Below, one piece after another: positions 1 through 64,000 of a stretch of DNA of 64,000 nt; within the stretch, counting starts at the first letter, position 1, and the number at the start of each line of letters is the position of its first letter. Under the pieces are notes generated by a model. That model was not told where the DNA came from, did not search any database, and saw nothing but the letters and a program-made list of their open reading frames with translations. The stretch is from a candidate division WOR-3 bacterium. GTDB lineage: Bacteria; Hydrothermota; Tepidihabitantia; Tepidihabitantales; Tepidihabitantaceae. A program made the translations under genes and the position numbers. Location: NCBI GenBank assembly GCA_965649205.1, contig CBFGJV010000007.1, positions 33,966 through 97,965 of the forward strand, in the 5' to 3' direction.

Positions 1-196
1 CGAGTTTCTGAAACTCGTCCCAGCGCTTCTGGAATGCTACGAACTCAGTCGTGCATACCGGCGTAAAGTCGGCGGGGTGGCTGAATAGAATAAACCACTT
101 GCCCTTGTAATCTTGGGGCAGGTTCTTAGGTCCGTGCGTGGTGTGCACGGTGATGTCAGGGAACTTATTCCCGATGAGCGGCATTACGTTATCCAT
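1..196 (-). CDS. Peroxiredoxin (Prx6/archaeal-type), 5' part only; runs off the window edge
   Basis: Not in ORF track. Manual translation [13 protein letters not shown]...[19 protein letters not shown] with peroxidatic Cys (TGC); SD AAGGAGG upstream of ATG 196. Confidence 0.93.
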
Positions 197-379
197 ATTT
201 ATCCTCCTTGCCGCAATGGCGCGGCGGTTATGTTGACATTAGCCTTAGCTCACAGTCCTGCTTGTGTTTTTCTTGTTGAACATGACTACAAAGTTAGAAA
301 TAACGAGAACGTCTCTGCTGACGGCGCAGTCTGGAACGAAGCAGAAAGCCAATGTTGGCTTGGACATAAGCAGTACCTT

Positions 380-2618
380 TCAGTCTAGCTTAAGCAGGCT
401 GATAGTGGTCTGGCGACGGTGGGCTTGCAGTCGGCAAAAGTAGACGCCGGGCGGAGCAATTGCTCCTGTATTGGTTCTGCCGTCCCAGACGATACCGCCG
501 GTTTTTGTCTCTTCCCCGCTGAGTATAAATCTGCGCATCAGAGAACCGGATGCGTCAAAGATGGAAAGTTCGGCACTCTGGCTGGAACCAGGAAGCAGGC
601 GCAGGAAAACTGAACTGCGAAAAGGGTTCGTCTTTGCCTCCAGAAACAGATAGGGGTAGGGGGAGGCGTTGTGTTCTTCTATACCTGCGCCCGGGAAGAC
701 CGTAACGAACTTGGACATGGCGTTATTGGCCAGATTTACGTCGTCTGCTATCTGCAGAGTACAGCAAGCAAGGTGCGTTCCTGACGTGCGGGTCTTCCAA
801 TAGGGGAAGGTCAGTGTGGTCTCGCTTCCCGGTTCTATATTCTTCTGCCCGCTGCGAAAGTAATTGTCGCCAGGTATGCGGAAGATGCCGCGCACCTGTT
901 CGGTTGTCGTACCGTAGTTTTTCAGCCGTATGCGGGGGAAGATGGTCGCGCCTGTGTCTACAGTATCCGGCGGCACCTCGATAGCTGTGATAGCGATATC
1001 TCTAACTCGTACCAGCACGGAGTCGTCGTTGTAGTCGTTTTCCGGGTACTGGTCCGTGGCTAGCGCGGTTGAACAGCGGGAGCGGAACAGGCCGCGGGTG
1101 GGTGCAGTCCAAGTGCGGAAGGAGACTCTTACCGTGTCACGGGGGGCGAGATTTGTCACCTGTTGGGTGTCGCAATAGGTGGAGCCGATGCGCACTATGA
1201 CCGGGAAGGAAACAGGTGAATGGCTGAAGTTGCCCACGAGTGCCTGGGGCACAGCGGTCTGACTGGAGTCGTATATTCCGACTGGTGTTGGTCCGTCCAG
1301 GAGGGCAACGTCAGGATTATAGGGACGCACACTGGCAAGAGCATATACCATCTGCCAAGTGTCAGGTATGGCCAGTGGCGTTTCCCGCGAGGGAATAATA
1401 TTGCCCCAGGGGAGAAATTGAGCAGAGTAGTAAGTCACTTCTCCAAATTTGCCGTCCGGCAGGTCGTCGTAGCAGGAGATAAAGACAGAATCGGTAGTGC
1501 CGTCGCGGATGTAGTCGGAACCGTCAGTTAGGTCGAAAACAATCCTGTGGGAAGGAAACGGATGGTCCACGCTGGCCTGGCGCCAGCCACGGAAGTCACG
1601 GAACCATAAAGGGGTCTCGCGCGGACCAACCATAAACGAGATACCCAGGCGGTCGCGAGCCGGATGATTGATGCGTACCCGGGCGTACATCTGGGGGACG
1701 AAACCGACTGTATCCTCCAACCACCCTACCTGCAGCATGGAAAGAAATGCGTCCATGACCGCCGTATACGACATCCAGAAGTAGCCGGCCTGTCCCCAGC
1801 CAGTTCCCCAGGAGTCTACACAGCGAAATGCTCCCTTTCCGTCGCGGGTAGTCAAGGTGTCGTCGTATCCTACTATGGTTATTAGGTGGCCGCCGCGATT
1901 GGAGCCAGTACGGTCAGCAGAACAATACGTGTAGTTATGCAGGTGGATTTTATCAAAGTTGTCCCACACCCATATGGCGAGGCAGGAAGTAGAAGCCGTT
2001 GTTCAGCAGCTGCTTGATAATGGCTATGCCGGAGGAATCTCGGGTGTAGGCCCAATGCCAATCCTTACAGCGAAAAGGAATCGCATTGTAAAACGCCTGT
2101 TCAGTGGGCCAAGTCACCGGGTCACGGTCGTTGTAAGGGCAGTCAGCCAGGCTGGCCGCACCCTGCTCACAAATGAGGCCGAAATTGTTGGAAAAACCGG
2201 AGCCCCGGTCGGCGCCGCCATTTACCTGATTGTAGGTAAACGCCGGGCTGAACTGGTGGCGAGGGTTGGTCAGATCCCAGCGTCGTTCAGCATACTCAAG
2301 CTGGGTGCGGTGATAGTAGGTGGTTGCCCAAGAAGCGCAGGAACCCTGGCCGCCCTGGTTTCCCACGGGCGGCATCTGGTCTGACAGGTCAACTCTGATT
2401 ACATTCTTGTAACATTGGGCTCCTGGCGCTGCCGCGACGAACTTTACCTCGCGAGCCGGTGCCGTTCTGCTTAGGTCTTCGTAGTTAAAACCAAGTGGAT
2501 GTAATTCTGCGTAGGCTAAATCCGCAAAAAGAAAAGCAAGACAGGCAAGGCAGAAGATAGGATATAGTTTCCGGGGCAATTTTTCTCCTTTGTTTTTGGC
2601 TAGGGATGTCCGATGCAT
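380..2618 (-). pseudogene. Secreted papain-family (C1) cysteine protease with Ig/CARDB-like domains and T9SS/FlgD-like C-terminal domain, split by a +1 frameshift near 1990
   Basis: ORF 1953-2618 has signal peptide and QGGQGSCASWA (catalytic Cys); ORF 380-1969 has GGHLITIVGYDD (His), DSWGTGWG and C-terminal PGVYFCRL. Likely start TTG 2579 after AAGGAG. Confidence 0.85.
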
Positions 2619-2625
2619 TCATTTC

Positions 2626-2653
2626 AATATAACATAGGCGAGGAATGGGTCAA
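2626..2653 (-). promoter_or_regulatory. Sigma70-type promoter for the protease
   Basis: TTGACC-N16-TATATT with extended TG. Confidence 0.65.
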
Positions 2654-2735
2654 GAATACTTACTGCCTGCGTTCTCTCAGTCCCAACTAACTCTAACTTC
2701 CAAAGGTTCTTACTTGGATACCGGCATGCGGCTTC

Positions 2736-2763
2736 TTGACACAGAAAGCGAAGTATATACACT
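2736..2763 (+). promoter_or_regulatory. Sigma70-type promoter for adk-map-infA-rpmJ
   Basis: TTGACA-N16-TACACT, 20 nt before ATG 2784. Confidence 0.65.
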
Positions 2764-2783
2764 TGCGCAGGTGTAAACTCTGT

Positions 2784-3452
2784 ATGAGTACGAAACCCCT
2801 CAATATTGTTTTGCTTGGGCCGCCCGGAGGCGGGAAGGGCACGCAGGCAGAGCTTATGCGCGAGCGGCTTGGGTTTGTGCACTACTCCACCGGGGATGTT
2901 TTCCGGGATCACATAAAGCGTCGGACTTCTGTCGGACAGCAGGTAGAAGAGTTTGTGACATCAGGCAGGCTGGTGCCGGACAGAATAGTTCTGGAAGTAG
3001 TAAGCGTTTTTCTGCAAGAAAACGCCGGTAAGTCTATTCTCTTCGACGGCTTTCCCCGCACAGTTCCTCAGGCCGAAGGCCTTGAGCAGGTTCTTGAACA
3101 GCATCAATTGAAAGTAGACCGGGCCGTGCTGATTGAATTGAGCGATGAAGAAGTGGTCAGACGTTTGTCCGGTCGTAGGCAGTGTCGCAGTTGTGGCAAG
3201 ATATATAACCTTACCTTCAGTCCCCCTAGAGCCGAGGGAATCTGTGACGCGTGCGGCGGCGAATTGTATCAGCGTGACGATGATAGAGAGGAGACCATCC
3301 GAGACCGACTGAGGGTGTATCATCAACAGACAGAGCCGCTGGTTGATTACTATCAGAGGAAACAAAGGCTAGAACGCATACCGGGTGATATAGGTAGAGA
3401 CAGGGTGTTTGAGCAAATCCAAAAGATAATCACCGCCGCGCGTCAGTTGTGA
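2784..3452 (+). CDS. adk: Adenylate kinase (zinc-lid type)
   Basis: GPPGGGKGTQA P-loop, DGFPRT, CxxC...CxxC lid, RDDD. Confidence 0.97.
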   Translation: MSTKPLNIVLLGPPGGGKGTQAELMRERLGFVHYSTGDVFRDHIKRRTSVGQQVEEFVTSGRLVPDRIVLEVVSVFLQENAGKSILFDGFPRTVPQAEGLEQVLEQHQLKVDRAVLIELSDEEVVRRLSGRRQCRSCGKIYNLTFSPPRAEGICDACGGELYQRDDDREETIRDRLRVYHQQTEPLVDYYQRKQRLERIPGDIGRDRVFEQIQKIITAARQL

Positions 3453-3461
3453 GGCAGAACC

Positions 3462-4208
3462 TTGCCGGTGCACATAAAGACCGAAAGAGAGATTGCCGGT
3501 ATTCGCCAGTCGGGGGCTATCTGCGCCGAGGTGTTTCGTTTGATGGAGTCGGCAGTAGAGCCGGGTATCAGTCTGAAGCAGCTGGAGAGGATATGCGTGG
3601 AGTGCATCCGTTCGTATGGCGCCGAACCGACTTTTCTGGGATACAGAGGTTTCCCCGGTGCAGTTTGTCTTTCTGTGAACGAGGAAGTGGTGCACGGTAT
3701 TCCGACTGAGCGCAAATTGGTGGAAGGAGATATTCTGAAGGTTGATGTAGGCGTGACCAAGGACGGGTTTATTGCCGATGCGGCCAGAACATATGAAGTG
3801 GGTAGAGTAAAACCGGAAGTGCATGCGTTAGTGCTTGCGACCGAACAAGTATTCCGCTTGGGAGCGGGACAGGCCAGGGCGGGTAATAGAGTAAAAGACA
3901 TTAGTGCGGCTATACAACGGTACGTGGAAAAGCGGGGCTACTCGGTGGTTCGGGATTTGTGCGGTCATGGAGTAGGTCTGGAGCTGCACGAGGAACCGCA
4001 GGTGCCTAACTTTATCGGTCGCAACAAGGGTTTGAAATTGGTGCCGGGAATGACCTTGGCGATTGAGCCGATGGTGAATATGGGCAGTTGGGAAGTAGAG
4101 ACGAAAGATAACGGCTGGACGGTGATAACGCGAGACCGTTTACCCTCGGCCCATTATGAGAACACCGTACTTGTTACTGAGGACGAACCGGTTATACTTA
4201 CTACGTAA
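3462..4208 (+). CDS. map: Methionine aminopeptidase type I
   Basis: SVNEEVVHGIP, GHGVG..LHEEP, AIEPM, SAHYENT; follows adk. Confidence 0.97.
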   Translation: MPVHIKTEREIAGIRQSGAICAEVFRLMESAVEPGISLKQLERICVECIRSYGAEPTFLGYRGFPGAVCLSVNEEVVHGIPTERKLVEGDILKVDVGVTKDGFIADAARTYEVGRVKPEVHALVLATEQVFRLGAGQARAGNRVKDISAAIQRYVEKRGYSVVRDLCGHGVGLELHEEPQVPNFIGRNKGLKLVPGMTLAIEPMVNMGSWEVETKDNGWTVITRDRLPSAHYENTVLVTEDEPVILTT

Positions 4209-4262
4209 TACACGGTTATGGTTTGTGCGGCGATAGGCAAAAATAGCAATCGGTAATTAGGT

Positions 4263-4481
4263 ATGGCAAAGAAAGACCTTATACAGCTTGAAGGAGTGAT
4301 TACCGAAGCTCTTCCCAATGCGACCTTCCGGGTTGAGCTGGATAATGGTCACAAGGTGCTTGCCCACGTGTCTGGCCGCATGCGGATGAACTGGATAAGA
4401 ATACTGCCCGGAGATAGGGTGACGGTGGAATTTTCTCCTTATGACCTGAACCGCGGCAGGATTATATATCGTTTCAAGTAG
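4263..4481 (+). CDS. infA: Translation initiation factor IF-1
   Basis: [16 protein letters not shown]...RILPGDRV. Confidence 0.98.
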
Positions 4482-4489
4482 GAGGTTTT

Positions 4490-4606
4490 GTGAAGGTTAG
4501 AACTTCAGTGAAACCACGTTGTGCTCACTGCAAGGTGGTCAGACGCAAGGGCGTGGTGCGGGTAATCTGTAAGCGCGAACCCAAACATAAACAGAGGCAG
4601 GGCTAG
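4490..4606 (+). CDS. rpmJ: 50S ribosomal protein bL36 (zinc-binding form)
   Basis: Below ORF-track cutoff. GTG start after [43 protein letters not shown]. Confidence 0.97.
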
Positions 4607-4671
4607 AAGATGCCCGTAGCCGCGTGTCCGGCACGGCGGCTGATGTACGGCAGTAGGCCCCTGCGAACCTG

Positions 4672-6276
4672 ATGGCCAAGTACATTTTTGTCACAGGCGG
4701 GGTAGTTTCGTCGCTAGGCAAGGGTATCGCTACTTCTTCCATTGGCCTTCTGTTGAAGAGCAGAGGGTTGACCGTGGTACCCTTAAAGTTTGACCCATAC
4801 GTGAACGTTGATCCGGGAACGATGAGTCCTTTTCAACACGGGGAGGTTTTTGTCACAGAGGACGGGGCGGAGACAGACTTGGACTTGGGGCACTATGAGA
4901 GATTCATCGACCTAAACCTGTCTCAGGACAACAACCTTACTACGGGACAGATTTATCTATCCGTCATAGAGAAAGAGCGGCGTGGTGAGTATTTGGGTCG
5001 TACCATTCAAGTAGTTCCTCACATTACAGGTGAGATAAAGAGTCGCATCAGAAAGTTGGCAGACCGTCGGGATGTGGTTATTACCGAGATTGGAGGCACG
5101 GTCGGCGATATCGAAAGTCTGCCATTCCTAGAGGCGGCCCGGCAGTTTGCACTGGAAGAGGGCAAGGAGAATGTACTTTACATTCATCTTACCCTGGTAC
5201 CTTATATCAGTGCTTCATGCGAATACAAGACAAAACCTACTCAGCATTCGGTAAACAAGTTACGCGAGATCGGTATTCAGCCGGACATATTGATGTGTCG
5301 GGCAGAGTCTCCTCTTCCGCCTGAGGCCCGAGAGAAAATTGCGCTGTTCTGCAATGTGCGGCCTGAAGCGGTGATCGAAGCTATAGATGTGGACAGCGTG
5401 TATAAGGTTCCTTTGGTCTTTGCTGCGCAGAAACTGGATCAACTGGTCTGCAAGATGCTGAAATTGCGCTGCCAACCATTGCAACTGAGCTCCTGGAAAG
5501 AGTTTGTGCATAGATTAGAAAACAGTTCCCAGACACTGGAGATAGGCCTTTGCGGCAAATATGTGGGCCTGCACGATGCTTACAAATCGGTTATCGAGGC
5601 AATTCATCACGCGGCTGCGGCTCTGGGCGTAAAGGCGCAGATACGTTGGCTGGAAGCGCAGGAGATAACTGCCGCCACAGTGGAGCAGAAGCTGGCCGGC
5701 TTGGCCGGCCTGGTGGTGCCGGGAGGATTCGGAGTGAGGGGAATGGAGGGGAAAATAGAGGCTATTACATTTTGTCGCGAACGTGAATTGCCTTTTCTGG
5801 GACTATGTGTGGGTATGCAGGTGGCGGTTATAGAGTTTGCCCGTTCCGTATGCGGTTTGAAAGACGCTAATTCCACCGAGTTTAATCCTCGTACCAGGCA
5901 TCCCGTTATCTTTCTGCTGCCGCAGCAGAGAGGTATTAGGCGTAAAGGCCATACCATGCGGCTTGGTTCCTATCCCTGTCGTCTGCGTCGGGGAACATTG
6001 GCTTACCGGTGTTATGGTCGTGAGAGTATTGCGGAGCGACACCGTCATCGCTATGAGTTCAACAATCGGTATCTGCAGGAGCTGGAACGGCGCGGGATGA
6101 TAGCAAGCGGGAAATCGCCGGATGGAGAGCTGGTAGAGATAGTGGAGCTCAGAGGTCATCCCTTTTTTCTGGCTTGTCAGTTTCATCCGGAGTTCAAGTC
6201 CCGTCCTTTGAGACCCCATCCTTTGTTTCTGGGATTCCTCAAAGCCGCGCGTAAAGCGGCATCTTCGCCTGCATAA
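4672..6276 (+). CDS. pyrG: CTP synthase
   Basis: KYIFVTGGVVSSLGKG, GLCVGMQ, RHRHRYE, QFHPE. Confidence 0.98.
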   Translation: MAKYIFVTGGVVSSLGKGIATSSIGLLLKSRGLTVVPLKFDPYVNVDPGTMSPFQHGEVFVTEDGAETDLDLGHYERFIDLNLSQDNNLTTGQIYLSVIEKERRGEYLGRTIQVVPHITGEIKSRIRKLADRRDVVITEIGGTVGDIESLPFLEAARQFALEEGKENVLYIHLTLVPYISASCEYKTKPTQHSVNKLREIGIQPDILMCRAESPLPPEAREKIALFCNVRPEAVIEAIDVDSVYKVPLVFAAQKLDQLVCKMLKLRCQPLQLSSWKEFVHRLENSSQTLEIGLCGKYVGLHDAYKSVIEAIHHAAAALGVKAQIRWLEAQEITAATVEQKLAGLAGLVVPGGFGVRGMEGKIEAITFCRERELPFLGLCVGMQVAVIEFARSVCGLKDANSTEFNPRTRHPVIFLLPQQRGIRRKGHTMRLGSYPCRLRRGTLAYRCYGRESIAERHRHRYEFNNRYLQELERRGMIASGKSPDGELVEIVELRGHPFFLACQFHPEFKSRPLRPHPLFLGFLKAARKAASSPA

Positions 6277-6385
6277 GCCCTAGGTTCTGTTTCCGACTTG
6301 ACCGGGCGGGTTGTTTGTTCAGCCCGTTGACAGGACTGTGATTGTGGGTCAGAATGACACTAACACAAATGAGGTACCAAGCAGA

Positions 6386-7042
6386 ATGAAAACGGCAAGG
6401 CATAGCTTCTTGTTGTCAGGCAGAAATTCGAGGGCTTTCGTAATCAGTTGCGATGCAAGAACCAGCACAGCAGACTGCGTATGGTGTCTGCTTTTTGTCA
6501 TCTTGGTGCTGCTGGGGACGGGATGTCCTGAGTCCAGGACAGGGTTGGATTCAGGTGTCCGTCCCAGTCAGATAGTAGAAGAATTTGTGCTGCACGAGAG
6601 TGCGAGCGGGGAGAGACTGTACACACTTAGAGCCGAGACCGCGTATGTATATGATGCGGAGCAGCGCGTCGACGTGGTGGCTCCATGTGTATTTTTCTAT
6701 GAGGCGGGCAGAACGATACACGCACTTCTAACCGCAGACCGGGGCGTGGTGTATTCTCAGACAGAAGACCTGGTAGCGCATGGTAAAGTGCTCGTTGTCA
6801 CTGAGGATAGTACCAAGCTGTGGACCGATTCTCTATTGTGGAATAACAGAACCAAACTGATAACGACCGATGCCCCGGTAGAAATCCAGACGCCGAAGGG
6901 GCGCATTGTAGGAGTGGGACTGGTGGCTGATGCCGGGTTGACGAAAATTGAAATTCTAAGTGCGGTTCAAGGTAGCTCCAGCTATAAGTTTGAGGTAGGC
7001 GCCGAAAGTAGTCCCGGTGCAGAAAATGCAGGCGAGCGTTGA
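6386..7042 (+). CDS. lptC: LPS export protein LptC-like (start uncertain)
   Basis: Hydrophobic stretch ending LGTGC, beta-jellyroll-like TDSLLW...ITTDAPVEI; upstream of lptA-like and lptB. Confidence 0.75.
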   Translation: MKTARHSFLLSGRNSRAFVISCDARTSTADCVWCLLFVILVLLGTGCPESRTGLDSGVRPSQIVEEFVLHESASGERLYTLRAETAYVYDAEQRVDVVAPCVFFYEAGRTIHALLTADRGVVYSQTEDLVAHGKVLVVTEDSTKLWTDSLLWNNRTKLITTDAPVEIQTPKGRIVGVGLVADAGLTKIEILSAVQGSSSYKFEVGAESSPGAENAGER

Positions 7043-8058
7043 CCGGTATGCAGAATGAGATTGTTGCTGCTGCAGGAGGGTTTTCGGTGTCAGTCCTCCT
7101 GCAGGTAGGCTTTATCAGAGCGAACTTCAGTATTCCCAAAGCCTGCTTCTTTTTTGTTTTGGGACTGGGGTTGTGTTTGTTCGGATTGGCAGCGGCGGCA
7201 GATTTGTATGCGAAGAAGATGGAGATTGTGCGTACCGCGGAAGGACAGGTTACTTACTTCCAGGATAGTGTGCGTATCAGCGATGGTAGAACTCTTATCA
7301 CCGCCGGTTGGGCCCGGGTGAACGAATCACGGGGTTTGGCGGTGATTGGGGAGTCGGTTGTAATTGAGAATCCAGATGTATTGATAACTGCTGACTCGTG
7401 CGTGTATCACATGGATACGCGGCGAACGGAATTGACCGGTAGAGTGAGAGTAGAACAGGATTCGCTTGTCATCCTTGCGCCCGCGCTTGAGTATGTTCTG
7501 GACGGCAGGACAGTTTCTGCCGGAGCGGGGTTGGTAGTGCAGGTCAAGGAGGGAAAGACAGTGATTACTGGCGAGCGAGGCAGTTATGACCTTGCCAAGG
7601 GATTGGGCATCGTGGACCAAAGGCCAAGAATGATTCAGAAACAGGAGACTGACTCGGTGGTGGTAACGGCAGAACGAATGTCCTGGCTGGCCGGGGAATC
7701 ACGCGCAGGAGCATACGGGAATGTGCGGGTGATGGCAGGAGGAGCAGAGATGAGTTGTGAATCTCTGGAATATGTGACAAGTCAGGATTCGGGATTTGCC
7801 TGGGGTTCGCCGGTGCTTACAGACAGCGTAAGCAGGACCACTGGTGATACGGTCGGGATATTAGTGCGGGAGGGTAACTTATACCAGGTGACTATCGCAG
7901 GAAATGCTACGAGTCGGTATCGTACGCAGAGCGGAGAGTTAATAGAGGTGTCGGGGAGAATCATATTGGTGCGGTTGGATGCGGGAAAGATTGACACGAT
8001 TGATGTTGTGGATTTGGATTATGGTCGTGTGATCAGACAGCCGGAAAGTGGTACCTGA
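7039..8058 (+). CDS. LptA/OstA-like periplasmic beta-jellyroll protein (elongated)
   Basis: Signal peptide; repeated ITAD/..Y..../GxVxV strands; position between lptC and lptB. Confidence 0.7.
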   Translation: MTGMQNEIVAAAGGFSVSVLLQVGFIRANFSIPKACFFFVLGLGLCLFGLAAAADLYAKKMEIVRTAEGQVTYFQDSVRISDGRTLITAGWARVNESRGLAVIGESVVIENPDVLITADSCVYHMDTRRTELTGRVRVEQDSLVILAPALEYVLDGRTVSAGAGLVVQVKEGKTVITGERGSYDLAKGLGIVDQRPRMIQKQETDSVVVTAERMSWLAGESRAGAYGNVRVMAGGAEMSCESLEYVTSQDSGFAWGSPVLTDSVSRTTGDTVGILVREGNLYQVTIAGNATSRYRTQSGELIEVSGRIILVRLDAGKIDTIDVVDLDYGRVIRQPESGT

Positions 8059-8872
8059 AATGGGAAACGACTCTCAAGGCAGCGATGCTCGGCAGGTAAG
8101 TGCGGGTAAAGGAACGCAGCCCTTGCCTCCGTCTCGGCCCGGGGAAAACGGTAAGCGGCTACGGGCAGAGGGTCTGGTAAAAACCTACGGAGGCAGAAAG
8201 GTGGTGAACGAGGTTAGCCTGGAGCTATCTCAAGGAGAAGTGGTAGGTCTATTGGGCCCCAACGGTGCGGGAAAGACTACTACATTTCATATGATTACAG
8301 GCTTTGTCCGACCCGATCAGGGGCGAATCTGGTTAGATGGCACTGATATGACGGGAATGCCGGTGTATCGGCGTGCGCGGTTGGGACTGGGGTATTTGTC
8401 CCAGGAGCCCTCTATTTTTCGCAAGCTTTCCGTGCTGGACAATGTGAGGGCAATTCTGGAAATGGTGGGCTATGAGCGAGCAAGGATTGACGAGCGGGCA
8501 AGGGAGTTATTGGCCCGTTTTAATGTGTTGCACCTGGAGAAACAGCAGGGTGCCACTCTTTCTGGAGGAGAAAGGCGGCGGGCAGAGCTGGCTCGGGCTT
8601 TGGCTAGCGCACCTCACTTTTTGCTGCTTGATGAGCCATTCACAGGGGTTGACCCCATAGTGCGGGCGGAAATTCAGGACATAGTGCGTGGGTTGAAAGA
8701 AGACGGACTGGGAATTCTCATTACCGATCATAATGTGCGCGAGACGCTGGAGATAACTGATCGAGCTTACATTATGTACGATGCGCAGGTGCTGCTTTCT
8801 GGTACCTCGCATGACCTGGTGAACGACCCGAAGGCAAGACAGGTTTATCTGGGAGAAAGGTTCCGAATATGA
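8048..8872 (+). CDS. lptB: LPS export ABC transporter ATPase (probable start ATG 8060)
   Basis: GPNGAGKTT, LSGGERRR, LLDEPF, ITDHNVRETL, YLGERF. Confidence 0.95.
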   Translation: MVPEMGNDSQGSDARQVSAGKGTQPLPPSRPGENGKRLRAEGLVKTYGGRKVVNEVSLELSQGEVVGLLGPNGAGKTTTFHMITGFVRPDQGRIWLDGTDMTGMPVYRRARLGLGYLSQEPSIFRKLSVLDNVRAILEMVGYERARIDERARELLARFNVLHLEKQQGATLSGGERRRAELARALASAPHFLLLDEPFTGVDPIVRAEIQDIVRGLKEDGLGILITDHNVRETLEITDRAYIMYDAQVLLSGTSHDLVNDPKARQVYLGERFRI

Positions 8873-10365
8873 AACAAGAGCTGGGAATGGGGTTGGACCA
8901 GAGGCAAGTACTGGGTCAGTACCTAACGCCGCAGCTGGTTCTTAATTTGAAGTTGCTGCAGATGCCGACACTGGAGTTGGAAGCGGTGATTAGGCAGGAG
9001 TTGGAGGAAAATCCGGCGTTGGAAGAAGCAGATGACGAGGATACAGAAGTTACGGCATGGGAAAGAGAAGAGGAGCCGGTTTTGCAGGTGGCAACCGATA
9101 CGACAGAGGAATCTGAACAATCGCTACTGCCGGGAGCAAACGAGGGGTCTCTGGAGCTGCGACCCGGTGAAGTAGACACTCCGGAAGAGCTGCCAGCTGA
9201 TGCCTATTCATTGGAAGACCTGATGCCTGATGACGGCGATTTGCCGAGTTTGCCAAGTTCTGCAGGAGGAGAGAATGCTGCTGAGGTCTGGGAGGTGGTG
9301 TCCGAGCCGGAGCCGGACCTGCGTGAGGCGTTGCTGCCGGTACTGCAGACTTTGTTGTCTGCAGATGATGCAGCGGTTGCAGAGAATATTTTTGACTACC
9401 TGAACGAGGACGGATTCTTAACAGTAGAAGAGGGGGAACTGGCACAGATTCTGCAGGTTGACCCTGCCCGCCTGCAGCGAATACTACAGATAATACGGCA
9501 GATTGAACCGGGCGGAATCGGTTGCCGCAATCTGCAACACGCATTTCAGGTGCAGTTGGAGCTTTTGGGTTTTGAGCCGACCAGCTTGGAAAACCAGTTA
9601 GTGACTGCGTACTGGGAATTGCTTTTGGCAAAGAAGATAGACAGAATTGTCCAGTGCTCGGGCGCAAGCGAGGAGCAGGTAAGAAAAGCGCTGGCAAAGA
9701 TACTGACTCTGGAGACGAGACCGGCCAGAAGGTTTTCCGCGGTGCGGACTGAGTATGTAATGCCTGATTTCAGCGTGGAATTACGTGAAGGCCGGCCGGT
9801 GGTGGAGGCAAACGACAGTTCCCTACCTCGGCTGAAACTGTCTCGGCAATACGCGGAGATACTGCGTAATCCCAAAGCCTTTTCCAAAGAACAGGTTCAG
9901 TTTGCCCGCGAAAAGTTCAACCGCGCGCTCATGTTCCTGCGGGGAATAGAGTCACGGCGGCGTACGCTCAGGCGACTTATGGAACTCGTGGTCGAGGAAC
10001 AAAGGGACTTCTTTCTGAAAGGACCGGAGTACCTGAAACCGGCTACATTGAAAGAGGCGGCTGAACGACTGCAGGTGCACCCTTCTACTGTTTCCCGGGC
10101 CACTGCGGGTAAATATGTGGAGACCTGCTATGGCATTTTCCCGCTTAAGCATTTTTTCCGGGCCGGGACAGGCGACAGATCGCGTATGAGTATCAGGGAG
10201 CGCATAAGGCAGATGGTGGACAATGAGGATAAATCTGCTCCCCTGAGTGACGACGATATGGTTGCATTGCTGCAAAAGGAAGGTATCAAGGTGGCGCGGC
10301 GGACCGTGGCTAAGTATAGACAGGAACTGGGTATTCCGGGAAGAAATCAAAGGTTGAGAGTTTGA
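8869..10365 (+). CDS. rpoN: RNA polymerase sigma-54 factor
   Basis: ELEENPALE, HPSTVSRA, RpoN box ARRTVAKYR. Confidence 0.97.
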   Translation: MKQELGMGLDQRQVLGQYLTPQLVLNLKLLQMPTLELEAVIRQELEENPALEEADDEDTEVTAWEREEEPVLQVATDTTEESEQSLLPGANEGSLELRPGEVDTPEELPADAYSLEDLMPDDGDLPSLPSSAGGENAAEVWEVVSEPEPDLREALLPVLQTLLSADDAAVAENIFDYLNEDGFLTVEEGELAQILQVDPARLQRILQIIRQIEPGGIGCRNLQHAFQVQLELLGFEPTSLENQLVTAYWELLLAKKIDRIVQCSGASEEQVRKALAKILTLETRPARRFSAVRTEYVMPDFSVELREGRPVVEANDSSLPRLKLSRQYAEILRNPKAFSKEQVQFAREKFNRALMFLRGIESRRRTLRRLMELVVEEQRDFFLKGPEYLKPATLKEAAERLQVHPSTVSRATAGKYVETCYGIFPLKHFFRAGTGDRSRMSIRERIRQMVDNEDKSAPLSDDDMVALLQKEGIKVARRTVAKYRQELGIPGRNQRLRV

Positions 10366-10384
10366 TCAGAGAAGGGCAGGAGCG

Positions 10385-12286
10385 GTGCACGTAGTAGTCG
10401 GTACTGCGGGCCACATTGACCACGGGAAGAGCGCCTTGGTACGGGCGCTTACTGGTACTGACCCGGACCGTCTCAAGGAAGAGAAAGAAAGGGGGATGAC
10501 CACAGATTTGGGTTTTGCTTTCCTGGGAGACAACATAACCATTATAGATGTGCCCGGGCACGAGAAATTCGTCCGTCATATGCTGGCTGGTGCTAGCACC
10601 ATTGACCTTGTGTTGCTGGTGGTGGCTGCGGATGACGGAGTAATGCCTCAGACCAGAGAACATTTTGAGATATGCAAGCTTATGGGAATACGCAAGGGAT
10701 TGGTGGTAATAAACAAGGCAGACCTGGTGGATGCAGAAATGCTGGAGCTGGTAAGGCAAGAAATAGCTGCGCTGGCGCAGGGGTCGTTTCTGGAGGGTGC
10801 GCCTGTTTTGGTGGTTTCAGCTCTCACTGGTCAGGGAGTGCCAGAACTCAGGGAGGCTATAGTAGAGATGGCCGGCAGGGTAGAACCCAAGCCGGACAGA
10901 GGTGTTTTCCGTATGCCGATAGACCGCTGTTTTTCTTTGCGGGGTTTTGGTACAGTGGTGGCGGGTACAATTCTTTCTGGTCAAGTACGGGTGGGAGAGC
11001 GACTGGAACTTCTTCCTGCTCAGATGGAAGTGCGGGTGCGGGGAATACAGAAACACAACCGGCCAGCAGATTCTGCCGGTCTGGGAGAAAGAGCAGCGCT
11101 GAACCTGCAGGGCGTGGAGCGGGAGACTGTGACGCGGGGCTGGGTTCTAGCCACCCCAGGCTATTACCAGCCTATGACCAGGTTCAATGCCTGGCTGTAT
11201 CTATTGAGACAGGACACACGACCTCTGCGGAATCTTACGAGGTTGAAGCTGCATATCGGTACGGCAGAAAAGATGTGCCGGATTGTGCTTTTGGACAAGA
11301 AGGAACTTCTGCCCGGGCAGGAAGCGTACGTGCAATGCCGGGTAGAAGAACCGGTGGTATGTGACTGGAATGACCATTTTGTCATCCGTACGTTTGCGCC
11401 TCAGCAGACGATAGGCGGCGGGGTAGTTCTAGAGACGAATTCGGATAAGGAAAAAAGGTTTGACGATGCGGTCATTCAGCGACTCCGGGCGTTGCGTTCA
11501 GGAGAAGCGGGTAGTGTGCTGGAACAGTATCTGATAAAAGCGGGACCAGAACCCAAAACTATGTTTCAGGCATGCCGGGACCTGGCCCTGGCTGAGGTGG
11601 AGGCGACAAAGATGCTGGAGGTGCTGGTGCGAACCGGCAGGGTGCGTCGGTTTCAGTGGGAAGCAAAGGAATGGTTAATACATGAACAGTCTTTTGCCCA
11701 GGCAGTGGCTGCAATTGAGTCTTTTCTGGCGGATTTTCACCGGCAGAATCCTTTTCGCCTGGGATTGAGGCGGCCCGAGTTGCGGGTAAAGGCGGGGTTG
11801 CCGATTGCGCTTTATGAGGCGGCACTGGCACATTTGGTGAGCACAGGCCGCATCGCGGTTGAGGCAGAGCGAATAAGGTTTGCAGAACACAGGCTGCAAC
11901 TGAGTCCAATCGAGCAGAAACACTTTGATCGACTGAGCAATACTTTTCGAGAGGCGGGTCTGCAGGCACCTTCTCTGGCAGAAGAACTGGCGATGCTGGA
12001 GAAGAGAGTGGCAGAAAGAGTGCGGGCTGCGTTGCTGGAAACAGGCACTCTTGTAGACTTGGGTGAGTCGGTGGTGCTGCATCGCGACACAATACGGGCG
12101 GCAGAGGACAAAATACGGCGTCTGTTTTCCCGCAAGCCGGAGCTGACTGCTTCGGAAATCAGGCAGGAGCTGGGCACGACTCGCAAATATCTGATTCCTC
12201 TGCTGAACTACTTTGACTCCCGGGGTATAACGCAAAGAAAAGGCGAGGTAAGGATTTTAAAGCAGAAAGGAACTACTGACCTGTGA
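10385..12286 (+). CDS. selB: Selenocysteine-specific elongation factor
   Basis: [20 protein letters not shown]-terminal winged helix [10 protein letters not shown]. Confidence 0.97.
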
Positions 12287-12361
12287 CTTGTCTGCAGTTA
12301 CAAGGATCGAGTCTATTACTGGCGCCAAAGAACCGGCGGCAAATAACCGATAAGGAGTCTA

Positions 12362-13402
12362 ATGGGTAGGAAAGGAATACTGGCCACGGTAAGTTGTGCA
12401 GGTTGAGCGTCCAAGCTTAGTAAGGCGCAGTTGGCGCTCGTACTTGACAAACTGAGAAGACACGAGGACCCCAGACTGCTTGTGGGTATTAATACTGCGG
12501 ACGACGCCGGGGTTTTCTTGTTGCGACCTGATCTGGCATTGGTGCAGACTGTGGATTTGCTCACGCCTATGGTGGAGGACCCCTATGTCTTTGGCCGGAT
12601 TGCGGCTACTAATTCTCTTTCAGACGTTTATGCCATGGCCGGCACGCCGGTGACAGTTTTGAACATAGCCGGTTTTCCGGCGCCCGCGGACAAATCCTGG
12701 CTTGCCGCTATATTGCAAGGCGGTGAGGACGCAGTGGCTGAGGCTGGGGCGGTGGTATGTGGCGGTCATACTTTCAACGAAAAGGAAATAAAGTTTGGGC
12801 TGGCCGTGACCGGTACCATTGATCCGGGGCGGATTGTAACTAATGCCGGCGCCAAGCCCGGAGACGTTCTGGTTCTGACCAAGCCTTTGGGAACAGGGAT
12901 ATTTGCACAAGTGATGATGAACGAAGATAAGGTTGATGAACGACTTTATCAGGCGGCAGTTCAATCGATGATGACCTTAAATCGGGCAGGGTCAGAGGCT
13001 ATGGTTCAACTGGGGGCGAATGCAGCAACGGATATTACCGGTTTTGGTTTGCTTGGACACGCCCAGGAGATGGCTCAGGCCAGTAGAGTGAGTATAAGGC
13101 TGGAGTTCAGCAGGATTCCCCTTCTGCCTGGGGTACGGGAGCTGGCGCGGGCCGGTATAGTGGATGCGGGGGTGGCTATGAATATGTCCAGTTTCGAGCA
13201 GTATGTGCACTGGGCCGAGTCCATTGTTGAATCTGACCGCAATTTGCTTTGGGAGTCAGAAAGTTCCGGTGGTCTTCTAGTGAGCCTTCCTCAGGAAAGT
13301 GCAGAACGGTATCTGGAAGCGGTGGGTGAGAGGGGGGTACAGGCAGCGGTAATCGGCGAAGTGCGGACAGGACCGCCTGGCGAAGTGGAAGTAAGGAGTT
13401 AG
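12362..13402 (+). CDS. selD: Selenide, water dikinase; selenoprotein (UGA-Sec at 12404-12406)
   Basis: ATG 12362 after AAGGAG reads MGRKGILATVSCAG-TGA-ASKL in frame with ORF 12431; DDAGV, NSLSDVYAM, GGHT, TDITGFGLLGH. Confidence 0.95.
12419..12444 (+). promoter_or_regulatory. Putative bacterial SECIS hairpin of selD
   Basis: AGTA-AG-GCGC-[AGTTG]-GCGC-TCG-TACT; G-containing loop begins 22 nt after UGA. Confidence 0.6.
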
Positions 13403-13404
13403 TT

Positions 13405-14259
13405 ATGTTCTGGCAGGCGCTAAAGACACAGTTTTTCAGTCCGGAGAAACTCGTTGATTATGCAGTCAGGGCCATTCAGATAGTTCTGGTCTTGGTAGGA
13501 GCCTGGTTGGTTTATCTGGTGGTTAGTAGAATTCTGCGTCGGGCGCTAAGTCGGGCACAATTGCACGAGCGACGGGCAAGAACGCTTCTGTCTCTTATTC
13601 AGAGTCTGCTTGGTTACGGTATTCTATTTGTGGCTATCGTACTGGTATTGCGCATTCTGGGAGTAGATTATACGGCGATCCTGGCCGGAGCGGGTGTGGT
13701 GGGTCTGGCGGTAGGTTTTGGCGCGCAGACGCTGGTGCGAGATTTTATATCAGGCTTTTTTCTTCTTTTTGAAGATTTGATTAGCGTAGGGGACTTTGTC
13801 ACGGTAGGCGACATTTCCGGCACGGTGGAAAGAGTGGGATTAAGGATAACTCAACTGCGGGGTTTTGACGGTACCCTGCATGTGGTGCCCAACGGAGAGT
13901 TGACCAAGTTTGGTAATGCTAATCGCGGTTTCTGCCGGGCTCTGGTAACGGTGGATATGGCATACGAGCAAGATACGCAGAAAGGGCTTTCTCTGGCCGC
14001 GGAGGCGGCAAGGCGGTGGTATGAGGCCAATAGAGAATTGGCTCTGGAACCGCCAGAGGTTCAGGGCATAGTGGCTTTTGGCGAATCGGGTGTGAGAATC
14101 CGGGTGGTGGCGAAAGTGCAACCTATGCAGCACTGGCAGGCCGAACGTTCCTTGCGTCTGGTTCTAAAGGAAGCCTTTGATGCCGCGGGGATTGAGATAC
14201 CTTTTCCGCGACGGGTGGTGTATGCCAGACAGGAAAAGTCTGGTACTACCCACGGTTGA
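13405..14259 (+). CDS. Small-conductance mechanosensitive channel family protein
   Basis: GLAVGFGAQTLVRDFISG, VGDFV, GIEIPFP. Confidence 0.93.
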   Translation: MFWQALKTQFFSPEKLVDYAVRAIQIVLVLVGAWLVYLVVSRILRRALSRAQLHERRARTLLSLIQSLLGYGILFVAIVLVLRILGVDYTAILAGAGVVGLAVGFGAQTLVRDFISGFFLLFEDLISVGDFVTVGDISGTVERVGLRITQLRGFDGTLHVVPNGELTKFGNANRGFCRALVTVDMAYEQDTQKGLSLAAEAARRWYEANRELALEPPEVQGIVAFGESGVRIRVVAKVQPMQHWQAERSLRLVLKEAFDAAGIEIPFPRRVVYARQEKSGTTHG

Positions 14260-14274
14260 GCTCTGCCGGTTATT

Positions 14275-14688
14275 CTAGTCTGACAGGTGGTTTTCCCTGG
14301 CCGAATCGGTCCGGTCGGCTTCGGCTTGAAGACGATGTAGTTCCTCGTCGGTCAGCCCGAAGTAGTGACCAACCTCATGGATTACCACCTTGCGAACGAG
14401 AGCGCGTACTTCGTCTTCGGTACGGCACTGACGTTCTATCGGAACTTGAAAAATAAGAATGCGGTCAGGCAGAACATTGCCGTACCAGGGACCGCGACGC
14501 GAGAAGGGCACACCTTGATACGCACCTAGCAACTGCAGCGGGTGATGACCCAGCTGCTCGGCCAGAGCTGGAGGGGCGTAGGGCATCGTCTCAATTCCAA
14601 TGTTTTCGAATCTCCTGCGGAAGTACTCGGGAATTCCAGCTACTGCTTCTTCTACTAGCTCGGCGAATCGCTCCGGACTCAGCTTCAC
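14275..14688 (-). CDS. Minimal zincin-like metallopeptidase (Zincin_1 family)
   Basis: LLGAYQG, PDRILIFQ, HEVGHYFG. Confidence 0.88.
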   Translation of the reverse strand: MKLSPERFAELVEEAVAGIPEYFRRRFENIGIETMPYAPPALAEQLGHHPLQLLGAYQGVPFSRRGPWYGNVLPDRILIFQVPIERQCRTEDEVRALVRKVVIHEVGHYFGLTDEELHRLQAEADRTDSARENHLSD

Positions 14689-14742
14689 CTTTCTCTGCCT
14701 CCAGTTTTTCTGCCTGTCATTTACTCAGAAATTCCGAACGGT

Positions 14743-15438
14743 CTAAGTCGCCTGATCTCTGGGGCCGAAAATTGCGGTGCCTATGCGAATGATGGTGGCT
14801 CCCTCCTCGATGCCCTGTACGAAATCAGACGACATTCCCATAGACAGATGCGGAAGGGGAATCGAAAAACGTTGCCGCAGTGTTTCTGCTAGCTGGCGCA
14901 GGAGTCGAAAGCAGGGCCGGGAAGCTTCCGGGTCTTCTACCGCCCAGCCCGGGCCGATGGTCATCAGGCCTACCAGATGCAGTTTGTCTAACTGTAAAAC
15001 AGTTTCAACGAGCTCATTGAGCTTTTCTGGAGCAACACCAAACTTTGTTGGCTCTTTGGAAGTATTGACCTCGATAAGCACGTCCATAGTAGTGGCCATC
15101 TGTTCACACCGTTTCTGCACTACAACGGCAAGGTGCGGAGAATCAATGCTTTGTAAGACGGAAAATAGTTCCAGAGCCTTCTTGACTTTGTTGGTCTGGA
15201 GATGTCCAACAAGATGCCAGGTGGCCGGAAGGGTCACTAACGGCTTTTTGGCCGCTGCTTCTTGCACGCGGTTCTCTCCAATGTTGGTGATGCCGGCTCG
15301 AATCGCAGCGGTGATTTCCTCGGGGGTGCGGGTCTTGGAAACGGCTACCAGGGTAATTTCCTGTCGCTGTCTTCCTGAGCGGTGGCAGGCGGCGCAAATC
15401 TTCTCTTCTAGTCTCTTTACGTTTTCGGCAATACTCAC
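14743..15438 (-). CDS. yggS: PLP homeostasis protein YggS family (GTG 15438, probably leaderless)
   Basis: [35 protein letters not shown]. Confidence 0.95.
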
Positions 15439-15443
15439 GCCAG

Positions 15444-15471
15444 AGTATAAAGCGGGAACTAACCTAATCAA
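15444..15471 (-). promoter_or_regulatory. Promoter for yggS
   Basis: TTGATT-N16-TATACT-N5-GTG. Confidence 0.7.
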
Positions 15472-16084
15472 GATTCGGCTGGCGTGACCTTACACGTGAA
15501 AGAAAGTGTGGCTTGTTTCAGGCGTACTCAGGAAAAGGGACTGCGATTAGGGCAAAGGTGCGGGGAATAACAGGCAATATACCGAACGAGGTGACTATTC
15601 AGGTGAAGGGAGAGGTGGTAGAGGTTGGCGGTTTGCAGACTGGAACCAGAACTTAAGAGGAGCAGGGAGCGGTACCGGTGGCAGCATTAGCTAGCCGAGC
15701 AGAAAGGAGGGCTATTGAGAAAGCACAGGAGGAAGTCGGGCGGAGGGTAACAGACAGAATGATATAAGAAGTCGAGGGGGGAGCCGCCTGGGGAACGGCT
15801 CGGGGGCAGCCCCCCGGCTGGGGATACCTGCAAAGCGGTTATTATCTAACTAAGTGTAAAAATGGGAGTTAGTCAGTTGTTATCGCGAGGGTGGGTACTT
15901 TGAGTTTCATGGTCATGATCGTTCATCAGTATGCTCAACTTGAGTAAAGGGGTATGGCCTGCAGTTTTGTCGGGGAATCAGGCCGGTAGGATAAGTAGGA
16001 TAAGTCCTAGCAAAGCTGATTCGGGAAGAAATAACAGGCGGGGTTGCCGGTGGGACGGTAAGGCTGGGCCTGTATTTTGGTTGC

Positions 16085-16112
16085 TTGACAGAACGGACTA
16101 GACGGCTATCTT
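16085..16112 (+). promoter_or_regulatory. Promoter for the DUF2520 operon
   Basis: TTGACA-N16-TATCTT, 9 nt before ATG 16122. Confidence 0.6.
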
Positions 16113-16121
16113 GGGCAGCAG

Positions 16122-17075
16122 ATGCATACAGAATCGCACCGGCCAATGAAGGTAGCAGCGCGAACTTCTCCTCGGGAGGATGGACGGGAAGCGACAAGAG
16201 TTTCCAGCTGGCGTAGGAAGAAGATAGGTATTATTGGCGCAGGCCGGGTAGGAAGTGCGCTGGCAGTACACTGCAAGCGTTTGCGCCTTCCGCTTGTTGG
16301 AATTGCGGATAAGCGGAGTAAGCAGGCCTGGGTGGTTTACAGTTTGTTGAAAATACCATATCAGAGATGGAAACCAAGCGAACTGGCGGCCGGCAGTGAT
16401 ATTCTTTTTCTTACTGTTCCGGATGGGCAGATAGAACCGTTGTTCTTGGCTATACGCAAGTGTTTACGGCACGGAACGTTGGTGGTGCACTGTTCCGGAG
16501 TGTTGGGGGTGGATGTGTTCAAGGGCGCGCAGGAATTGGGAATTGAAACACTGGCTTTGCATCCCATACAAAGTTTTTCCAGTCATGCAGAGGCAATTCG
16601 CACCCTACCCGGTTCTTTCTTCGCCTTGGAGGGAAGCCGAGCTGGTCTGGCTTATGGTCGCAGACTGGTGCGGCAGCTGGGTGGAAACTGCGTTGAGGTA
16701 GCCGCTCCCGATCGGCCTTTATACCATGCGATGTGCGTATTTGCCTCAAACTTCGAGAATGCACTGGTGGATGCGGCAGAAAGTATTGCAGCCCGTCTGG
16801 GAATCGGCCGCAGGAGGGCAGCGAAGATGCTGGCGCCGCTGATGCGAGCAGTGCTGGATAATGCCGTGAGCTACGGTGCGCTGGCGAGTTTGACTGGACC
16901 GGTGCAGAGAGGAGATGTGAAGACTGTGGCCCGGCATCTGCAGGCGCTGTCGTCGCGGGCACCGGAGCTGGTTCCTCTGTATCGGGAGTGCTCTCTGCGT
17001 CTGCTGGACATGGCACGACGGCAAGGGTTGGATAGCAAGTCGGCATGGGAAATCAGGGCCTTGCTGCGGGGCTAG
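16122..17075 (+). CDS. Rossmann-like plus DUF2520 protein (PanG-like putative ketopantoate reductase)
   Basis: IIGAGRVG, VHCSG, LHP, YHAMCVFASN, LTGPVQRGD. Confidence 0.85.
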   Translation: MHTESHRPMKVAARTSPREDGREATRVSSWRRKKIGIIGAGRVGSALAVHCKRLRLPLVGIADKRSKQAWVVYSLLKIPYQRWKPSELAAGSDILFLTVPDGQIEPLFLAIRKCLRHGTLVVHCSGVLGVDVFKGAQELGIETLALHPIQSFSSHAEAIRTLPGSFFALEGSRAGLAYGRRLVRQLGGNCVEVAAPDRPLYHAMCVFASNFENALVDAAESIAARLGIGRRRAAKMLAPLMRAVLDNAVSYGALASLTGPVQRGDVKTVARHLQALSSRAPELVPLYRECSLRLLDMARRQGLDSKSAWEIRALLRG

Positions 17076-17094
17076 AACGAAAAGAAAGACTGCA

Positions 17095-18147
17095 GTGAAT
17101 AGAAAAGCAGCTGTGTTATTGCTGGTTGGGGCGATATTGTGTGGTGTAGGAGGATGTGCTAAGAAGATGTTGCCTCCCAGTCCGGACAGGTTTACCCCGA
17201 ATCTGGAGGAAATAGTTACCCGCAATCGGGTCCGGCTGGAATTGAGGTTTGACGAGGATTTGGATCCAACACGGATTTCTGCCGACAGCTTTACTATTCA
17301 AGGACCAGAAGGCAGATCTTTGACGGTAAGAGTAGCCACGGCCGGTCGCAGGACCGGAACGGTGGAACTGTGGACAGAGCCTCAGGAGCCGGTTCTGTAT
17401 CGCATCACAGGGACGGTAGCGGATAGAGCAGGCAATATCCGCAGGTTCAATAGCCGTTTTCGAGGGTCGGCAAGAATGGATACGATTGCTCCCCGGGTGT
17501 TGAAGATTACTCCGGAGCCGGGCAGTGCAGGCAGGCGCAGACCTATTGTGAGGATAGATTTCAATGAACCGGTGGATACCGCCCCGGGTCTTTCTTTCTT
17601 GTTCGTGCCCGCAGCCGCAGATAGTTTTTTCCATACTCGCTGGGAACCTGATGGGCAGACGGTGATATGGCAGTTGGGGGAAAGAGGAGAGGGCGGGAAA
17701 GATTCGACTTTAGGAGGGAGGGATTCTGTTGCTGATGTGCGCGCGATACTTTCCGGCGTTATCTATTTTGCGCTTCTGCCCGGGGTAACTGATTTGGAGG
17801 GTAACCGCAGCGAAGAACCAGTTTTTACTTATTTTACGGCTGATTCGGCGTTATCGGCTCTGCCGGTGAGGGGGCGGGTAGTGTCTTCTACAAGTTGGCA
17901 GGTTGCTTTGGTGTTTTTTTATTCTCCGATCAGTCCCGGTTTGGCAGTGGTGCGAGCAGACGGCTCTTTCTCGACTGTTTTGGCGGCCGGGAAGTATAGA
18001 GTGTGGGCTGCGGCGGATGAAAATGGAGATAATCAGGCAGAGCTGGTCAGCCCGACAACAGAGTTTGCTACCGAGCAGGAAAGTCTTAATCTCCATCTGC
18101 AATATTCCGAAACGCGTAAACCGCTTGCTGCCTACAGGCAGCCGTAA
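17095..18147 (+). CDS. Lipoprotein with bacterial Ig-like (Big_5-type) domains
   Basis: Lipobox VGGC-AKKMLPPSPD; FDEDLD, DRAGN, DTIAP, FNEPVD, DLEGN. Confidence 0.7.
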   Translation: MNRKAAVLLLVGAILCGVGGCAKKMLPPSPDRFTPNLEEIVTRNRVRLELRFDEDLDPTRISADSFTIQGPEGRSLTVRVATAGRRTGTVELWTEPQEPVLYRITGTVADRAGNIRRFNSRFRGSARMDTIAPRVLKITPEPGSAGRRRPIVRIDFNEPVDTAPGLSFLFVPAAADSFFHTRWEPDGQTVIWQLGERGEGGKDSTLGGRDSVADVRAILSGVIYFALLPGVTDLEGNRSEEPVFTYFTADSALSALPVRGRVVSSTSWQVALVFFYSPISPGLAVVRADGSFSTVLAAGKYRVWAAADENGDNQAELVSPTTEFATEQESLNLHLQYSETRKPLAAYRQP

Positions 18148-18160
18148 GTGGGTTGTGTCT

Positions 18161-20137
18161 ATGGATATCATTTTGACCGGATTACTGCTGCTGCTGGCGG
18201 TGGCGATGTACTTCCGCAACCTGCGCGAGGCGGGTTGGCTGCTGGTGCTGCGGTTATTGGTAGTGCTGCTTCTGGCGGCAATACTTTTAAATCGTACTCT
18301 CAGCTTTCATTGGCGGGTAAAACCGGGAAAGGTGGCGGTGCTGATTGACCGTTCTCTGAGTATGGTGCACGGCCGGGCTGATATACTGGCAGTCGCCGCG
18401 GCCCGACGTTTTCCGGTGCCGGCCGGACTGGCAACCGAGTGGTGGGAGTTTGCTGACGGTGTCTGGAGGACGAGGTCTTTGCGTGCCGAGCCGGTGGCTA
18501 CAGGTGATACGGCAGGCAATCGCCGTACGCGGCTGGGGCCGGCGCTGGCAACGATCATCAGGACTAGACCCGCAGCCGTGGTGGTAGTGAGTGACGGCCA
18601 AGATAATGGCGAGCTGAGCCCGGTGCAGGTGGCAAGGAACAGTGGTGTTCCCATCTATACCGTGGGGTGCGGGGTCACGGGGTTACGTAATGTAGAGGTG
18701 ACGGGGCTGCAGGTACCGCCGGTGGTCTATGCGGGCGATACCTTCACCGTTACCGGCCGGATACGTTATTCTGGTTTTCGTTCTGAGCCGGCAACAGCCC
18801 GGGTTGGACAGAAGGTTATAGCTCTTACTTTGGGCGAAGAGACAGCAGAGCAGGAGTGCAGTTTCACTCTGACCGCGGAGGGTATCGGCTACCAACTGGT
18901 GCGGTTCCAAGTGGACACTCTTCCGGACGAATTTGCTTATGCTGATAACTACGCAGAGACAGGGGTAGAAGTACTACCAGGTCGTATCCGGCTGGCGTAT
19001 GTTACCAACCGGCCTAGCCCGCAGACGCGGTTTGTGACTGATGTCATCAGACGGGAACCCAGGATGGAGTTGGCGCAGGTAGTAACACAGCCAACTGGAA
19101 GTTCCAGTGTTGCTGAGGCTGATGTTTATGTGCTAGACAACGTGAACGAGCCAGACTGGTCGACAGCCCAGAGGGACTTGCAATATCTGGTACACAAAGT
19201 GGAAAACGGCGCTGGGGCGTTGATTTTGGCCGGACCTGACTTTTTTCCTGTCCAACTGTTGCGAGAGTTGCTGCCCAGTGGTGCAGGTGTGAATAGAAAA
19301 CAGGGTAGCTTTCTTCCGCAGCTAGCCGAGGCGGGCAGGGTGTATTCCTGGCTTGCTGGTATTCGCTTCGAACGGTTGCCGCCGTTTGGCGAATTATTTG
19401 AGCCGGTCATAAATGGTCAGACTGAAGTCTGGGTGACCACATCTGAAAATGTCTTGCCGGTGATTATGGCCTACCGGGTAGGCAAAGGAAGGGTGGTGTA
19501 CGTGGCCGGACATCCTTTGTGGCGATGGGGTTTTGGTGCAGATATCCAATCGAGGAATGAGAGTCAACTCAGTATGTTTATTGTTGGTGCGGTTCGTTAT
19601 CTGGCGGAAAGGGAAAGACAACTGTTTCGTATGGTAACTGACAAATCCACTTATCTGCGTGGAGAGCCAGTGCGGGTGACGCTACATGCCTTGACGCCTG
19701 ACGGCTCGGCCTGGGTTGGACTGGATGCAAATCTGTGGGTCGATTCTATCCGACAGCTGCCCATGCGGGAGAGGGCAGCTGGCGCATATGAAGCCAACGT
19801 GGCCGCACTAGTTCCTGGCTACCATACCTTACGGGCCGAAGTCTTTCTGGGTGATTCACTGGTGGGAACCGCTGCTGTTTCTTTTGCCGTGTCCGCACGC
19901 GAACTGGAATTGTCCCGGTTGGGTCTGGACCGGCAGATGCTTGTCGCATTAGCCGAAGCGAGTGGAGGTCAATATTTTAGATGGGATAGTCTGCCGCCTG
20001 AAGGCTTTGCACTGGCGCAGGCTTCCTACCGTCGCAGTCTGGCATTCGAGCCGAGAAGAAGTTTCTGGGTCTATGGGTTGGTGGCTGTCCTCCTGGGGGC
20101 CGAGCTGGTACTGCGGAGGAAGAGAGGTCTATTGTGA
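18161..20137 (+). CDS. Membrane-anchored vWA-domain protein with GATase-like central domain
   Basis: ATG 18161; two TM helices, MIDAS DRSLSM, VVSDG, GKGRVVY...LWRW, C-terminal LRRKRGLL. Confidence 0.8.
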   Translation: MDIILTGLLLLLAVAMYFRNLREAGWLLVLRLLVVLLLAAILLNRTLSFHWRVKPGKVAVLIDRSLSMVHGRADILAVAAARRFPVPAGLATEWWEFADGVWRTRSLRAEPVATGDTAGNRRTRLGPALATIIRTRPAAVVVVSDGQDNGELSPVQVARNSGVPIYTVGCGVTGLRNVEVTGLQVPPVVYAGDTFTVTGRIRYSGFRSEPATARVGQKVIALTLGEETAEQECSFTLTAEGIGYQLVRFQVDTLPDEFAYADNYAETGVEVLPGRIRLAYVTNRPSPQTRFVTDVIRREPRMELAQVVTQPTGSSSVAEADVYVLDNVNEPDWSTAQRDLQYLVHKVENGAGALILAGPDFFPVQLLRELLPSGAGVNRKQGSFLPQLAEAGRVYSWLAGIRFERLPPFGELFEPVINGQTEVWVTTSENVLPVIMAYRVGKGRVVYVAGHPLWRWGFGADIQSRNESQLSMFIVGAVRYLAERERQLFRMVTDKSTYLRGEPVRVTLHALTPDGSAWVGLDANLWVDSIRQLPMRERAAGAYEANVAALVPGYHTLRAEVFLGDSLVGTAAVSFAVSARELELSRLGLDRQMLVALAEASGGQYFRWDSLPPEGFALAQASYRRSLAFEPRRSFWVYGLVAVLLGAELVLRRKRGLL

Positions 20138-20898
20138 GCACAGCAAAGAAAGCCCGACCTTGGAGTTGCAGTTTTCAGTTTCGCGCGTGGATTTCAACCG
20201 TTGTCTTTCTGGGCGTATTTCTTACCCTGGGGGGAACAGGAAAAGCTTCAGAAAACGTAGATGAGCCGAAGAGGGTAGTAGTCTGCACCGAGTCGTCAGC
20301 GGTCCATCTTGGTTTTGGAGCCAAGTTGGCGCTGCGCCTCAGAGAGCGGGGCATAACCCCGGAGCTGGTGGTTACTGCTATTGCCATGTTGCCGATTGTG
20401 GAATTGCGAGGTGCGGTGCCTGTGGGTATTAACTTGCTAGGTATGCCGTGGTACCGGGCAGTGTTGTTTGCTGTGGTTGGCAATCTGCTGCCTATTCTAT
20501 TCATCCTGTTCATGCTGGAGCGGCTGGTTGCGTGGCTGGGTAGACTGCCTCTGTTGCGCAGATTTTTTGACTGGCTGTTTGCCCATGCTAAACGGAGAAG
20601 CGGCGTGATAGAGCGGTATGAGTTCTGGGGCTTGGTGGTATTTGTCGGCATACCTTTGCCCGTGACCGGCGCCTGGACCGGTTCGATTGCTGCGGTCTTG
20701 TTGGGTTTCGGTTATGGCCGAGCTTTGCTGGCGCTTACGCTTGGCGTCCTGATTGCCGCCGCGATAGTTACAGCGCTTTCCCTGCTGGGTGCATGGGGAG
20801 CGCTGATCGCCTTGGCTGTATTGGCGGCATTAGCTGGCAATGCGGTTTTGTCGGGCAGGAGGCGGGGAAAGAAGGGCATGGCAGACCAGCGGCAATAA
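20134..20898 (+). CDS. COG2426 / putative small multidrug export membrane protein
   Basis: MLPIVELRGAVPVG, FVGIPLPVTGAWTG. Confidence 0.85.
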   Translation: MSTAKKARPWSCSFQFRAWISTVVFLGVFLTLGGTGKASENVDEPKRVVVCTESSAVHLGFGAKLALRLRERGITPELVVTAIAMLPIVELRGAVPVGINLLGMPWYRAVLFAVVGNLLPILFILFMLERLVAWLGRLPLLRRFFDWLFAHAKRRSGVIERYEFWGLVVFVGIPLPVTGAWTGSIAAVLLGFGYGRALLALTLGVLIAAAIVTALSLLGAWGALIALAVLAALAGNAVLSGRRRGKKGMADQRQ

Positions 20899-20900
20899 TT

Positions 20901-22892
20901 CTACCTGCCCAGTTTTTCCAGAAACATTCTGACCTTGGTTGCTTCCTGCGCGTCCGGAGCTGTGTTCAAGTAAGCCTGCAGGTAATGCCGAGCACTGTCC
21001 GGTTGTTCGGCGTAGAAGAACACTATCCCCTTGTTTTCTATTGCGCTGGCATATTCTGGGAAGTAGCGTAAGGAGAGATTGAAATCGGCCAGAGCCTTGG
21101 CGTGGTCTCCAACGCGGAAGTACAGAATGCCTCTGCGGTTGGCCGCGGCCGCGAAACGACGACACAAGTCCTGTGATTCTTTTTCGCGGAATAATCTCGT
21201 ATTGTATCGTTCCGGGCCGGGAAAGGTAAAGTTTGAGGGAATGTAGAGAGAGTCAGCTGCAGAAGCGGGTAACAGCCGATAAGTTAGCCCTTGCATCTGC
21301 AGACGGAATTCATGCCACGACTCTGGCCAGGACTGGAAATCTGCCGGCATCCAGAAAATCGGTCGGGTAGTTATCCATTCCTGTACCAGAAGAAATTTTA
21401 CTTCCTGCGTCGTGTTCTTAGCCAGTTCGCCAAAGCGGGCACCGGTTGCTTGACTCTGCCAGAGTCGTCGGGCAAGAGCAAAGGCGGGTTCGGGTACGAC
21501 TGCACGTTTGCTCAGAGCTTCCAAATACCAAGGGAAAGCCAGCAAGTGTTCGTTCACTAGCAGGAATTGTTCCCGGTCCTGTTCGGTAAAGAGCCAGCGT
21601 AATCCTTGGGTAGTACTGTATTCATCTGTGAACAGGATTGAACCTGCGGGTATTTCTCTGAGCAGCGAGCTACTCAAGTCGCGCAGGCCGTGCAGATGGC
21701 GCCGGTTGTGGACCGGATAATGGAGAATCAGTGGCAGCAGATGCAGGGCGAAGCCAGCTGCAAGAAGCCATTTTCTTTTCCGCCGATTGATATAAGCAAA
21801 TCCCAAGCCGATGAGAAGGACAAGGGCAAAGTAGGCGGGCAGGAAAAATCCTTCCTTGTCAGGAATGTTGTAGGCGAGAGCAAAGCCGGTACAAAAGACA
21901 AAGCTTAAGACCAGAGCCAGACAGAGTCTTTTGTTCTCTTTGAAACAGCAATATATCCCCGGAAAAAGAAAAAGCCAGGAGGCAAGGAACTGTTTGGCCA
22001 ACAGTCCGGGCAGCAGACTAAGTTGGTTGGCAAAATAACCCGGGACCCCGCCTTCAAGTCGGTAGCGATAGGTCCGGCTGGTGACAAATTCGTACCAGTC
22101 AGAAAGACTGTCAACCCCTCCCCAGCCTCCCAGCTGATCAGGTCGGGAGAGAAACGGCAAGGTAGCATACAGAAAGGGACCGACCAGCAGCAGAAGCAGG
22201 AGAGTTAGAATCTGTACACGTCCTAAGCGGAAAGTGGGATGCATAGTTGTCAGCAGGAGAAGCCCGGGCAACCAGAACAGTATTGTCAGGTGATTAGCCA
22301 TACCCAGTCCGAAGGTGAAAGCAGCCAGAGTTAGGAGTCCTAGTGCAGAGCTGGTGGAACCACGGGTGGAGTCACCACTGGTGGCCGCTGGCATTGGACG
22401 CGAGTGGACAATTCCAGGGACAGCCCAAGTTGTAACCGCATAAACGCAGACGGACAGAAGAAACGCATTCAAGGCATAGACCTCGAGAGCAGTAGCCTGG
22501 TTCCAGAGTTCGAAAGAGAAACCCCAGGCCAGAGCGGTAAAAAGTCCGGCCCAGCGGTTATTGGTCAAGCGGACGAGTGTCAGATATGTGAACAGACAAG
22601 AACCGGCTGCGGCGAGAGACGAAAACAAGTTCATCCGGAATGGCATTGACAGTAGAGGGATAAATGACAAGACCCGGAGGAGAAGGGTCAGTAATGGATA
22701 GCCTGGCGGGTGAGCCATACAAAACAGACGCCCGCACAGCATCAGTTCAGTGGCGTCGGTCCAATAGATGTCCCGGCAGGCGGTCGCCAGATACAAAAGG
22801 AAAGGTATGAAAAAAGAGCCGAACGGAGGGAGACTTTGGAAGATAGAAGACCGGGTAGTCTTGGCAGCGAGTGCCAGACCAAAGCGTTTCAC
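20901..22892 (-). CDS. DUF2723 (TMEM260-like) GT-C glycosyltransferase with C-terminal TPRs
   Basis: DATEL, AHPPGYPL, ALEVYAL, NHLT; many TM helices; TPR-like tail NRRG...ALADFNLSL. Confidence 0.8.
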   Translation of the reverse strand: MKRFGLALAAKTTRSSIFQSLPPFGSFFIPFLLYLATACRDIYWTDATELMLCGRLFCMAHPPGYPLLTLLLRVLSFIPLLSMPFRMNLFSSLAAAGSCLFTYLTLVRLTNNRWAGLFTALAWGFSFELWNQATALEVYALNAFLLSVCVYAVTTWAVPGIVHSRPMPAATSGDSTRGSTSSALGLLTLAAFTFGLGMANHLTILFWLPGLLLLTTMHPTFRLGRVQILTLLLLLLVGPFLYATLPFLSRPDQLGGWGGVDSLSDWYEFVTSRTYRYRLEGGVPGYFANQLSLLPGLLAKQFLASWLFLFPGIYCCFKENKRLCLALVLSFVFCTGFALAYNIPDKEGFFLPAYFALVLLIGLGFAYINRRKRKWLLAAGFALHLLPLILHYPVHNRRHLHGLRDLSSSLLREIPAGSILFTDEYSTTQGLRWLFTEQDREQFLLVNEHLLAFPWYLEALSKRAVVPEPAFALARRLWQSQATGARFGELAKNTTQEVKFLLVQEWITTRPIFWMPADFQSWPESWHEFRLQMQGLTYRLLPASAADSLYIPSNFTFPGPERYNTRLFREKESQDLCRRFAAAANRRGILYFRVGDHAKALADFNLSLRYFPEYASAIENKGIVFFYAEQPDSARHYLQAYLNTAPDAQEATKVRMFLEKLGR

Positions 22893-22898
22893 GGCGGG

Positions 22899-22961
22899 AT
22901 TCTAAGACAGGCTGAGATGCAGTCAAGGCAAATTGACTCCGACAGGTGGTAAGTGTATTAT
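22899..22961. promoter_or_regulatory. Back-to-back divergent promoters
   Basis: Minus: TTGACT(22926-21)-N16-TAGAAT-N6-GTG. Plus: TTGACT(22933-38)-N17-TATTAT. The -35 boxes form AGTCAA-N6-TTGACT. Confidence 0.7.
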
Positions 22962-22983
22962 CATAGTAAACTAACTCATTCTG

Positions 22984-25900
22984 TTGGTGATGTTCCGCAA
23001 CCTATTTAGCACCCTGCTCCTGCTGGCAAGCAGCCAGTTTGCAGGAGTAAGTGGCTTACCCGCGGGCAGGGTGGCTTTCGACACCAGCTACTATAACAAC
23101 TATGTGCGGACGATGCGTAAAATAGATTCTCTGGTTTCCTTGCGTCCCAGCATAGCTTCGCTTGAAACTATTGCTGTTACCGAAACCGGAGGGCGGGCGG
23201 TAGTGGCGGTGAAACTGGCTGGCACTGCAAGCTCCCAGGGAACGACGCCCGCGATTCTTTTTGATGGAGCCCACCACGGTTGCGAGGTGCTGACGAGTGA
23301 AGTGTGTTTGAAGCTTTTGGCCTATCTGATTGCGGGGTACGATTCTAGCCCTGTTTTGCGGCGTTACATTGACTCTTTGCGCATTTTCATAGTGCCGCTG
23401 GTGAACCCGGACGGCCACGAAGTGAACTTTGTTACTCCTGATACTCTCTGGCGTAAGAATACCAGGGACAATAACAGCAACGGTTACTGGGACCCCGAAG
23501 ACGGAGTGGATTTGAACCGCAACTATCCGTTTCTCTGGGACATCGGGGGCAGTCCGTTTCCAAGTGACCGCGAGTACAGGGGACCTTATCCTTTGAGCGA
23601 AGCAGAAACGCAAGGCATGGTTGCTTTGTGTGCGCGGGAGAAGTTTCTTACCAATATCTGTTATCATTCCAGCCTGGAGGCGGAGGGCTGGGAAAAAATA
23701 TACTATCCCTGGGACTGGGGCGGTGTTCGTTCGCCGGACTATGACATCATCCGCCCCATAGCTATAGCGCTGGCCTCCAGCATCCCTAATCTCGCCGGTA
23801 CGGGTACTTATTCGGCGGCGATAGGGAATGCCCTTTCCGGCGGGATGTACCGTAACTGGTCATACTACAATTACGGTGTTTTCTCCTACACCGTAGAGAC
23901 CGGTATTTACTACCCTTCTCCGGCTGCAGCCGAATCTATCTGCGCGAACAATATACTTGGTGCCCGCTATCTTCTGGGTCGGACTCTTGGTTCGGCTGTT
24001 TGGGGTCGGGTTACTGATTCGGTCGATGGTAAACCTCTGGCTGCTCAAGTACTGTTGCTGGAAGTGGATACTCTTTCTCCGCGGCCGATTCTGCCGCGGA
24101 CTTCTGACTCTGTTCAGGGCCGTTTCTTTCGGCTTGTCAACCCGGGCGCCTACACTTTTCGTGTTTCGCGGCCGGGATATGTAACCAAAACAGTGTCTGT
24201 AACTGTACAAGAAGGACAACGGTCGAATTTAGAGGTGAGGCTGGCTAAACCTTCGGTTACAGTGGTTAGTCCGAATGGAGGTGAAAGCTGGATGGGTGGT
24301 ACCACTCAGACTATTAGGTGGCGAAAAGCAGATGCCGGATTCGCTACCTATCGGATTGTGCTTTCACGCGACGGGGGGCTAACCTATGCCGACACTATTG
24401 CCCGTAACATACCTGCAAGCGAGACGACTTTTCGTTGGATTCTGTCTTGGGTAAATTCTGCCACCTGCAGAATAATGGTCCAGGCTTTGGATAGCACAGG
24501 TGCGTTTATCTGTCAAGATGTCAGTGATGGCAACTTTGTTATTCAGACTGCGGTAACAGTACTCGTTCCCAATGGTGGGGAGATTTTGGGTGGCGGTCTA
24601 CCTTATACCGTAAGATGGCGAGTGATAGGTACGGGTTTTGCATTCTTGCGAGTGTTGCTTTCCACCAACGGTGGAATGACGTACACAGATACGATTGGTC
24701 AGGTGAGCGTGCAGGAAAGTGTCATTGTGTGGACACCGGCCTGGATGAATGTGAATACATGTCGTATCAGGGTTCAGGCGTTGGACAGCAGTGGCGCGGT
24801 GGTGGTGCATGATGCCAGCGACGGTAACTTCGCGGTGCGGACAGCAGTGACTGTAATGTCCCCGAACGGGGGTGAGTTTTGGGCCACTGGTGGTTATCGG
24901 ACGGTAAGATGGACTCGAACAGGTGGTGGATTCAGTGGCTATAGACTTCTTCTTTCTATGGATGGCGGTTTTACCTTTAAAGACACCATCGCCCGGGATG
25001 TGAACCCGGCCGAGAGTAGTTTTGTCTGGGTGATACCAACCGCTAACTCCAGTACCTGCTGGCTTATGGTTCAGGCGTTGGACAGCGCAGGCGGCGTGGT
25101 ATGTCAGGACGCCAGTGATGGCAGCTTTACGATTGCCGGCGTGGTAACCGTGTCGGTGCCAAATGGGGGAGAAGTCTGGGCCGGGAACGGCTTCCAGAAC
25201 ATCTATTGGAAGAAAACGGGCGTCAGTTTCGAATATCACCGGCTACTGCTTTCGCGCAACGGGGGACTTACCTATTCCGACACTATCGCGGCATATGTGG
25301 CGGCCGCAGAAAGCTCATACAGATGGCAGGTGTTTCCCGTCAATACGGATAAGTGTCGGGTGTGCGTGCAGCTAGTTGATGCGTCTGGTCAGGTGGTGGC
25401 TGCGGACTGGAGCGATCTTGATTTTACAATTGATTCGGACCCGCCTCTGGGTTTCAATCTGGTTCGACCGGCCAACTCTGCCTGGGCTAGCGGCACTCCG
25501 ATTTTTATATGGAACAGCGCCAGGGACAATTTCGGTATTGGCTATTACCAATTGTTTGTAGATGGGATATTGCGTATGGACAGTATTGCCGATACTGTTT
25601 GTACGTTTCTGCCGCCGGCCCTCGGTGAAGGCCTAAGAACCTGGACGGTGAAGGCAGTAGACCGGGCTGGAAACGCACGGCAATCAACGCAGACTTTTTC
25701 AGTCCGTATAGATACCACCCCTCCAGGTCCTTTTCATCTGCTTGCTCCAGCCGAGAGTTCCTGGATCAGCCGGAGTCTGTCGGTCCTTTCTTGGCAAGCC
25801 TCGTATGATGTTGGTTGTGGGCTTGCCGGTTATCAGTTATGGATTGACGGAGTTCCTAACCGGACGGATCTGTCCGCAAGTCAGACTTCGTGCTTGCCCG

Positions 25901-28900
25901 TTGCTCCTCTGAGTTTAGGATTGCACTCTTGGCAAGTACGGGCAGTGGATAGCGTAGGCAATGTGCGGGTATCGACACAGACGCGTACGTTCGGGGTGGA
26001 CACTGTCCCCCCAGAACCTTTTACTCTCGTTTTGCCCGATGATTCAAGCTGGGTTTCTGGGCGCCCTCGGTTTGTCTGGCACCAGTCGACTGATTCTTTG
26101 AGTGGTATCTGTCTTTACCGTGTGTATGTGTCCGGAACTGGGCGAGTGGATAGTATTCTGGCAACGGACACCAGCACGGTACCGACTTCTACCCTCGCCG
26201 AAGGACCGGCTACCTGGTACGTGCAGGCGATTGACCGGGCAGGCAATATACGTCACAGCCCGGTCCAGCGGATATTCGTGGATACCACCCCCCCCGCTGC
26301 ATTCAGCCTTGTTTCTCCGTCTGATGGGGCGTACCAGACAATGTCCTTGCCGGAATTTATCTGGCGGCAGAGTACGGACGCAGGCGTTGGGTTCCAGAAG
26401 TACGAATTGTGGATTGATGGGGTACGGAACAGAGAAAGCTTGGGGATGCTGGATACGATGGCTTTGCCAGCCACGGCTCTGAGCGAAGGGATTCATGTCT
26501 GGCAAATACGGGCCTACGACAAAGTGGCTAACGTCCGCTTTTCTAATCAGAGTCGTCAGGTTACTTTGGATTGGACCCCGCCCGACACTTTCAGTCTTTC
26601 GTTTCCCCGCGAAAATGATACCACCTATGTACAACAGCCTGTCTTCTTCTGGCGGCCGGCACGCGACAGGGTTTCCGGTTTGTCCCGATACCAGTTGCTG
26701 ATTGATGATACAGTCAGCAGAGACAGTATTGCGGAGTCTGATACCTTCGCCGTTCTGGTTTCTCCGCTTTCCTTTGGCAGCGTGGTCCAGTGGAAGGTGA
26801 AGGCTATTGACCGTGCCGGATTGGAGCGTCAATCCAGCAAGACTCACAGGTTGTATGTTGTCAAGGACAGCATTCCACCGACGATTCCGATTCAGGTGGC
26901 CCCAGGGCACGGTACCTATTGTCGGGATAGTGCGCCGACCTTCCGTTGGCGACGTTCCAGCGATACCTACAGTGGGGTGAGTCACTATTCTCTCCAGTAT
27001 GCGACAAACCCTGTTTGTAGCATGGGAATTACCGTGATGGTGAGCGATACTTTCTATCAAGTTCCTGGCCGGCTGGCCGATACGGTCTGGTACTGGCGAG
27101 TGCGGGCTCATGACCGGGTAGGCAATAGGAGCGACTGGTCTTTGGTGTGGTTTTTTGAAGTGGATACTCGCATTCCGGCCGCTCCTATGCTGCAGCGACC
27201 TGTGCGAGGAGCCTGGTGTAACAGTCGGGAGGTGGTTTTCAGCTGGACGCCAACGTCTTGGGGCATACTGTCTCCGGTCCGTTACATACTGCAGGTGGAT
27301 ACTGTTGTTCATTTTACCCATCCGCGGACAGATACGACTGCTGCCACTATGGACACAATGAATCTGTTAGAGCGCAAACGTTACTACTGGCGAGTGCGTG
27401 CCTTTGACTTAGCCGGAAACCAGGGTCCTTTTTCAGCAATAGACAGCTTTGGAGTGGATGCGGATGTACCGACGGTTCCGGCTCCGGTTGCTCCTGACAG
27501 CGGCGGATTGCTCAATGACTCGCTTGTTCGATTTGTCTGGCGGCGTAGCTCAGATGCCCTGAGCGGAGTACGACATTACGTTTTGCAGTGGGCACCTGAT
27601 TCTGATTTCGTTGGTGCTGTCACCAGAGATTCTGTTACGGATACAACCTGGGTGACAACGCCGCCGCTGATTGACACTGTTTGGTATTGGCGAGTAAGAG
27701 CGGTGGACAGAGCCCACAACCAGAGTAACTGGTCTTCAGTCTGGTCTTTTGCCAAGGACGCAACAGCTCCGGCGGTGCCGTTGCTTTTGGAACCAGTTCG
27801 GGGTTCCTGGAAGAACGCCCTACGTACTGTTTTTCGCTGGTCGCCGGTAGAGGATGAATGGCAGGGGTCTGGCTTTGGAATTTGCTCGCCGGTGCGTTAC
27901 ATAGTGCAGGTGGATACACTGCGCAGTTTCGTTTCTCCGTTGGTTGTAGATACCACCGCGTTCACCGAAGACACATTCGAACTTGGGGAGCGGGGGCGTT
28001 ACTACTGGCGTGTGCGGGCTTTTGATTTGGCCGGAAACCAGGGCTATTTTTCCAGTTTGGACAGTTTTGGTATAGACTACACGGCGCCAACTTCTCCGAT
28101 CATTGTGGCTCCGGACAGCGGCAAGGTATGTAACGATTCTGTGATGCGTTTTGTTTGGAGTCGGGCCAGGGACGTTTTGAGCGGCGTGGATCATTATCAG
28201 CTGCAGTATGGCCAAGACCCCGAGCTGGCTGATTCTGTTACGATTGATTCGCTTACGGATACAACTGCTGTTGTGGCACTGGTTGACGCTATTTGGTATT
28301 GGCGGTTGAGAGCGGTAGACCGGGCAGGCAATTTCAGCCTTTGGTCTAGCATCTGGAATTTTGAAAAAGATACAAGAGAACCCGAGCAGCCGACTCTTTT
28401 ATCGCCGGTAGGAGGTGTTTGGATTGCGGACAGCTTCGTATGCTGTAACTGGAGTCGGGTTTTTCTGAGAGGAGCCGGAACGGGATTGTTTTGTACTTTG
28501 CCGAGTAATTCGGAGTGGGCCGAGCGGGTTCCTCTTTCTTTGGTGCGTTACATACTGCAGATAGATACGACGCTGGCTTTTGTACGGCCGCGAGTAGACA
28601 CGCTTGATGATACAACCGCGACAGTAAACCGAGGAGAGGGACGTCATTTCTGGCGCGTGCGGGCCTTTGACCTGGCAGGTAATCAAGGAGCTTTTTCTCA
28701 CGTGGACAGCTTCGGCGTAGATTTAACTAGACCGACGGTGCCGATGCTCGAACATCCGCCGGATAATTTTACACTGGTCGACTCCTTATGTACTTTTATT
28801 TGGCACTATGCCCAGGACTGGCCCAGCGGAGTGGCGGACTACAGACTACAGGTGGCATCTGATACCGGCTTCAGCCGGTTGCAGCGTGACACGGTAGTAG

Positions 28901-29316
28901 CTGATACCAGTTGTCGGTTGCTGGTCGCTGATTCGGTTTGCTACTGGCGTGTGCGTTGTAAAGACCGAGCCGGTAACCTGAGCAATTGGTCGGTTAGGCG
29001 CAGGTTGCGAGTAATCGGTCCGGGGGCAGTGGTGGAAAGGTCTCCACAACTGTTGTCGGGTGTTTTGGAGCTGGCGGGACCGGTTGTGTTTCGTGATCGC
29101 CTGGTGCTGACCTGCGTTCTAAGAAGAGAGGTGGTAGTGCGACTTTCTTTGTACAACAGTGCAGGTCGGGAGATGACGGTTTTTTGGTCAGGCAAACAGC
29201 CTGCTGGGAGATACAAGATTACCTGTAACAGTTTATCGATCCCTGCCGGCATCTATTTTCTCAGTCTGGATGCAGACGGTCTTGTGGCAAAACTAAAGGT
29301 GGTAAAGGCCGAATAG
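22984..29316 (+). CDS. Giant secreted M14 zinc carboxypeptidase with 4 PNGGE repeats, 12 Fn3/Ig-like repeats and T9SS-like C-terminal domain
   Basis: Signal peptide; HHGCE, NPDG, WRKN, DLNRNY, YHS, YTVE; C-terminal LYNSAGR...PAGIYFL...KVVK. Confidence 0.9.
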   Translation: MVMFRNLFSTLLLLASSQFAGVSGLPAGRVAFDTSYYNNYVRTMRKIDSLVSLRPSIASLETIAVTETGGRAVVAVKLAGTASSQGTTPAILFDGAHHGCEVLTSEVCLKLLAYLIAGYDSSPVLRRYIDSLRIFIVPLVNPDGHEVNFVTPDTLWRKNTRDNNSNGYWDPEDGVDLNRNYPFLWDIGGSPFPSDREYRGPYPLSEAETQGMVALCAREKFLTNICYHSSLEAEGWEKIYYPWDWGGVRSPDYDIIRPIAIALASSIPNLAGTGTYSAAIGNALSGGMYRNWSYYNYGVFSYTVETGIYYPSPAAAESICANNILGARYLLGRTLGSAVWGRVTDSVDGKPLAAQVLLLEVDTLSPRPILPRTSDSVQGRFFRLVNPGAYTFRVSRPGYVTKTVSVTVQEGQRSNLEVRLAKPSVTVVSPNGGESWMGGTTQTIRWRKADAGFATYRIVLSRDGGLTYADTIARNIPASETTFRWILSWVNSATCRIMVQALDSTGAFICQDVSDGNFVIQTAVTVLVPNGGEILGGGLPYTVRWRVIGTGFAFLRVLLSTNGGMTYTDTIGQVSVQESVIVWTPAWMNVNTCRIRVQALDSSGAVVVHDASDGNFAVRTAVTVMSPNGGEFWATGGYRTVRWTRTGGGFSGYRLLLSMDGGFTFKDTIARDVNPAESSFVWVIPTANSSTCWLMVQALDSAGGVVCQDASDGSFTIAGVVTVSVPNGGEVWAGNGFQNIYWKKTGVSFEYHRLLLSRNGGLTYSDTIAAYVAAAESSYRWQVFPVNTDKCRVCVQLVDASGQVVAADWSDLDFTIDSDPPLGFNLVRPANSAWASGTPIFIWNSARDNFGIGYYQLFVDGILRMDSIADTVCTFLPPALGEGLRTWTVKAVDRAGNARQSTQTFSVRIDTTPPGPFHLLAPAESSWISRSLSVLSWQASYDVGCGLAGYQLWIDGVPNRTDLSASQTSCLPVAPLSLGLHSWQVRAVDSVGNVRVSTQTRTFGVDTVPPEPFTLVLPDDSSWVSGRPRFVWHQSTDSLSGICLYRVYVSGTGRVDSILATDTSTVPTSTLAEGPATWYVQAIDRAGNIRHSPVQRIFVDTTPPAAFSLVSPSDGAYQTMSLPEFIWRQSTDAGVGFQKYELWIDGVRNRESLGMLDTMALPATALSEGIHVWQIRAYDKVANVRFSNQSRQVTLDWTPPDTFSLSFPRENDTTYVQQPVFFWRPARDRVSGLSRYQLLIDDTVSRDSIAESDTFAVLVSPLSFGSVVQWKVKAIDRAGLERQSSKTHRLYVVKDSIPPTIPIQVAPGHGTYCRDSAPTFRWRRSSDTYSGVSHYSLQYATNPVCSMGITVMVSDTFYQVPGRLADTVWYWRVRAHDRVGNRSDWSLVWFFEVDTRIPAAPMLQRPVRGAWCNSREVVFSWTPTSWGILSPVRYILQVDTVVHFTHPRTDTTAATMDTMNLLERKRYYWRVRAFDLAGNQGPFSAIDSFGVDADVPTVPAPVAPDSGGLLNDSLVRFVWRRSSDALSGVRHYVLQWAPDSDFVGAVTRDSVTDTTWVTTPPLIDTVWYWRVRAVDRAHNQSNWSSVWSFAKDATAPAVPLLLEPVRGSWKNALRTVFRWSPVEDEWQGSGFGICSPVRYIVQVDTLRSFVSPLVVDTTAFTEDTFELGERGRYYWRVRAFDLAGNQGYFSSLDSFGIDYTAPTSPIIVAPDSGKVCNDSVMRFVWSRARDVLSGVDHYQLQYGQDPELADSVTIDSLTDTTAVVALVDAIWYWRLRAVDRAGNFSLWSSIWNFEKDTREPEQPTLLSPVGGVWIADSFVCCNWSRVFLRGAGTGLFCTLPSNSEWAERVPLSLVRYILQIDTTLAFVRPRVDTLDDTTATVNRGEGRHFWRVRAFDLAGNQGAFSHVDSFGVDLTRPTVPMLEHPPDNFTLVDSLCTFIWHYAQDWPSGVADYRLQVASDTGFSRLQRDTVVADTSCRLLVADSVCYWRVRCKDRAGNLSNWSVRRRLRVIGPGAVVERSPQLLSGVLELAGPVVFRDRLVLTCVLRREVVVRLSLYNSAGREMTVFWSGKQPAGRYKITCNSLSIPAGIYFLSLDADGLVAKLKVVKAE
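24250..29010 (+). repeat. Intragenic tandem domain repeats (about 95-110 aa each; boundaries approximate)
   Basis: 4 x PNGGE units then 12 units ending W.V.A.D..GN; DNA-level similarity around 27380, 27998 and 28650. Confidence 0.85.
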
Positions 29317-29406
29317 AAGACCAGACAGCGGGAGTTTTCTTGAAAACAATGATTGAAGGTCAAAAAACGGTTTTGGAGATGGCGAAATTTGGCTTAATTT
29401 TCAAGG

Positions 29407-29434
29407 TTGACAAAATGAGTTCTTTGGCTATATT
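29407..29434 (+). promoter_or_regulatory. S10 operon promoter
   Basis: TTGACA-N16-TATATT. Confidence 0.75.
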
Positions 29435-29442
29435 ACACGCCA

Positions 29443-29505
29443 GGCGCTAGAAATAGTGCCAGGGGCAATCCGCCCTTCCGCCCTGAAAAGACTAACAGGC
29501 AGCGG
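29443..29505 (+). ncRNA. Candidate structured rpsJ 5' leader (three adjacent hairpins)
   Basis: GGCGCTA-GAAA-TAGTGCC; AGGGGC-AATCC-GCCCTT; CCGC-CCTG-N10-CAGG-CA-GCGG. Confidence 0.55.
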
Positions 29506-29552
29506 TAGATGTTTAAAATAGTGATAGAGAGGTTTTGTTTCTGTATTGAGTT

Positions 29553-29876
29553 ATGAGCCTGATAAGGACATCGAAGAAGATACGTATTAAGCTTAAGGCT
29601 TACGACCACCGGGTGCTGGACCAGTCCGCTCGCGATATAGTGGATGTGGCCAAGAGGACTGGTGCTCAGGTTTCCGGGCCGGTGCCGTTGCCCACAAAGC
29701 GTACGCTGTTCACTGTACTGCGTTCTCCTCATGTGGATAAGAAGTCGCGGGAACAGTTTGAACTGCGGGTGCATAAGCGCCTGATAGAGATTTCTAATGC
29801 TACCGCTGAAATGGTGGATGCTTTGATGAAGCTGGAAGTACCTGCCGGCGTAGAAGTAGAGATTAGGTCAGCTTGA
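29553..29876 (+). CDS. rpsJ: 30S ribosomal protein uS10
   Basis: [31 protein letters not shown]. Confidence 0.98.
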
Positions 29877-29881
29877 GCAGT

Positions 29882-30559
29882 ATGGAGAACAAAGATAGCC
29901 GGAAAGCAAAGAATGCTAGCGCCCTCTTGGGTTTGAAAGGAACGATGACCCAGTTCTATGACAAACAGGGCCGTGTGGTACCGGCAACCGCAATAGAGGT
30001 AGGGACTAATTGTGTCGTGGTCGCGCGCCGGAGCGTGGAAAGGGACGGCTACGAAGCCGTCCAGCTTGGATTCGGCCGCGTGAAGCCGAAGCAGGTCTGT
30101 AAACCGTTAGCCGGACACTGCAAGCGAGCTGGCCTAGAGCAGGTTCATTTCCTTTGTGAAGTTCCTGCTCAGGGCAATGAGGGGCTGAAGCCGGGTGAGA
30201 CGGTGGGGGTGGAAGTTTTTAAAGAGGGAGATTTGGTCCAGGTTACCGGTCGTACCCGGGGCAGAGGATTTGCAGGTGGAGTAGAGCGTTGGAACTGGGC
30301 GAGTGGACCACGTAGTCATGGCTCTATGTCTCACCGTCGCATAGGTTCAGTAGGTGCAGGGTCTTCACCCGGTCGAGTGCTCAGGGGAAGACATCTTCCC
30401 GGCCATTACGGGGTGGAGCGGGTGACGATACGAAAGCTGCACGTGGTAAAAGTGGAGCCAGAAGCAGGCAGACTATATGTCAGCGGTGCAGTTCCTGGTT
30501 GTCGGGGTAGTTTGCTTCTGGTGAGAAAGATGAAGGTAAGAGGCAAGGCTGAACAATGA
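29882..30559 (+). CDS. rplC: 50S ribosomal protein uL3
   Basis: [27 protein letters not shown]. Confidence 0.97.
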
Positions 30560-31326
30560 ATCTGACGGTTTTAGCGGTGGATGGTACCACTAAAGGGACA
30601 GTAGAGGTGCCAGATTCACTGTTTGGTCTTAAGCCTGAGAGGGGGCTTCTGTGGGAGACCGTACACGCTTACCTCTCTAATCAGCGTCAGGGTAATGCTT
30701 GTACCAAGACTAGAAGTACTGTTTCTGGCACCGGGAAAAAGCCTTATCGCCAAAAGCATACAGGGCGGGCACGACATGGCTCACGACGTTCTCCTATTTT
30801 TGTAGGTGGCGCCATCGCCTGGGGGCCGAAACCGCGTGAGTACTCCTTGTCTTTACCCAAGCACAAGAAGCGGTTAGCACTGCTGTCTGCTCTTTCAGCA
30901 CAGAGGGAGGAAGGCAGGATTGTTGTTGTAGAAGATTTTGAACTAAGCCAGCCCAAAACCAAGGAGCTGGTGAGCTTGCTTGCCGCAATGGGTATTTCAG
31001 ACAGGATGCAGGTAGCCACAATAACTCAGCCAGAGTCAGAACAGCAGCCGGTAGTTGAAGAGAGTTCGGTGCAACCTGGAGGCGAAGAAAAATTGACGGA
31101 AAGTGGAAAAGGTAAACTCAAGATGGAGCGGCAGCGTATTCTCCTACTGGTACCAGAGGCCAATCAGAATCTGGTAAGAGCTAGTCGTAACATTTCTTGG
31201 TTGACGGTGATGCCGGCTTCGCTTCTGAACACCTACGCTGTGCTTGCGCACAATCGGGTGATTTTTACAAGAAGCGCTCTGGAGCGGTTTATTTCTGTTC
31301 ATGGTAAGGAAGGACAGGCAGAATGA
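30556..31326 (+). CDS. rplD: 50S ribosomal protein uL4 (with internal insertion)
   Basis: RQGNACTKTRS, KPYRQKHTGRARHGS, GPKPR. Confidence 0.97.
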   Translation: MNLTVLAVDGTTKGTVEVPDSLFGLKPERGLLWETVHAYLSNQRQGNACTKTRSTVSGTGKKPYRQKHTGRARHGSRRSPIFVGGAIAWGPKPREYSLSLPKHKKRLALLSALSAQREEGRIVVVEDFELSQPKTKELVSLLAAMGISDRMQVATITQPESEQQPVVEESSVQPGGEEKLTESGKGKLKMERQRILLLVPEANQNLVRASRNISWLTVMPASLLNTYAVLAHNRVIFTRSALERFISVHGKEGQAE

Positions 31327-31610
31327 AGGACCCGGACACTATTATCCTTGGCGCCTTGGTAACGGAAAAGGCTGAGCGGCTCAAGGCCGGACATAATAAA
31401 TATACTTTTCGAGTCAATCCCAAGGCGAACAAAATTGAGATACGGCGTGCGGTTGAGCGGTTGTTCAAGGTACACGTGCAAGACGTTAAGGTGATGAATT
31501 TTCTGGGCAAACGCCGACGGATGGGGATGTTTTCCGGACGCAAACCGGATTGGAAGAAGGCAGTTGTTACCATAAAAGAAGGCGAAACAATACAGGCTCT
31601 GGAGCGGTGA
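31323..31610 (+). CDS. rplW: 50S ribosomal protein uL23
   Basis: TEKA, ANKIEIRRAVE, WKKAVV. Confidence 0.97.
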   Translation: MKDPDTIILGALVTEKAERLKAGHNKYTFRVNPKANKIEIRRAVERLFKVHVQDVKVMNFLGKRRRMGMFSGRKPDWKKAVVTIKEGETIQALER

Positions 31611-32437
31611 TGGCACTGAAACAGTATCGACCGGTTACTCCGGGACAGAGACATCGCACCGGTTACACTTTTGAGGAGATTACGAGGACGGAACCTTACC
31701 GCCCCCTGCTTACGGTTATGCGTAAAAAGGGGGGTAGGAATAATCTGGGCCGTTTGACGGTAAAATGCCGTGGAGGCGGAGAGAAACGTCACTATCGTTT
31801 GATAGACTTTCAGCGCAGTAAGCGGGGTGTACTGGGGACGATTGTTTCTGTGGAGTACGATCCCAATCGTTCTGCTCGTATAGCCCTAGTTAAGTATGCG
31901 GATGGTGAGCACCGTTACATACTCCACGCTGAGGGGATGCGGGTCGGAGATCAGGTGGCGGCTGGTAGAGAATTGCCCATCAGAGTTGGTTATGCTATGC
32001 CCTTGTCTGATATACCAGCTGGAGTAGAGATCCATAACCTGCAGTTGGAACCTGGGAGCAAGTCCTTTTTGGTACGTTCAGCCGGTACAGCGGCTCAGCT
32101 AATGGCTAAAGAAGATAAGTGGGGGGTGGTGAGACTGCCTTCCGGGGAGATTCGCAAGTTTGATTTGGGTTGCTATGCAACCATAGGTAGGGTATCCAAG
32201 GCCGAACATAAGGATATTTCCATTGGTAAGGCAGGAAGGACCAGACATATGGGGCGTCGGCCTCGAGTCAGGGCAGTCGCCATGAACCCGGTTGACCATC
32301 CCATGGGTGGCGGCGAGGGTAAGAGCTCAGGAGGTAGGCACCCTTGCTCTGAGTCTGGTTTTCCGGCTAAAGGAGCCAAAACACGCAATCGGAAGAAGAA
32401 GTCAACGCGTCTGATTGTGCAGAGGAGAAAGAAGTAA
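31610..32437 (+). CDS. rplB: 50S ribosomal protein uL2
   Basis: [29 protein letters not shown] 31610. Confidence 0.98.
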
Positions 32438-32439
32438 CT

Positions 32440-32733
32440 ATGGGGCGTTCCATTAAAAAAGGACCCTATATTGACGAAAAGCTTTTTCGTCGCATAAAGC
32501 AGATGGCCGAATCGGGAGAGAAACGGACCTTGAAAACCTACGCACGACGCAGTGTTATTCCTCCAGAGTTTGTCGGTTTTACGCTCGCGGTGCATGCTGG
32601 CAACAGGTTTGTTCCGGTGTACATTACTGAGCGTATGGTAGGTCACAAATTAGGTGAATTTGCACCTACGCGCGTTTTCCGTGCTCACTCGGGGCCACGC
32701 AAGAAAGGTGAGGAGCAGGCACAGACCACATGA
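32440..32733 (+). CDS. rpsS: 30S ribosomal protein uS19
   Basis: [20 protein letters not shown]. Confidence 0.98.
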
Positions 32734-33116
32734 TAGAAGCAAAAGCAGTATCCAGATTCCAACGAGGTTCAGCGAAGAAGCTCCGACTGGTATGCGAATT
32801 GGTACGCGGAAAGGAAGTTCCTGAGGCAATGCGCATTTTACACTTCTTGGCTAAGCCAACCAAAGCTCCGGTGTTGAAAACACTACGTTCGGCGGTTGCC
32901 AATGCCATTTCTCTGGCCGGTAAGGCTAGGCTGAGCGAAAAGGATTTGGTAATTACCGACATACGAGCAGATCAGGGTCCAATGATGAAACGCTGGCGTC
33001 CTGGTCCCCGCGGAATGGCTTCCATCATACGTAAGCGTACTGTGCATGTGACGGTGAAAGTTTCGGCAAAAGAGCAGACTAAAGAACAGCCCCGGAGATC
33101 AAAAGGTAAGGACTAG
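32730..33116 (+). CDS. rplV: 50S ribosomal protein uL22
   Basis: [26 protein letters not shown]. Confidence 0.96.
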
Positions 33117-33117
33117 T

Positions 33118-33756
33118 ATGGGACAAAAGACGCATCCTTTGGGCTTCCGTTTGGGTATAACCAAAGGTTGGAAGTCAGCGTGGTTCGATAAGAAGAATTA
33201 TCTGACTTATCTGCATGAGGACCTGCAGATCAGGCAGTACATAGAGGCCAAACTGCCGGAGGCCATGATCTCCAATATAGAAATCAGACGGGTGGCCAAT
33301 CGTACCACCGTTACTATTTTTACGGCTAGACCCGGCATGGTTTTTGGTGCTCGACGGCAGAACCTGGAACTATTGCGAGAAGAGATAAAGAGATTGGTGG
33401 GCAGAGATGTGCAATTACTTGTAGAGGTGGTGCGGGTGCCTGAGTTGGAGGCAAAACTTGTGGCCCAGAGTATAGCTAGGCAGTTGGAGCAACGTGTGGC
33501 TCATCGCCGAGCGATGAAGAGAGCTGTCACTCAGGCACTCAGGCTTGGGGCACTCGGTATTAAGGTGATGGTAGCAGGTCGTCTGGGTGGGCGGGAAATA
33601 GCGCGTAGTGAGTGGTATCGCGAAGGTCGAGTCCCTTTGCATACACTGAAGGCAGATATTGACTACGCAGTGGATGTAGCAAAGACTATTGCGGGTACTG
33701 TGGGAGTAAAGGTTTGGATTTATAAAGGCGATATAGCTCTAGAACAGAAGGCGTAG
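33118..33756 (+). CDS. rpsC: 30S ribosomal protein uS3
   Basis: [26 protein letters not shown]. Confidence 0.98.
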
Positions 33757-33760
33757 TATT

Positions 33761-34189
33761 ATGTTGATGCCCAAACGCGTAAAGTATCGCAAGGCGCAAA
33801 GAGGCCGGAGGAGCGGCAAGGCTACTGCGGCTAATCGGGTGGATTTTGGCGAGTTCGGATTGATGGCCTTGGAGCCGGCCTGGATAACTGCCAAGCAGAT
33901 TGAAGCGGCCAGGTTGTGCTTGTCCAAGGTACTCAAACGGGCCGGAAAGTTGTGGATAAGGATTTTTCCGGACAAACCGGTTACCAAGAAAGCAGCTGAG
34001 TCTCGTATGGGTAAAGGCAAGGGTACGCCCGAGTTCTATGTGGCCGTAGTTAAACCAGGAACTGTCATGTTCGAGTTAGGTGGGCTTTCAGAGGCGGAGG
34101 CTCGTGCGGGTCTGGCTCTGGCTGCAAGCAAGATGCCATGTCGTACGCGTTTTGTGATGCGACAGGAGATGAGTTATGAAGGCTTCTGA
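33761..34189 (+). CDS. rplP: 50S ribosomal protein uL16
   Basis: [18 protein letters not shown]. Confidence 0.98.
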
Positions 34190-34394
34190 GTTGCGCGAGC
34201 TTAGTACAGAAGAATTGGCCCGGCGTTTAGCAGAGTTGCGGGATGAATTGTTCAAGTTAAGATTGCGCCGGGCCAGTGAACCTTTGCCTAATCCACTGCG
34301 GTTGCGGATGTTGCGTCGCGATATTGCACGTTGTCTAGGCATTATGCGGGAGCGGCAGGTGTCTGAGAAACCAGCGGTGAGGAATGATGGATAG
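34176..34394 (+). CDS. rpmC: 50S ribosomal protein uL29
   Basis: [16 protein letters not shown]. Confidence 0.95.
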
Positions 34395-34626
34395 GAAGCG
34401 CAGGACGGTGATAGGTACGGTGGTTTCTACGGCAATGCAGAAAACCGCGGTGGTTTTGGTAAACCGGCTGGAACTGCATCCAAAGTACAAAAAGTACGTG
34501 CGTCGGCGAACCAAGCTTTACGCACACGACGAAAACGATGAATGTCAGGTAGGTGACCAGGTGTTGCTAATGGAGACGAGACCGCTGTCCAAATTGAAAC
34601 GCTGGCGGGTGGTGAAGAAGATATGA
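34384..34626 (+). CDS. rpsQ: 30S ribosomal protein uS17
   Basis: [21 protein letters not shown]. Confidence 0.97.
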
Positions 34627-34991
34627 TTCAAGAATACAGTCGTTTGGTGGTTGCAGATAATACCGGAGCACGCATAGCGATGGTGATTCATGTTTACGGC
34701 GGCTCCAAACGCAAATTTGGATATCTGGGTGATACGGTATTCGTGACGATAAAAGATGCCATACCATCGGGGCCGATAAAGAAAGGTGACAAGGCAAAGG
34801 CGGTTATCGTCAGAACAAGAAAAGAGAGTAGAAGACCGGATGGAAGCTATGTGCGTTTTGACGATAATGCCTGTGTGTTGATTGATGACAAAGGGGAGCC
34901 GCGGGGCACAAGAGTATTCGGGCCGGTAGCGCGTGAGCTGCGTGAACGGAGGTTTACGAAGATTGTATCACTAGCCGCGGAGGTGGTGTAG
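34623..34991 (+). CDS. rplN: 50S ribosomal protein uL14
   Basis: [25 protein letters not shown]. Confidence 0.98.
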
Positions 34992-35314
34992 TGAATCTAC
35001 GGAAGGGCGATCTAGTCGAAGTTATAGCTGGCGACGAACGTGGACGCCGCGGCAAGATTCTCCGTTTGGAAGCCGACAGGAAAACGGGACGGGTGAGGGC
35101 AATTGTGGATGGTCTTAACTTGGCTAAAAAACATCAACGTCCTCAGGGGGCTACCAAGCCTGGCGGAATTATGGACCTGCCCAGTCCTATAGATATTTCT
35201 AATCTTGTGCTTTTGTGTCCGAAGTGCGGTAAGAAGGCTAAAGTTAGGCGGGAGCCGCACGAAGGTAGGCGGGTGCGGGTCTGCCGCGAATGTGACGAGA
35301 TAATTGACGCATGA
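34991..35314 (+). CDS. rplX: 50S ribosomal protein uL24 (CxxC...CxxC)
   Basis: [13 protein letters not shown] motif, PIDISN. Confidence 0.96.
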
Positions 35315-35856
35315 TACCACGATTGAAAGAACAGTATTTGAAAAAGATAGTGCCTGCATTGATAAAGGAATTCGGGTACAAGAACAGGCATCAGGTACCA
35401 AGACTACTAAAGGTGGTAGTGAATGTAACTACCAAGGATGCGGTTGCCGATCCAAAGGTGTTGGACATTATCGCTGAGGACTTGGCTAAGATTACAGGAC
35501 AGAAGCCGGCACGTACTCAAGCTAAGCGCGCTATCTCTGCGTTTAAAATACGCAAGGGCATGCCATTGGGATTGCGTGTGACTTTGCGCGGTGATCGTAT
35601 GTATGAGTTTATAGATCGATTCTTCAATTTTGCCGCGCCTCAAATCCGAGATTTCCAGGGGTTTTCACCCGATTCGTTCGATGGTCGCGGCGGGTACTCT
35701 TTGGGTTTGTCTGAGCAGTTGATTTTCCCCGAAATTGAGGCGGCAAAAGTGAAAAAGGTAACCGGGATGAACATAACTTTTCAAACCAACGCCCGGCATG
35801 ATGACGAAGCTAGGGCACTGCTGGCTGCACTTGGCTTGCCCTTCAGGAGGAAGTAG
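35311..35856 (+). CDS. rplE: 50S ribosomal protein uL5
   Basis: [22 protein letters not shown]. Confidence 0.98.
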
Positions 35857-35859
35857 AGA

Positions 35860-36045
35860 ATGGCTAGACTCTGTCTTATTGTAAAATTCAAGCGCACACC
35901 TAAGTTTAAGGTGCGTAAGCATAACCGCTGCTTGCGCTGTTTCCGGGCGCGGGCAGTCTATGCTAAGTTTGGTCTATGTCGTCTATGTTTCCGGGAGTTG
36001 GCTCTGAGGGGTGAGATTCCGGGCGTGCGTAAGGCTACTTGGTAG
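35860..36045 (+). CDS. rpsN: 30S ribosomal protein uS14 (zinc-binding, type Z)
   Basis: NRCLRC...[20 protein letters not shown]. Confidence 0.97.
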
Positions 36046-36056
36046 GAGGAGTTGAG

Positions 36057-36446
36057 TTGGACCCGATTGCCGATTTTTTGACCCGTATTAGAAATGGTAT
36101 TGCCTGCAAGAGCAGGCAGGTGCGTGTACCTTATTCTAAGATGAAGTATGAATTGGCGCGTATTTTGTTGGAAGAAGGTTATATAAGCAATTTCCAGGTG
36201 GAAGGCGAAAAAGTGCACAAGAATCTGGTGATAACCTTGAAGTACACCGAAGACGGCAGTTCGGTAATAAGAGGCTTGGAACGTGTATCTAGGCAGAGTC
36301 GTCGGGTGTATGTTGACGCAAACTCGATTCCTCGTGTTTTGGGCGGGCTGGGGCTGGCCATAGTGACCACTTCTAAGGGCGTGATGACGGGACGCGATGC
36401 GGAACGTGAGCGTGTAGGTGGAGAACTTATTTGTAAGGTGTGGTGA
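36057..36446 (+). CDS. rpsH: 30S ribosomal protein uS8 (TTG start after GGAGG)
   Basis: DPIADFLTRIRN, TSKGVMT, GGELIC. Confidence 0.97.
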   Translation: MDPIADFLTRIRNGIACKSRQVRVPYSKMKYELARILLEEGYISNFQVEGEKVHKNLVITLKYTEDGSSVIRGLERVSRQSRRVYVDANSIPRVLGGLGLAIVTTSKGVMTGRDAERERVGGELICKVW

Positions 36447-36449
36447 GAA

Positions 36450-37019
36450 ATGGCAAAAGCCTATCGGCCGATTGAGGTTATTCCGGGGGTCCAAGTAACG
36501 ATAACAGAGGGAGCGGTTACGGTGAAAGGCAAACTCGGTTCCCTGAGTGTTCCGATCCCTCCCGGTCTTGTGGTCAGTACGGATGGGAAGTATATCACCG
36601 TGGAGCCGGGACCTGACGTTGGCCGGATACTGGTTGGTACGATGCGTTCTCATCTACGCAATGCCATGATAGGTGTGACTAATGGATTTGAGAAAGTGCT
36701 TCAGGTAAGGGGTATGGGCTATCGTGTGCAGAAGACTAAAGAAGGCGTACAGATATTATGTGGTTTTTCCCATCCGGTGGACGTGGCTGCTCCCGAAGGT
36801 ATTACTTTCGAGGTTACCCAGAGTCCTAATCCGGATGATGTCAAGGAGCAGATGTTTGAGATTGCTGTTCGGGGCTTAGACAAACAGAGAGTAGGAGAGG
36901 TTGCTGCGCGAATCCGGGCCATTAAACCTCCTGACCCTTACCGGGGAAAGGGGATTCGCTATCGCGGAGAATACGTTCGTAAGAAAGCCGGCAAGCGAGC
37001 GGTAGTGGCGCAGGCGTAA
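36450..37019 (+). CDS. rplF: 50S ribosomal protein uL6
   Basis: VKGKLG, GFSHPV, PDPYRGKGIRY, RKKAGK. Confidence 0.97.
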   Translation: MAKAYRPIEVIPGVQVTITEGAVTVKGKLGSLSVPIPPGLVVSTDGKYITVEPGPDVGRILVGTMRSHLRNAMIGVTNGFEKVLQVRGMGYRVQKTKEGVQILCGFSHPVDVAAPEGITFEVTQSPNPDDVKEQMFEIAVRGLDKQRVGEVAARIRAIKPPDPYRGKGIRYRGEYVRKKAGKRAVVAQA

Positions 37020-37042
37020 TCTGCTTGAATTGAACGAAGATT

Positions 37043-37075
37043 ACAGTGCGGCGAGATGCCGCACTGTTTGTCTTT
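37043..37075 (+). terminator. Intrinsic terminator after rplF
   Basis: Perfect 10-bp stem ACAGTGCGGC-GAGAT-GCCGCACTGT followed by TTGTCTTT. Confidence 0.75.
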
Positions 37076-37161
37076 GCGGGGTGAAGTGTGCTTCTTCGGG
37101 TTGGGAAGATCTCTATTTTCGCGCTTCCCTGGCAGCGCGTTTGATGCAACCCAATACTGAT

Positions 37162-37191
37162 TTGACAGATCGCAACTGCTACTGCTATTAT
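37162..37191 (+). promoter_or_regulatory. Promoter for tamA-tamB-priA
   Basis: TTGACA-N18-TATTAT with extended TG. Confidence 0.55.
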
Positions 37192-37238
37192 CTGAAGGTG
37201 CTTCTAGCTAGTGGTGCGAGCCGTCGAAGGTTAGGTGG

Positions 37239-38975
37239 ATGATAAGTCTGCTTCATCTCTTGACACTGTTTCTTATCGGAACAGGAACTGCTGATTCAGT
37301 AGAATCGGTGAAGTTTGTGGGCGGGCATGCTTTTTCGGCGCGGGTTCTGGGTTCACAGGTCAGTCTGCGACGTGGACAGATTCTGGAGGAACAAAAGATT
37401 GAAGAGTCTGCACGTAATCTGGAACATTTCTTGCAGGCAAATGGTTTTCGCAGGGCCCGTGTCAGTTGGTACCTGAAACCGGGAAAAAGGCACAACATTG
37501 TAGTGTTTCAGATTAATGAGGGAAGGAGAGCAAGGGTGGGTTCATTGAATATTTTGGGGGTGCAGAGTTTTGACAGTGTACGTCTGGTTAGGCTGTTGCC
37601 GGTTTCGCCTGGGAAATTTTACACATCAGCCGCGCTGGAGCTTTGCGAAGAAGCTGTAAGAACCTTCTACCAAAATTCTGGGTTTCCTTTTGTTGAGGTG
37701 CAGGCCAATTGGAGTTTTGATGTAGAAAACGGTAGACGGGAAGAAGTAAACGACACCCTGGCTCATTTGGTGTTGAAGGTAGCAGAAGGGACGCGCTGCT
37801 ATCTGGGCGATATCAGGGTAAGAGGGCTACGCACAATTCGTCCTGCTACTGTGACTAGGGTTACGGAATTGCGGCCTGGCGAAATGTTCAGTCAACGACG
37901 TTTGCAGGAAGCCAGTCGCAGACTCTATGCCACTCATTTGTTCCAGCGCGTTTTCTATCATGTTCTCTGGCCTGATTCAACAAAGGACACGGTTGCTGTC
38001 CGGTTTGACGTTGTAGAACAGGAATATAGAGCGTTTTCGGTTGGAGCAGGGTTGGAAGCACCCCCGTGGCGAGCAGTGGCGTCTGGCGGGTGGGAGCATA
38101 ATAATATTCTAAACCGGGGCCAGCAGCTTGAAATAGCCGCGGACTTTGGTTTTGATGTCAAGAGAAACTATCGTGCCTCCATAGATTTGCACTACCGTGT
38201 TCCGTATTTGGTCTTGACCAGGGTTGATTTTCAATCCCATCCTTTTTTCTACTGGGAAAAGGTTGATTCATCGTTTTGGCGCGAATACGGTATCGAAAAT
38301 GGTCTTAGTCACAGTCTTTCCAAGTACGTTAACCTGGGGTTGTCTAACCGGTTTCGTCTGGTAGCTGATACCAGTCGGGGCATTACAAACCTGCTGGGAT
38401 TGATTGCCCAGCATGATTCCCGTAACGATATTTTTGAACCGAGGGAGGGTATGTATCTTAGATTTGGAGCAGAGGCGGCGGGGGGAGTGTTACGAGGAGA
38501 CAATGATTTTTACCGCCTGACCGGTGAGCTGAGGAGTTTCTATTTCGTAGGTTGTGTACTTGCTTGTAGGGTTTTCGCCGGCAGGTGTTTCCCCTATGGG
38601 AGAACCCAGCGCATTCCGTATTATGAGGGGTTTACTTTGGGTGGGCGCAACAGCCTACGGGGTTACGCAGATCAATCGCTTGGTCCAGATTCAGGCGTGG
38701 CAGGAAGGTTCGGTCCGGCGGTTTTGAATCACAATTTGGAGTTGCGTCTCGGTTATTTGTGGGGACGGTTGGGTGCGGTTTTGTTTTGGGACGGGGGAAT
38801 GGTAATTGATTGGCCGGTTGGTAAGGATATGCCGACGTATGAACAATCTGCTGGCGCAGGACTCCGGATCCGTACCCCTATTGGTCCTTTGCGGTTGGAC
38901 TGGGGAAGACGTTTGAGAAATGTACCTCCCGAAGATAGAGGTAGATTCTATCTAGGCTTGTTGCATGTTTTTTAG
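37239..38975 (+). CDS. Omp85 family (TamA/BamA-like) protein with about 3 POTRA domains
   Basis: Y..SGFPF POTRA motif, LGGRNSLRGY, TPIGPLRLDWG, terminal F. Confidence 0.88.
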   Translation: MISLLHLLTLFLIGTGTADSVESVKFVGGHAFSARVLGSQVSLRRGQILEEQKIEESARNLEHFLQANGFRRARVSWYLKPGKRHNIVVFQINEGRRARVGSLNILGVQSFDSVRLVRLLPVSPGKFYTSAALELCEEAVRTFYQNSGFPFVEVQANWSFDVENGRREEVNDTLAHLVLKVAEGTRCYLGDIRVRGLRTIRPATVTRVTELRPGEMFSQRRLQEASRRLYATHLFQRVFYHVLWPDSTKDTVAVRFDVVEQEYRAFSVGAGLEAPPWRAVASGGWEHNNILNRGQQLEIAADFGFDVKRNYRASIDLHYRVPYLVLTRVDFQSHPFFYWEKVDSSFWREYGIENGLSHSLSKYVNLGLSNRFRLVADTSRGITNLLGLIAQHDSRNDIFEPREGMYLRFGAEAAGGVLRGDNDFYRLTGELRSFYFVGCVLACRVFAGRCFPYGRTQRIPYYEGFTLGGRNSLRGYADQSLGPDSGVAGRFGPAVLNHNLELRLGYLWGRLGAVLFWDGGMVIDWPVGKDMPTYEQSAGAGLRIRTPIGPLRLDWGRRLRNVPPEDRGRFYLGLLHVF

Positions 38976-38996
38976 TCACGGAGAAAACAGGGTAGA

Positions 38997-41900
38997 ATGA
39001 AGAAACGTCAGGCGGCGCGGGCGGGTGTTGTAATTGCAGGGTTATTAGGAGTAATAGTCCTGGGGGCTGTCTTGCTGAGTTGCTTCCGGCAGCAGATAGC
39101 GCGGTTGGTAGCCGACGCGGCGGTTCACTACGTCGGTCATTTACTCTCGGTAAAGATTACTTACAGACGTTTTTCTGGGAATTTATTGCGTACACCTAGG
39201 TTCGAGGACGTGGGCGTAGTTTTCGGGAAGGATTCCGTTAAAGCAAGTGAGATAACATTTAGCTATGATCCGCTGGGGTTCTTGCGCGGTTCAGTTCCGA
39301 TTTCTGAGGTTGAAATACGAAACCCTACTGTGTTTATACATACGCAGTCAAGAGCCGGGGACAGAGAGCGCACATCTAAAACTGGCTGGAGGATAGGCAG
39401 ATATCCTCGTTGGTATTTGCGTCGATTGCACTTGGACGGCGGAATGTTGTTCATGGACAATGAGCTAAGACTGGAGTCACTGGCCTTGAATGTGCGTGCG
39501 CATTCGAGGGTAGACCTTTTGAAGGCAGAACTTAGAGGAGGACGAGGAAAGTTCGTTAGGGAAAACATCAGTCTGCAGGAAATGCATGCCGATTTGATTA
39601 TGACCGCTGATTCTCTTGTGCTGGAACAGCTGGGTGGGTCTACTTCTGGTTCGAACGTAGTGGGCAGACTGAGTATTAATTTGAGTCGGCAGGAGCTGAC
39701 GGTGGTCCTAGACAGTGTCGTTATTGACTTGGCTGAGTTTGTGTCCATTCCGGGCAGAATTGGGATAAAGGGTTCGGGAACGAAAGGTGCTGTGAGACTT
39801 GAGGCAGAGGGTAATTACGTAATTGAAGGATTAAGGCCTGCTAACGTCTGTCTGCCTAGGATTGCAGGTAAACTCAGTTTGTGCGACAAGGGTATTGTTT
39901 TTGAAGCAGCAGGAGCAGATTCAGAACTGGGTTCCCTTGAGGCTCGGGGTACGTTTGAACTGAAGGAAAGACGCTATTCCGTGGAATTGAAAGTGACAGG
40001 AATGAAGCTAAGTGCGATTAGACCTTCGTTTGCTCCTGTTCGAATGACCTTTGACTTGCAGGCGAGAGGATACGGAGGCGACTCGGTGGCATTTTGGGCT
40101 GGGGCTCAGGTTCCGGAAGTGGGAGTGGAAACTTTACTGGTTTCCGGAAGGTACTTTCGTAATCGGTTTGGGTTGAAGCAGCTTGAACTACGGGGTGGGG
40201 TAGGAAGGCTCACTGTATCTGGTGAGGTGGAGCTGGGTGGGTTAGGAAGTAAAATTTTCTTGTTATCCATACCTGCTTGTTCAGTCAAGGCGGACAGTTT
40301 TGATTTGGGGCTCATAGCAGGATTGTGGTGCATTCCTGTTGCGGGCACACTCCGAGGAATATTGAGTGGGGCAGGTACGGTAGACAGCTTCGCTTTGCAG
40401 GGGAGTATGAGGGCTTCGGGGGTGAAGCTGTTCGGTCTCGGTATCACTTCTGCGCTGGCGGAAGTTGATGTAACTGTAAACAGTGGACTACGTGGTAGAC
40501 TCGTGCTGGGAGCTGAGGGACTCAAAGGAATGGGTATCGAGGCTGATGCGGCGCAATTTGTTTTGCTTGATTCTGATGTGGATTTTCGCATTGACCGACC
40601 AGAGGACAGAGTCCTGGTCGGGGGGAATTTATCGTTGACTAAGAACAGAATCGAATGTGAAGTGCGCAGGCTGGAGTTTGCAACGCGAGAAGAAACGTTG
40701 ACGGCAAACAGGCCATTTGAGTTTTATCTGGATAAGGATTCGGTGTTGGTTCGAGGGGTTAGTCTGCGGGCAGCTGACGGGGAACTGCAGTTTCAAGCTA
40801 CTGTGGGTGCTCGGGTTCGTCGTGTGGAAGCAAAAGGAAGCAACTTCAACCTCCGCAAGTTGCAGAAGTTGTTACACTTGCCAACGGAAGTGTGGGGAAC
40901 GTGTGATTTTGAGGTGTCGGGACAAGATACTTATCATTTGCGAACAGTAGTGAATGACCTAGAGGTTCCTTCAATAGGAATGAGGATGAAGAATCTGACG
41001 GCAGAGCTGGCAGCGAACGATAGCTGGGTAGAAATCAGAGATTTCAGGTTTGTTCATGTGAAAGACACCACCCGCGTTCATGGTAGTTTTTCTTATAACC
41101 CTGCGCATGGTCTAGTTCCTCGCCGTGTGAGCATACAGGCGGACATTGCTGACCCGGGAAGTTGGCCTATGTTTTTTCTCAGGCCAACGTTAGAGTTGGT
41201 GGAAGGCAAGCTGTTCGCCCGGCTCAGCTGGGAAGGAGATGTTTCAGAGCCGAACTTGAAAGGCAGGTTCAGAGTCGTATCAGGAAGATTGAAAGTTCCG
41301 GCGTTGAATCTGGTCTTAGAGCGAACAAATGCGGAATTCTCGGTACAGGGCAAGCGAATAGAGTTGGAGAAGTTGTCTGGTACTACCGGGGCTGGGTTGG
41401 TTACCGCCAGTGGTTTTGTAGACCTAGATGTGGGTTGGCTGGTGGATTCGTTACGGTTCAGGATAAGGCCGGAAGGGACAATAGTGAATCCTTTGCCGGA
41501 AGTATATGCAGTGATAGGAGGCGATATAGCGGTTGTCTGGCAACGGGGTTCTCCTTTGTCTTTGGAGGGTACGTTTGACGTAGCGGAAGCGCTGCTGGCT
41601 ATTGGCTTTGGTCAGTCTGCGATTGCCGGGTCAAGTACAGATTCCGTCATCTACGACCTGCGAATTAGAGCTGAGCGCGGAGTTTGGCTACGAAACCCGA
41701 TGGCGGACATTGAAATGTCTGCCGACCTGTTTTTGCGTAGAACTATGGAACGACAGATGTTCTCCGGTACTTTGAAGTCGCGGCAAGGAAGTATTTATTA
41801 CCTGGACCATACTCTGAGAGTGACTCGTGGTACTATAGGCTTTGAGGGTATAGAACGCCTTGATCCAACATTGGATATTGAGGCTGAGTTGCCGGTGCGT

Positions 41901-42392
41901 TCTCGTTCGCGAGCTGGCGGGAGAGCACCGGATAAAATTATCCTGCATATTGCTGGAAGTTTGGAAAAGCCAGAGTTCAAATTTTCTGCTGAACCCCAGT
42001 TGTGGGATGAAGGACAAATTATTGCCTATCTGGGACTGAACGTTACTGCTGCTGATGTTGAACTTATGGACAATACGCAGAGGGCAACCCAATATTTGTC
42101 GGAGCGGCTTCTGGCTTATTTGCAGACGGAGGCGACTAAGCAGGTGCGACGGTTTGTGGGCTTAGACGAACTTCGGTTTGAGAGCGTTTTAGCAGGAGGG
42201 GAAGGTTATAGGGTAACTGTGGGCAAGTACGTGGGACGTAACCTGTATGTTACCTACACTCAGAATCTTGCCGGCGTGATGCAACCGGCATTTTCAATAG
42301 AATACTACCTAGACCGTCGCAATGAGATTGTCGGTGAGAAATCTCCTGCGGGACGGTATTCCATCAGGTATCGGTATAAGTTGAGATACTGA
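38997..42392 (+). CDS. TamB-like translocation/assembly module protein
   Basis: N-terminal TM anchor, long beta-rich repeats, DPTLDIEAE, VTVGKYV; follows Omp85 gene. Confidence 0.85.
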   Translation: MKKRQAARAGVVIAGLLGVIVLGAVLLSCFRQQIARLVADAAVHYVGHLLSVKITYRRFSGNLLRTPRFEDVGVVFGKDSVKASEITFSYDPLGFLRGSVPISEVEIRNPTVFIHTQSRAGDRERTSKTGWRIGRYPRWYLRRLHLDGGMLFMDNELRLESLALNVRAHSRVDLLKAELRGGRGKFVRENISLQEMHADLIMTADSLVLEQLGGSTSGSNVVGRLSINLSRQELTVVLDSVVIDLAEFVSIPGRIGIKGSGTKGAVRLEAEGNYVIEGLRPANVCLPRIAGKLSLCDKGIVFEAAGADSELGSLEARGTFELKERRYSVELKVTGMKLSAIRPSFAPVRMTFDLQARGYGGDSVAFWAGAQVPEVGVETLLVSGRYFRNRFGLKQLELRGGVGRLTVSGEVELGGLGSKIFLLSIPACSVKADSFDLGLIAGLWCIPVAGTLRGILSGAGTVDSFALQGSMRASGVKLFGLGITSALAEVDVTVNSGLRGRLVLGAEGLKGMGIEADAAQFVLLDSDVDFRIDRPEDRVLVGGNLSLTKNRIECEVRRLEFATREETLTANRPFEFYLDKDSVLVRGVSLRAADGELQFQATVGARVRRVEAKGSNFNLRKLQKLLHLPTEVWGTCDFEVSGQDTYHLRTVVNDLEVPSIGMRMKNLTAELAANDSWVEIRDFRFVHVKDTTRVHGSFSYNPAHGLVPRRVSIQADIADPGSWPMFFLRPTLELVEGKLFARLSWEGDVSEPNLKGRFRVVSGRLKVPALNLVLERTNAEFSVQGKRIELEKLSGTTGAGLVTASGFVDLDVGWLVDSLRFRIRPEGTIVNPLPEVYAVIGGDIAVVWQRGSPLSLEGTFDVAEALLAIGFGQSAIAGSSTDSVIYDLRIRAERGVWLRNPMADIEMSADLFLRRTMERQMFSGTLKSRQGSIYYLDHTLRVTRGTIGFEGIERLDPTLDIEAELPVRSRSRAGGRAPDKIILHIAGSLEKPEFKFSAEPQLWDEGQIIAYLGLNVTAADVELMDNTQRATQYLSERLLAYLQTEATKQVRRFVGLDELRFESVLAGGEGYRVTVGKYVGRNLYVTYTQNLAGVMQPAFSIEYYLDRRNEIVGEKSPAGRYSIRYRYKLRY

Positions 42393-44332
42393 TGGGAAAT
42401 AAGCAGCGTAGAGAGACTGATGCGTACGGAGCTACTTGGCAAGAGCCGGTGTCGTCAGATGCTTTTTCCTCGCCGATGGCTTTCTGCAATGTAGTAATCC
42501 GTCGTACCCGGCTTGATGCGCTAACCTACCATTATGATCCGGCTACATCGGGAGAATTGCATGTTGGAGACTGCGTGCAGGTGACGCTGCGGGGTCGGAA
42601 GGTACAGGGCATAGTCACCGAAATTATCAAAGAATCCGAGGTGAAAAAAACTCTTCCTGTCCTTAAGCTACTGGAGCGTTCTCTCGTTAGCCAGCAGTTG
42701 CTGCTCTTGTTCCGGAGGGTTGCAAAATACTACTGGGCAAGATTGGGAGAGGTACTCAAAGTTGCCCTTCCGCCTAACATAGGCGCCTATCGAACTCGTC
42801 GCACCAGAGACGTAGATACGAGTCAGCTCGTAGTCTGTGAGGATGCTACAGACCGGTCGTCTGTCAGTGAGGTACGTTTTCAAGATAACCGATTTCGTGT
42901 GTTTTTTACCTTTGCTGTTGCGTTAAATTCAACGGTGGAAGAGTTCTTACAGGTACGCGGCAGGCAAGGAGGAGTGATTATTCTGCTCCCCATTGAAAAG
43001 TTGCGGGACTGGAAATCTTGTTTGCATTCTCGTTTTGGACAGCGAGTAGTTGAGTATCATCATGAGATGAGCGAAGCACAGAGGAAACGCGCCTGGCAAC
43101 AGATACGCAATCAGCATAATCCTTTAGTTCTTGGTGTGAGATCTGCTGTATTCGTGCCGGTTCAGCGGCTCTCCGGTGTTGTCGTAGTAGAAGAGCATAG
43201 TCCTCGTTTTAAGGAGGAGCGACATCCTGCTTATCACGCCCGAGACGTAGCCATAGCAAGGGCCAGAGTAGCCGAATGTCCGGTTCTTCTCTGTGATTAC
43301 ACGCCTTCTCTGGAAACTTGGTACAATTTGAAAGCCGGAGTTTATGTTCCATTGGGAACAGCCATTGCTGGAGATCACTCTGCCCGCGTTTTTGTTGTTG
43401 ATATGAACCTGCACCGCGAAGGGCTTTTTTCTGAGAGGCTAAGACGCGAAATGGCGAAGGCACTGGAAGGTGGTAGTGTTATTCTCTACATGAATCGACA
43501 AGGATTGTCGCGTTATGTCGTTTGTACGGAGTGTGGCTGTGTTCTGCAGTGTAAACAGTGCAATATTCCGCTGGTACTTTATGCAGATCAGACAATGGTG
43601 TGCAGCTTGTGTGGGGCAAAGGTTCCGGCACCGGAATGCTGTCCTAATTGTCAGGGCTATTGCTTCGAACTTCGCGCCCCGGGAATAGAAATGTTAGTAC
43701 GTGAGGTAAGAAAGCTTTTTCCCCGAGCGCGGGTAGAGAAAGTTAGTGAGCGTGGAAAGCTGCCGTCTGCGCTGCCGGCAGAGCCGGGTACCGTCTTTGT
43801 CGGAGCACAGGCGCTCCTTTATCGCAGCTGGCCAAGCACTACGCGATTGGTAGCTGCGGTGCGGTTTGACTACGATTTGATGCTGCCAGATTTCCGTTCT
43901 CAAGAAAGGGCTTTTCAGACGCTGTATGAAATGGTGTACAGAGCGAAAGCTCTAGGAAGTAAGCTTTTGGTTCAGACTTGGCGACCAGATAACCCGGCTG
44001 TGCGTTGTGCCGTTGAACAGGATCTGACAGGATTCTTGGAACAGGAATTGCAGGCACGAGAGCAGATTGGTTTTCCGCCGGTAAAAAGGCTGGCTCTTAT
44101 CGAACTTTCCGGCAAGAACGAGAGGGCTTGCAGGCATGCAGAAAGGGTATCGGCGCTTCTTAGCCAATATCCAGGTTTAGACACTCTTGGACCTGTATCT
44201 GTACGGTCCGGCCTTTACCGACTGTTGGTGAAGATTCCTCGTTCCACCAGCTTAGACCGATTGATTACTCCGGACCAGCTGTCGACACCAGGGGTGGAGG
44301 TTAGGGTGGACATCGACCCTATGAGGTTATAG
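42392..44332 (+). CDS. priA: Primosomal protein N' with degenerate helicase motifs
   Basis: LTY..VGDCVQV 3'-binding domain, RSAVFVP, YHARDVA, four CxxC, PDFRSQE, FPP, VDIDP. Confidence 0.9.
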   Translation: MGNKQRRETDAYGATWQEPVSSDAFSSPMAFCNVVIRRTRLDALTYHYDPATSGELHVGDCVQVTLRGRKVQGIVTEIIKESEVKKTLPVLKLLERSLVSQQLLLLFRRVAKYYWARLGEVLKVALPPNIGAYRTRRTRDVDTSQLVVCEDATDRSSVSEVRFQDNRFRVFFTFAVALNSTVEEFLQVRGRQGGVIILLPIEKLRDWKSCLHSRFGQRVVEYHHEMSEAQRKRAWQQIRNQHNPLVLGVRSAVFVPVQRLSGVVVVEEHSPRFKEERHPAYHARDVAIARARVAECPVLLCDYTPSLETWYNLKAGVYVPLGTAIAGDHSARVFVVDMNLHREGLFSERLRREMAKALEGGSVILYMNRQGLSRYVVCTECGCVLQCKQCNIPLVLYADQTMVCSLCGAKVPAPECCPNCQGYCFELRAPGIEMLVREVRKLFPRARVEKVSERGKLPSALPAEPGTVFVGAQALLYRSWPSTTRLVAAVRFDYDLMLPDFRSQERAFQTLYEMVYRAKALGSKLLVQTWRPDNPAVRCAVEQDLTGFLEQELQAREQIGFPPVKRLALIELSGKNERACRHAERVSALLSQYPGLDTLGPVSVRSGLYRLLVKIPRSTSLDRLITPDQLSTPGVEVRVDIDPMRL

Positions 44333-44354
44333 AAAGTTACGATCTGGCTTTTGC

Positions 44355-44383
44355 TTGACGGCTGTCAATTTGGTTTCTATGCT
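44355..44383 (+). promoter_or_regulatory. fbp promoter overlapped by a palindrome
   Basis: TTGACG-N17-TATGCT; TTGAC-GGCT-GTCAA at 44355-44368. Confidence 0.55.
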
Positions 44384-44416
44384 TACTGATAAAGCTATAT
44401 TACCCGGGAGGAACAA

Positions 44417-45586
44417 TTGTCTGAGAGACAGAAATTGATGCGAAAAAGCAAGACCGGCCTGCAAGCGCAACTGGTTAGGTCACCTGCTTCAAGGCGTGGG
44501 GCTGCGGTGTCCGTGTCGGTGATAAAGGCTGATATCGGAGGTTATGTAGGGCATTCTGCTAGCCATCCGGAGATTCTGGGCAGGGCCCGGGAACTTTTGG
44601 AAAAAGCCAAAAGAAAAGGAGTGCTGATAGATTTTCACGTAACCAACTGCGGAGATGACCTCGATTTGATAATGACCCATACAAAGGGTAATGATAGTCC
44701 GGCTGTCCACAAGCTGGCGTGGGACGTATTTACTAGTTGTACCGCCTTGGCTGCGGAATTGAAGCTCTATGGTGCGGGGCAAGATATATTGGTCGATGCT
44801 TTCTCGGGAAATGTCAAGGGTATGGGCCCTGGGGTGGCCGAGATGACTTTTGTAGAGCGCAAGTCTGAGCCAATTGTTGTATTCTGTGGTGATAAATGTG
44901 CGCCGGGAGCGTGGAATTTACCGCTTTTTCGCATGTTTGCCGATCCTTTTTGTACGATTGGATTGGTGATAGATCCGACGATGCATGACGGTTTTCGTTT
45001 TGAAGTGCACGATGTTCATGGCGGTAAGGATATTTTGCTTGCTTGCCCTGAAGAGATGTACGACTTGCTGGTTCTGGTGGGTGCACCAGAGAACTACGTA
45101 ATCAAGAACGTATTTAGGAAAACCGGGGATATCGCAGCCACCAGTTCTACCCAGAAACTTGCCCTTATTGCAGGGCGGTACGTAGGCAAGGATGACCCGG
45201 TTATGATAGTGCGATGTCAAGCAGGCTTCCCTGCTGTAGGTGAAGTTCTGGAGCCTTTTGCTTTTCCGCATCTGGTTTCTGGTTGGATGCGAGGTTCTCA
45301 TTATGGGCCGCTTATGCCCGTGTCGCAGGAAGAAGCCACTCCTTCCAGGTTTGACGGGCCGCCGCGAGTAATAGCTTTGGGTTTTCAGCTAAATGATGGG
45401 AGATTGGTTGGACCGAGAGATATGTTTGCCGACCCGTCTTTCGATTCGGCTCGTAAGCAGGCCAACGAAGTTGCAGATTATCTGCGGAGGCATGGCCCAT
45501 TCGAACCACATCGACTTGGCTTGAGGGACATGGAATACACTACTTTGCCACAGGTACTGGAAAAGCTCATTGGTAAGCGAAAGTAG
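44417..45586 (+). CDS. fbp: Bifunctional fructose-1,6-bisphosphate aldolase/phosphatase (FBPase class V)
   Basis: KADIGG..GH, YGAGQD, GNVKGMGPG, YVGKDDP, GWMRGSH, MEYTTL. Confidence 0.95.
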   Translation: MSERQKLMRKSKTGLQAQLVRSPASRRGAAVSVSVIKADIGGYVGHSASHPEILGRARELLEKAKRKGVLIDFHVTNCGDDLDLIMTHTKGNDSPAVHKLAWDVFTSCTALAAELKLYGAGQDILVDAFSGNVKGMGPGVAEMTFVERKSEPIVVFCGDKCAPGAWNLPLFRMFADPFCTIGLVIDPTMHDGFRFEVHDVHGGKDILLACPEEMYDLLVLVGAPENYVIKNVFRKTGDIAATSSTQKLALIAGRYVGKDDPVMIVRCQAGFPAVGEVLEPFAFPHLVSGWMRGSHYGPLMPVSQEEATPSRFDGPPRVIALGFQLNDGRLVGPRDMFADPSFDSARKQANEVADYLRRHGPFEPHRLGLRDMEYTTLPQVLEKLIGKRK

Positions 45587-45592
45587 GTGTAG

Positions 45593-46639
45593 ATGTCAGC
45601 AGTTAATGAGCCTGCGTTGCCGGACTCTTCTTCTACTAGCAGAATGACGTACCAAGCTTCCACAAATGACATAGAATCTGTGCGTAGACTCAAAGATGCT
45701 CGTCAACGAATTGAACAAGAGGTGGAGAAAGTGATCGTGGGACAGAAGCAGGTTGTTGAGCAGGTTTTGGTATGTCTTTTGGCACACGGACACGCTTTAC
45801 TCATCGGCGTCCCGGGACTAGCGAAGACGCTTCTTGTGAACACGTTGGCTAGGGTACTAGACCTTTCTTTTCAGCGCGTACAGTTTACACCGGATCTTAT
45901 GCCTTCTGATATTACGGGTACCGAGATAATTGAAGAAGACCAGACTACGGGCAAGCGAGTATTTCGGTTTGTTGCCGGTCCGGTTTTTGCTAATGTGGTA
46001 TTAGCAGACGAGATAAATAGGACCCCTCCCAAAACTCAAGCAGCATTACTGCAGGCGATGCAGGAATACAGAGTTACTGTGTCTGGCCAGACTTATGAGC
46101 TGCCTGCACCATTCTTCGTGCTGGCGACGCAGAATCCGATTGAGCTTGAGGGTACCTATCCTTTGCCAGAGGCACAACTGGACCGTTTTATGTTCTCCAT
46201 TCGCATCGACTATCCCTCCTTGGAGGAAGAAAGAGAAATTGTAAAGAGCACAACTTCTGCCTACTTACCCAAGCTGGCGAAGATACTTTCTGCTTCTGAG
46301 ATAATAGAATTGCAAGCTTTGGTACGTCGGGTTCCCGTGGCCGACGAGGTTATTGACTATGCGGTAAGGCTAGCCGCGAGCACAAGACCTATGGCTAGTA
46401 GCAGCCCGCAATTTGTTAAAGACTGGGTAAGCTGGGGTGCGGGCCCTCGGGCTTCACAGTACCTGGTTTTGGCCGCAAAGACTCGCGCTCTTTTGGCAGG
46501 ACGTTATACCCCGACGCGGGAGGATGTGAAGTCTGTGGCTCAGCCTGTGTTGAGTCACCGTATTGTTACTAATTTCACAGCAGAGGCAGAGGGTATAAGG
46601 GCAACAGACATTGTTGAACGTTTGCTGGCGCTTGATTAG
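45593..46639 (+). CDS. MoxR family AAA+ ATPase
   Basis: GVPGLAKT, QFTPDLMPSDITG, ADEINR, LPEAQLDRF. Confidence 0.95.
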   Translation: MSAVNEPALPDSSSTSRMTYQASTNDIESVRRLKDARQRIEQEVEKVIVGQKQVVEQVLVCLLAHGHALLIGVPGLAKTLLVNTLARVLDLSFQRVQFTPDLMPSDITGTEIIEEDQTTGKRVFRFVAGPVFANVVLADEINRTPPKTQAALLQAMQEYRVTVSGQTYELPAPFFVLATQNPIELEGTYPLPEAQLDRFMFSIRIDYPSLEEEREIVKSTTSAYLPKLAKILSASEIIELQALVRRVPVADEVIDYAVRLAASTRPMASSSPQFVKDWVSWGAGPRASQYLVLAAKTRALLAGRYTPTREDVKSVAQPVLSHRIVTNFTAEAEGIRATDIVERLLALD

Positions 46640-46666
46640 CAGGATGAGATAGATAGAGGCAAACTG

Positions 46667-47122
46667 ATGAGTAAGGTTAATCCTTGGCTGGTGCATTTAC
46701 GGAGTCTGCACAACGGGGAGAACAAGTTGGCTCTTGAGGTGGATATCGAAGATCTGGGCGGTACAGTGCGAGAGGTTGCTGAAAACCCTTTATTTGAGGC
46801 GTTGCTGGGACCCTTGGCGGCGAGGTTGTTGATTGTGAAGTCGGGAAGGGGCATCATGGTAAAGGGAAAGGTTGAATTCGAAGCGCGGTTGCGATGTGCG
46901 ATTTGTGGTCGGCTCTACGAGAGCAGTTTCTGTGAAGATTTGAGCTGTGAGTTTGTGAGTGAGGAAGAGAGGGAGATAGTAGAAAAAGAGTTGAATGGTG
47001 CAGAGCTTGAACAGGAATGGTTGCAGGGCGATATTTTGAATCTGGCGCGACCGCTAAGAGACACGATACATCTGGCTATACCTATAGCGCCGGTTTGTGG
47101 ACAGGAATGCGAGGTGGAATAA
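46667..47122 (+). CDS. DUF177/YceD family protein
   Basis: CAIC, LAIPIAPVCGQEC. Confidence 0.8.
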   Translation: MSKVNPWLVHLRSLHNGENKLALEVDIEDLGGTVREVAENPLFEALLGPLAARLLIVKSGRGIMVKGKVEFEARLRCAICGRLYESSFCEDLSCEFVSEEEREIVEKELNGAELEQEWLQGDILNLARPLRDTIHLAIPIAPVCGQECEVE

Positions 47123-48006
47123 TGAGCGTGAGAAGAAGAGTACGGTGTTTTTTATATTGGTGGCATGTTGAGTTCTCGCTAAGCCGAATTGTGTTGATTT
47201 GCCTGGCTTGGGGGCTCTGTCCAAGATTTGGTTATGCGATGTTCGAACGGAACTGGGCGACTGTGCGTGCTGAGGGTATGGGAGGTGCTTTTGTCGCCAT
47301 TGCTGATGACGCCGGAGCTGCTTTGTTGAACCCGGCGGGTCTTTACCAAGTGGACGTGCGGGAGTTTACCGGAGGGTACAAATGGCTTTACGGAGGAGTA
47401 GGTACAGATCTGCATTCGGCGAATGCCATTTTTTCACTGCCTGTGGCTAGAATTGGAACGACGAGTTTAGCTTTGGTGGAGACCGGGTTTGAACAACATT
47501 CAGAACGAACAGTGCGTCTAAGTCACGGTATAAGTCTCGCGGAAGGTCTGGCATTTGGATACGGTCTGTCGGGATACAATCTATATCAAAAGAATATAGG
47601 CTCTGGCTACGGGTTTGGGCTTGATTTGGGCATGCTTGCACGGGTTTACAGGATTTGGACGCTGGGTTTCTCGGCGCGCAATGTTAATTTGCCGCGTATC
47701 GGGAGAGGTGAGGAAGGAGAACTCCCCAGAATGCTTGTTTTTGGCGTGGGATATTCGCCTAGTCCGGGTATCCGCTCGGCCCTGGATTTGGAAAAGGAGC
47801 CGGGTAAGGGTACGCGTTTGCGGGTTGGCCAAGAACTACGCATTATTCAGGATCACCTTACTATTCGCGTCGGTGTAATTACGCTACCAGTCAGCTTTAC
47901 GTTTGGTTTCCGAGCTGGAGTCAGGTTTGCTAGTCTGGATTACGCTTTGGCGACGCATTCTGAGCTTGGACTGACGCACAGTTTTGGTGCCGTGTTGCAG
48001 TTCTGA
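47122..48006 (+). CDS. PorV/PorQ-like outer-membrane beta-barrel
   Basis: Signal peptide; RAEGMGGAFVAIADD...NPAGL; GLDLG; DYA...LG.TH; terminal F. Confidence 0.75.
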   Translation: MSVRRRVRCFLYWWHVEFSLSRIVLICLAWGLCPRFGYAMFERNWATVRAEGMGGAFVAIADDAGAALLNPAGLYQVDVREFTGGYKWLYGGVGTDLHSANAIFSLPVARIGTTSLALVETGFEQHSERTVRLSHGISLAEGLAFGYGLSGYNLYQKNIGSGYGFGLDLGMLARVYRIWTLGFSARNVNLPRIGRGEEGELPRMLVFGVGYSPSPGIRSALDLEKEPGKGTRLRVGQELRIIQDHLTIRVGVITLPVSFTFGFRAGVRFASLDYALATHSELGLTHSFGAVLQF

Positions 48007-48013
48007 AAATACA

Positions 48014-50539
48014 ATGAGAAACCGTTTCGCCATTCTATTCAGGGGAAGAGTCTGTCCTGACGACCCCGGACTTGGCCGGCCGTCGTGGAGCAGAAGTGAC
48101 GGCTGTTGGTTTTTGGTGTTGTTAGGGGCGATGTTCTGGCAGGTTTCGTCGGGTGCAGATAACTTTGCTATACCGAGTGGTCAATTGGATATTAACCGGG
48201 CGACAAGGGCGGAGATCATGCAGTTACCGCTTGACTCGGCGCTGGCCGAGCGTATCTGGGAATATCGACTGGACTACGGTCGTTTCAACAGTATTTACGA
48301 CCTGATGCAGGTCAAGGGCATGACGTCATCAACCCTCGAGGTACTCAAACCTCTGATCTATGTTTCGCCTTCGCCAGAAGATGAAGCCAGAGTACGTCTG
48401 GTGCATCGTCTTCAGAGACAGTTGGCTTCAGAAGAAGGGCCGACAGCGACTGCAGTAGAGGATTGGCAGGATTTGCTGATTACTCCCATGAATATCAATC
48501 GGGCCTCTATAGATGACCTGCTGGCTTTGCAAAACGTATCATTGGTTGATGCAGTTGCGGTTGCGAAGTATCTAAGGTCAGGCCAGACTTTTGCAGAACG
48601 CAGGGACCTCGCAAATCGCGTAACGGGCCTTTCCAGTTATGGTTATCGTAACATACGGAATTTTGTCACGTATCAGGATCCGCCGCCATTCGGATTCGGA
48701 GGAAACTACCGGCTGAGTTTTGGAACAGACCCGGAGTGGGAACTGACTGCTGGGCCAGGCGAGTTCAAGCAGGCCCTAGTAAAATTGCAACAAGATTCGG
48801 CTAAGTTTCGAGAAGCGGGTTTCACTCAGGATGAGATAGAGTACGTTCGGAGTCAGCTTGAAAAAGAACAACAGTATGTGGTCGGCCTCAAGAACCGGTC
48901 CAGCGTACGCAACCGGTTACGAGTTAGGGTTGGTGACTACGTTCGCGTCGGTGCCCGGCTGGAGAAAAAACTTTACGAATCCTGGAAACAGCAGGAGGTG
49001 CGCGGTTCAATTGGTGTGCAGCAGCTGGGGCCGTTGCGGAGGCTGTTTCTAGGAGATTTTCGTGTGGCTTTGGGCCAGGGGTTGCTGTTGGATAACAACC
49101 CAGAACTAAGGGCTAGGACATATGACCGGGCTCAGGGTATATTTTCGGACCTGTCTGAGAATCCTGGTTTTGAGTTTCGTGGTGGCGCAGCCGAGATAAT
49201 ATGGAATCGTCTAGGTCTTCTGGGCTTCTTTTCCAGCTCTAAGCGTGATGCAATACCTAATCCGGACGGCACAGTTAACTACTACATTATTACCACCCCG
49301 CGCTATCCGACTTTCAGAGATATTCTGGGCGAGAAGAATCTTGGCGGTAGTGTGCGATTCGACTTGTCAAATTTGACTTTCCTCCCTACTGGCACGCGAT
49401 TGAGTTTCAACACTCTGTCGGTCAGCTATGACCGCGAGATGAAGCCTGACCCTAGGTACCTTGATATGCCGGGAGACGCGGAAGTGTTGGGCGATCCTAA
49501 CTATCTTAGGTTAAGCCGGGTCAGAAAGCGTCTATTCTATGGGGCTGACGTGAGAATGGTGGTGGAGAATGTGTCCCTGGAAGGAGAAGTGGCCTTACAG
49601 CCTGACATCGCCAATGCGTTTCTGACTTCGGAACATATGGCGAAGGCGTATCTACTGAAAGCTAGAACCCAGTACAATTACCTGTACGTGACTGCATTGT
49701 ACCGGCATTATGATCTGGACTATGACAATCCCTATAATCGTGGTTACTGCGAACAATTGCGATTCGAAGACACGCCGCTAGAGAAATCGTACCGTGTAAT
49801 CGATCCGGGATATGCCGCTTTGCAGAACTCCCCCACTCCTAAAGCCGAAGAAGGGTTTCTTCTCGATACACGCTATCAGATTTCGCGACAGATTACATTT
49901 ACTCGTGTTTACATTGACGTCTGGCGCAATCTCGCCTGGGGCGTTGACAACTATCGTTTTCAAGGAGAAGTGGAGTGGAGACCTGTATTTCCAGTCAGGG
50001 TCAGGTTCAAGCAGAAGCTGCAGAGTAAAGGTTTGCCCAAGCCAGCTTTGTCTACTCGTTCTTTTACAATGGAGTCCTCGCTGCGCGTCATGGCTAGCCT
50101 TACAGACTGGGATTTCCTGACTGGGGAAGTGCGCGAAGGCAAGGTGTTCTTAACTCCGAGCATGCAGTATGCAGAGCGGGCGAGCATATCGGGTAATTTT
50201 CTGGCTATACAGTGGGATCACAATTTTTCCGACGATTTCAACGCCGAGCTGGGAATTGCTACCTGGTTGACACGGGGCATGTCGCAGTGGATATTCGAAG
50301 ACACCGGTATCGATTTTCTGGACGGAGACGGCCTCAAGTGGTACCTGGCGCTGTCAGACCGTATCTCAGAGAGGCTGCTACTGTACTTCAAAGCCAAGCA
50401 CAAAGTAAGCATCTACCCACACACCGGACTGGGTAACAACGAGAAAATACGCTATCCGGGAAGTTTGGAGCCGGTTCGTGACTTCATAAGCAGGGATAAT
50501 AGGTTTGCTATTAGTCTGCAGATGGACTTTTTTTGGTAA
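48014..50539 (+). CDS. Outer-membrane protein with two ComEA-like helix-hairpin-helix domains and C-terminal beta-barrel
   Basis: LDINRAT...AERIWEYR..GRFNSIYDLMQVKG; MNINRAS..DL; GDFRVALGQGL; amphipathic strands; ends SLQMDFFW. Confidence 0.8.
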   Translation: MRNRFAILFRGRVCPDDPGLGRPSWSRSDGCWFLVLLGAMFWQVSSGADNFAIPSGQLDINRATRAEIMQLPLDSALAERIWEYRLDYGRFNSIYDLMQVKGMTSSTLEVLKPLIYVSPSPEDEARVRLVHRLQRQLASEEGPTATAVEDWQDLLITPMNINRASIDDLLALQNVSLVDAVAVAKYLRSGQTFAERRDLANRVTGLSSYGYRNIRNFVTYQDPPPFGFGGNYRLSFGTDPEWELTAGPGEFKQALVKLQQDSAKFREAGFTQDEIEYVRSQLEKEQQYVVGLKNRSSVRNRLRVRVGDYVRVGARLEKKLYESWKQQEVRGSIGVQQLGPLRRLFLGDFRVALGQGLLLDNNPELRARTYDRAQGIFSDLSENPGFEFRGGAAEIIWNRLGLLGFFSSSKRDAIPNPDGTVNYYIITTPRYPTFRDILGEKNLGGSVRFDLSNLTFLPTGTRLSFNTLSVSYDREMKPDPRYLDMPGDAEVLGDPNYLRLSRVRKRLFYGADVRMVVENVSLEGEVALQPDIANAFLTSEHMAKAYLLKARTQYNYLYVTALYRHYDLDYDNPYNRGYCEQLRFEDTPLEKSYRVIDPGYAALQNSPTPKAEEGFLLDTRYQISRQITFTRVYIDVWRNLAWGVDNYRFQGEVEWRPVFPVRVRFKQKLQSKGLPKPALSTRSFTMESSLRVMASLTDWDFLTGEVREGKVFLTPSMQYAERASISGNFLAIQWDHNFSDDFNAELGIATWLTRGMSQWIFEDTGIDFLDGDGLKWYLALSDRISERLLLYFKAKHKVSIYPHTGLGNNEKIRYPGSLEPVRDFISRDNRFAISLQMDFFW

Positions 50540-50552
50540 GGAGAATAGGACA

Positions 50553-51749
50553 ATGATTGCAGATATTCATCGGGGAAAGTCTGGGAAACGGAGCGTGTTT
50601 TATGCTGCGTGTTTGATTCTGCTTCTTTTCTCTGGCTCGACGCATGCCTTGATGCCGCTGCGTAATTACTGGGGCGAACGAATAACAATTTACAGCGCGA
50701 GAGATTTGGCTTTTCTGGGAAGTTCGGGTCCGGGCTCCGGGGCAAGTATTCTGTTTAGTCGTCCGGCGCTGATGGGGGCCATGGTTAGACCGAGTTTGGA
50801 ACTCACCTATATGGCGAATATTGTTTCTGAGCAGCGTACGCGCACGGTTTACGATGAGTTCGAAAATACGCTTGGGGAAGCCATATTTGCAGACAACGTT
50901 ACGGCTGCCGGATTGCCCGGGCCTTTGGCTGTGAATTATCCCGTTTTGCGCGGGCTGGTGGTGGGTGCAGGTGTTGCCCGGATAGTTGATTTCCAGTACC
51001 GGTACAGGAAAGAATATCGAGATAATTTCTATGCTCTGGTTGGCGAGGATCGAATCGTGCAGACTGGTGAAATTTTCGTGGGTGGGGCAGGAGTTAGTTA
51101 TCGTCTGGCGGAGTGGTTGGCTGTGGGCGCAAGTGGCGGCTATGTTTCCGGCAGGAGAAATCTGGAGTCGTGGGAAATCAGAATTCCGGATACCACTTAT
51201 TGGTACGAGTCCGGGAAGCCTGAGGGTGTGGCTTATACGGGTAACATTGTGGTGGGTCTGAGCAGTCGAGTTCAGGGAAGTTTGGGATTCGTTGGTCCTC
51301 TTAAGCTGTTCAAATGGCAGACCTCTCCCGGTTCACGCGTCGACGTAGTATTGCCTTGGCGGGTATTGGCAGATGTGTCTTATAGAGCGGCAGGTAAACT
51401 GCCCAGCCGAGTATTACTGGAGGTTGGTTACAGTGCCTGGCGGTCCCTAGATAGTAACTATGCCGGGGTTCTGGACGTGCGGGCCGGGGTAGAGCATACG
51501 ATGCTTAACTTTGTAAAATTGCGCTACGGTTTTGGAATAGAGCCTTCACCATTTGATCCGACTATTCAGCGTGTGGGAGTAGGGACGGGGATTGGTCTGG
51601 ATGCTGGAGTTTGTTTTTTTGATTTCGGAGCGATGTTTCGACGTGAGGTGGTGGGGGATGGTCTTCTGCGTGGAGAGGTTACTCCAGAAGATCAGAAGGT
51701 GTATCAGACCGGTACCGTGCTGGGTATTACGGTCAGCAGGGGGTTTTAG
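50553..51749 (+). CDS. FadL/PorV-like outer-membrane beta-barrel
   Basis: SD AAGGAG; signal peptide; SARDLAF...RPAL; RAGVEH..LRYG; ends ITVSRGF. Confidence 0.65.
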   Translation: MIADIHRGKSGKRSVFYAACLILLLFSGSTHALMPLRNYWGERITIYSARDLAFLGSSGPGSGASILFSRPALMGAMVRPSLELTYMANIVSEQRTRTVYDEFENTLGEAIFADNVTAAGLPGPLAVNYPVLRGLVVGAGVARIVDFQYRYRKEYRDNFYALVGEDRIVQTGEIFVGGAGVSYRLAEWLAVGASGGYVSGRRNLESWEIRIPDTTYWYESGKPEGVAYTGNIVVGLSSRVQGSLGFVGPLKLFKWQTSPGSRVDVVLPWRVLADVSYRAAGKLPSRVLLEVGYSAWRSLDSNYAGVLDVRAGVEHTMLNFVKLRYGFGIEPSPFDPTIQRVGVGTGIGLDAGVCFFDFGAMFRREVVGDGLLRGEVTPEDQKVYQTGTVLGITVSRGF

Positions 51750-53294
51750 GTGCGCAGCCTGAAGTTGCGAACACGGTTCGGGTCTTGGTTGACTGTTCTG
51801 GTGTTGGCGCTTGGGCTTAATCTGGTCTTGGCTGGCGTTCAGCACATTTATATCGTTCATACGAATGATATCCACGGAGCTCTGCTGCCGGGAACGGCGT
51901 TCTGGTTGAATCCAGATTTTCCCCCGCCTCTGGCTAATGCGCCTGGTGCTTTGGTACTGATAAGGGAACTGCGAGAGGAAGCCGCCAGAAATGGATACGG
52001 TTTTCTCCTGCTTGATGCTGGCGATGTCTTCAGAGGGACGCCGTTGGGCGATTTTACCAGAGGACAGGCCATAGTTGATTATTTCAACCGTGCCGGGTAT
52101 GACGCTGTTGCTGTTGGTAATCACGATTTCGACGTAGGCTGGTGGACCTTGAAGGAGCTGGCGGACAGTTCTCAGATGCCCTGGATTTGTTCCAATTTGA
52201 AAGTGGCTGGTACAGATACGGCACCTGGTTTCTTGAAGCCGTATGTCCTGTTTGAGCGGGGTGGTATCAGAATAGGGGTGTTTAGTCTGGTCACCAAGTA
52301 CCTGCACGGCATGGTGACGGATAGCATGCTGGGCGACCACGAAGTGAGACCTTATGAGGAAGATACGAGGCGAGTGCTGGCTGCTTTGCGTGCTGCCGGG
52401 GCTGATATTATTGTTGGTCTCACGCATGTGGGAGAAAGACACGACAAGAGGCTGGCGGATTCTATCTACGGCATTGATGTGATTATCGGTGGGCATAGCC
52501 ATTCCGGCATCCAGCCGCCCTACACTGCGCCAGCCAGTCATACTATCATCCAGCAGGCATATAGTAAAGGTTCAGCCGTGGGTTTTCTCGACCTGACTAT
52601 TGATACGCAGACAAAGAAAATCGTTGGTTACACAGGACGTTTGATAAACACTTATGGAGAAGAAGTACCAAAGGACTTGGAGTATTTGGCGTATCTGGAG
52701 TCATTGAGGGTAAAGGCGGAAGCAGGATTTGACGTGGTGATCGGCAGGAGTGTGAGGGAGCTGACACGCAGTGGTATGGAAGAGTGTCCTGCCGGGAATC
52801 TTATTACCGATGCAATGCGTGAATACGCCCGAGCCGACATTGCGATGCACAATTCTGCTGGAATACGGGCCAATTTTCCCGAAGGAGATATTACCTACCG
52901 CCATGTGTATAATGTAGACATCTTCGGTAATACGCTAGTGGTAGGAACTTACACAGGAAAGCAAGTTTTGGAGATGCTGGAAGTATCCGTGAACGGACAT
53001 CATGCCATATTCCAGCTGTCGGGTGTGAAGATGACCTACACGAAGAAGAAACCTATTGGTTCCCGGGTCTTGTCTGTGACTGTTGGAGGCAGACCGCTGG
53101 ATTTGGAAGGAACCTATGTCGTGGCCTCCAATTCCTATCTAGCAGCGGGAAGCGGTGAGTATGCCGTGTTCGCTGCTGCGCAGGACCTAGAGGACACCTA
53201 TGTACCCTTGCGTGACGTCATCGCCCACTACATCCGCCGTCACTCGCCAGTGGATGCCCGGGTAGAGGGGCGCATCGTTCTGGTAGACAAATAG
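51750..53294 (+). CDS. Secreted bifunctional metallophosphatase / 5'-nucleotidase (UshA/CpdB family)
   Basis: Signal peptide; HTNDIHG, DAGD, GNHDFD, IIGGHSH, HNSAGIR. Confidence 0.92.
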   Translation: MRSLKLRTRFGSWLTVLVLALGLNLVLAGVQHIYIVHTNDIHGALLPGTAFWLNPDFPPPLANAPGALVLIRELREEAARNGYGFLLLDAGDVFRGTPLGDFTRGQAIVDYFNRAGYDAVAVGNHDFDVGWWTLKELADSSQMPWICSNLKVAGTDTAPGFLKPYVLFERGGIRIGVFSLVTKYLHGMVTDSMLGDHEVRPYEEDTRRVLAALRAAGADIIVGLTHVGERHDKRLADSIYGIDVIIGGHSHSGIQPPYTAPASHTIIQQAYSKGSAVGFLDLTIDTQTKKIVGYTGRLINTYGEEVPKDLEYLAYLESLRVKAEAGFDVVIGRSVRELTRSGMEECPAGNLITDAMREYARADIAMHNSAGIRANFPEGDITYRHVYNVDIFGNTLVVGTYTGKQVLEMLEVSVNGHHAIFQLSGVKMTYTKKKPIGSRVLSVTVGGRPLDLEGTYVVASNSYLAAGSGEYAVFAAAQDLEDTYVPLRDVIAHYIRRHSPVDARVEGRIVLVDK

Positions 53295-53311
53295 AACAAA
53301 GACTAATCGGT

Positions 53312-54925
53312 ATGTGGCCTATTCGGTCGGTGGACGACGTGGTTGTGCAGCGGATGGCTCAGACTGCTCAAGTTTCTCCTTTGATTGCGCGCATTTTATG
53401 GCTGCGCGGGGTAAGAGATGCAGAGGCTGTGCGACGTTGGCTTTCGCCTTCTTTTTCGGACTTGCACCCTTCGGTTTTGCTTCCTGATTACAAGCCTGCG
53501 GTGGAGAGAATCAGACAAGCTATTGCCGCAGGCGAAGGTATCTTGGTGTGGGGACACGACGATATGGACGGTATTTCTGCTACTTGCGTTCTCTATCGTT
53601 TACTTTCCGACTTGAGAGCCAACGTGAAGTTCTATGTGCCGGTTCGGGGAGTGGAAAAGCACGGTCTGTATGCTGAGAGAGCTCTGGCTTTCAAAGCGCA
53701 GGGCGTAAAGTTGATTGTGACAGTTGATTGTGGTATTACCAACATAAAGGATGTGGCCCAACTGAAGCGGGAAGGAGTGGACGTAGTCGTAACCGACCAT
53801 CACGAGGTCATAGAAGGTCTACCTGAAACAGTAGCAAGTGTGGATCCGAAGCGACCCGACTCGCTTTATCCCTACCGGGGTTTGGCTGGTGTAGGGGTGG
53901 CCTTGAAGCTCGGTATGGGTCTGGTTTCAGAAATGTTGGGTATAGGTTTTGCCAGTTTCTTTTCGACCCAACCTGATTTGGTAGTACTTGCGGTGCTGGG
54001 TACGATTGCTGACCGTGCTCCTCTCACGGGCGAAAATCGCACTCTGGTTATGTTGGGGATGAAGTTTCTTGACCGGGTTAGACAACCGGCTCTGCGATTG
54101 GTTGTTGAACGGTTGGCCAAATCTGGGACCCTGGTTCCTGCCAAGATGGTAGTTGAATTGCCCCAGTTGTTTGCGGCAGCCGAGGGAACCAGTGGGGTTG
54201 AGAATCTCCTCAGCCAAGACGAAGCACGGGTACGGGAGTGGTTGGACGTGTTAGAGAGACGAGCGGCGGCGTGGCGTGAGGAGGCGGCAAAGTCGCTGGA
54301 ACTTGCTTGGAGTCTGGCGCAGTTGGGCGATGGCATTGTGCTGGCGCGCAGTCGGGAGTTCGGTATACGTACACTGGGGTACTGTGCGACGCGGCTTAAA
54401 GAACGTTATCGGGTGCCAGCTCTGGTTATGGGATGGCGTGGCGATGCTTGGATAGGCGAAGGTAGAAGTGTTGAAGGCGTGAATTTGGTAGAAGTTCTGC
54501 GTGAATTTCGCCAGTACTTTATAGATTACGGGGGACATAAAGCTGCCGCTGGTTTCACCATTCTTGACGAAAAGGTGGAAGAATTTATTCGGGCTGTGGA
54601 GGCTTACGCCCACGAGAATATCGCACCCCGGTTGTCACCTGCGCCGGGGGTAGAAGCTGATGCAACTCTGCCGTTGGCCCAGTTTGATGTGGCGTTGCGA
54701 GCGCTGGCGCCTTTTGGTGAAGGTAATCCGGCCCCTTTGTTTGTTTCGGAGCCGGTAAGTCTGAAGCCGATTTCCGGGGGATGGGTTTGTTCTGCACGAC
54801 CTGAACTGTTGATTCGGCCGGCAAGGCCGGATTTGTGGACAGGGTCGGAGCCAGTGCTACTACTCTATACGATGGAAGATAGTGGCAACTTGCTGGTACT
54901 GGACGTAAAACCGGCCGCTGTCTAG
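53312..54925 (+). CDS. recJ: RecJ-like DHH family ssDNA exonuclease (divergent)
   Basis: GHDDMDG, TVDCG, TDHH, GTIAD, GGHKAAAG, PFGEGNP. Confidence 0.85.
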   Translation: MWPIRSVDDVVVQRMAQTAQVSPLIARILWLRGVRDAEAVRRWLSPSFSDLHPSVLLPDYKPAVERIRQAIAAGEGILVWGHDDMDGISATCVLYRLLSDLRANVKFYVPVRGVEKHGLYAERALAFKAQGVKLIVTVDCGITNIKDVAQLKREGVDVVVTDHHEVIEGLPETVASVDPKRPDSLYPYRGLAGVGVALKLGMGLVSEMLGIGFASFFSTQPDLVVLAVLGTIADRAPLTGENRTLVMLGMKFLDRVRQPALRLVVERLAKSGTLVPAKMVVELPQLFAAAEGTSGVENLLSQDEARVREWLDVLERRAAAWREEAAKSLELAWSLAQLGDGIVLARSREFGIRTLGYCATRLKERYRVPALVMGWRGDAWIGEGRSVEGVNLVEVLREFRQYFIDYGGHKAAAGFTILDEKVEEFIRAVEAYAHENIAPRLSPAPGVEADATLPLAQFDVALRALAPFGEGNPAPLFVSEPVSLKPISGGWVCSARPELLIRPARPDLWTGSEPVLLLYTMEDSGNLLVLDVKPAAV

Positions 54926-54935
54926 TAACACAGGA

Positions 54936-56102
54936 ATGCCAGAAAAAGCGGTTTTTGTTTCCCGCAAACGGAGTCGAGGTCGCCACGCCTGGGTGTTTTC
55001 CAATGAAGTCCAGCGTACGGAAGGAAATCCGGGCCTCGGTGATACGGTGAGAGTTTATGAGCGGTCACGGCTTGTGGGGTCAGGACTGTATAATCCCCAC
55101 TCGCTCATTCGTATCCGACTTTATTCAGATAAAGACGAGGAGTTAGATGCGGAGTTTATAAAGAGGCGTCTGCAGGCGGCATATGAATACCGTTTGGCAC
55201 AACTACCCGGGGAGACCGACTTCCGGCTGGTTTACGGTGAAAGCGACGGGATTCCGGGTCTGGTAGTGGATAAGTATGGCAACCATTTCGTTGTGCAGAT
55301 TTATGCCGCAGCCATGGAGTTACGTAAGGAACTGATAGTTCGGGCGTTGCTGGAGACGTTCCCCTGTGAATCGGTGTACGAAAAAAATGATTTTCGGTTG
55401 AGAGAAACAGAGGGGCTGGAGCGAAGAGAGGGGTTGTTATACGGTCGGGTACCAGAAAGGGTGGCAATATCCGAGAACGGAGCAAGGTTTTATGTGGACC
55501 TGGCGCAAGGACAAAAAACGGGTTATTATTATGACCAGCGCGTAACCCGGAGACGGGTGAGGGAATTGGCAAAGGGCAAGCGGTTTCTTGATGTATTTTG
55601 CTACACGGGAGGATTCGCTGTTAATGCAGCCTTAGGTGGCGCAAGAGAAGTGGTAGGGGTGGATGGTTCTGCCGCTGCGGTACAGCTGGCTACAGCCAAC
55701 GCCAAGTTGAATAATGTGGGTGATGTATGTAGATTCGAGGTGGCTGAGGCTTTTGAATATCTGGGAGCATTAAGCCGTGGGGAGCCGCGTTACGAGGTTA
55801 TCTGCCTGGACCCTCCTTCTTTTATCAAAAGCCGAAAGGAAAAGGAAGCAGGAGTCAGAGGATTTAGAGTTATAAACGCATTGGCTATGAAGGCATTACC
55901 AGCGGGCGGTGTTCTTGTTACTTGTTCCTGTTCACACTACCTATTTTGGCAAGATATGCTCGACATGCTGGTAGCGGCAGCGCAGGATGCCGGACGCAGT
56001 TTTGTGATTCTGGAGCGTTTGACCCAGGGTCCTGACCATCCGGTACTGCTAGCGATGCCCGAGTCTGAATATCTGCGTTGTTTCATACTTAGAGTGTTGT
56101 AG
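54936..56102 (+). CDS. RlmI-like class I SAM-dependent rRNA methyltransferase
   Basis: HAWVFSNE PUA, GQKTGYYYDQ, FCYTGGF, LDPPSF, DHP. Confidence 0.9.
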   Translation: MPEKAVFVSRKRSRGRHAWVFSNEVQRTEGNPGLGDTVRVYERSRLVGSGLYNPHSLIRIRLYSDKDEELDAEFIKRRLQAAYEYRLAQLPGETDFRLVYGESDGIPGLVVDKYGNHFVVQIYAAAMELRKELIVRALLETFPCESVYEKNDFRLRETEGLERREGLLYGRVPERVAISENGARFYVDLAQGQKTGYYYDQRVTRRRVRELAKGKRFLDVFCYTGGFAVNAALGGAREVVGVDGSAAAVQLATANAKLNNVGDVCRFEVAEAFEYLGALSRGEPRYEVICLDPPSFIKSRKEKEAGVRGFRVINALAMKALPAGGVLVTCSCSHYLFWQDMLDMLVAAAQDAGRSFVILERLTQGPDHPVLLAMPESEYLRCFILRVL

Positions 56103-56459
56103 CCCGAAGCAGAGTTGGCCGAGACGTTGGGTACCAAGCCGTAAAGATTCCTGCAAGGAGCTGATAATGGTACAGTTCTGTAGTTATATTTCTACCCAGA
56201 TGAATAAAATTCTGAGCTCAGGCCAGAACCATCCCGGGGGCTGGGGAGGGGGAAGAGACGCATGCGACGTAACATATTATTTCTGAAAGTGTTATAGGAT
56301 AACAGGTTAATTTCTTGGTAATACTCATTAGTATTATCAGTGTGCCTGCGGTTTTCTGAGAATACTATACAATAACTTTGATGGAACTGCGGACTTTTCA
56401 ACATGATGCTAATGATTTTCGGGCGTTAGAAGGTGATGATACGTAGCCGGCGGACTCGC

Positions 56460-56487
56460 TTGACTTGGGGGCAGGTTTGCTTAGAGT
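56460..56487 (+). promoter_or_regulatory. Putative promoter for csp-folK-dnk-panB-panC
   Basis: TTGACT-N16-TAGAGT, implying a 5' UTR of about 130 nt. Confidence 0.45.
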
Positions 56488-56622
56488 TGATTTACCTAAA
56501 TGGCGGGTAGAGAATCTAATTTTGATTGGTTGGAACAATTGTCCGTAGTGGCACTTTTGGTATTTTCCCAAGGCTTTACTGGTTGTTGTTTGAGTCGGTT
56601 TAGTGCTGGCCGGTGATTGCAG

Positions 56623-56868
56623 ATGGAACTTTCTGGTCGAATTATTTGGTACGAGCCGAAGAAGGGATACGGTTTCATCGAAGCAACGGATGGCAGCGGT
56701 AATTATTTTGTGCACTTCGGTGACGTGGTTCCAGAGCACAGAGGGGTTTTGAGTCCCGGTGACAGAGTAAAGTTTGAGCCAGGGGAAACTCCCTACGGGC
56801 CGAGGGCTTTGCACGTGCGCAAGTGTAAGGACGATGGCGATGCTCAGGGAGTTTGGGGTAAGCAGTAG
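56623..56868 (+). CDS. Cold-shock domain protein
   Basis: KGYGFI (RNP1), YFVHF (RNP2), GPRALHV. Confidence 0.9.
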   Translation: MELSGRIIWYEPKKGYGFIEATDGSGNYFVHFGDVVPEHRGVLSPGDRVKFEPGETPYGPRALHVRKCKDDGDAQGVWGKQ

Positions 56869-57350
56869 TGCCTGATGTCTATATAGGGCTCGGTTCCAAT
56901 CTGGGAGACCGTTTGGCTTATCTTGAACAAGCTGTAGCAGCTTTTTCTTCACTGGGAGCAGTACGCAGGTCTAGCTGGTATGAAACCGAGCCGGTGGGTA
57001 TGGTTGGGGCAGGTAGATTCCTGAACGGGGTTGTGAGACTGTCCTCAGTAAAGTCCGCCCGCGGACTTCTTTTCGCGCTTATGAACATTGAAAAAGAACT
57101 TGGGAGATGCCAAGTTGAACGTAAATCTTCAAGGACAATAGATCTGGATATTTTGCTTTACGGTTCAGAGGTGATAAATGAACCGGATCTGGAAATTCCT
57201 CACCCGCGGATGCATTTGCGGGCATTCGTGTTAATCCCATTGTGCGAGTTGGCTCCGCATTTGGTACACCCCCGTCTGAAACGGACAATGCGGGAATTAC
57301 TGGCCGGACTGGACATATCTGGTGTGGTTGCTTATCATTCAGCAGAATGA
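56868..57350 (+). CDS. folK: 2-amino-4-hydroxy-6-hydroxymethyldihydropteridine diphosphokinase
   Basis: GLGSNLGDR, YETEP, RTIDLDIL, PHPRM..RAFVL. Confidence 0.96.
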   Translation: MPDVYIGLGSNLGDRLAYLEQAVAAFSSLGAVRRSSWYETEPVGMVGAGRFLNGVVRLSSVKSARGLLFALMNIEKELGRCQVERKSSRTIDLDILLYGSEVINEPDLEIPHPRMHLRAFVLIPLCELAPHLVHPRLKRTMRELLAGLDISGVVAYHSAE

Positions 57351-57982
57351 AATACATAGCCATTGAGGGAGCGATGGGGGTGGGTAAGACGGCTCTGGCT
57401 GAGCGGCTGGGCGAGCGGATGAGTGCCAAACTCGTTTTGGAACGGGTTGAGGAAAACCCGTTTCTGGACAGGTTTTACGTAGATATGAGGTCATATGCGT
57501 TTCAGACGCAGCTGTTTTTTCTCTTGTCCCGACACAAGCTGCAGGAAGAGTTGAAACAGCCGGAGCTTTTTGCGGAGACTATTATCAGCGACTGCCTTTT
57601 TGATAAGGACAGAATCTTTGCGGGGCTTACTCTTACGGAGCACGAGCTCGCGCTGTATGACCGAATTTACGAGTTGCTGAGCAGGGATGTCGTGCGTCCA
57701 GATTTGGTAGTTTTTTTACAGGCTCGTCCCGAGATTTTGCTGGCACGCATAAGGCAGCGGGCAAGGCCATACGAAGCAGATATTGACCTGGCCTACCTTG
57801 ATCAGTTGGCGGACGCATACAATCACTACTTTCTGCATTACGAGACTGCTCCGGTACTGATTGTGAATACTGAACAGCTGGACTTTGTACGCAACCAGAA
57901 AGACTTTGATGACCTGTACAAGGCAATAATGACAACTGGTTCAGGTCGTAGGTTTTACTCGCCCAAGGGAATGAAGAAGTAA
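57347..57982 (+). CDS. Deoxynucleoside kinase (dAK/dGK family)
   Basis: ATG 57347; IAIEGAMGVGKT, NPFL..FY, QLFFL, RIRQRARPYE. Confidence 0.93.
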   Translation: MKYIAIEGAMGVGKTALAERLGERMSAKLVLERVEENPFLDRFYVDMRSYAFQTQLFFLLSRHKLQEELKQPELFAETIISDCLFDKDRIFAGLTLTEHELALYDRIYELLSRDVVRPDLVVFLQARPEILLARIRQRARPYEADIDLAYLDQLADAYNHYFLHYETAPVLIVNTEQLDFVRNQKDFDDLYKAIMTTGSGRRFYSPKGMKK

Positions 57983-58923
57983 TGGCACGCAGAAAAAAGC
58001 AGAACCCTCTACCCCCTCCTTCTTCTCCCGGAGATTTGAAACGTCGGGAGGATCGCATAACGTTAACGTCTGCAGTTACTAAGGTTACCACTGTACGTTT
58101 GCTGCGGATGAAACAGAAGAAGGAGAAGATAGTATGCCTTACTGCCTACGACTATCCCACTGCTTTGCTGCTGGATCAAGCAGGAGTAGACCTGGTTCTG
58201 GTGGGAGATTCGGCGGCCAATGTTATCTACGGTATGTCTAATACTTTGGCTATCGGCATGGACGAAATGCTCTATCACACTCGGGCAGTAGCAGCAGGGT
58301 TGAAGCGGGCTTTGCTGGTTGCGGACATGCCGTTCCTTTCCTATCAGGTGTTGACCGAGGAGGCGGTAAGGAACGCGGGAAGATTCCTGCAGGCCGGCGC
58401 GGAGGCTGTGAAAGTGGAGGGGGCAGGTTCAGTCATAGACACGGTGAAGCGCCTCGTGGATTGCGGAATTCCGGTAATGGGTCATCTGGGGCTTACTCCC
58501 CAGTCAGTACACAAGTTGGGCGGTCCCAAGTTGCAGGCGAGAACTCCGCAGGAGCAAGAGAAGCTAATCAAAGACGCGGAGTTGTTGGAAAAGGCAGGTT
58601 GTTTTGCTTTGGTGTTGGAAAAGATACCAGCTGAAGTTGCTGCGTGTGTTACGCAACAGTTACGCATACCGACTATCGGGATAGGTGCGGGGCCAGATTG
58701 TGACGGTCAGATTTTGGTTCTGCATGATATGCTGGGAATGTTCGAACAGCCACCATTCAAGTTTGTGAAACGATATGCGGAATTAGCTAAGTTAATACGA
58801 GACGCCGTAGAGCAGTACGGCAGCGAGGTGCGGAGAGGGGTTTTCCCCTCCGAGGAATACAGTTTTCACATTGCGGAGGTAGCGAAAGCTTTGTGTCCTA
58901 CAGATAGGGAAGTCGATACGTAA
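57982..58923 (+). CDS. panB: 3-methyl-2-oxobutanoate hydroxymethyltransferase
   Basis: LTAYD, LVGDS, ADMPF, GHLGLTPQS, IGIGAG..CDGQILV. Confidence 0.97.
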   Translation: MARRKKQNPLPPPSSPGDLKRREDRITLTSAVTKVTTVRLLRMKQKKEKIVCLTAYDYPTALLLDQAGVDLVLVGDSAANVIYGMSNTLAIGMDEMLYHTRAVAAGLKRALLVADMPFLSYQVLTEEAVRNAGRFLQAGAEAVKVEGAGSVIDTVKRLVDCGIPVMGHLGLTPQSVHKLGGPKLQARTPQEQEKLIKDAELLEKAGCFALVLEKIPAEVAACVTQQLRIPTIGIGAGPDCDGQILVLHDMLGMFEQPPFKFVKRYAELAKLIRDAVEQYGSEVRRGVFPSEEYSFHIAEVAKALCPTDREVDT

Positions 58924-58942
58924 GATAGGAACGGAGGAGAGC

Positions 58943-59806
58943 ATCAGAATAGTTCGGAGAGCGTCTGCTATGCAGAAACTGGCAGAGAACTTGCGTAAGC
59001 AGGGAAGGGTGGGTTTTGTGCCTACTATGGGTGCTCTGCACGAAGGGCATCTGTCCCTAGTCAGGAAATGCCGTCAGCATGCCGATTTTGTGGTTGTGTC
59101 CATTTTTGTCAATCCTACGCAGTTCGGACCAGGTGAAGACTTGGATCGGTACCCCCGTCGACTGCAGGACGATTGTCGCCTGCTGAGGAAGGAACACGTA
59201 GACGTAGTATTCTGTCCGTCAGTAAGCGAAATGTACCCGGAGGGAGCCTGTACCTGGGTTGAAGTCCCGGAGTTGTCTGCCGGTCTGTGTGGCAAGTTTC
59301 GGCCCGGACATTTTCGGGGTGTAGCTACGGTTGTGGCGCGATTGTTCAACTTGGTTAGGCCACATGTGGCTGTTTTCGGGCTTAAGGATGCGCAACAACT
59401 GGCGGTAATTCGCAGGATGAATCGTGATCTTGGTTTTGGAATTAGAATTCTGGCGGCGCCGACCGTGCGTGAGTCAGATGGTTTGGCTTTGAGTTCTCGG
59501 AATGCCTACCTGAGTAGGGCGGAACGTATGCAGGCACCAGTGTTGTATCGGTCTCTTCTTCACGCCCGTTGGCTAATACGCAAGGGAGAAAGAGATGCGG
59601 GGCGAATTAGGTCGGAGATGAGGAAGTTCATACGCGAGCACTCCCAGGCGCGTATTCAGTATATTGAATGTGTAGACGCAGAAAGTCTGAAACCGTTGAA
59701 GCGGCTAGGTGGCCGTGTGCTTATTGCTCTGGCTGCTTACCTGGGGCAGACGAGGTTGATTGATAACATTATTCTATCGGTTGATTCGAGTCGAAAAGCC
59801 AGGTAG
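58943..59806 (+). CDS. panC: Pantoate-beta-alanine ligase (probable ATC start 58943; first ATG 58970)
   Basis: VPTMGALHEGH, FVNPTQF, RPGHFRGV, LALSSRN, RLIDN. Confidence 0.96.
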   Translation: MRIVRRASAMQKLAENLRKQGRVGFVPTMGALHEGHLSLVRKCRQHADFVVVSIFVNPTQFGPGEDLDRYPRRLQDDCRLLRKEHVDVVFCPSVSEMYPEGACTWVEVPELSAGLCGKFRPGHFRGVATVVARLFNLVRPHVAVFGLKDAQQLAVIRRMNRDLGFGIRILAAPTVRESDGLALSSRNAYLSRAERMQAPVLYRSLLHARWLIRKGERDAGRIRSEMRKFIREHSQARIQYIECVDAESLKPLKRLGGRVLIALAAYLGQTRLIDNIILSVDSSRKAR

Positions 59807-59850
59807 AGGTTGAATTTTCTGCTCTGCCTATTTGCCACGGTTAGACCCAG

Positions 59851-61110
59851 CTAGCGCTTTTTCTTCTGCAACCGACTTGCCCAGAATAATCCAGCTACTC
59901 CGCTGCCCAGGAGAATGACGCCGATTATAACAAGGACGGTCTTGATGGACGTGAGGTCTCCCAGAGTGCCGATTGCTATGGTAGCAAGTATGAATACGAT
60001 ATTTGTGAGAAGCTCGCGCGTAGAAAAAATGCGGCCTCTTATTTGAGCTGGTACTTGTTCTTGGAGAATTGTGGTCTGGGCGATACTTAACCAGGAAAAA
60101 GCGATGCCTGACACTAGAGATACAATGACGATGTACCAGACTGCAAGGAAAAAGGGACCAGCCAGGAATAGGAGCGCGTAGAGGATGATGGTGCCGATCA
60201 CTACTAGACTACGGTCCAGGCTGGCGGGCAGAATGCTCATAATAGCAGCTCCCCCAATCATGCCGATGGCGACCACCCCGGCGAATGTGCCCACACCACC
60301 GGTTCCCAATCCCAGCTCTTGTTGCACAAGGTAGATAAGTACCGTGTAACTGACTGCAGAGACGAAGGTGGACAGGATAAGCGACACGAAAACGAACGCC
60401 ACAAGGCCGTTGGTAGTTACGGTGCGAACTACTTCCAGGAGTTCGGTGAGAAGGCGAATAGAGCTTTGCGTAAGTGAAACAGAAGGTATTGGTGGGGAGG
60501 TGGTTTGGAGCGGGGGACGCACTATTCCCAGTATCAATAATCCGGCTGCGAGGTGGCAGGAGGCGTCAAGGGCTAACCCGTAGTTCCAACCGGTCCATCT
60601 GACAAGGAACCCGCCCAGTACCATTCCGAGTACAGTGGCAAGGCGGGCGAAGGAAAGATGAACAGAGTTCGCAGAGAGGATGGTGTTACGCGGTACGAGC
60701 ATGGGCAGGAGGGCCGGCGAGGCGGCGTTATTGAACACATCCAGACCGAAGAAGAGAAACAGGGCAAGCCAGAAAGGTAGAAAACTCCGTGTTATGGTCA
60801 TGACTGGTATGGCAAGAAGCAGTATGCCCGTCTGAAGAAAATGAACCCGTGCCAGCACCAGGCGTTTGTCCCAGTGGTCTACCAGAACCCCGACAAAGGG
60901 AGAGAGCAACAAGGTGGGAAGGGTAAAGATCAGAGCGCCTTGGGAATAGGCGAAGAGACGGCCAGGCGATTCTTGCCCGATAACAGTGATGAGGAGCATA
61001 TGGGTCAGGCGGTCTCCAAACTGGGACATAGTGCCCGACAAAGTGAGCAGAAGAAAATTGCGCAGACGGAGAAGACGGAAGGAGGTCAGGCGTTCCTCTG
61101 CAGAAGCCAT
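59851..61110 (-). CDS. MFS transporter (probably leaderless, ATG 61110)
   Basis: About 12 TM helices; GVLVDHWDKR motif A; RGRIFS. Confidence 0.9.
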   Translation of the reverse strand: MASAEERLTSFRLLRLRNFLLLTLSGTMSQFGDRLTHMLLITVIGQESPGRLFAYSQGALIFTLPTLLLSPFVGVLVDHWDKRLVLARVHFLQTGILLLAIPVMTITRSFLPFWLALFLFFGLDVFNNAASPALLPMLVPRNTILSANSVHLSFARLATVLGMVLGGFLVRWTGWNYGLALDASCHLAAGLLILGIVRPPLQTTSPPIPSVSLTQSSIRLLTELLEVVRTVTTNGLVAFVFVSLILSTFVSAVSYTVLIYLVQQELGLGTGGVGTFAGVVAIGMIGGAAIMSILPASLDRSLVVIGTIILYALLFLAGPFFLAVWYIVIVSLVSGIAFSWLSIAQTTILQEQVPAQIRGRIFSTRELLTNIVFILATIAIGTLGDLTSIKTVLVIIGVILLGSGVAGLFWASRLQKKKR

Positions 61111-61115
61111 GCGGC

Positions 61116-61143
61116 ATCGTACTGTTTGTTCAGATGCAGTCAA
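61116..61143 (-). promoter_or_regulatory. Promoter for the MFS gene
   Basis: TTGACT-N16-TACGAT-N5-ATG. Confidence 0.7.
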
Positions 61144-61241
61144 GCAGGCGATTGTGTCTGAGGAAGGTGGTGTTTTTTGGCTGGACCTCTGCTTTGGTGT
61201 TTGAATTAGGCAAGCAATTTCTGCTCAGAACGAGAACGCGG

Positions 61242-62705
61242 TCAATGCGTGCAAGCGACGAAAGAAGGAGGATGTGGGTCCCGCCACTTTGCTTTGCTGC
61301 TCACTAGGCTCGCGGCCGCTGAAATGGCGAGCAGAGGTTCAAACGGGACACGCATACGGGCCTCGCCCAGAGGACCGGTGAGGAGGGAAAAATACAAAAT
61401 GGGCCCGATAAACCAAACTAGAGTTCTGCCTTGTCGGGACAAGAGACTCTTGAAGGTCAATACAAGAAGCCCCAGTTGGAAAATAGAAGCAGCGATCAAC
61501 ACGGAAAGTCCAAATATGCCCAGTTGGGAGAGGCGATTGTGCCAAGCCGATGTAGCTGCTTCCTTGAGCCGGCCGCGGGCGAGGTTGGCCAAAATCTGCT
61601 GCATGAGGTGAGGTTCTGCTGTCAAATTGGTACCGCTGTGTACCGCTAGGGGTCTTATGCTTATGGGGCTGAAAAGCGTGAAAAAAAAGCCGAGTAGCTG
61701 CATCTCTATGGCCGGGCCAGGTGTTTGCAATATGTGTCTCCAGGCGATCTGGGAAAGTCGCTGCCAGAACTGCGCTTCGTTAGTTGTGTCCAAAAGCCCG
61801 AAACGGGCGGTTGCTTCTCTACGCATGAGTTCGCGTGCTTCTGTTAGGGTGATGTTGTTCTTGACGGCCAACGCTGCAGCAGCGTTGAACAAGAACAGGT
61901 TGTGTTCACCAGCAGTGGAAAGCAACCAGCGGCCGGTAAGCTTCTGATTGCGAGCCAGCCAGGGGAGAACTGTCAGGGCAGCGCAGAAGACAACTAGAGC
62001 AGCATTTAGCGAACGTCGAAGGTAAGATGCGGGATATGCCGCGATAAGGTTTGTGTGTTTCCTGATGAGGGACAGAAAACTCAGTAGCACAGGAAAAAGA
62101 ATTGCTATCGGCCGAATCAGCATGAGAAGACCGCAGGCAACGCCGCAGGCGACTGCATCGCGGATAAGGTTGAATGTATGGAGGCGGTGATAGATGGACA
62201 AGGTCAAAATTAGCAGGAGGGTGAACAAGGTCTCGGTCACGAGTTTTGTAGAAATGAAAGCGAGGTTCGGTGAAACGGCGACCAATAGGGCGGCGAGATG
62301 GCACGTACCTTCGGCTAGCGCTAACTCGGTGCAGAAGCGAAAAGTGGCCCATACAAGGACTGAGGAAAGTAGTAGTTGAGCGATGATGGCAGGAAGAAGA
62401 GGGTTTCGTGATACAAGATAGAATGGGGCGATGAACAGTGGGTAGCCTGGCGTACGCAGGACCTCGGGGCGATAAGGGGGGACTGCTGAACGGGAGAACA
62501 CATGCTGATTGGCCAGGTTGCGGGCAAGAGTTGCGTATTCTGAAGCGTCGGGAATGGAATCAATTATTTTAGTTTGAAGAGGAGTAGCAGGAATAGCCAG
62601 AAACAGAAGTCTCAGGGCCAGGCACAACAAAATTGCCAGTAGCAGTGAAATTCGCAGGCCCCTGCATCGGTGGTGAGGGGCAGAGTAATTCTGTATCAAA
62701 GACAC
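61242..62705 (-). CDS. GT-C (ArnT/family 39-like) membrane glycosyltransferase
   Basis: DASEY..LARNL, RTPGYPLF, TETLF, PWLARN; many TM helices. Confidence 0.8.
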   Translation of the reverse strand: MSLIQNYSAPHHRCRGLRISLLLAILLCLALRLLFLAIPATPLQTKIIDSIPDASEYATLARNLANQHVFSRSAVPPYRPEVLRTPGYPLFIAPFYLVSRNPLLPAIIAQLLLSSVLVWATFRFCTELALAEGTCHLAALLVAVSPNLAFISTKLVTETLFTLLLILTLSIYHRLHTFNLIRDAVACGVACGLLMLIRPIAILFPVLLSFLSLIRKHTNLIAAYPASYLRRSLNAALVVFCAALTVLPWLARNQKLTGRWLLSTAGEHNLFLFNAAAALAVKNNITLTEARELMRREATARFGLLDTTNEAQFWQRLSQIAWRHILQTPGPAIEMQLLGFFFTLFSPISIRPLAVHSGTNLTAEPHLMQQILANLARGRLKEAATSAWHNRLSQLGIFGLSVLIAASIFQLGLLVLTFKSLLSRQGRTLVWFIGPILYFSLLTGPLGEARMRVPFEPLLAISAAASLVSSKAKWRDPHPPSFVACTH

Positions 62706-62717
62706 AAATTCTGTGGG

Positions 62718-63383
62718 CTACTGGATGTCATACCAGATCGGTTCTTGCCGGCGGCGGTTGCGAACCAAAAGAGCCAAGAGAAGACCGACAAAGAAACCGC
62801 CGATGTGAGCGAAGTATGCTACCCCGGACCCGCCGCCAACAGTAGAGCAGGCGTATAGCATCTGCAGTAGTATCCAGAACCCCAACAGGAGGAAGGCGGG
62901 AAGATAAACAATGCGTATGAAGAAAAAGACAGGCATAAGTGTCAGTACCCGTGCCCGGGGATAAAGAACGAAGTAAGCTCCCATGACGCCGGAGATAGCA
63001 CCTGAGGCACCGATGGTCGGTATAGAGGAAGTCGGGGTGACTAGGATGTGAAGAAGACTACCGGCTATGCCAGAAAGAATATACATGCCGAGATAATTGA
63101 TATGTCCGAATGCATCTTCTACATTATCGCCGAATATCCATAAAAAAAGCATATTACCCAGGATGTGAAAAGGTCCACCGTGGAGGAACATGGAGGTAAG
63201 CAACGTCCACAGACGCTGACCGCGGATTATTTCAATCGGGATCATGCCGAATTCGTAAATCAGAAAGCGTTCGCTTTCCGGGCCGAACATTTGGTAGAGG
63301 AATACAGCTACACAGGCGCCCACCAGTGTGTAGGTCACTATCGGTCTGCTCAGAGATTTGACATCGTCACGAAGTGGAATCAT
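62718..63383 (-). CDS. Rhomboid family intramembrane serine protease
   Basis: HILGNMLFL, GASGAI, AHIGG. Confidence 0.95.
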   Translation of the reverse strand: MIPLRDDVKSLSRPIVTYTLVGACVAVFLYQMFGPESERFLIYEFGMIPIEIIRGQRLWTLLTSMFLHGGPFHILGNMLFLWIFGDNVEDAFGHINYLGMYILSGIAGSLLHILVTPTSSIPTIGASGAISGVMGAYFVLYPRARVLTLMPVFFFIRIVYLPAFLLLGFWILLQMLYACSTVGGGSGVAYFAHIGGFFVGLLLALLVRNRRRQEPIWYDIQ

Positions 63384-63934
63384 CGTCGCTGGGTTGAGGG
63401 TTTGGAGCGGGAGGGCTTGGCTTTTCGGAGAACGGAGCGTCGAGGGTTGGAGCGCAGAATGACCACAGCGAAGGCGGCGATGCTTTTATGGGGTATAGCT
63501 AACAAGGTGCCCTCGCAAGTCTTGGCCTGTAGACCAACCGCATCGAGCGGCAATCCCATCAGATTGGCAATCCGGGTCCGGATGTTTTGAGCAAAGGGTG
63601 AAAGTTTCGGTTCGTCGCAGATAACTATGCAATCAAGATGGTCTATGTGGTATCCACTAGTTGTTACCTTCATCACGATTTGGGCTAAGAGTGAAGTGCT
63701 GTCGATGTTGTGATATTGGGGATCTGTGTCAGGAAATAGTGTTCCGATGTCAGGTAGGGCCAGAGCGCCGAGCAGTGCATCGGTGATTGCGTGGAGCAGT
63801 ACATCGGCGTCCGAATGGCCGGCCAGTCCGGGGCTGTCTGGAATAGATATGCCTCCCAATTTAAGCTGACGATTTGGCTGTGAACCGAATCGGTGAGAGT
63901 CGAATCCAAGCCCGATCCGATAGGACGATTTCAT
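63380..63934 (-). CDS. ispF: 2-C-methyl-D-erythritol 2,4-cyclodiphosphate synthase
   Basis: RIGLGFDSH, GHSDADVLLHAITDA, DIGTLFPDTD. Confidence 0.96.
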   Translation of the reverse strand: MKSSYRIGLGFDSHRFGSQPNRQLKLGGISIPDSPGLAGHSDADVLLHAITDALLGALALPDIGTLFPDTDPQYHNIDSTSLLAQIVMKVTTSGYHIDHLDCIVICDEPKLSPFAQNIRTRIANLMGLPLDAVGLQAKTCEGTLLAIPHKSIAAFAVVILRSNPRRSVLRKAKPSRSKPSTQRR

Positions 63935-63940
63935 TAGCAG

Positions 63941-63968
63941 ATTGTAGGCATGGTTGAGGTAGGGTCAA
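63941..63968 (-). promoter_or_regulatory. Promoter for ispF-rhomboid-GT
   Basis: TTGACC-N16-TACAAT-N6-ATG. Confidence 0.72.
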
Positions 63969-64000
63969 GAACGGTCGTATCTAGAGTGGGCAGTTTTGGG

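Follow-up and report, generated by a model that had tools for sequence, protein, structure and literature searches.

Four adjacent genes (B1, HB, B3 and NT, positions 47122–53294) in a 64,000-nucleotide stretch of a candidate division WOR-3 genome (hereafter the window) form a functional unit. Their products probably constitute the outer-membrane core of a system foraging for extracellular DNA or RNA, in which a large barrel would pass short fragments to the periplasm. Retention or loss of the four genes goes along with that of genes located elsewhere in the genome, which encode a transporter, a likely DNA-binding protein of the cell surface and predicted nucleases, so that they are likely to form one feeding machine.

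Conservation and membership of the four-gene core

The first-pass annotation described five co-oriented genes, the last encoding a RecJ-like nuclease (RecJ2), with gaps of 7, 13, 0 and 17 nt and a deoxynucleoside kinase gene (dNK) 2.4 kb downstream. The spacing proved exact on recheck, dNK starts at 57347 and the domains of the fifth product agree with its assignment (Table 1). The ATG of B1 overlaps the stop codon of yceD, and a promoter and terminator scan gave counts close to the shuffle means (13 versus 10.9 and 20 versus 14.7, respectively). Among 79 loci from a GTDB scan, counting only those with enough flanking sequence, B1 lies before HB in 65/66, B3 follows HB in 68/71 and NT follows in 58/60. 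This clustering is not due to chance, and the synteny was seen in WOR-3, Fermentibacterota, Edwardsbacteria, TA06, Eisenbacteria and records titled Cloacimonadota.

Table 1 Features of the four-gene core, the adjoining recJ2 gene and two unlinked partner genes. Positions are those of the window unless a contig is given.
Feature	Position	Strand	Description
B1	47122..48006	+	294 aa, signal-like N-terminus; PorV-like small outer-membrane barrel
HB	48014..50539	+	841 aa, exported; two degenerate (HhH)2 domains, then a predicted 24-strand beta-barrel
HB HhH domain 1	48185..48364	+	ComEA fold; from structure alignment and motif counts
HB HhH domain 2	48482..48670	+	More conserved of the two HhH domains; from motif counts
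HB barrel domain	48695..50536	+	From AF2 model and conservation of strand faces
B3	50553..51749	+	398 aa; FadL-fold outer-membrane barrel related to BamG
NT	51750..53294	+	514 aa, GTG start; UshA/CD73-family metallophosphoesterase, 5'-nucleotidase-like, predicted periplasmic
RecJ2	53312..54925	+	537 aa; second RecJ-family DHH nuclease, DHH and DHHA1 domains
OB/DUF5689 surface protein	G000:C23:20137-22416		T9SS-type tail; OB/DUF5689 repeats
ABC binding protein	G000:C23:22413-23732		Phosphate-ester-type binding protein of a predicted CUT1 ABC transporter

The co-conservation of the three barrels and the nucleotidase is borne out both by this shared order in distant loci and by joint loss among 61 related genomes surveyed for presence and absence. 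HB is encoded by 38 of these, of which 33 carry B1, 37 carry B3 and 37 carry NT, compared with 0, 0 and 1, respectively, of the 23 genomes without HB. The one exception (G031) is 86% complete, and its NT is located at a contig start. G030 (97% complete) lacks exactly B1-HB-B3-NT while sharing the flanking genes of its congeners G012, G020 and G026, and it retains recJ where the four-gene block was lost. As the surveyed genomes are related, the losses represent few independent events.

RecJ2 and dNK had been counted as parts of the system, an assignment that the comparison does not sustain: RecJ2 is encoded by 19 of the 23 module-less genomes, and just 10 of the 48 distant loci have it near the module; dNK lies near the module in none of the 48 and was rejected as a member. 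RecJ2 scores 310.8 bits against TIGR00644, under the cut-off of 396.9, and a canonical RecJ encoded elsewhere in the genome reaches 543.5 bits. The gene run also includes fbp, moxR, yceD and rlmI, which likewise do not travel with the core and are excluded from it. These passengers are the evidence for regarding the run as unrelated genes packed into one operon, a reading to which we give almost no credence, since the order is kept across several phyla, the four-gene block is cleanly lost and unlinked partner genes are lost with it. It is largely refuted for the four-gene core but holds for recJ2, rlmI and dNK.

The HhH-barrel protein and its companion barrels

HB had been described as two HhH domains followed by a large barrel with an aromatic C-terminus, an architecture confirmed by two stretches matching Pfam HHH_3 (63.4 bits, cut-off 27) and by the barrel in the AF2 model. 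HhH domain 1 aligns with ComEA 8dss over 61 residues (Z 11.6, rmsd 1.2). HB therefore shares the (HhH)2 fold of ComEA (8dss; PMC3879209, PMC9747964) and keeps the equivalent of Geobacillus ComEA K201 (101/109 and 97/109 sequences), but differs from ComEA, as described in those sources, in its tandem HhH domains fused to a barrel and in the loss of the GIG glycine and of K62/K63. The second (hairpin) glycine of GIG is found in 0/109 sequences in both domains. At the K63-equivalent position, domain 2 has Asp/Glu in 105/109 sequences (Asp in the window's HB) and K/R in 0/109, while domain 1, where a one-residue gap makes the register approximate, has K/R in 10/109; domain 1 of HB lacks the K62/K63 lysines. 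DNA binding by ComEA is described as requiring residues that are absent from the HhH domains of HB (PMC3879209, PMC9747964). Because these residues are missing, the sequence of HB itself gives no direct indication that it binds nucleic acid, the ComEA-like label of HhH-barrel proteins in databases is doubtful, and the ComEA-type DNA binding initially attributed to the domains is not supported. Nor is the idea supported that the HhH domains bind DNA on the outside of the cell: they come before the first strand of a barrel with an even number of strands, which predicts a periplasmic or luminal position, where domain 2 is possibly a plug or gate. Lineage signal dominates mutual-information covariation across 212 HB sequences, which is therefore uninformative on whether domain 2 plugs the barrel. 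A second HhH match (G000:C10), considered as a Bacteroidota-type barrel, is actually a nucleotidase-like protein fused to HhH.

The fusion of a ComEA fold to a large barrel, the retained K201 equivalents, the presence of ComEC in the genome and the essential role of DUF5689 proteins in Riemerella transformation, as reported in PMC8459023, would all suit a competence receptor, in which HB would be a pore with its own ComEA taking up intact DNA for transformation independently of a pilus, and NT would only recycle the degraded strand. We nevertheless consider this improbable, as HB has neither the GIG glycine nor K63, and the V. cholerae ComEA substitutions K63E and G60E are reported to abolish transformation (PMC3879209), the co-inherited genes are degradative or encode small-solute importers, and no comEC label was found among the inspected, partly annotated neighbour clusters. 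Moreover, the genome separately encodes type IV pilus genes, a stand-alone GIG-bearing ComEA and ComEC, so that the new competence receptor suggested in the first-pass annotation is not needed.

The AF2 model of HB (pLDDT 90.7, pTM 0.86) is a large barrel with 24 strands, counted on this confident model. Searches of the whole model with Foldseek and VIA returned generic barrel matches only and no close solved relative, which does not imply a novel fold; the best of the wide matches, to FimD (Z 15.1, rmsd 4.9, 371 aligned) and PapC (Z 14.4, rmsd 5.0, 357 aligned), tie with those to other barrels. No TonB-receptor or plug match to HB was obtained at E ≤0.1 in Pfam and NCBIfam, and HB homologues comprise 191 clusters at E ≤1e-30. 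Conserved Arg/Lys occupy 23 and conserved Asp/Glu 13 of 150 positions on the polar strand faces of the barrel, compared with 2 basic and 4 acidic of 87 positions in the control barrel B3, the lumen-facing side of HB being assigned from residue alternation and not from coordinates. We infer that HB is a channel, although its conserved basic residues could hold a plug instead.

B1, B3, PorV (T9SS) and BamG (Bacteroidota BAM) are all members of a FadL-like barrel superfamily described as providing adaptors beside large barrels in FCB bacteria (PMC12611786). B1 and B3 differ from PorV and BamG in falling far under the family cut-offs and in being co-inherited with HB rather than sited with sprA or bamA. 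The PorV-like character first assigned to B1 agrees with a weak match to NF033709 (PorV_fam; 34.2 bits, cut-off 90) and with PorV 6h3i as the best PDB match of its family profile (E 7.3e-7), and the adjacency of B1 to a tail-bearing gene in distant loci suggests that B1 may be a dock for a T9SS-sorted surface protein, as PorV is in binding the C-terminal sorting domain of its cargo. B3, initially read as a FadL/PorV-like barrel, is modelled with a FadL-family fold and an N-terminal hatch (AF2 pLDDT 95.9), and its Foldseek matches are FadL and BamG (TM 0.67–0.74), with FadL at the top. Alone, the window's B3 has no Pfam or NCBIfam match; 71 of 86 B3 orthologs match NCBIfam BamG, and against NF053685 (cut-off 250 bits) the orthologs reach at best E 2.5e-22, below equivalog level. 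BamG is an essential protein that binds BamA and BamH; the failure to find B3 in the 23 HB-less genomes argues against a general BAM role. B3 is a putative adaptor subunit.

The same likenesses, together with the adaptor role of FadL-family barrels in FCB bacteria given in PMC12611786, would also suit a display platform, in which HB, B1 and B3 would assemble or anchor T9SS-secreted binders and nucleases, the HhH domains would be protein-contact modules like those of GspK, and the products would enter via other porins, the system still serving nucleic-acid use. Ushers as the top structural matches of HB, a weak T2SSK_1st match on its HhH region, the lack of DNA-binding residues in HhH, and an HB paralog (HB2) that pairs with a PorV-like gene and has no adjoining nucleotidase point in this direction. 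We regard a display platform as unlikely: unrelated barrels match HB as well as the ushers do, so that the usher match reflects nothing but size, HB is inherited together with a periplasmic nucleotidase, a separate SprA translocon is encoded in the genome, and the control barrel has less basic polar faces than HB.

The nucleotidase and the unlinked partners

The reading of NT as a 5'-nucleotidase with a signal is upheld by an N-terminal hydrophobic stretch and by Metallophos and 5_nucleotid_C domains in which the dimetal ligands and catalytic His are present; the best PDB match is the 5'-nucleotidase 2z1a (E 6.5e-55). At least 90% of the 79 sequences compared share D40, H42, D92, N124, H125, H226, H249, H251, R340, N368, R373 and F392, residues taken to be metal ligands and parts of the substrate pocket. 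NT appears to resemble UshA and CD73 in keeping both domains and all metal-ligand and main substrate-pocket positions, but lies under every NCBIfam equivalog cut-off (UshA 196.5 versus 600, SoxB 162.8 versus 550), and its specificity may be for 5' or for 3'/cyclic nucleotides. A possible lipobox occurs in 2/79 sequences. At some distant loci, NT consists of the N-terminal domain alone (about 300 aa).

Two genes that are unlinked to the core in this genome follow its distribution. The OB/DUF5689 gene is present in 36/38 module genomes and 1/23 others, and the ABC binding-protein ortholog in 35/38 and 1/23, with G031 again the one exception; of 52 distant loci, 42 have the former immediately before B1 and 38 have the latter upstream. 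The ABC binding protein matches the PDB 7c0f series best (125 bits, compared with 98 bits for E. coli UgpB) and scores 114.8 bits against the UgpB family, under its cut-off of 411. The 7c0f entries are presumably the Thermus dinucleotide-binding protein. Such a Thermus protein, related to UgpB, is described in PMC12718374. The OB protein scores 48.4 bits for DUF5689 (cut-off 28.6) and has no catalytic domain in Pfam; DUF5689 is also reported as a domain of DdbD (PMC12478041) and of Riemerella RA0C_RS04920 (PMC8459023).

The four-gene cluster of the window contains no nuclease gene; elsewhere, a Nuc-like PLD gene (5 loci) or a metallo-beta-lactamase gene (2 loci) lies between B3 and NT. In family f1, the distribution of SNase and PLD genes located away from the cluster follows that of the module. 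An SNase-OB protein is encoded by 18/61 genomes (16 module genomes, G031 and G059) and a two-domain PLD protein by 23/61 (21 module genomes, G031 and, as a weak match, G045), and neither candidate had a match in the ten family-f5 module genomes. Scavenging of phospholipids or glycerophosphodiesters would also accommodate the PLD, PHP, FadL-fold and UgpB-like parts: B3 would be a FadL-type lipid channel, head groups would be removed by PLD/PHP enzymes, and glycerol phosphate would be imported by the UgpB-like ABC transporter. While FadL as the top fold match of B3, the sub-threshold UgpB match and the resemblance of the PLD proteins to MitoPLD/Zucchini as well as to Nuc favour it, this scheme leaves the 5'-nucleotidase, the HhH fold and both the OB/DUF5689 and SNase proteins unexplained, and the binding protein is nearer to the 7c0f series than to UgpB. 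We therefore consider it very unlikely.

A proposed model of nucleic-acid foraging

Gene order, co-loss, modelled folds and conserved catalytic residues are the established part of the foraging model, and its transport steps are those that we infer. The OB/DUF5689 surface protein, sorted by T9SS and held outside, probably on B1, would bind nucleic acid, which exported SNase- or PLD-family enzymes would cut. Oligonucleotides or nucleotides would then cross the basic HB lumen, with no TonB plug, driven by their removal on the inner side; the degenerate HhH domains may act as a gate or holding site, not as a ComEA ratchet, and B3 as an adaptor barrel, comparable to BamG on BamA. Periplasmic NT would free phosphate and nucleosides, and the CUT1 ABC transporter with its phosphate-ester-type binding protein would import nucleotides or dinucleotides. 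The original proposal that DNA serves as a nutrient thus stands in so far as the wider gene context points to nucleic-acid nutrition, while RecJ, dNK and surface binding by HhH have been dropped from it. Auxotrophy was rejected as the reason for the module, as purD (55/61 genomes) and pyrB (56/61) are present irrespective of it; this independence, and the separate pilus, ComEA and ComEC genes, fit feeding and not need or competence.

In the best reading, the module may work like the Bacteroidales ddb locus with a different, non-TonB pore. As described in PMC12478041, ddbABCDEF of Bacteroides thetaiotaomicron, a DNA-utilisation locus needed for depletion of exogenous DNA, has a PUL-like design with a surface DUF5689 binder, an outer-membrane transporter and exported nucleases, but is anchored on the TonB-dependent transporter DdbC and uses lipoproteins. 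Here, in contrast, the candidate transporter is a 24-strand HhH-fused barrel that matches neither TonB receptors nor plugs, and a T9SS-type tail is found on the DUF5689 protein. The nuclease genes vary or lie away from the cluster, and the system further comprises an ABC transporter, a 5'-nucleotidase and two adaptor-like barrels. The Riemerella anatipestifer transformation genes RA0C_RS04915/04920/02645 similarly provide a non-pilus outer-membrane route that combines a barrel and an HhH protein with a DUF5689 protein, but, compared by their description in PMC8459023, the barrel is the homolog of DdbC, and the HhH protein is not fused to it and has a predicted periplasmic location. In the mostly open-access main texts covered, our literature search found no study of the HB family or the module; the ddb datasets and Riemerella Table S4 might bear on this point.

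Which organisms feed on extracellular DNA in anoxic settings, and by what pilus-free path this DNA passes the outer membrane, are largely open questions, and the characterised route found for this superphylum in the literature covered is TonB-dependent (ddb). The module represents a different candidate transporter family, with a parts list obtained by co-loss (a surface binder, a pore with its adaptors, a nucleotidase, nucleases and an ABC binding protein), and gives a first functional lead for the HhH-barrel proteins. We suggest tentatively, at somewhat less than even odds, that HB represents an undescribed class, a 24-strand TonB-independent nucleic-acid pore gated by repurposed HhH domains, with PorV- and BamG-like adaptors coupling T9SS to DNA/RNA import. 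If so, the module would be the feeding counterpart of a wider pairing of HhH-barrel and PorV-like proteins with look-alikes in Bacteroidota and Spirochaetota, and several uncultured phyla would be dedicated consumers of extracellular nucleic acid.

Boundaries of the module

Re-reading of the sequence bore out the five co-oriented ORFs of the first-pass annotation and the gaps of 7, 13, 0 and 17 nt between them, and the GC content of this stretch is the same as that of the rest of the window. The first four, encoding a PorV-like barrel (B1), an HhH-fused barrel (HB), a FadL/BamG-fold barrel (B3) and a 5'-nucleotidase-like protein (NT), form a real and well-bounded module with a wider co-inherited set. 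The order B1-HB-B3-NT was kept wherever the contig allows (40 regions, 37 related genomes), with the exception of L046 and L057, where no B1 match was called although upstream DNA is present. A GTDB scan gave 171 stretches, the best 80 of which yielded 79 loci, many from Fermentibacterota and partly from the same WOR-3 genomes as in the related-genome set. Among those with enough flank, B1 lies ahead of HB in 65/66, B3 after HB in 68/71 and NT after in 58/60; the profiles were trained on the loci they scanned, which inflates scores, not positions. With order retained to this extent, a chance operon is scarcely credible.

Features of the window and of other parts of the same genome (G000)
Feature	Coordinates	Strand	Assignment
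B1	47122-48006	+	ORF; PorV is the top match of the family profile
HB	48014-50539	+	ORF; two HHH_3 stretches and a large barrel
HB start	48014-48130		
B3	50553-51749	+	ORF; FadL-fold barrel (predicted model)
NT	51750-53294	+	ORF; nucleotidase-like, predicted periplasmic
RecJ2	53312-54925	+	ORF; RecJ-like, under the RecJ cut-off
Other RecJ paralog	G000:C7:22313-24070		
HB2 pair	G000:C17:43152-45598 (L060 7153-9599)	-	HB homology; PorV-like gene and 583-aa single-HhH barrel
575-aa HhH protein	G000:C10:84204-85931 (L061 10205-11932)	-	Weak 5'-nucleotidase C-domain match
Second ABC binding protein	G000:C11:53066-54319		Phosphate-ester type
comEA and sprA	G000:C16:47776-53693		

A strong HB match was obtained in 38 of 61 whole genomes and none in the other 23. 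B1, B3 and NT were found in 33, 37 and 37 of the 38 HB-positive genomes versus 0, 0 and 1 of the 23 HB-negative ones; as these genomes are related to one another and several of them lack sequence, the counts represent a handful of independent losses, and absence means not found in those searched. In G030 (97% complete) exactly the four genes are missing, and the flanking genes, the same as in its congeners G012, G020 and G026, are joined directly to recJ2-rlmI. The presence/absence counts and this clean loss thus define a unit of four genes. The first-pass annotation had proposed a five-gene DNA capture and nucleotide salvage system, of which the co-conservation of barrels and nucleotidase was upheld by order and co-loss; the second RecJ-family nuclease (RecJ2) falls outside, occurring in 34/38 HB-positive and 19/23 HB-negative genomes and having a recJ near the module in 10/48 of the best-80 GTDB loci with enough flank. 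The deoxynucleoside kinase 2.4 kb downstream of RecJ2, near the module in 0/48 of these loci, is not a member either. A canonical RecJ is encoded elsewhere on the RecJ2 contig. Two RecJ paralogs are present in the majority of genomes in this order; RecJ2 is the shorter and is often followed by an rlmI-like methyltransferase.

BamG is the top PDB sequence match for B3, and the BamG model was matched weakly by 71/86 B3 orthologs. Across 79 NT sequences, all dimetal-site positions and the main pocket positions are at least 90% conserved; a possible lipobox is seen in only 2/79, so NT is predicted to be periplasmic.

Wider co-inherited genes

Clusters of other phyla reach further upstream and take in a secreted OB-fold/DUF5689 protein that bears a T9SS-type tail. 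Its gene lies immediately upstream of B1 in 42/52 loci (WOR-3-type loci make up 8 of the 10 exceptions), and a CUT1 ABC binding protein is encoded upstream in 38/52. Among the variable inserts in other clusters are genes for a Nuc-like PLD, for a metallo-beta-lactamase-fold hydrolase, and for a PHP-tail protein accompanied by a second PorV-like gene. In L072, L093, L098, L129 and L141, NT is reduced to its N-terminal domain (~300 aa), with a Nuc-like single-domain PLD gene between B3 and it; in L041-L050 (family f5), L052, L085, L089 and L095, the nucleotidase is followed by a PHP-domain protein bearing a T9SS tail and, in most cases, by a second PorV-like gene behind that, an arrangement suggesting cargo-adaptor pairs.

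In G000 the ABC binding protein and DUF5689 protein adjoin as a pair on another contig (G000:C23). Though unlinked, both track HB: the OB/DUF5689 protein occurs in 36/38 HB-positive versus 1/23 HB-negative genomes, and the ABC binding-protein ortholog, told from its paralog by score and position, in 35/38 versus 1/23. The sole HB-negative exception for these two genes is G031 (86% complete), in which NT lies where a contig begins. Within the family, two candidate exported nucleases follow the same pattern, an SNase-OB protein (18/61 genomes: 16 HB-positive, G031 and G059) and a two-domain PLD protein (23/61: 21 HB-positive, G031 and a weak match in G045); neither gave a match in the ten HB-positive genomes of family f5. 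T9SS export is available in G000, since SprA is encoded.

The best PDB match of the ABC binding protein is the 7c0f series (125 bits), which we take to be the Thermus U3G dinucleotide-binding protein, with E. coli UgpB behind (98 bits). Such a Thermus protein, close to UgpB, exists (PMC12718374). Phospholipid scavenging, to be weighed beside the UgpB match, is very improbable. A second ABC binding protein (~50% identical) is retained in module-less genomes too.

The HhH-fused barrel and competence

HB residues 58-841 were modelled confidently by AlphaFold2 from 109 sequences (pLDDT 90.7, pTM 0.86), with 24 membrane strands counted from the secondary structure of the model. The even strand number, together with the C-terminal aromatic, predicts that the HhH domains at the N-terminus face the periplasm or lumen. 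Structure searches returned generic large barrels alone for the barrel, with the ushers FimD (Z 15.1) and PapC (Z 14.4) on top, both at an rmsd near 5 and tied with other barrels; HhH domain 1 matched ComEA. HB forms a discrete family, with 191 clusters (50% identity) reaching E<=1e-30; its look-alikes in the Atlas come most often from WOR-3, Fidelibacterota and Cloacimonadota, and close homologs with names are from candidate division WOR-3. The HB start includes an unusual 30-residue stretch ahead of a signal-like segment; since most homologs begin nearer the HhH domain, translation may in fact start downstream. In one protein (P0115, 1251 aa), an HB homolog is preceded by a fused stretch of ~430 residues resembling TolB and TPR sequences.

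K63E, G60E and G60V abolish transformation by V. cholerae ComEA and K62/63A its DNA binding (PMC3879209), and Geobacillus ComEA needs the equivalent lysine (PMC9747964). The second glycine of GIG (G60-type position) is missing from both HB domains in 109/109 sequences, and the K63 position is K/R in 10/109 in domain 1 (register approximate) and D/E in 105/109 in domain 2. The ComEA-type reading of these domains in the first-pass annotation is therefore not supported. The K201-equivalent is retained (101/109 in domain 1, 97/109 in domain 2). GIG is kept in the genome's stand-alone ComEA and in its nucleotidase-HhH fusion, the 575-aa protein, whose ComEA-type HhH is C-terminal. As neither of these two has the K63 lysine, its loss is a weaker criterion in this lineage. 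The stand-alone comEA overlaps the sprA stop (T9SS translocon), a second link of T9SS to a DNA-handling gene.

That HB is itself a competence pore, as the ComEA match of domain 1 might invite, is distinctly unlikely: the glycine that ComEA needs is lost and the lysine mostly so, and parts of the standard route are present elsewhere in G000, which encodes a secretin, PilT, prepilin peptidase, PilC, five pilin-like genes, ComEA and ComEC. Covering an auxotrophy was rejected as a role, since purD and pyrB were found with or without the module.

The shorter paralog HB2, which adjoins a PorV-like gene, is homologous to HB over the barrel (hhalign 99.9%, E 3.7e-32, 522 columns), and its HhH likewise lacks GIG. 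It is more widespread (50/61 genomes, module-less ones included) and not lost together with the module; its look-alikes come most often from Bacteroidota and Spirochaetota. Neither family was found described in the openly accessible main texts searched.

Proposed function

The polar strand faces of HB carry 23 conserved basic versus 13 acidic residues among 150 positions, against 2 versus 4 among 87 in the control barrel B3. Such faces suit a polyanion path, though they could also hold a plug; domain 2, strongly conserved in its own pattern, may be a gate or plug. A display platform without transport is unlikely, and the module is probably a nucleic-acid foraging system. The surface OB/DUF5689 protein would capture nucleic acid, exported nucleases would cut it, the fragments would cross through HB, and the nucleotidase and ABC transporter would remove them on the inner side. 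PorV acts as an adaptor. BamG does so too (PMC12611786), and B1 and B3 may be adaptors after these two models. The ddb locus of B. thetaiotaomicron (PMC12478041) works in a similar way to the proposed system and shares the DUF5689 domain with it, but is anchored on a TonB-dependent transporter; the module's anchor is not one, so it is not a ddb member. The module and its wider set most likely serve nucleic-acid foraging via an unstudied barrel family.
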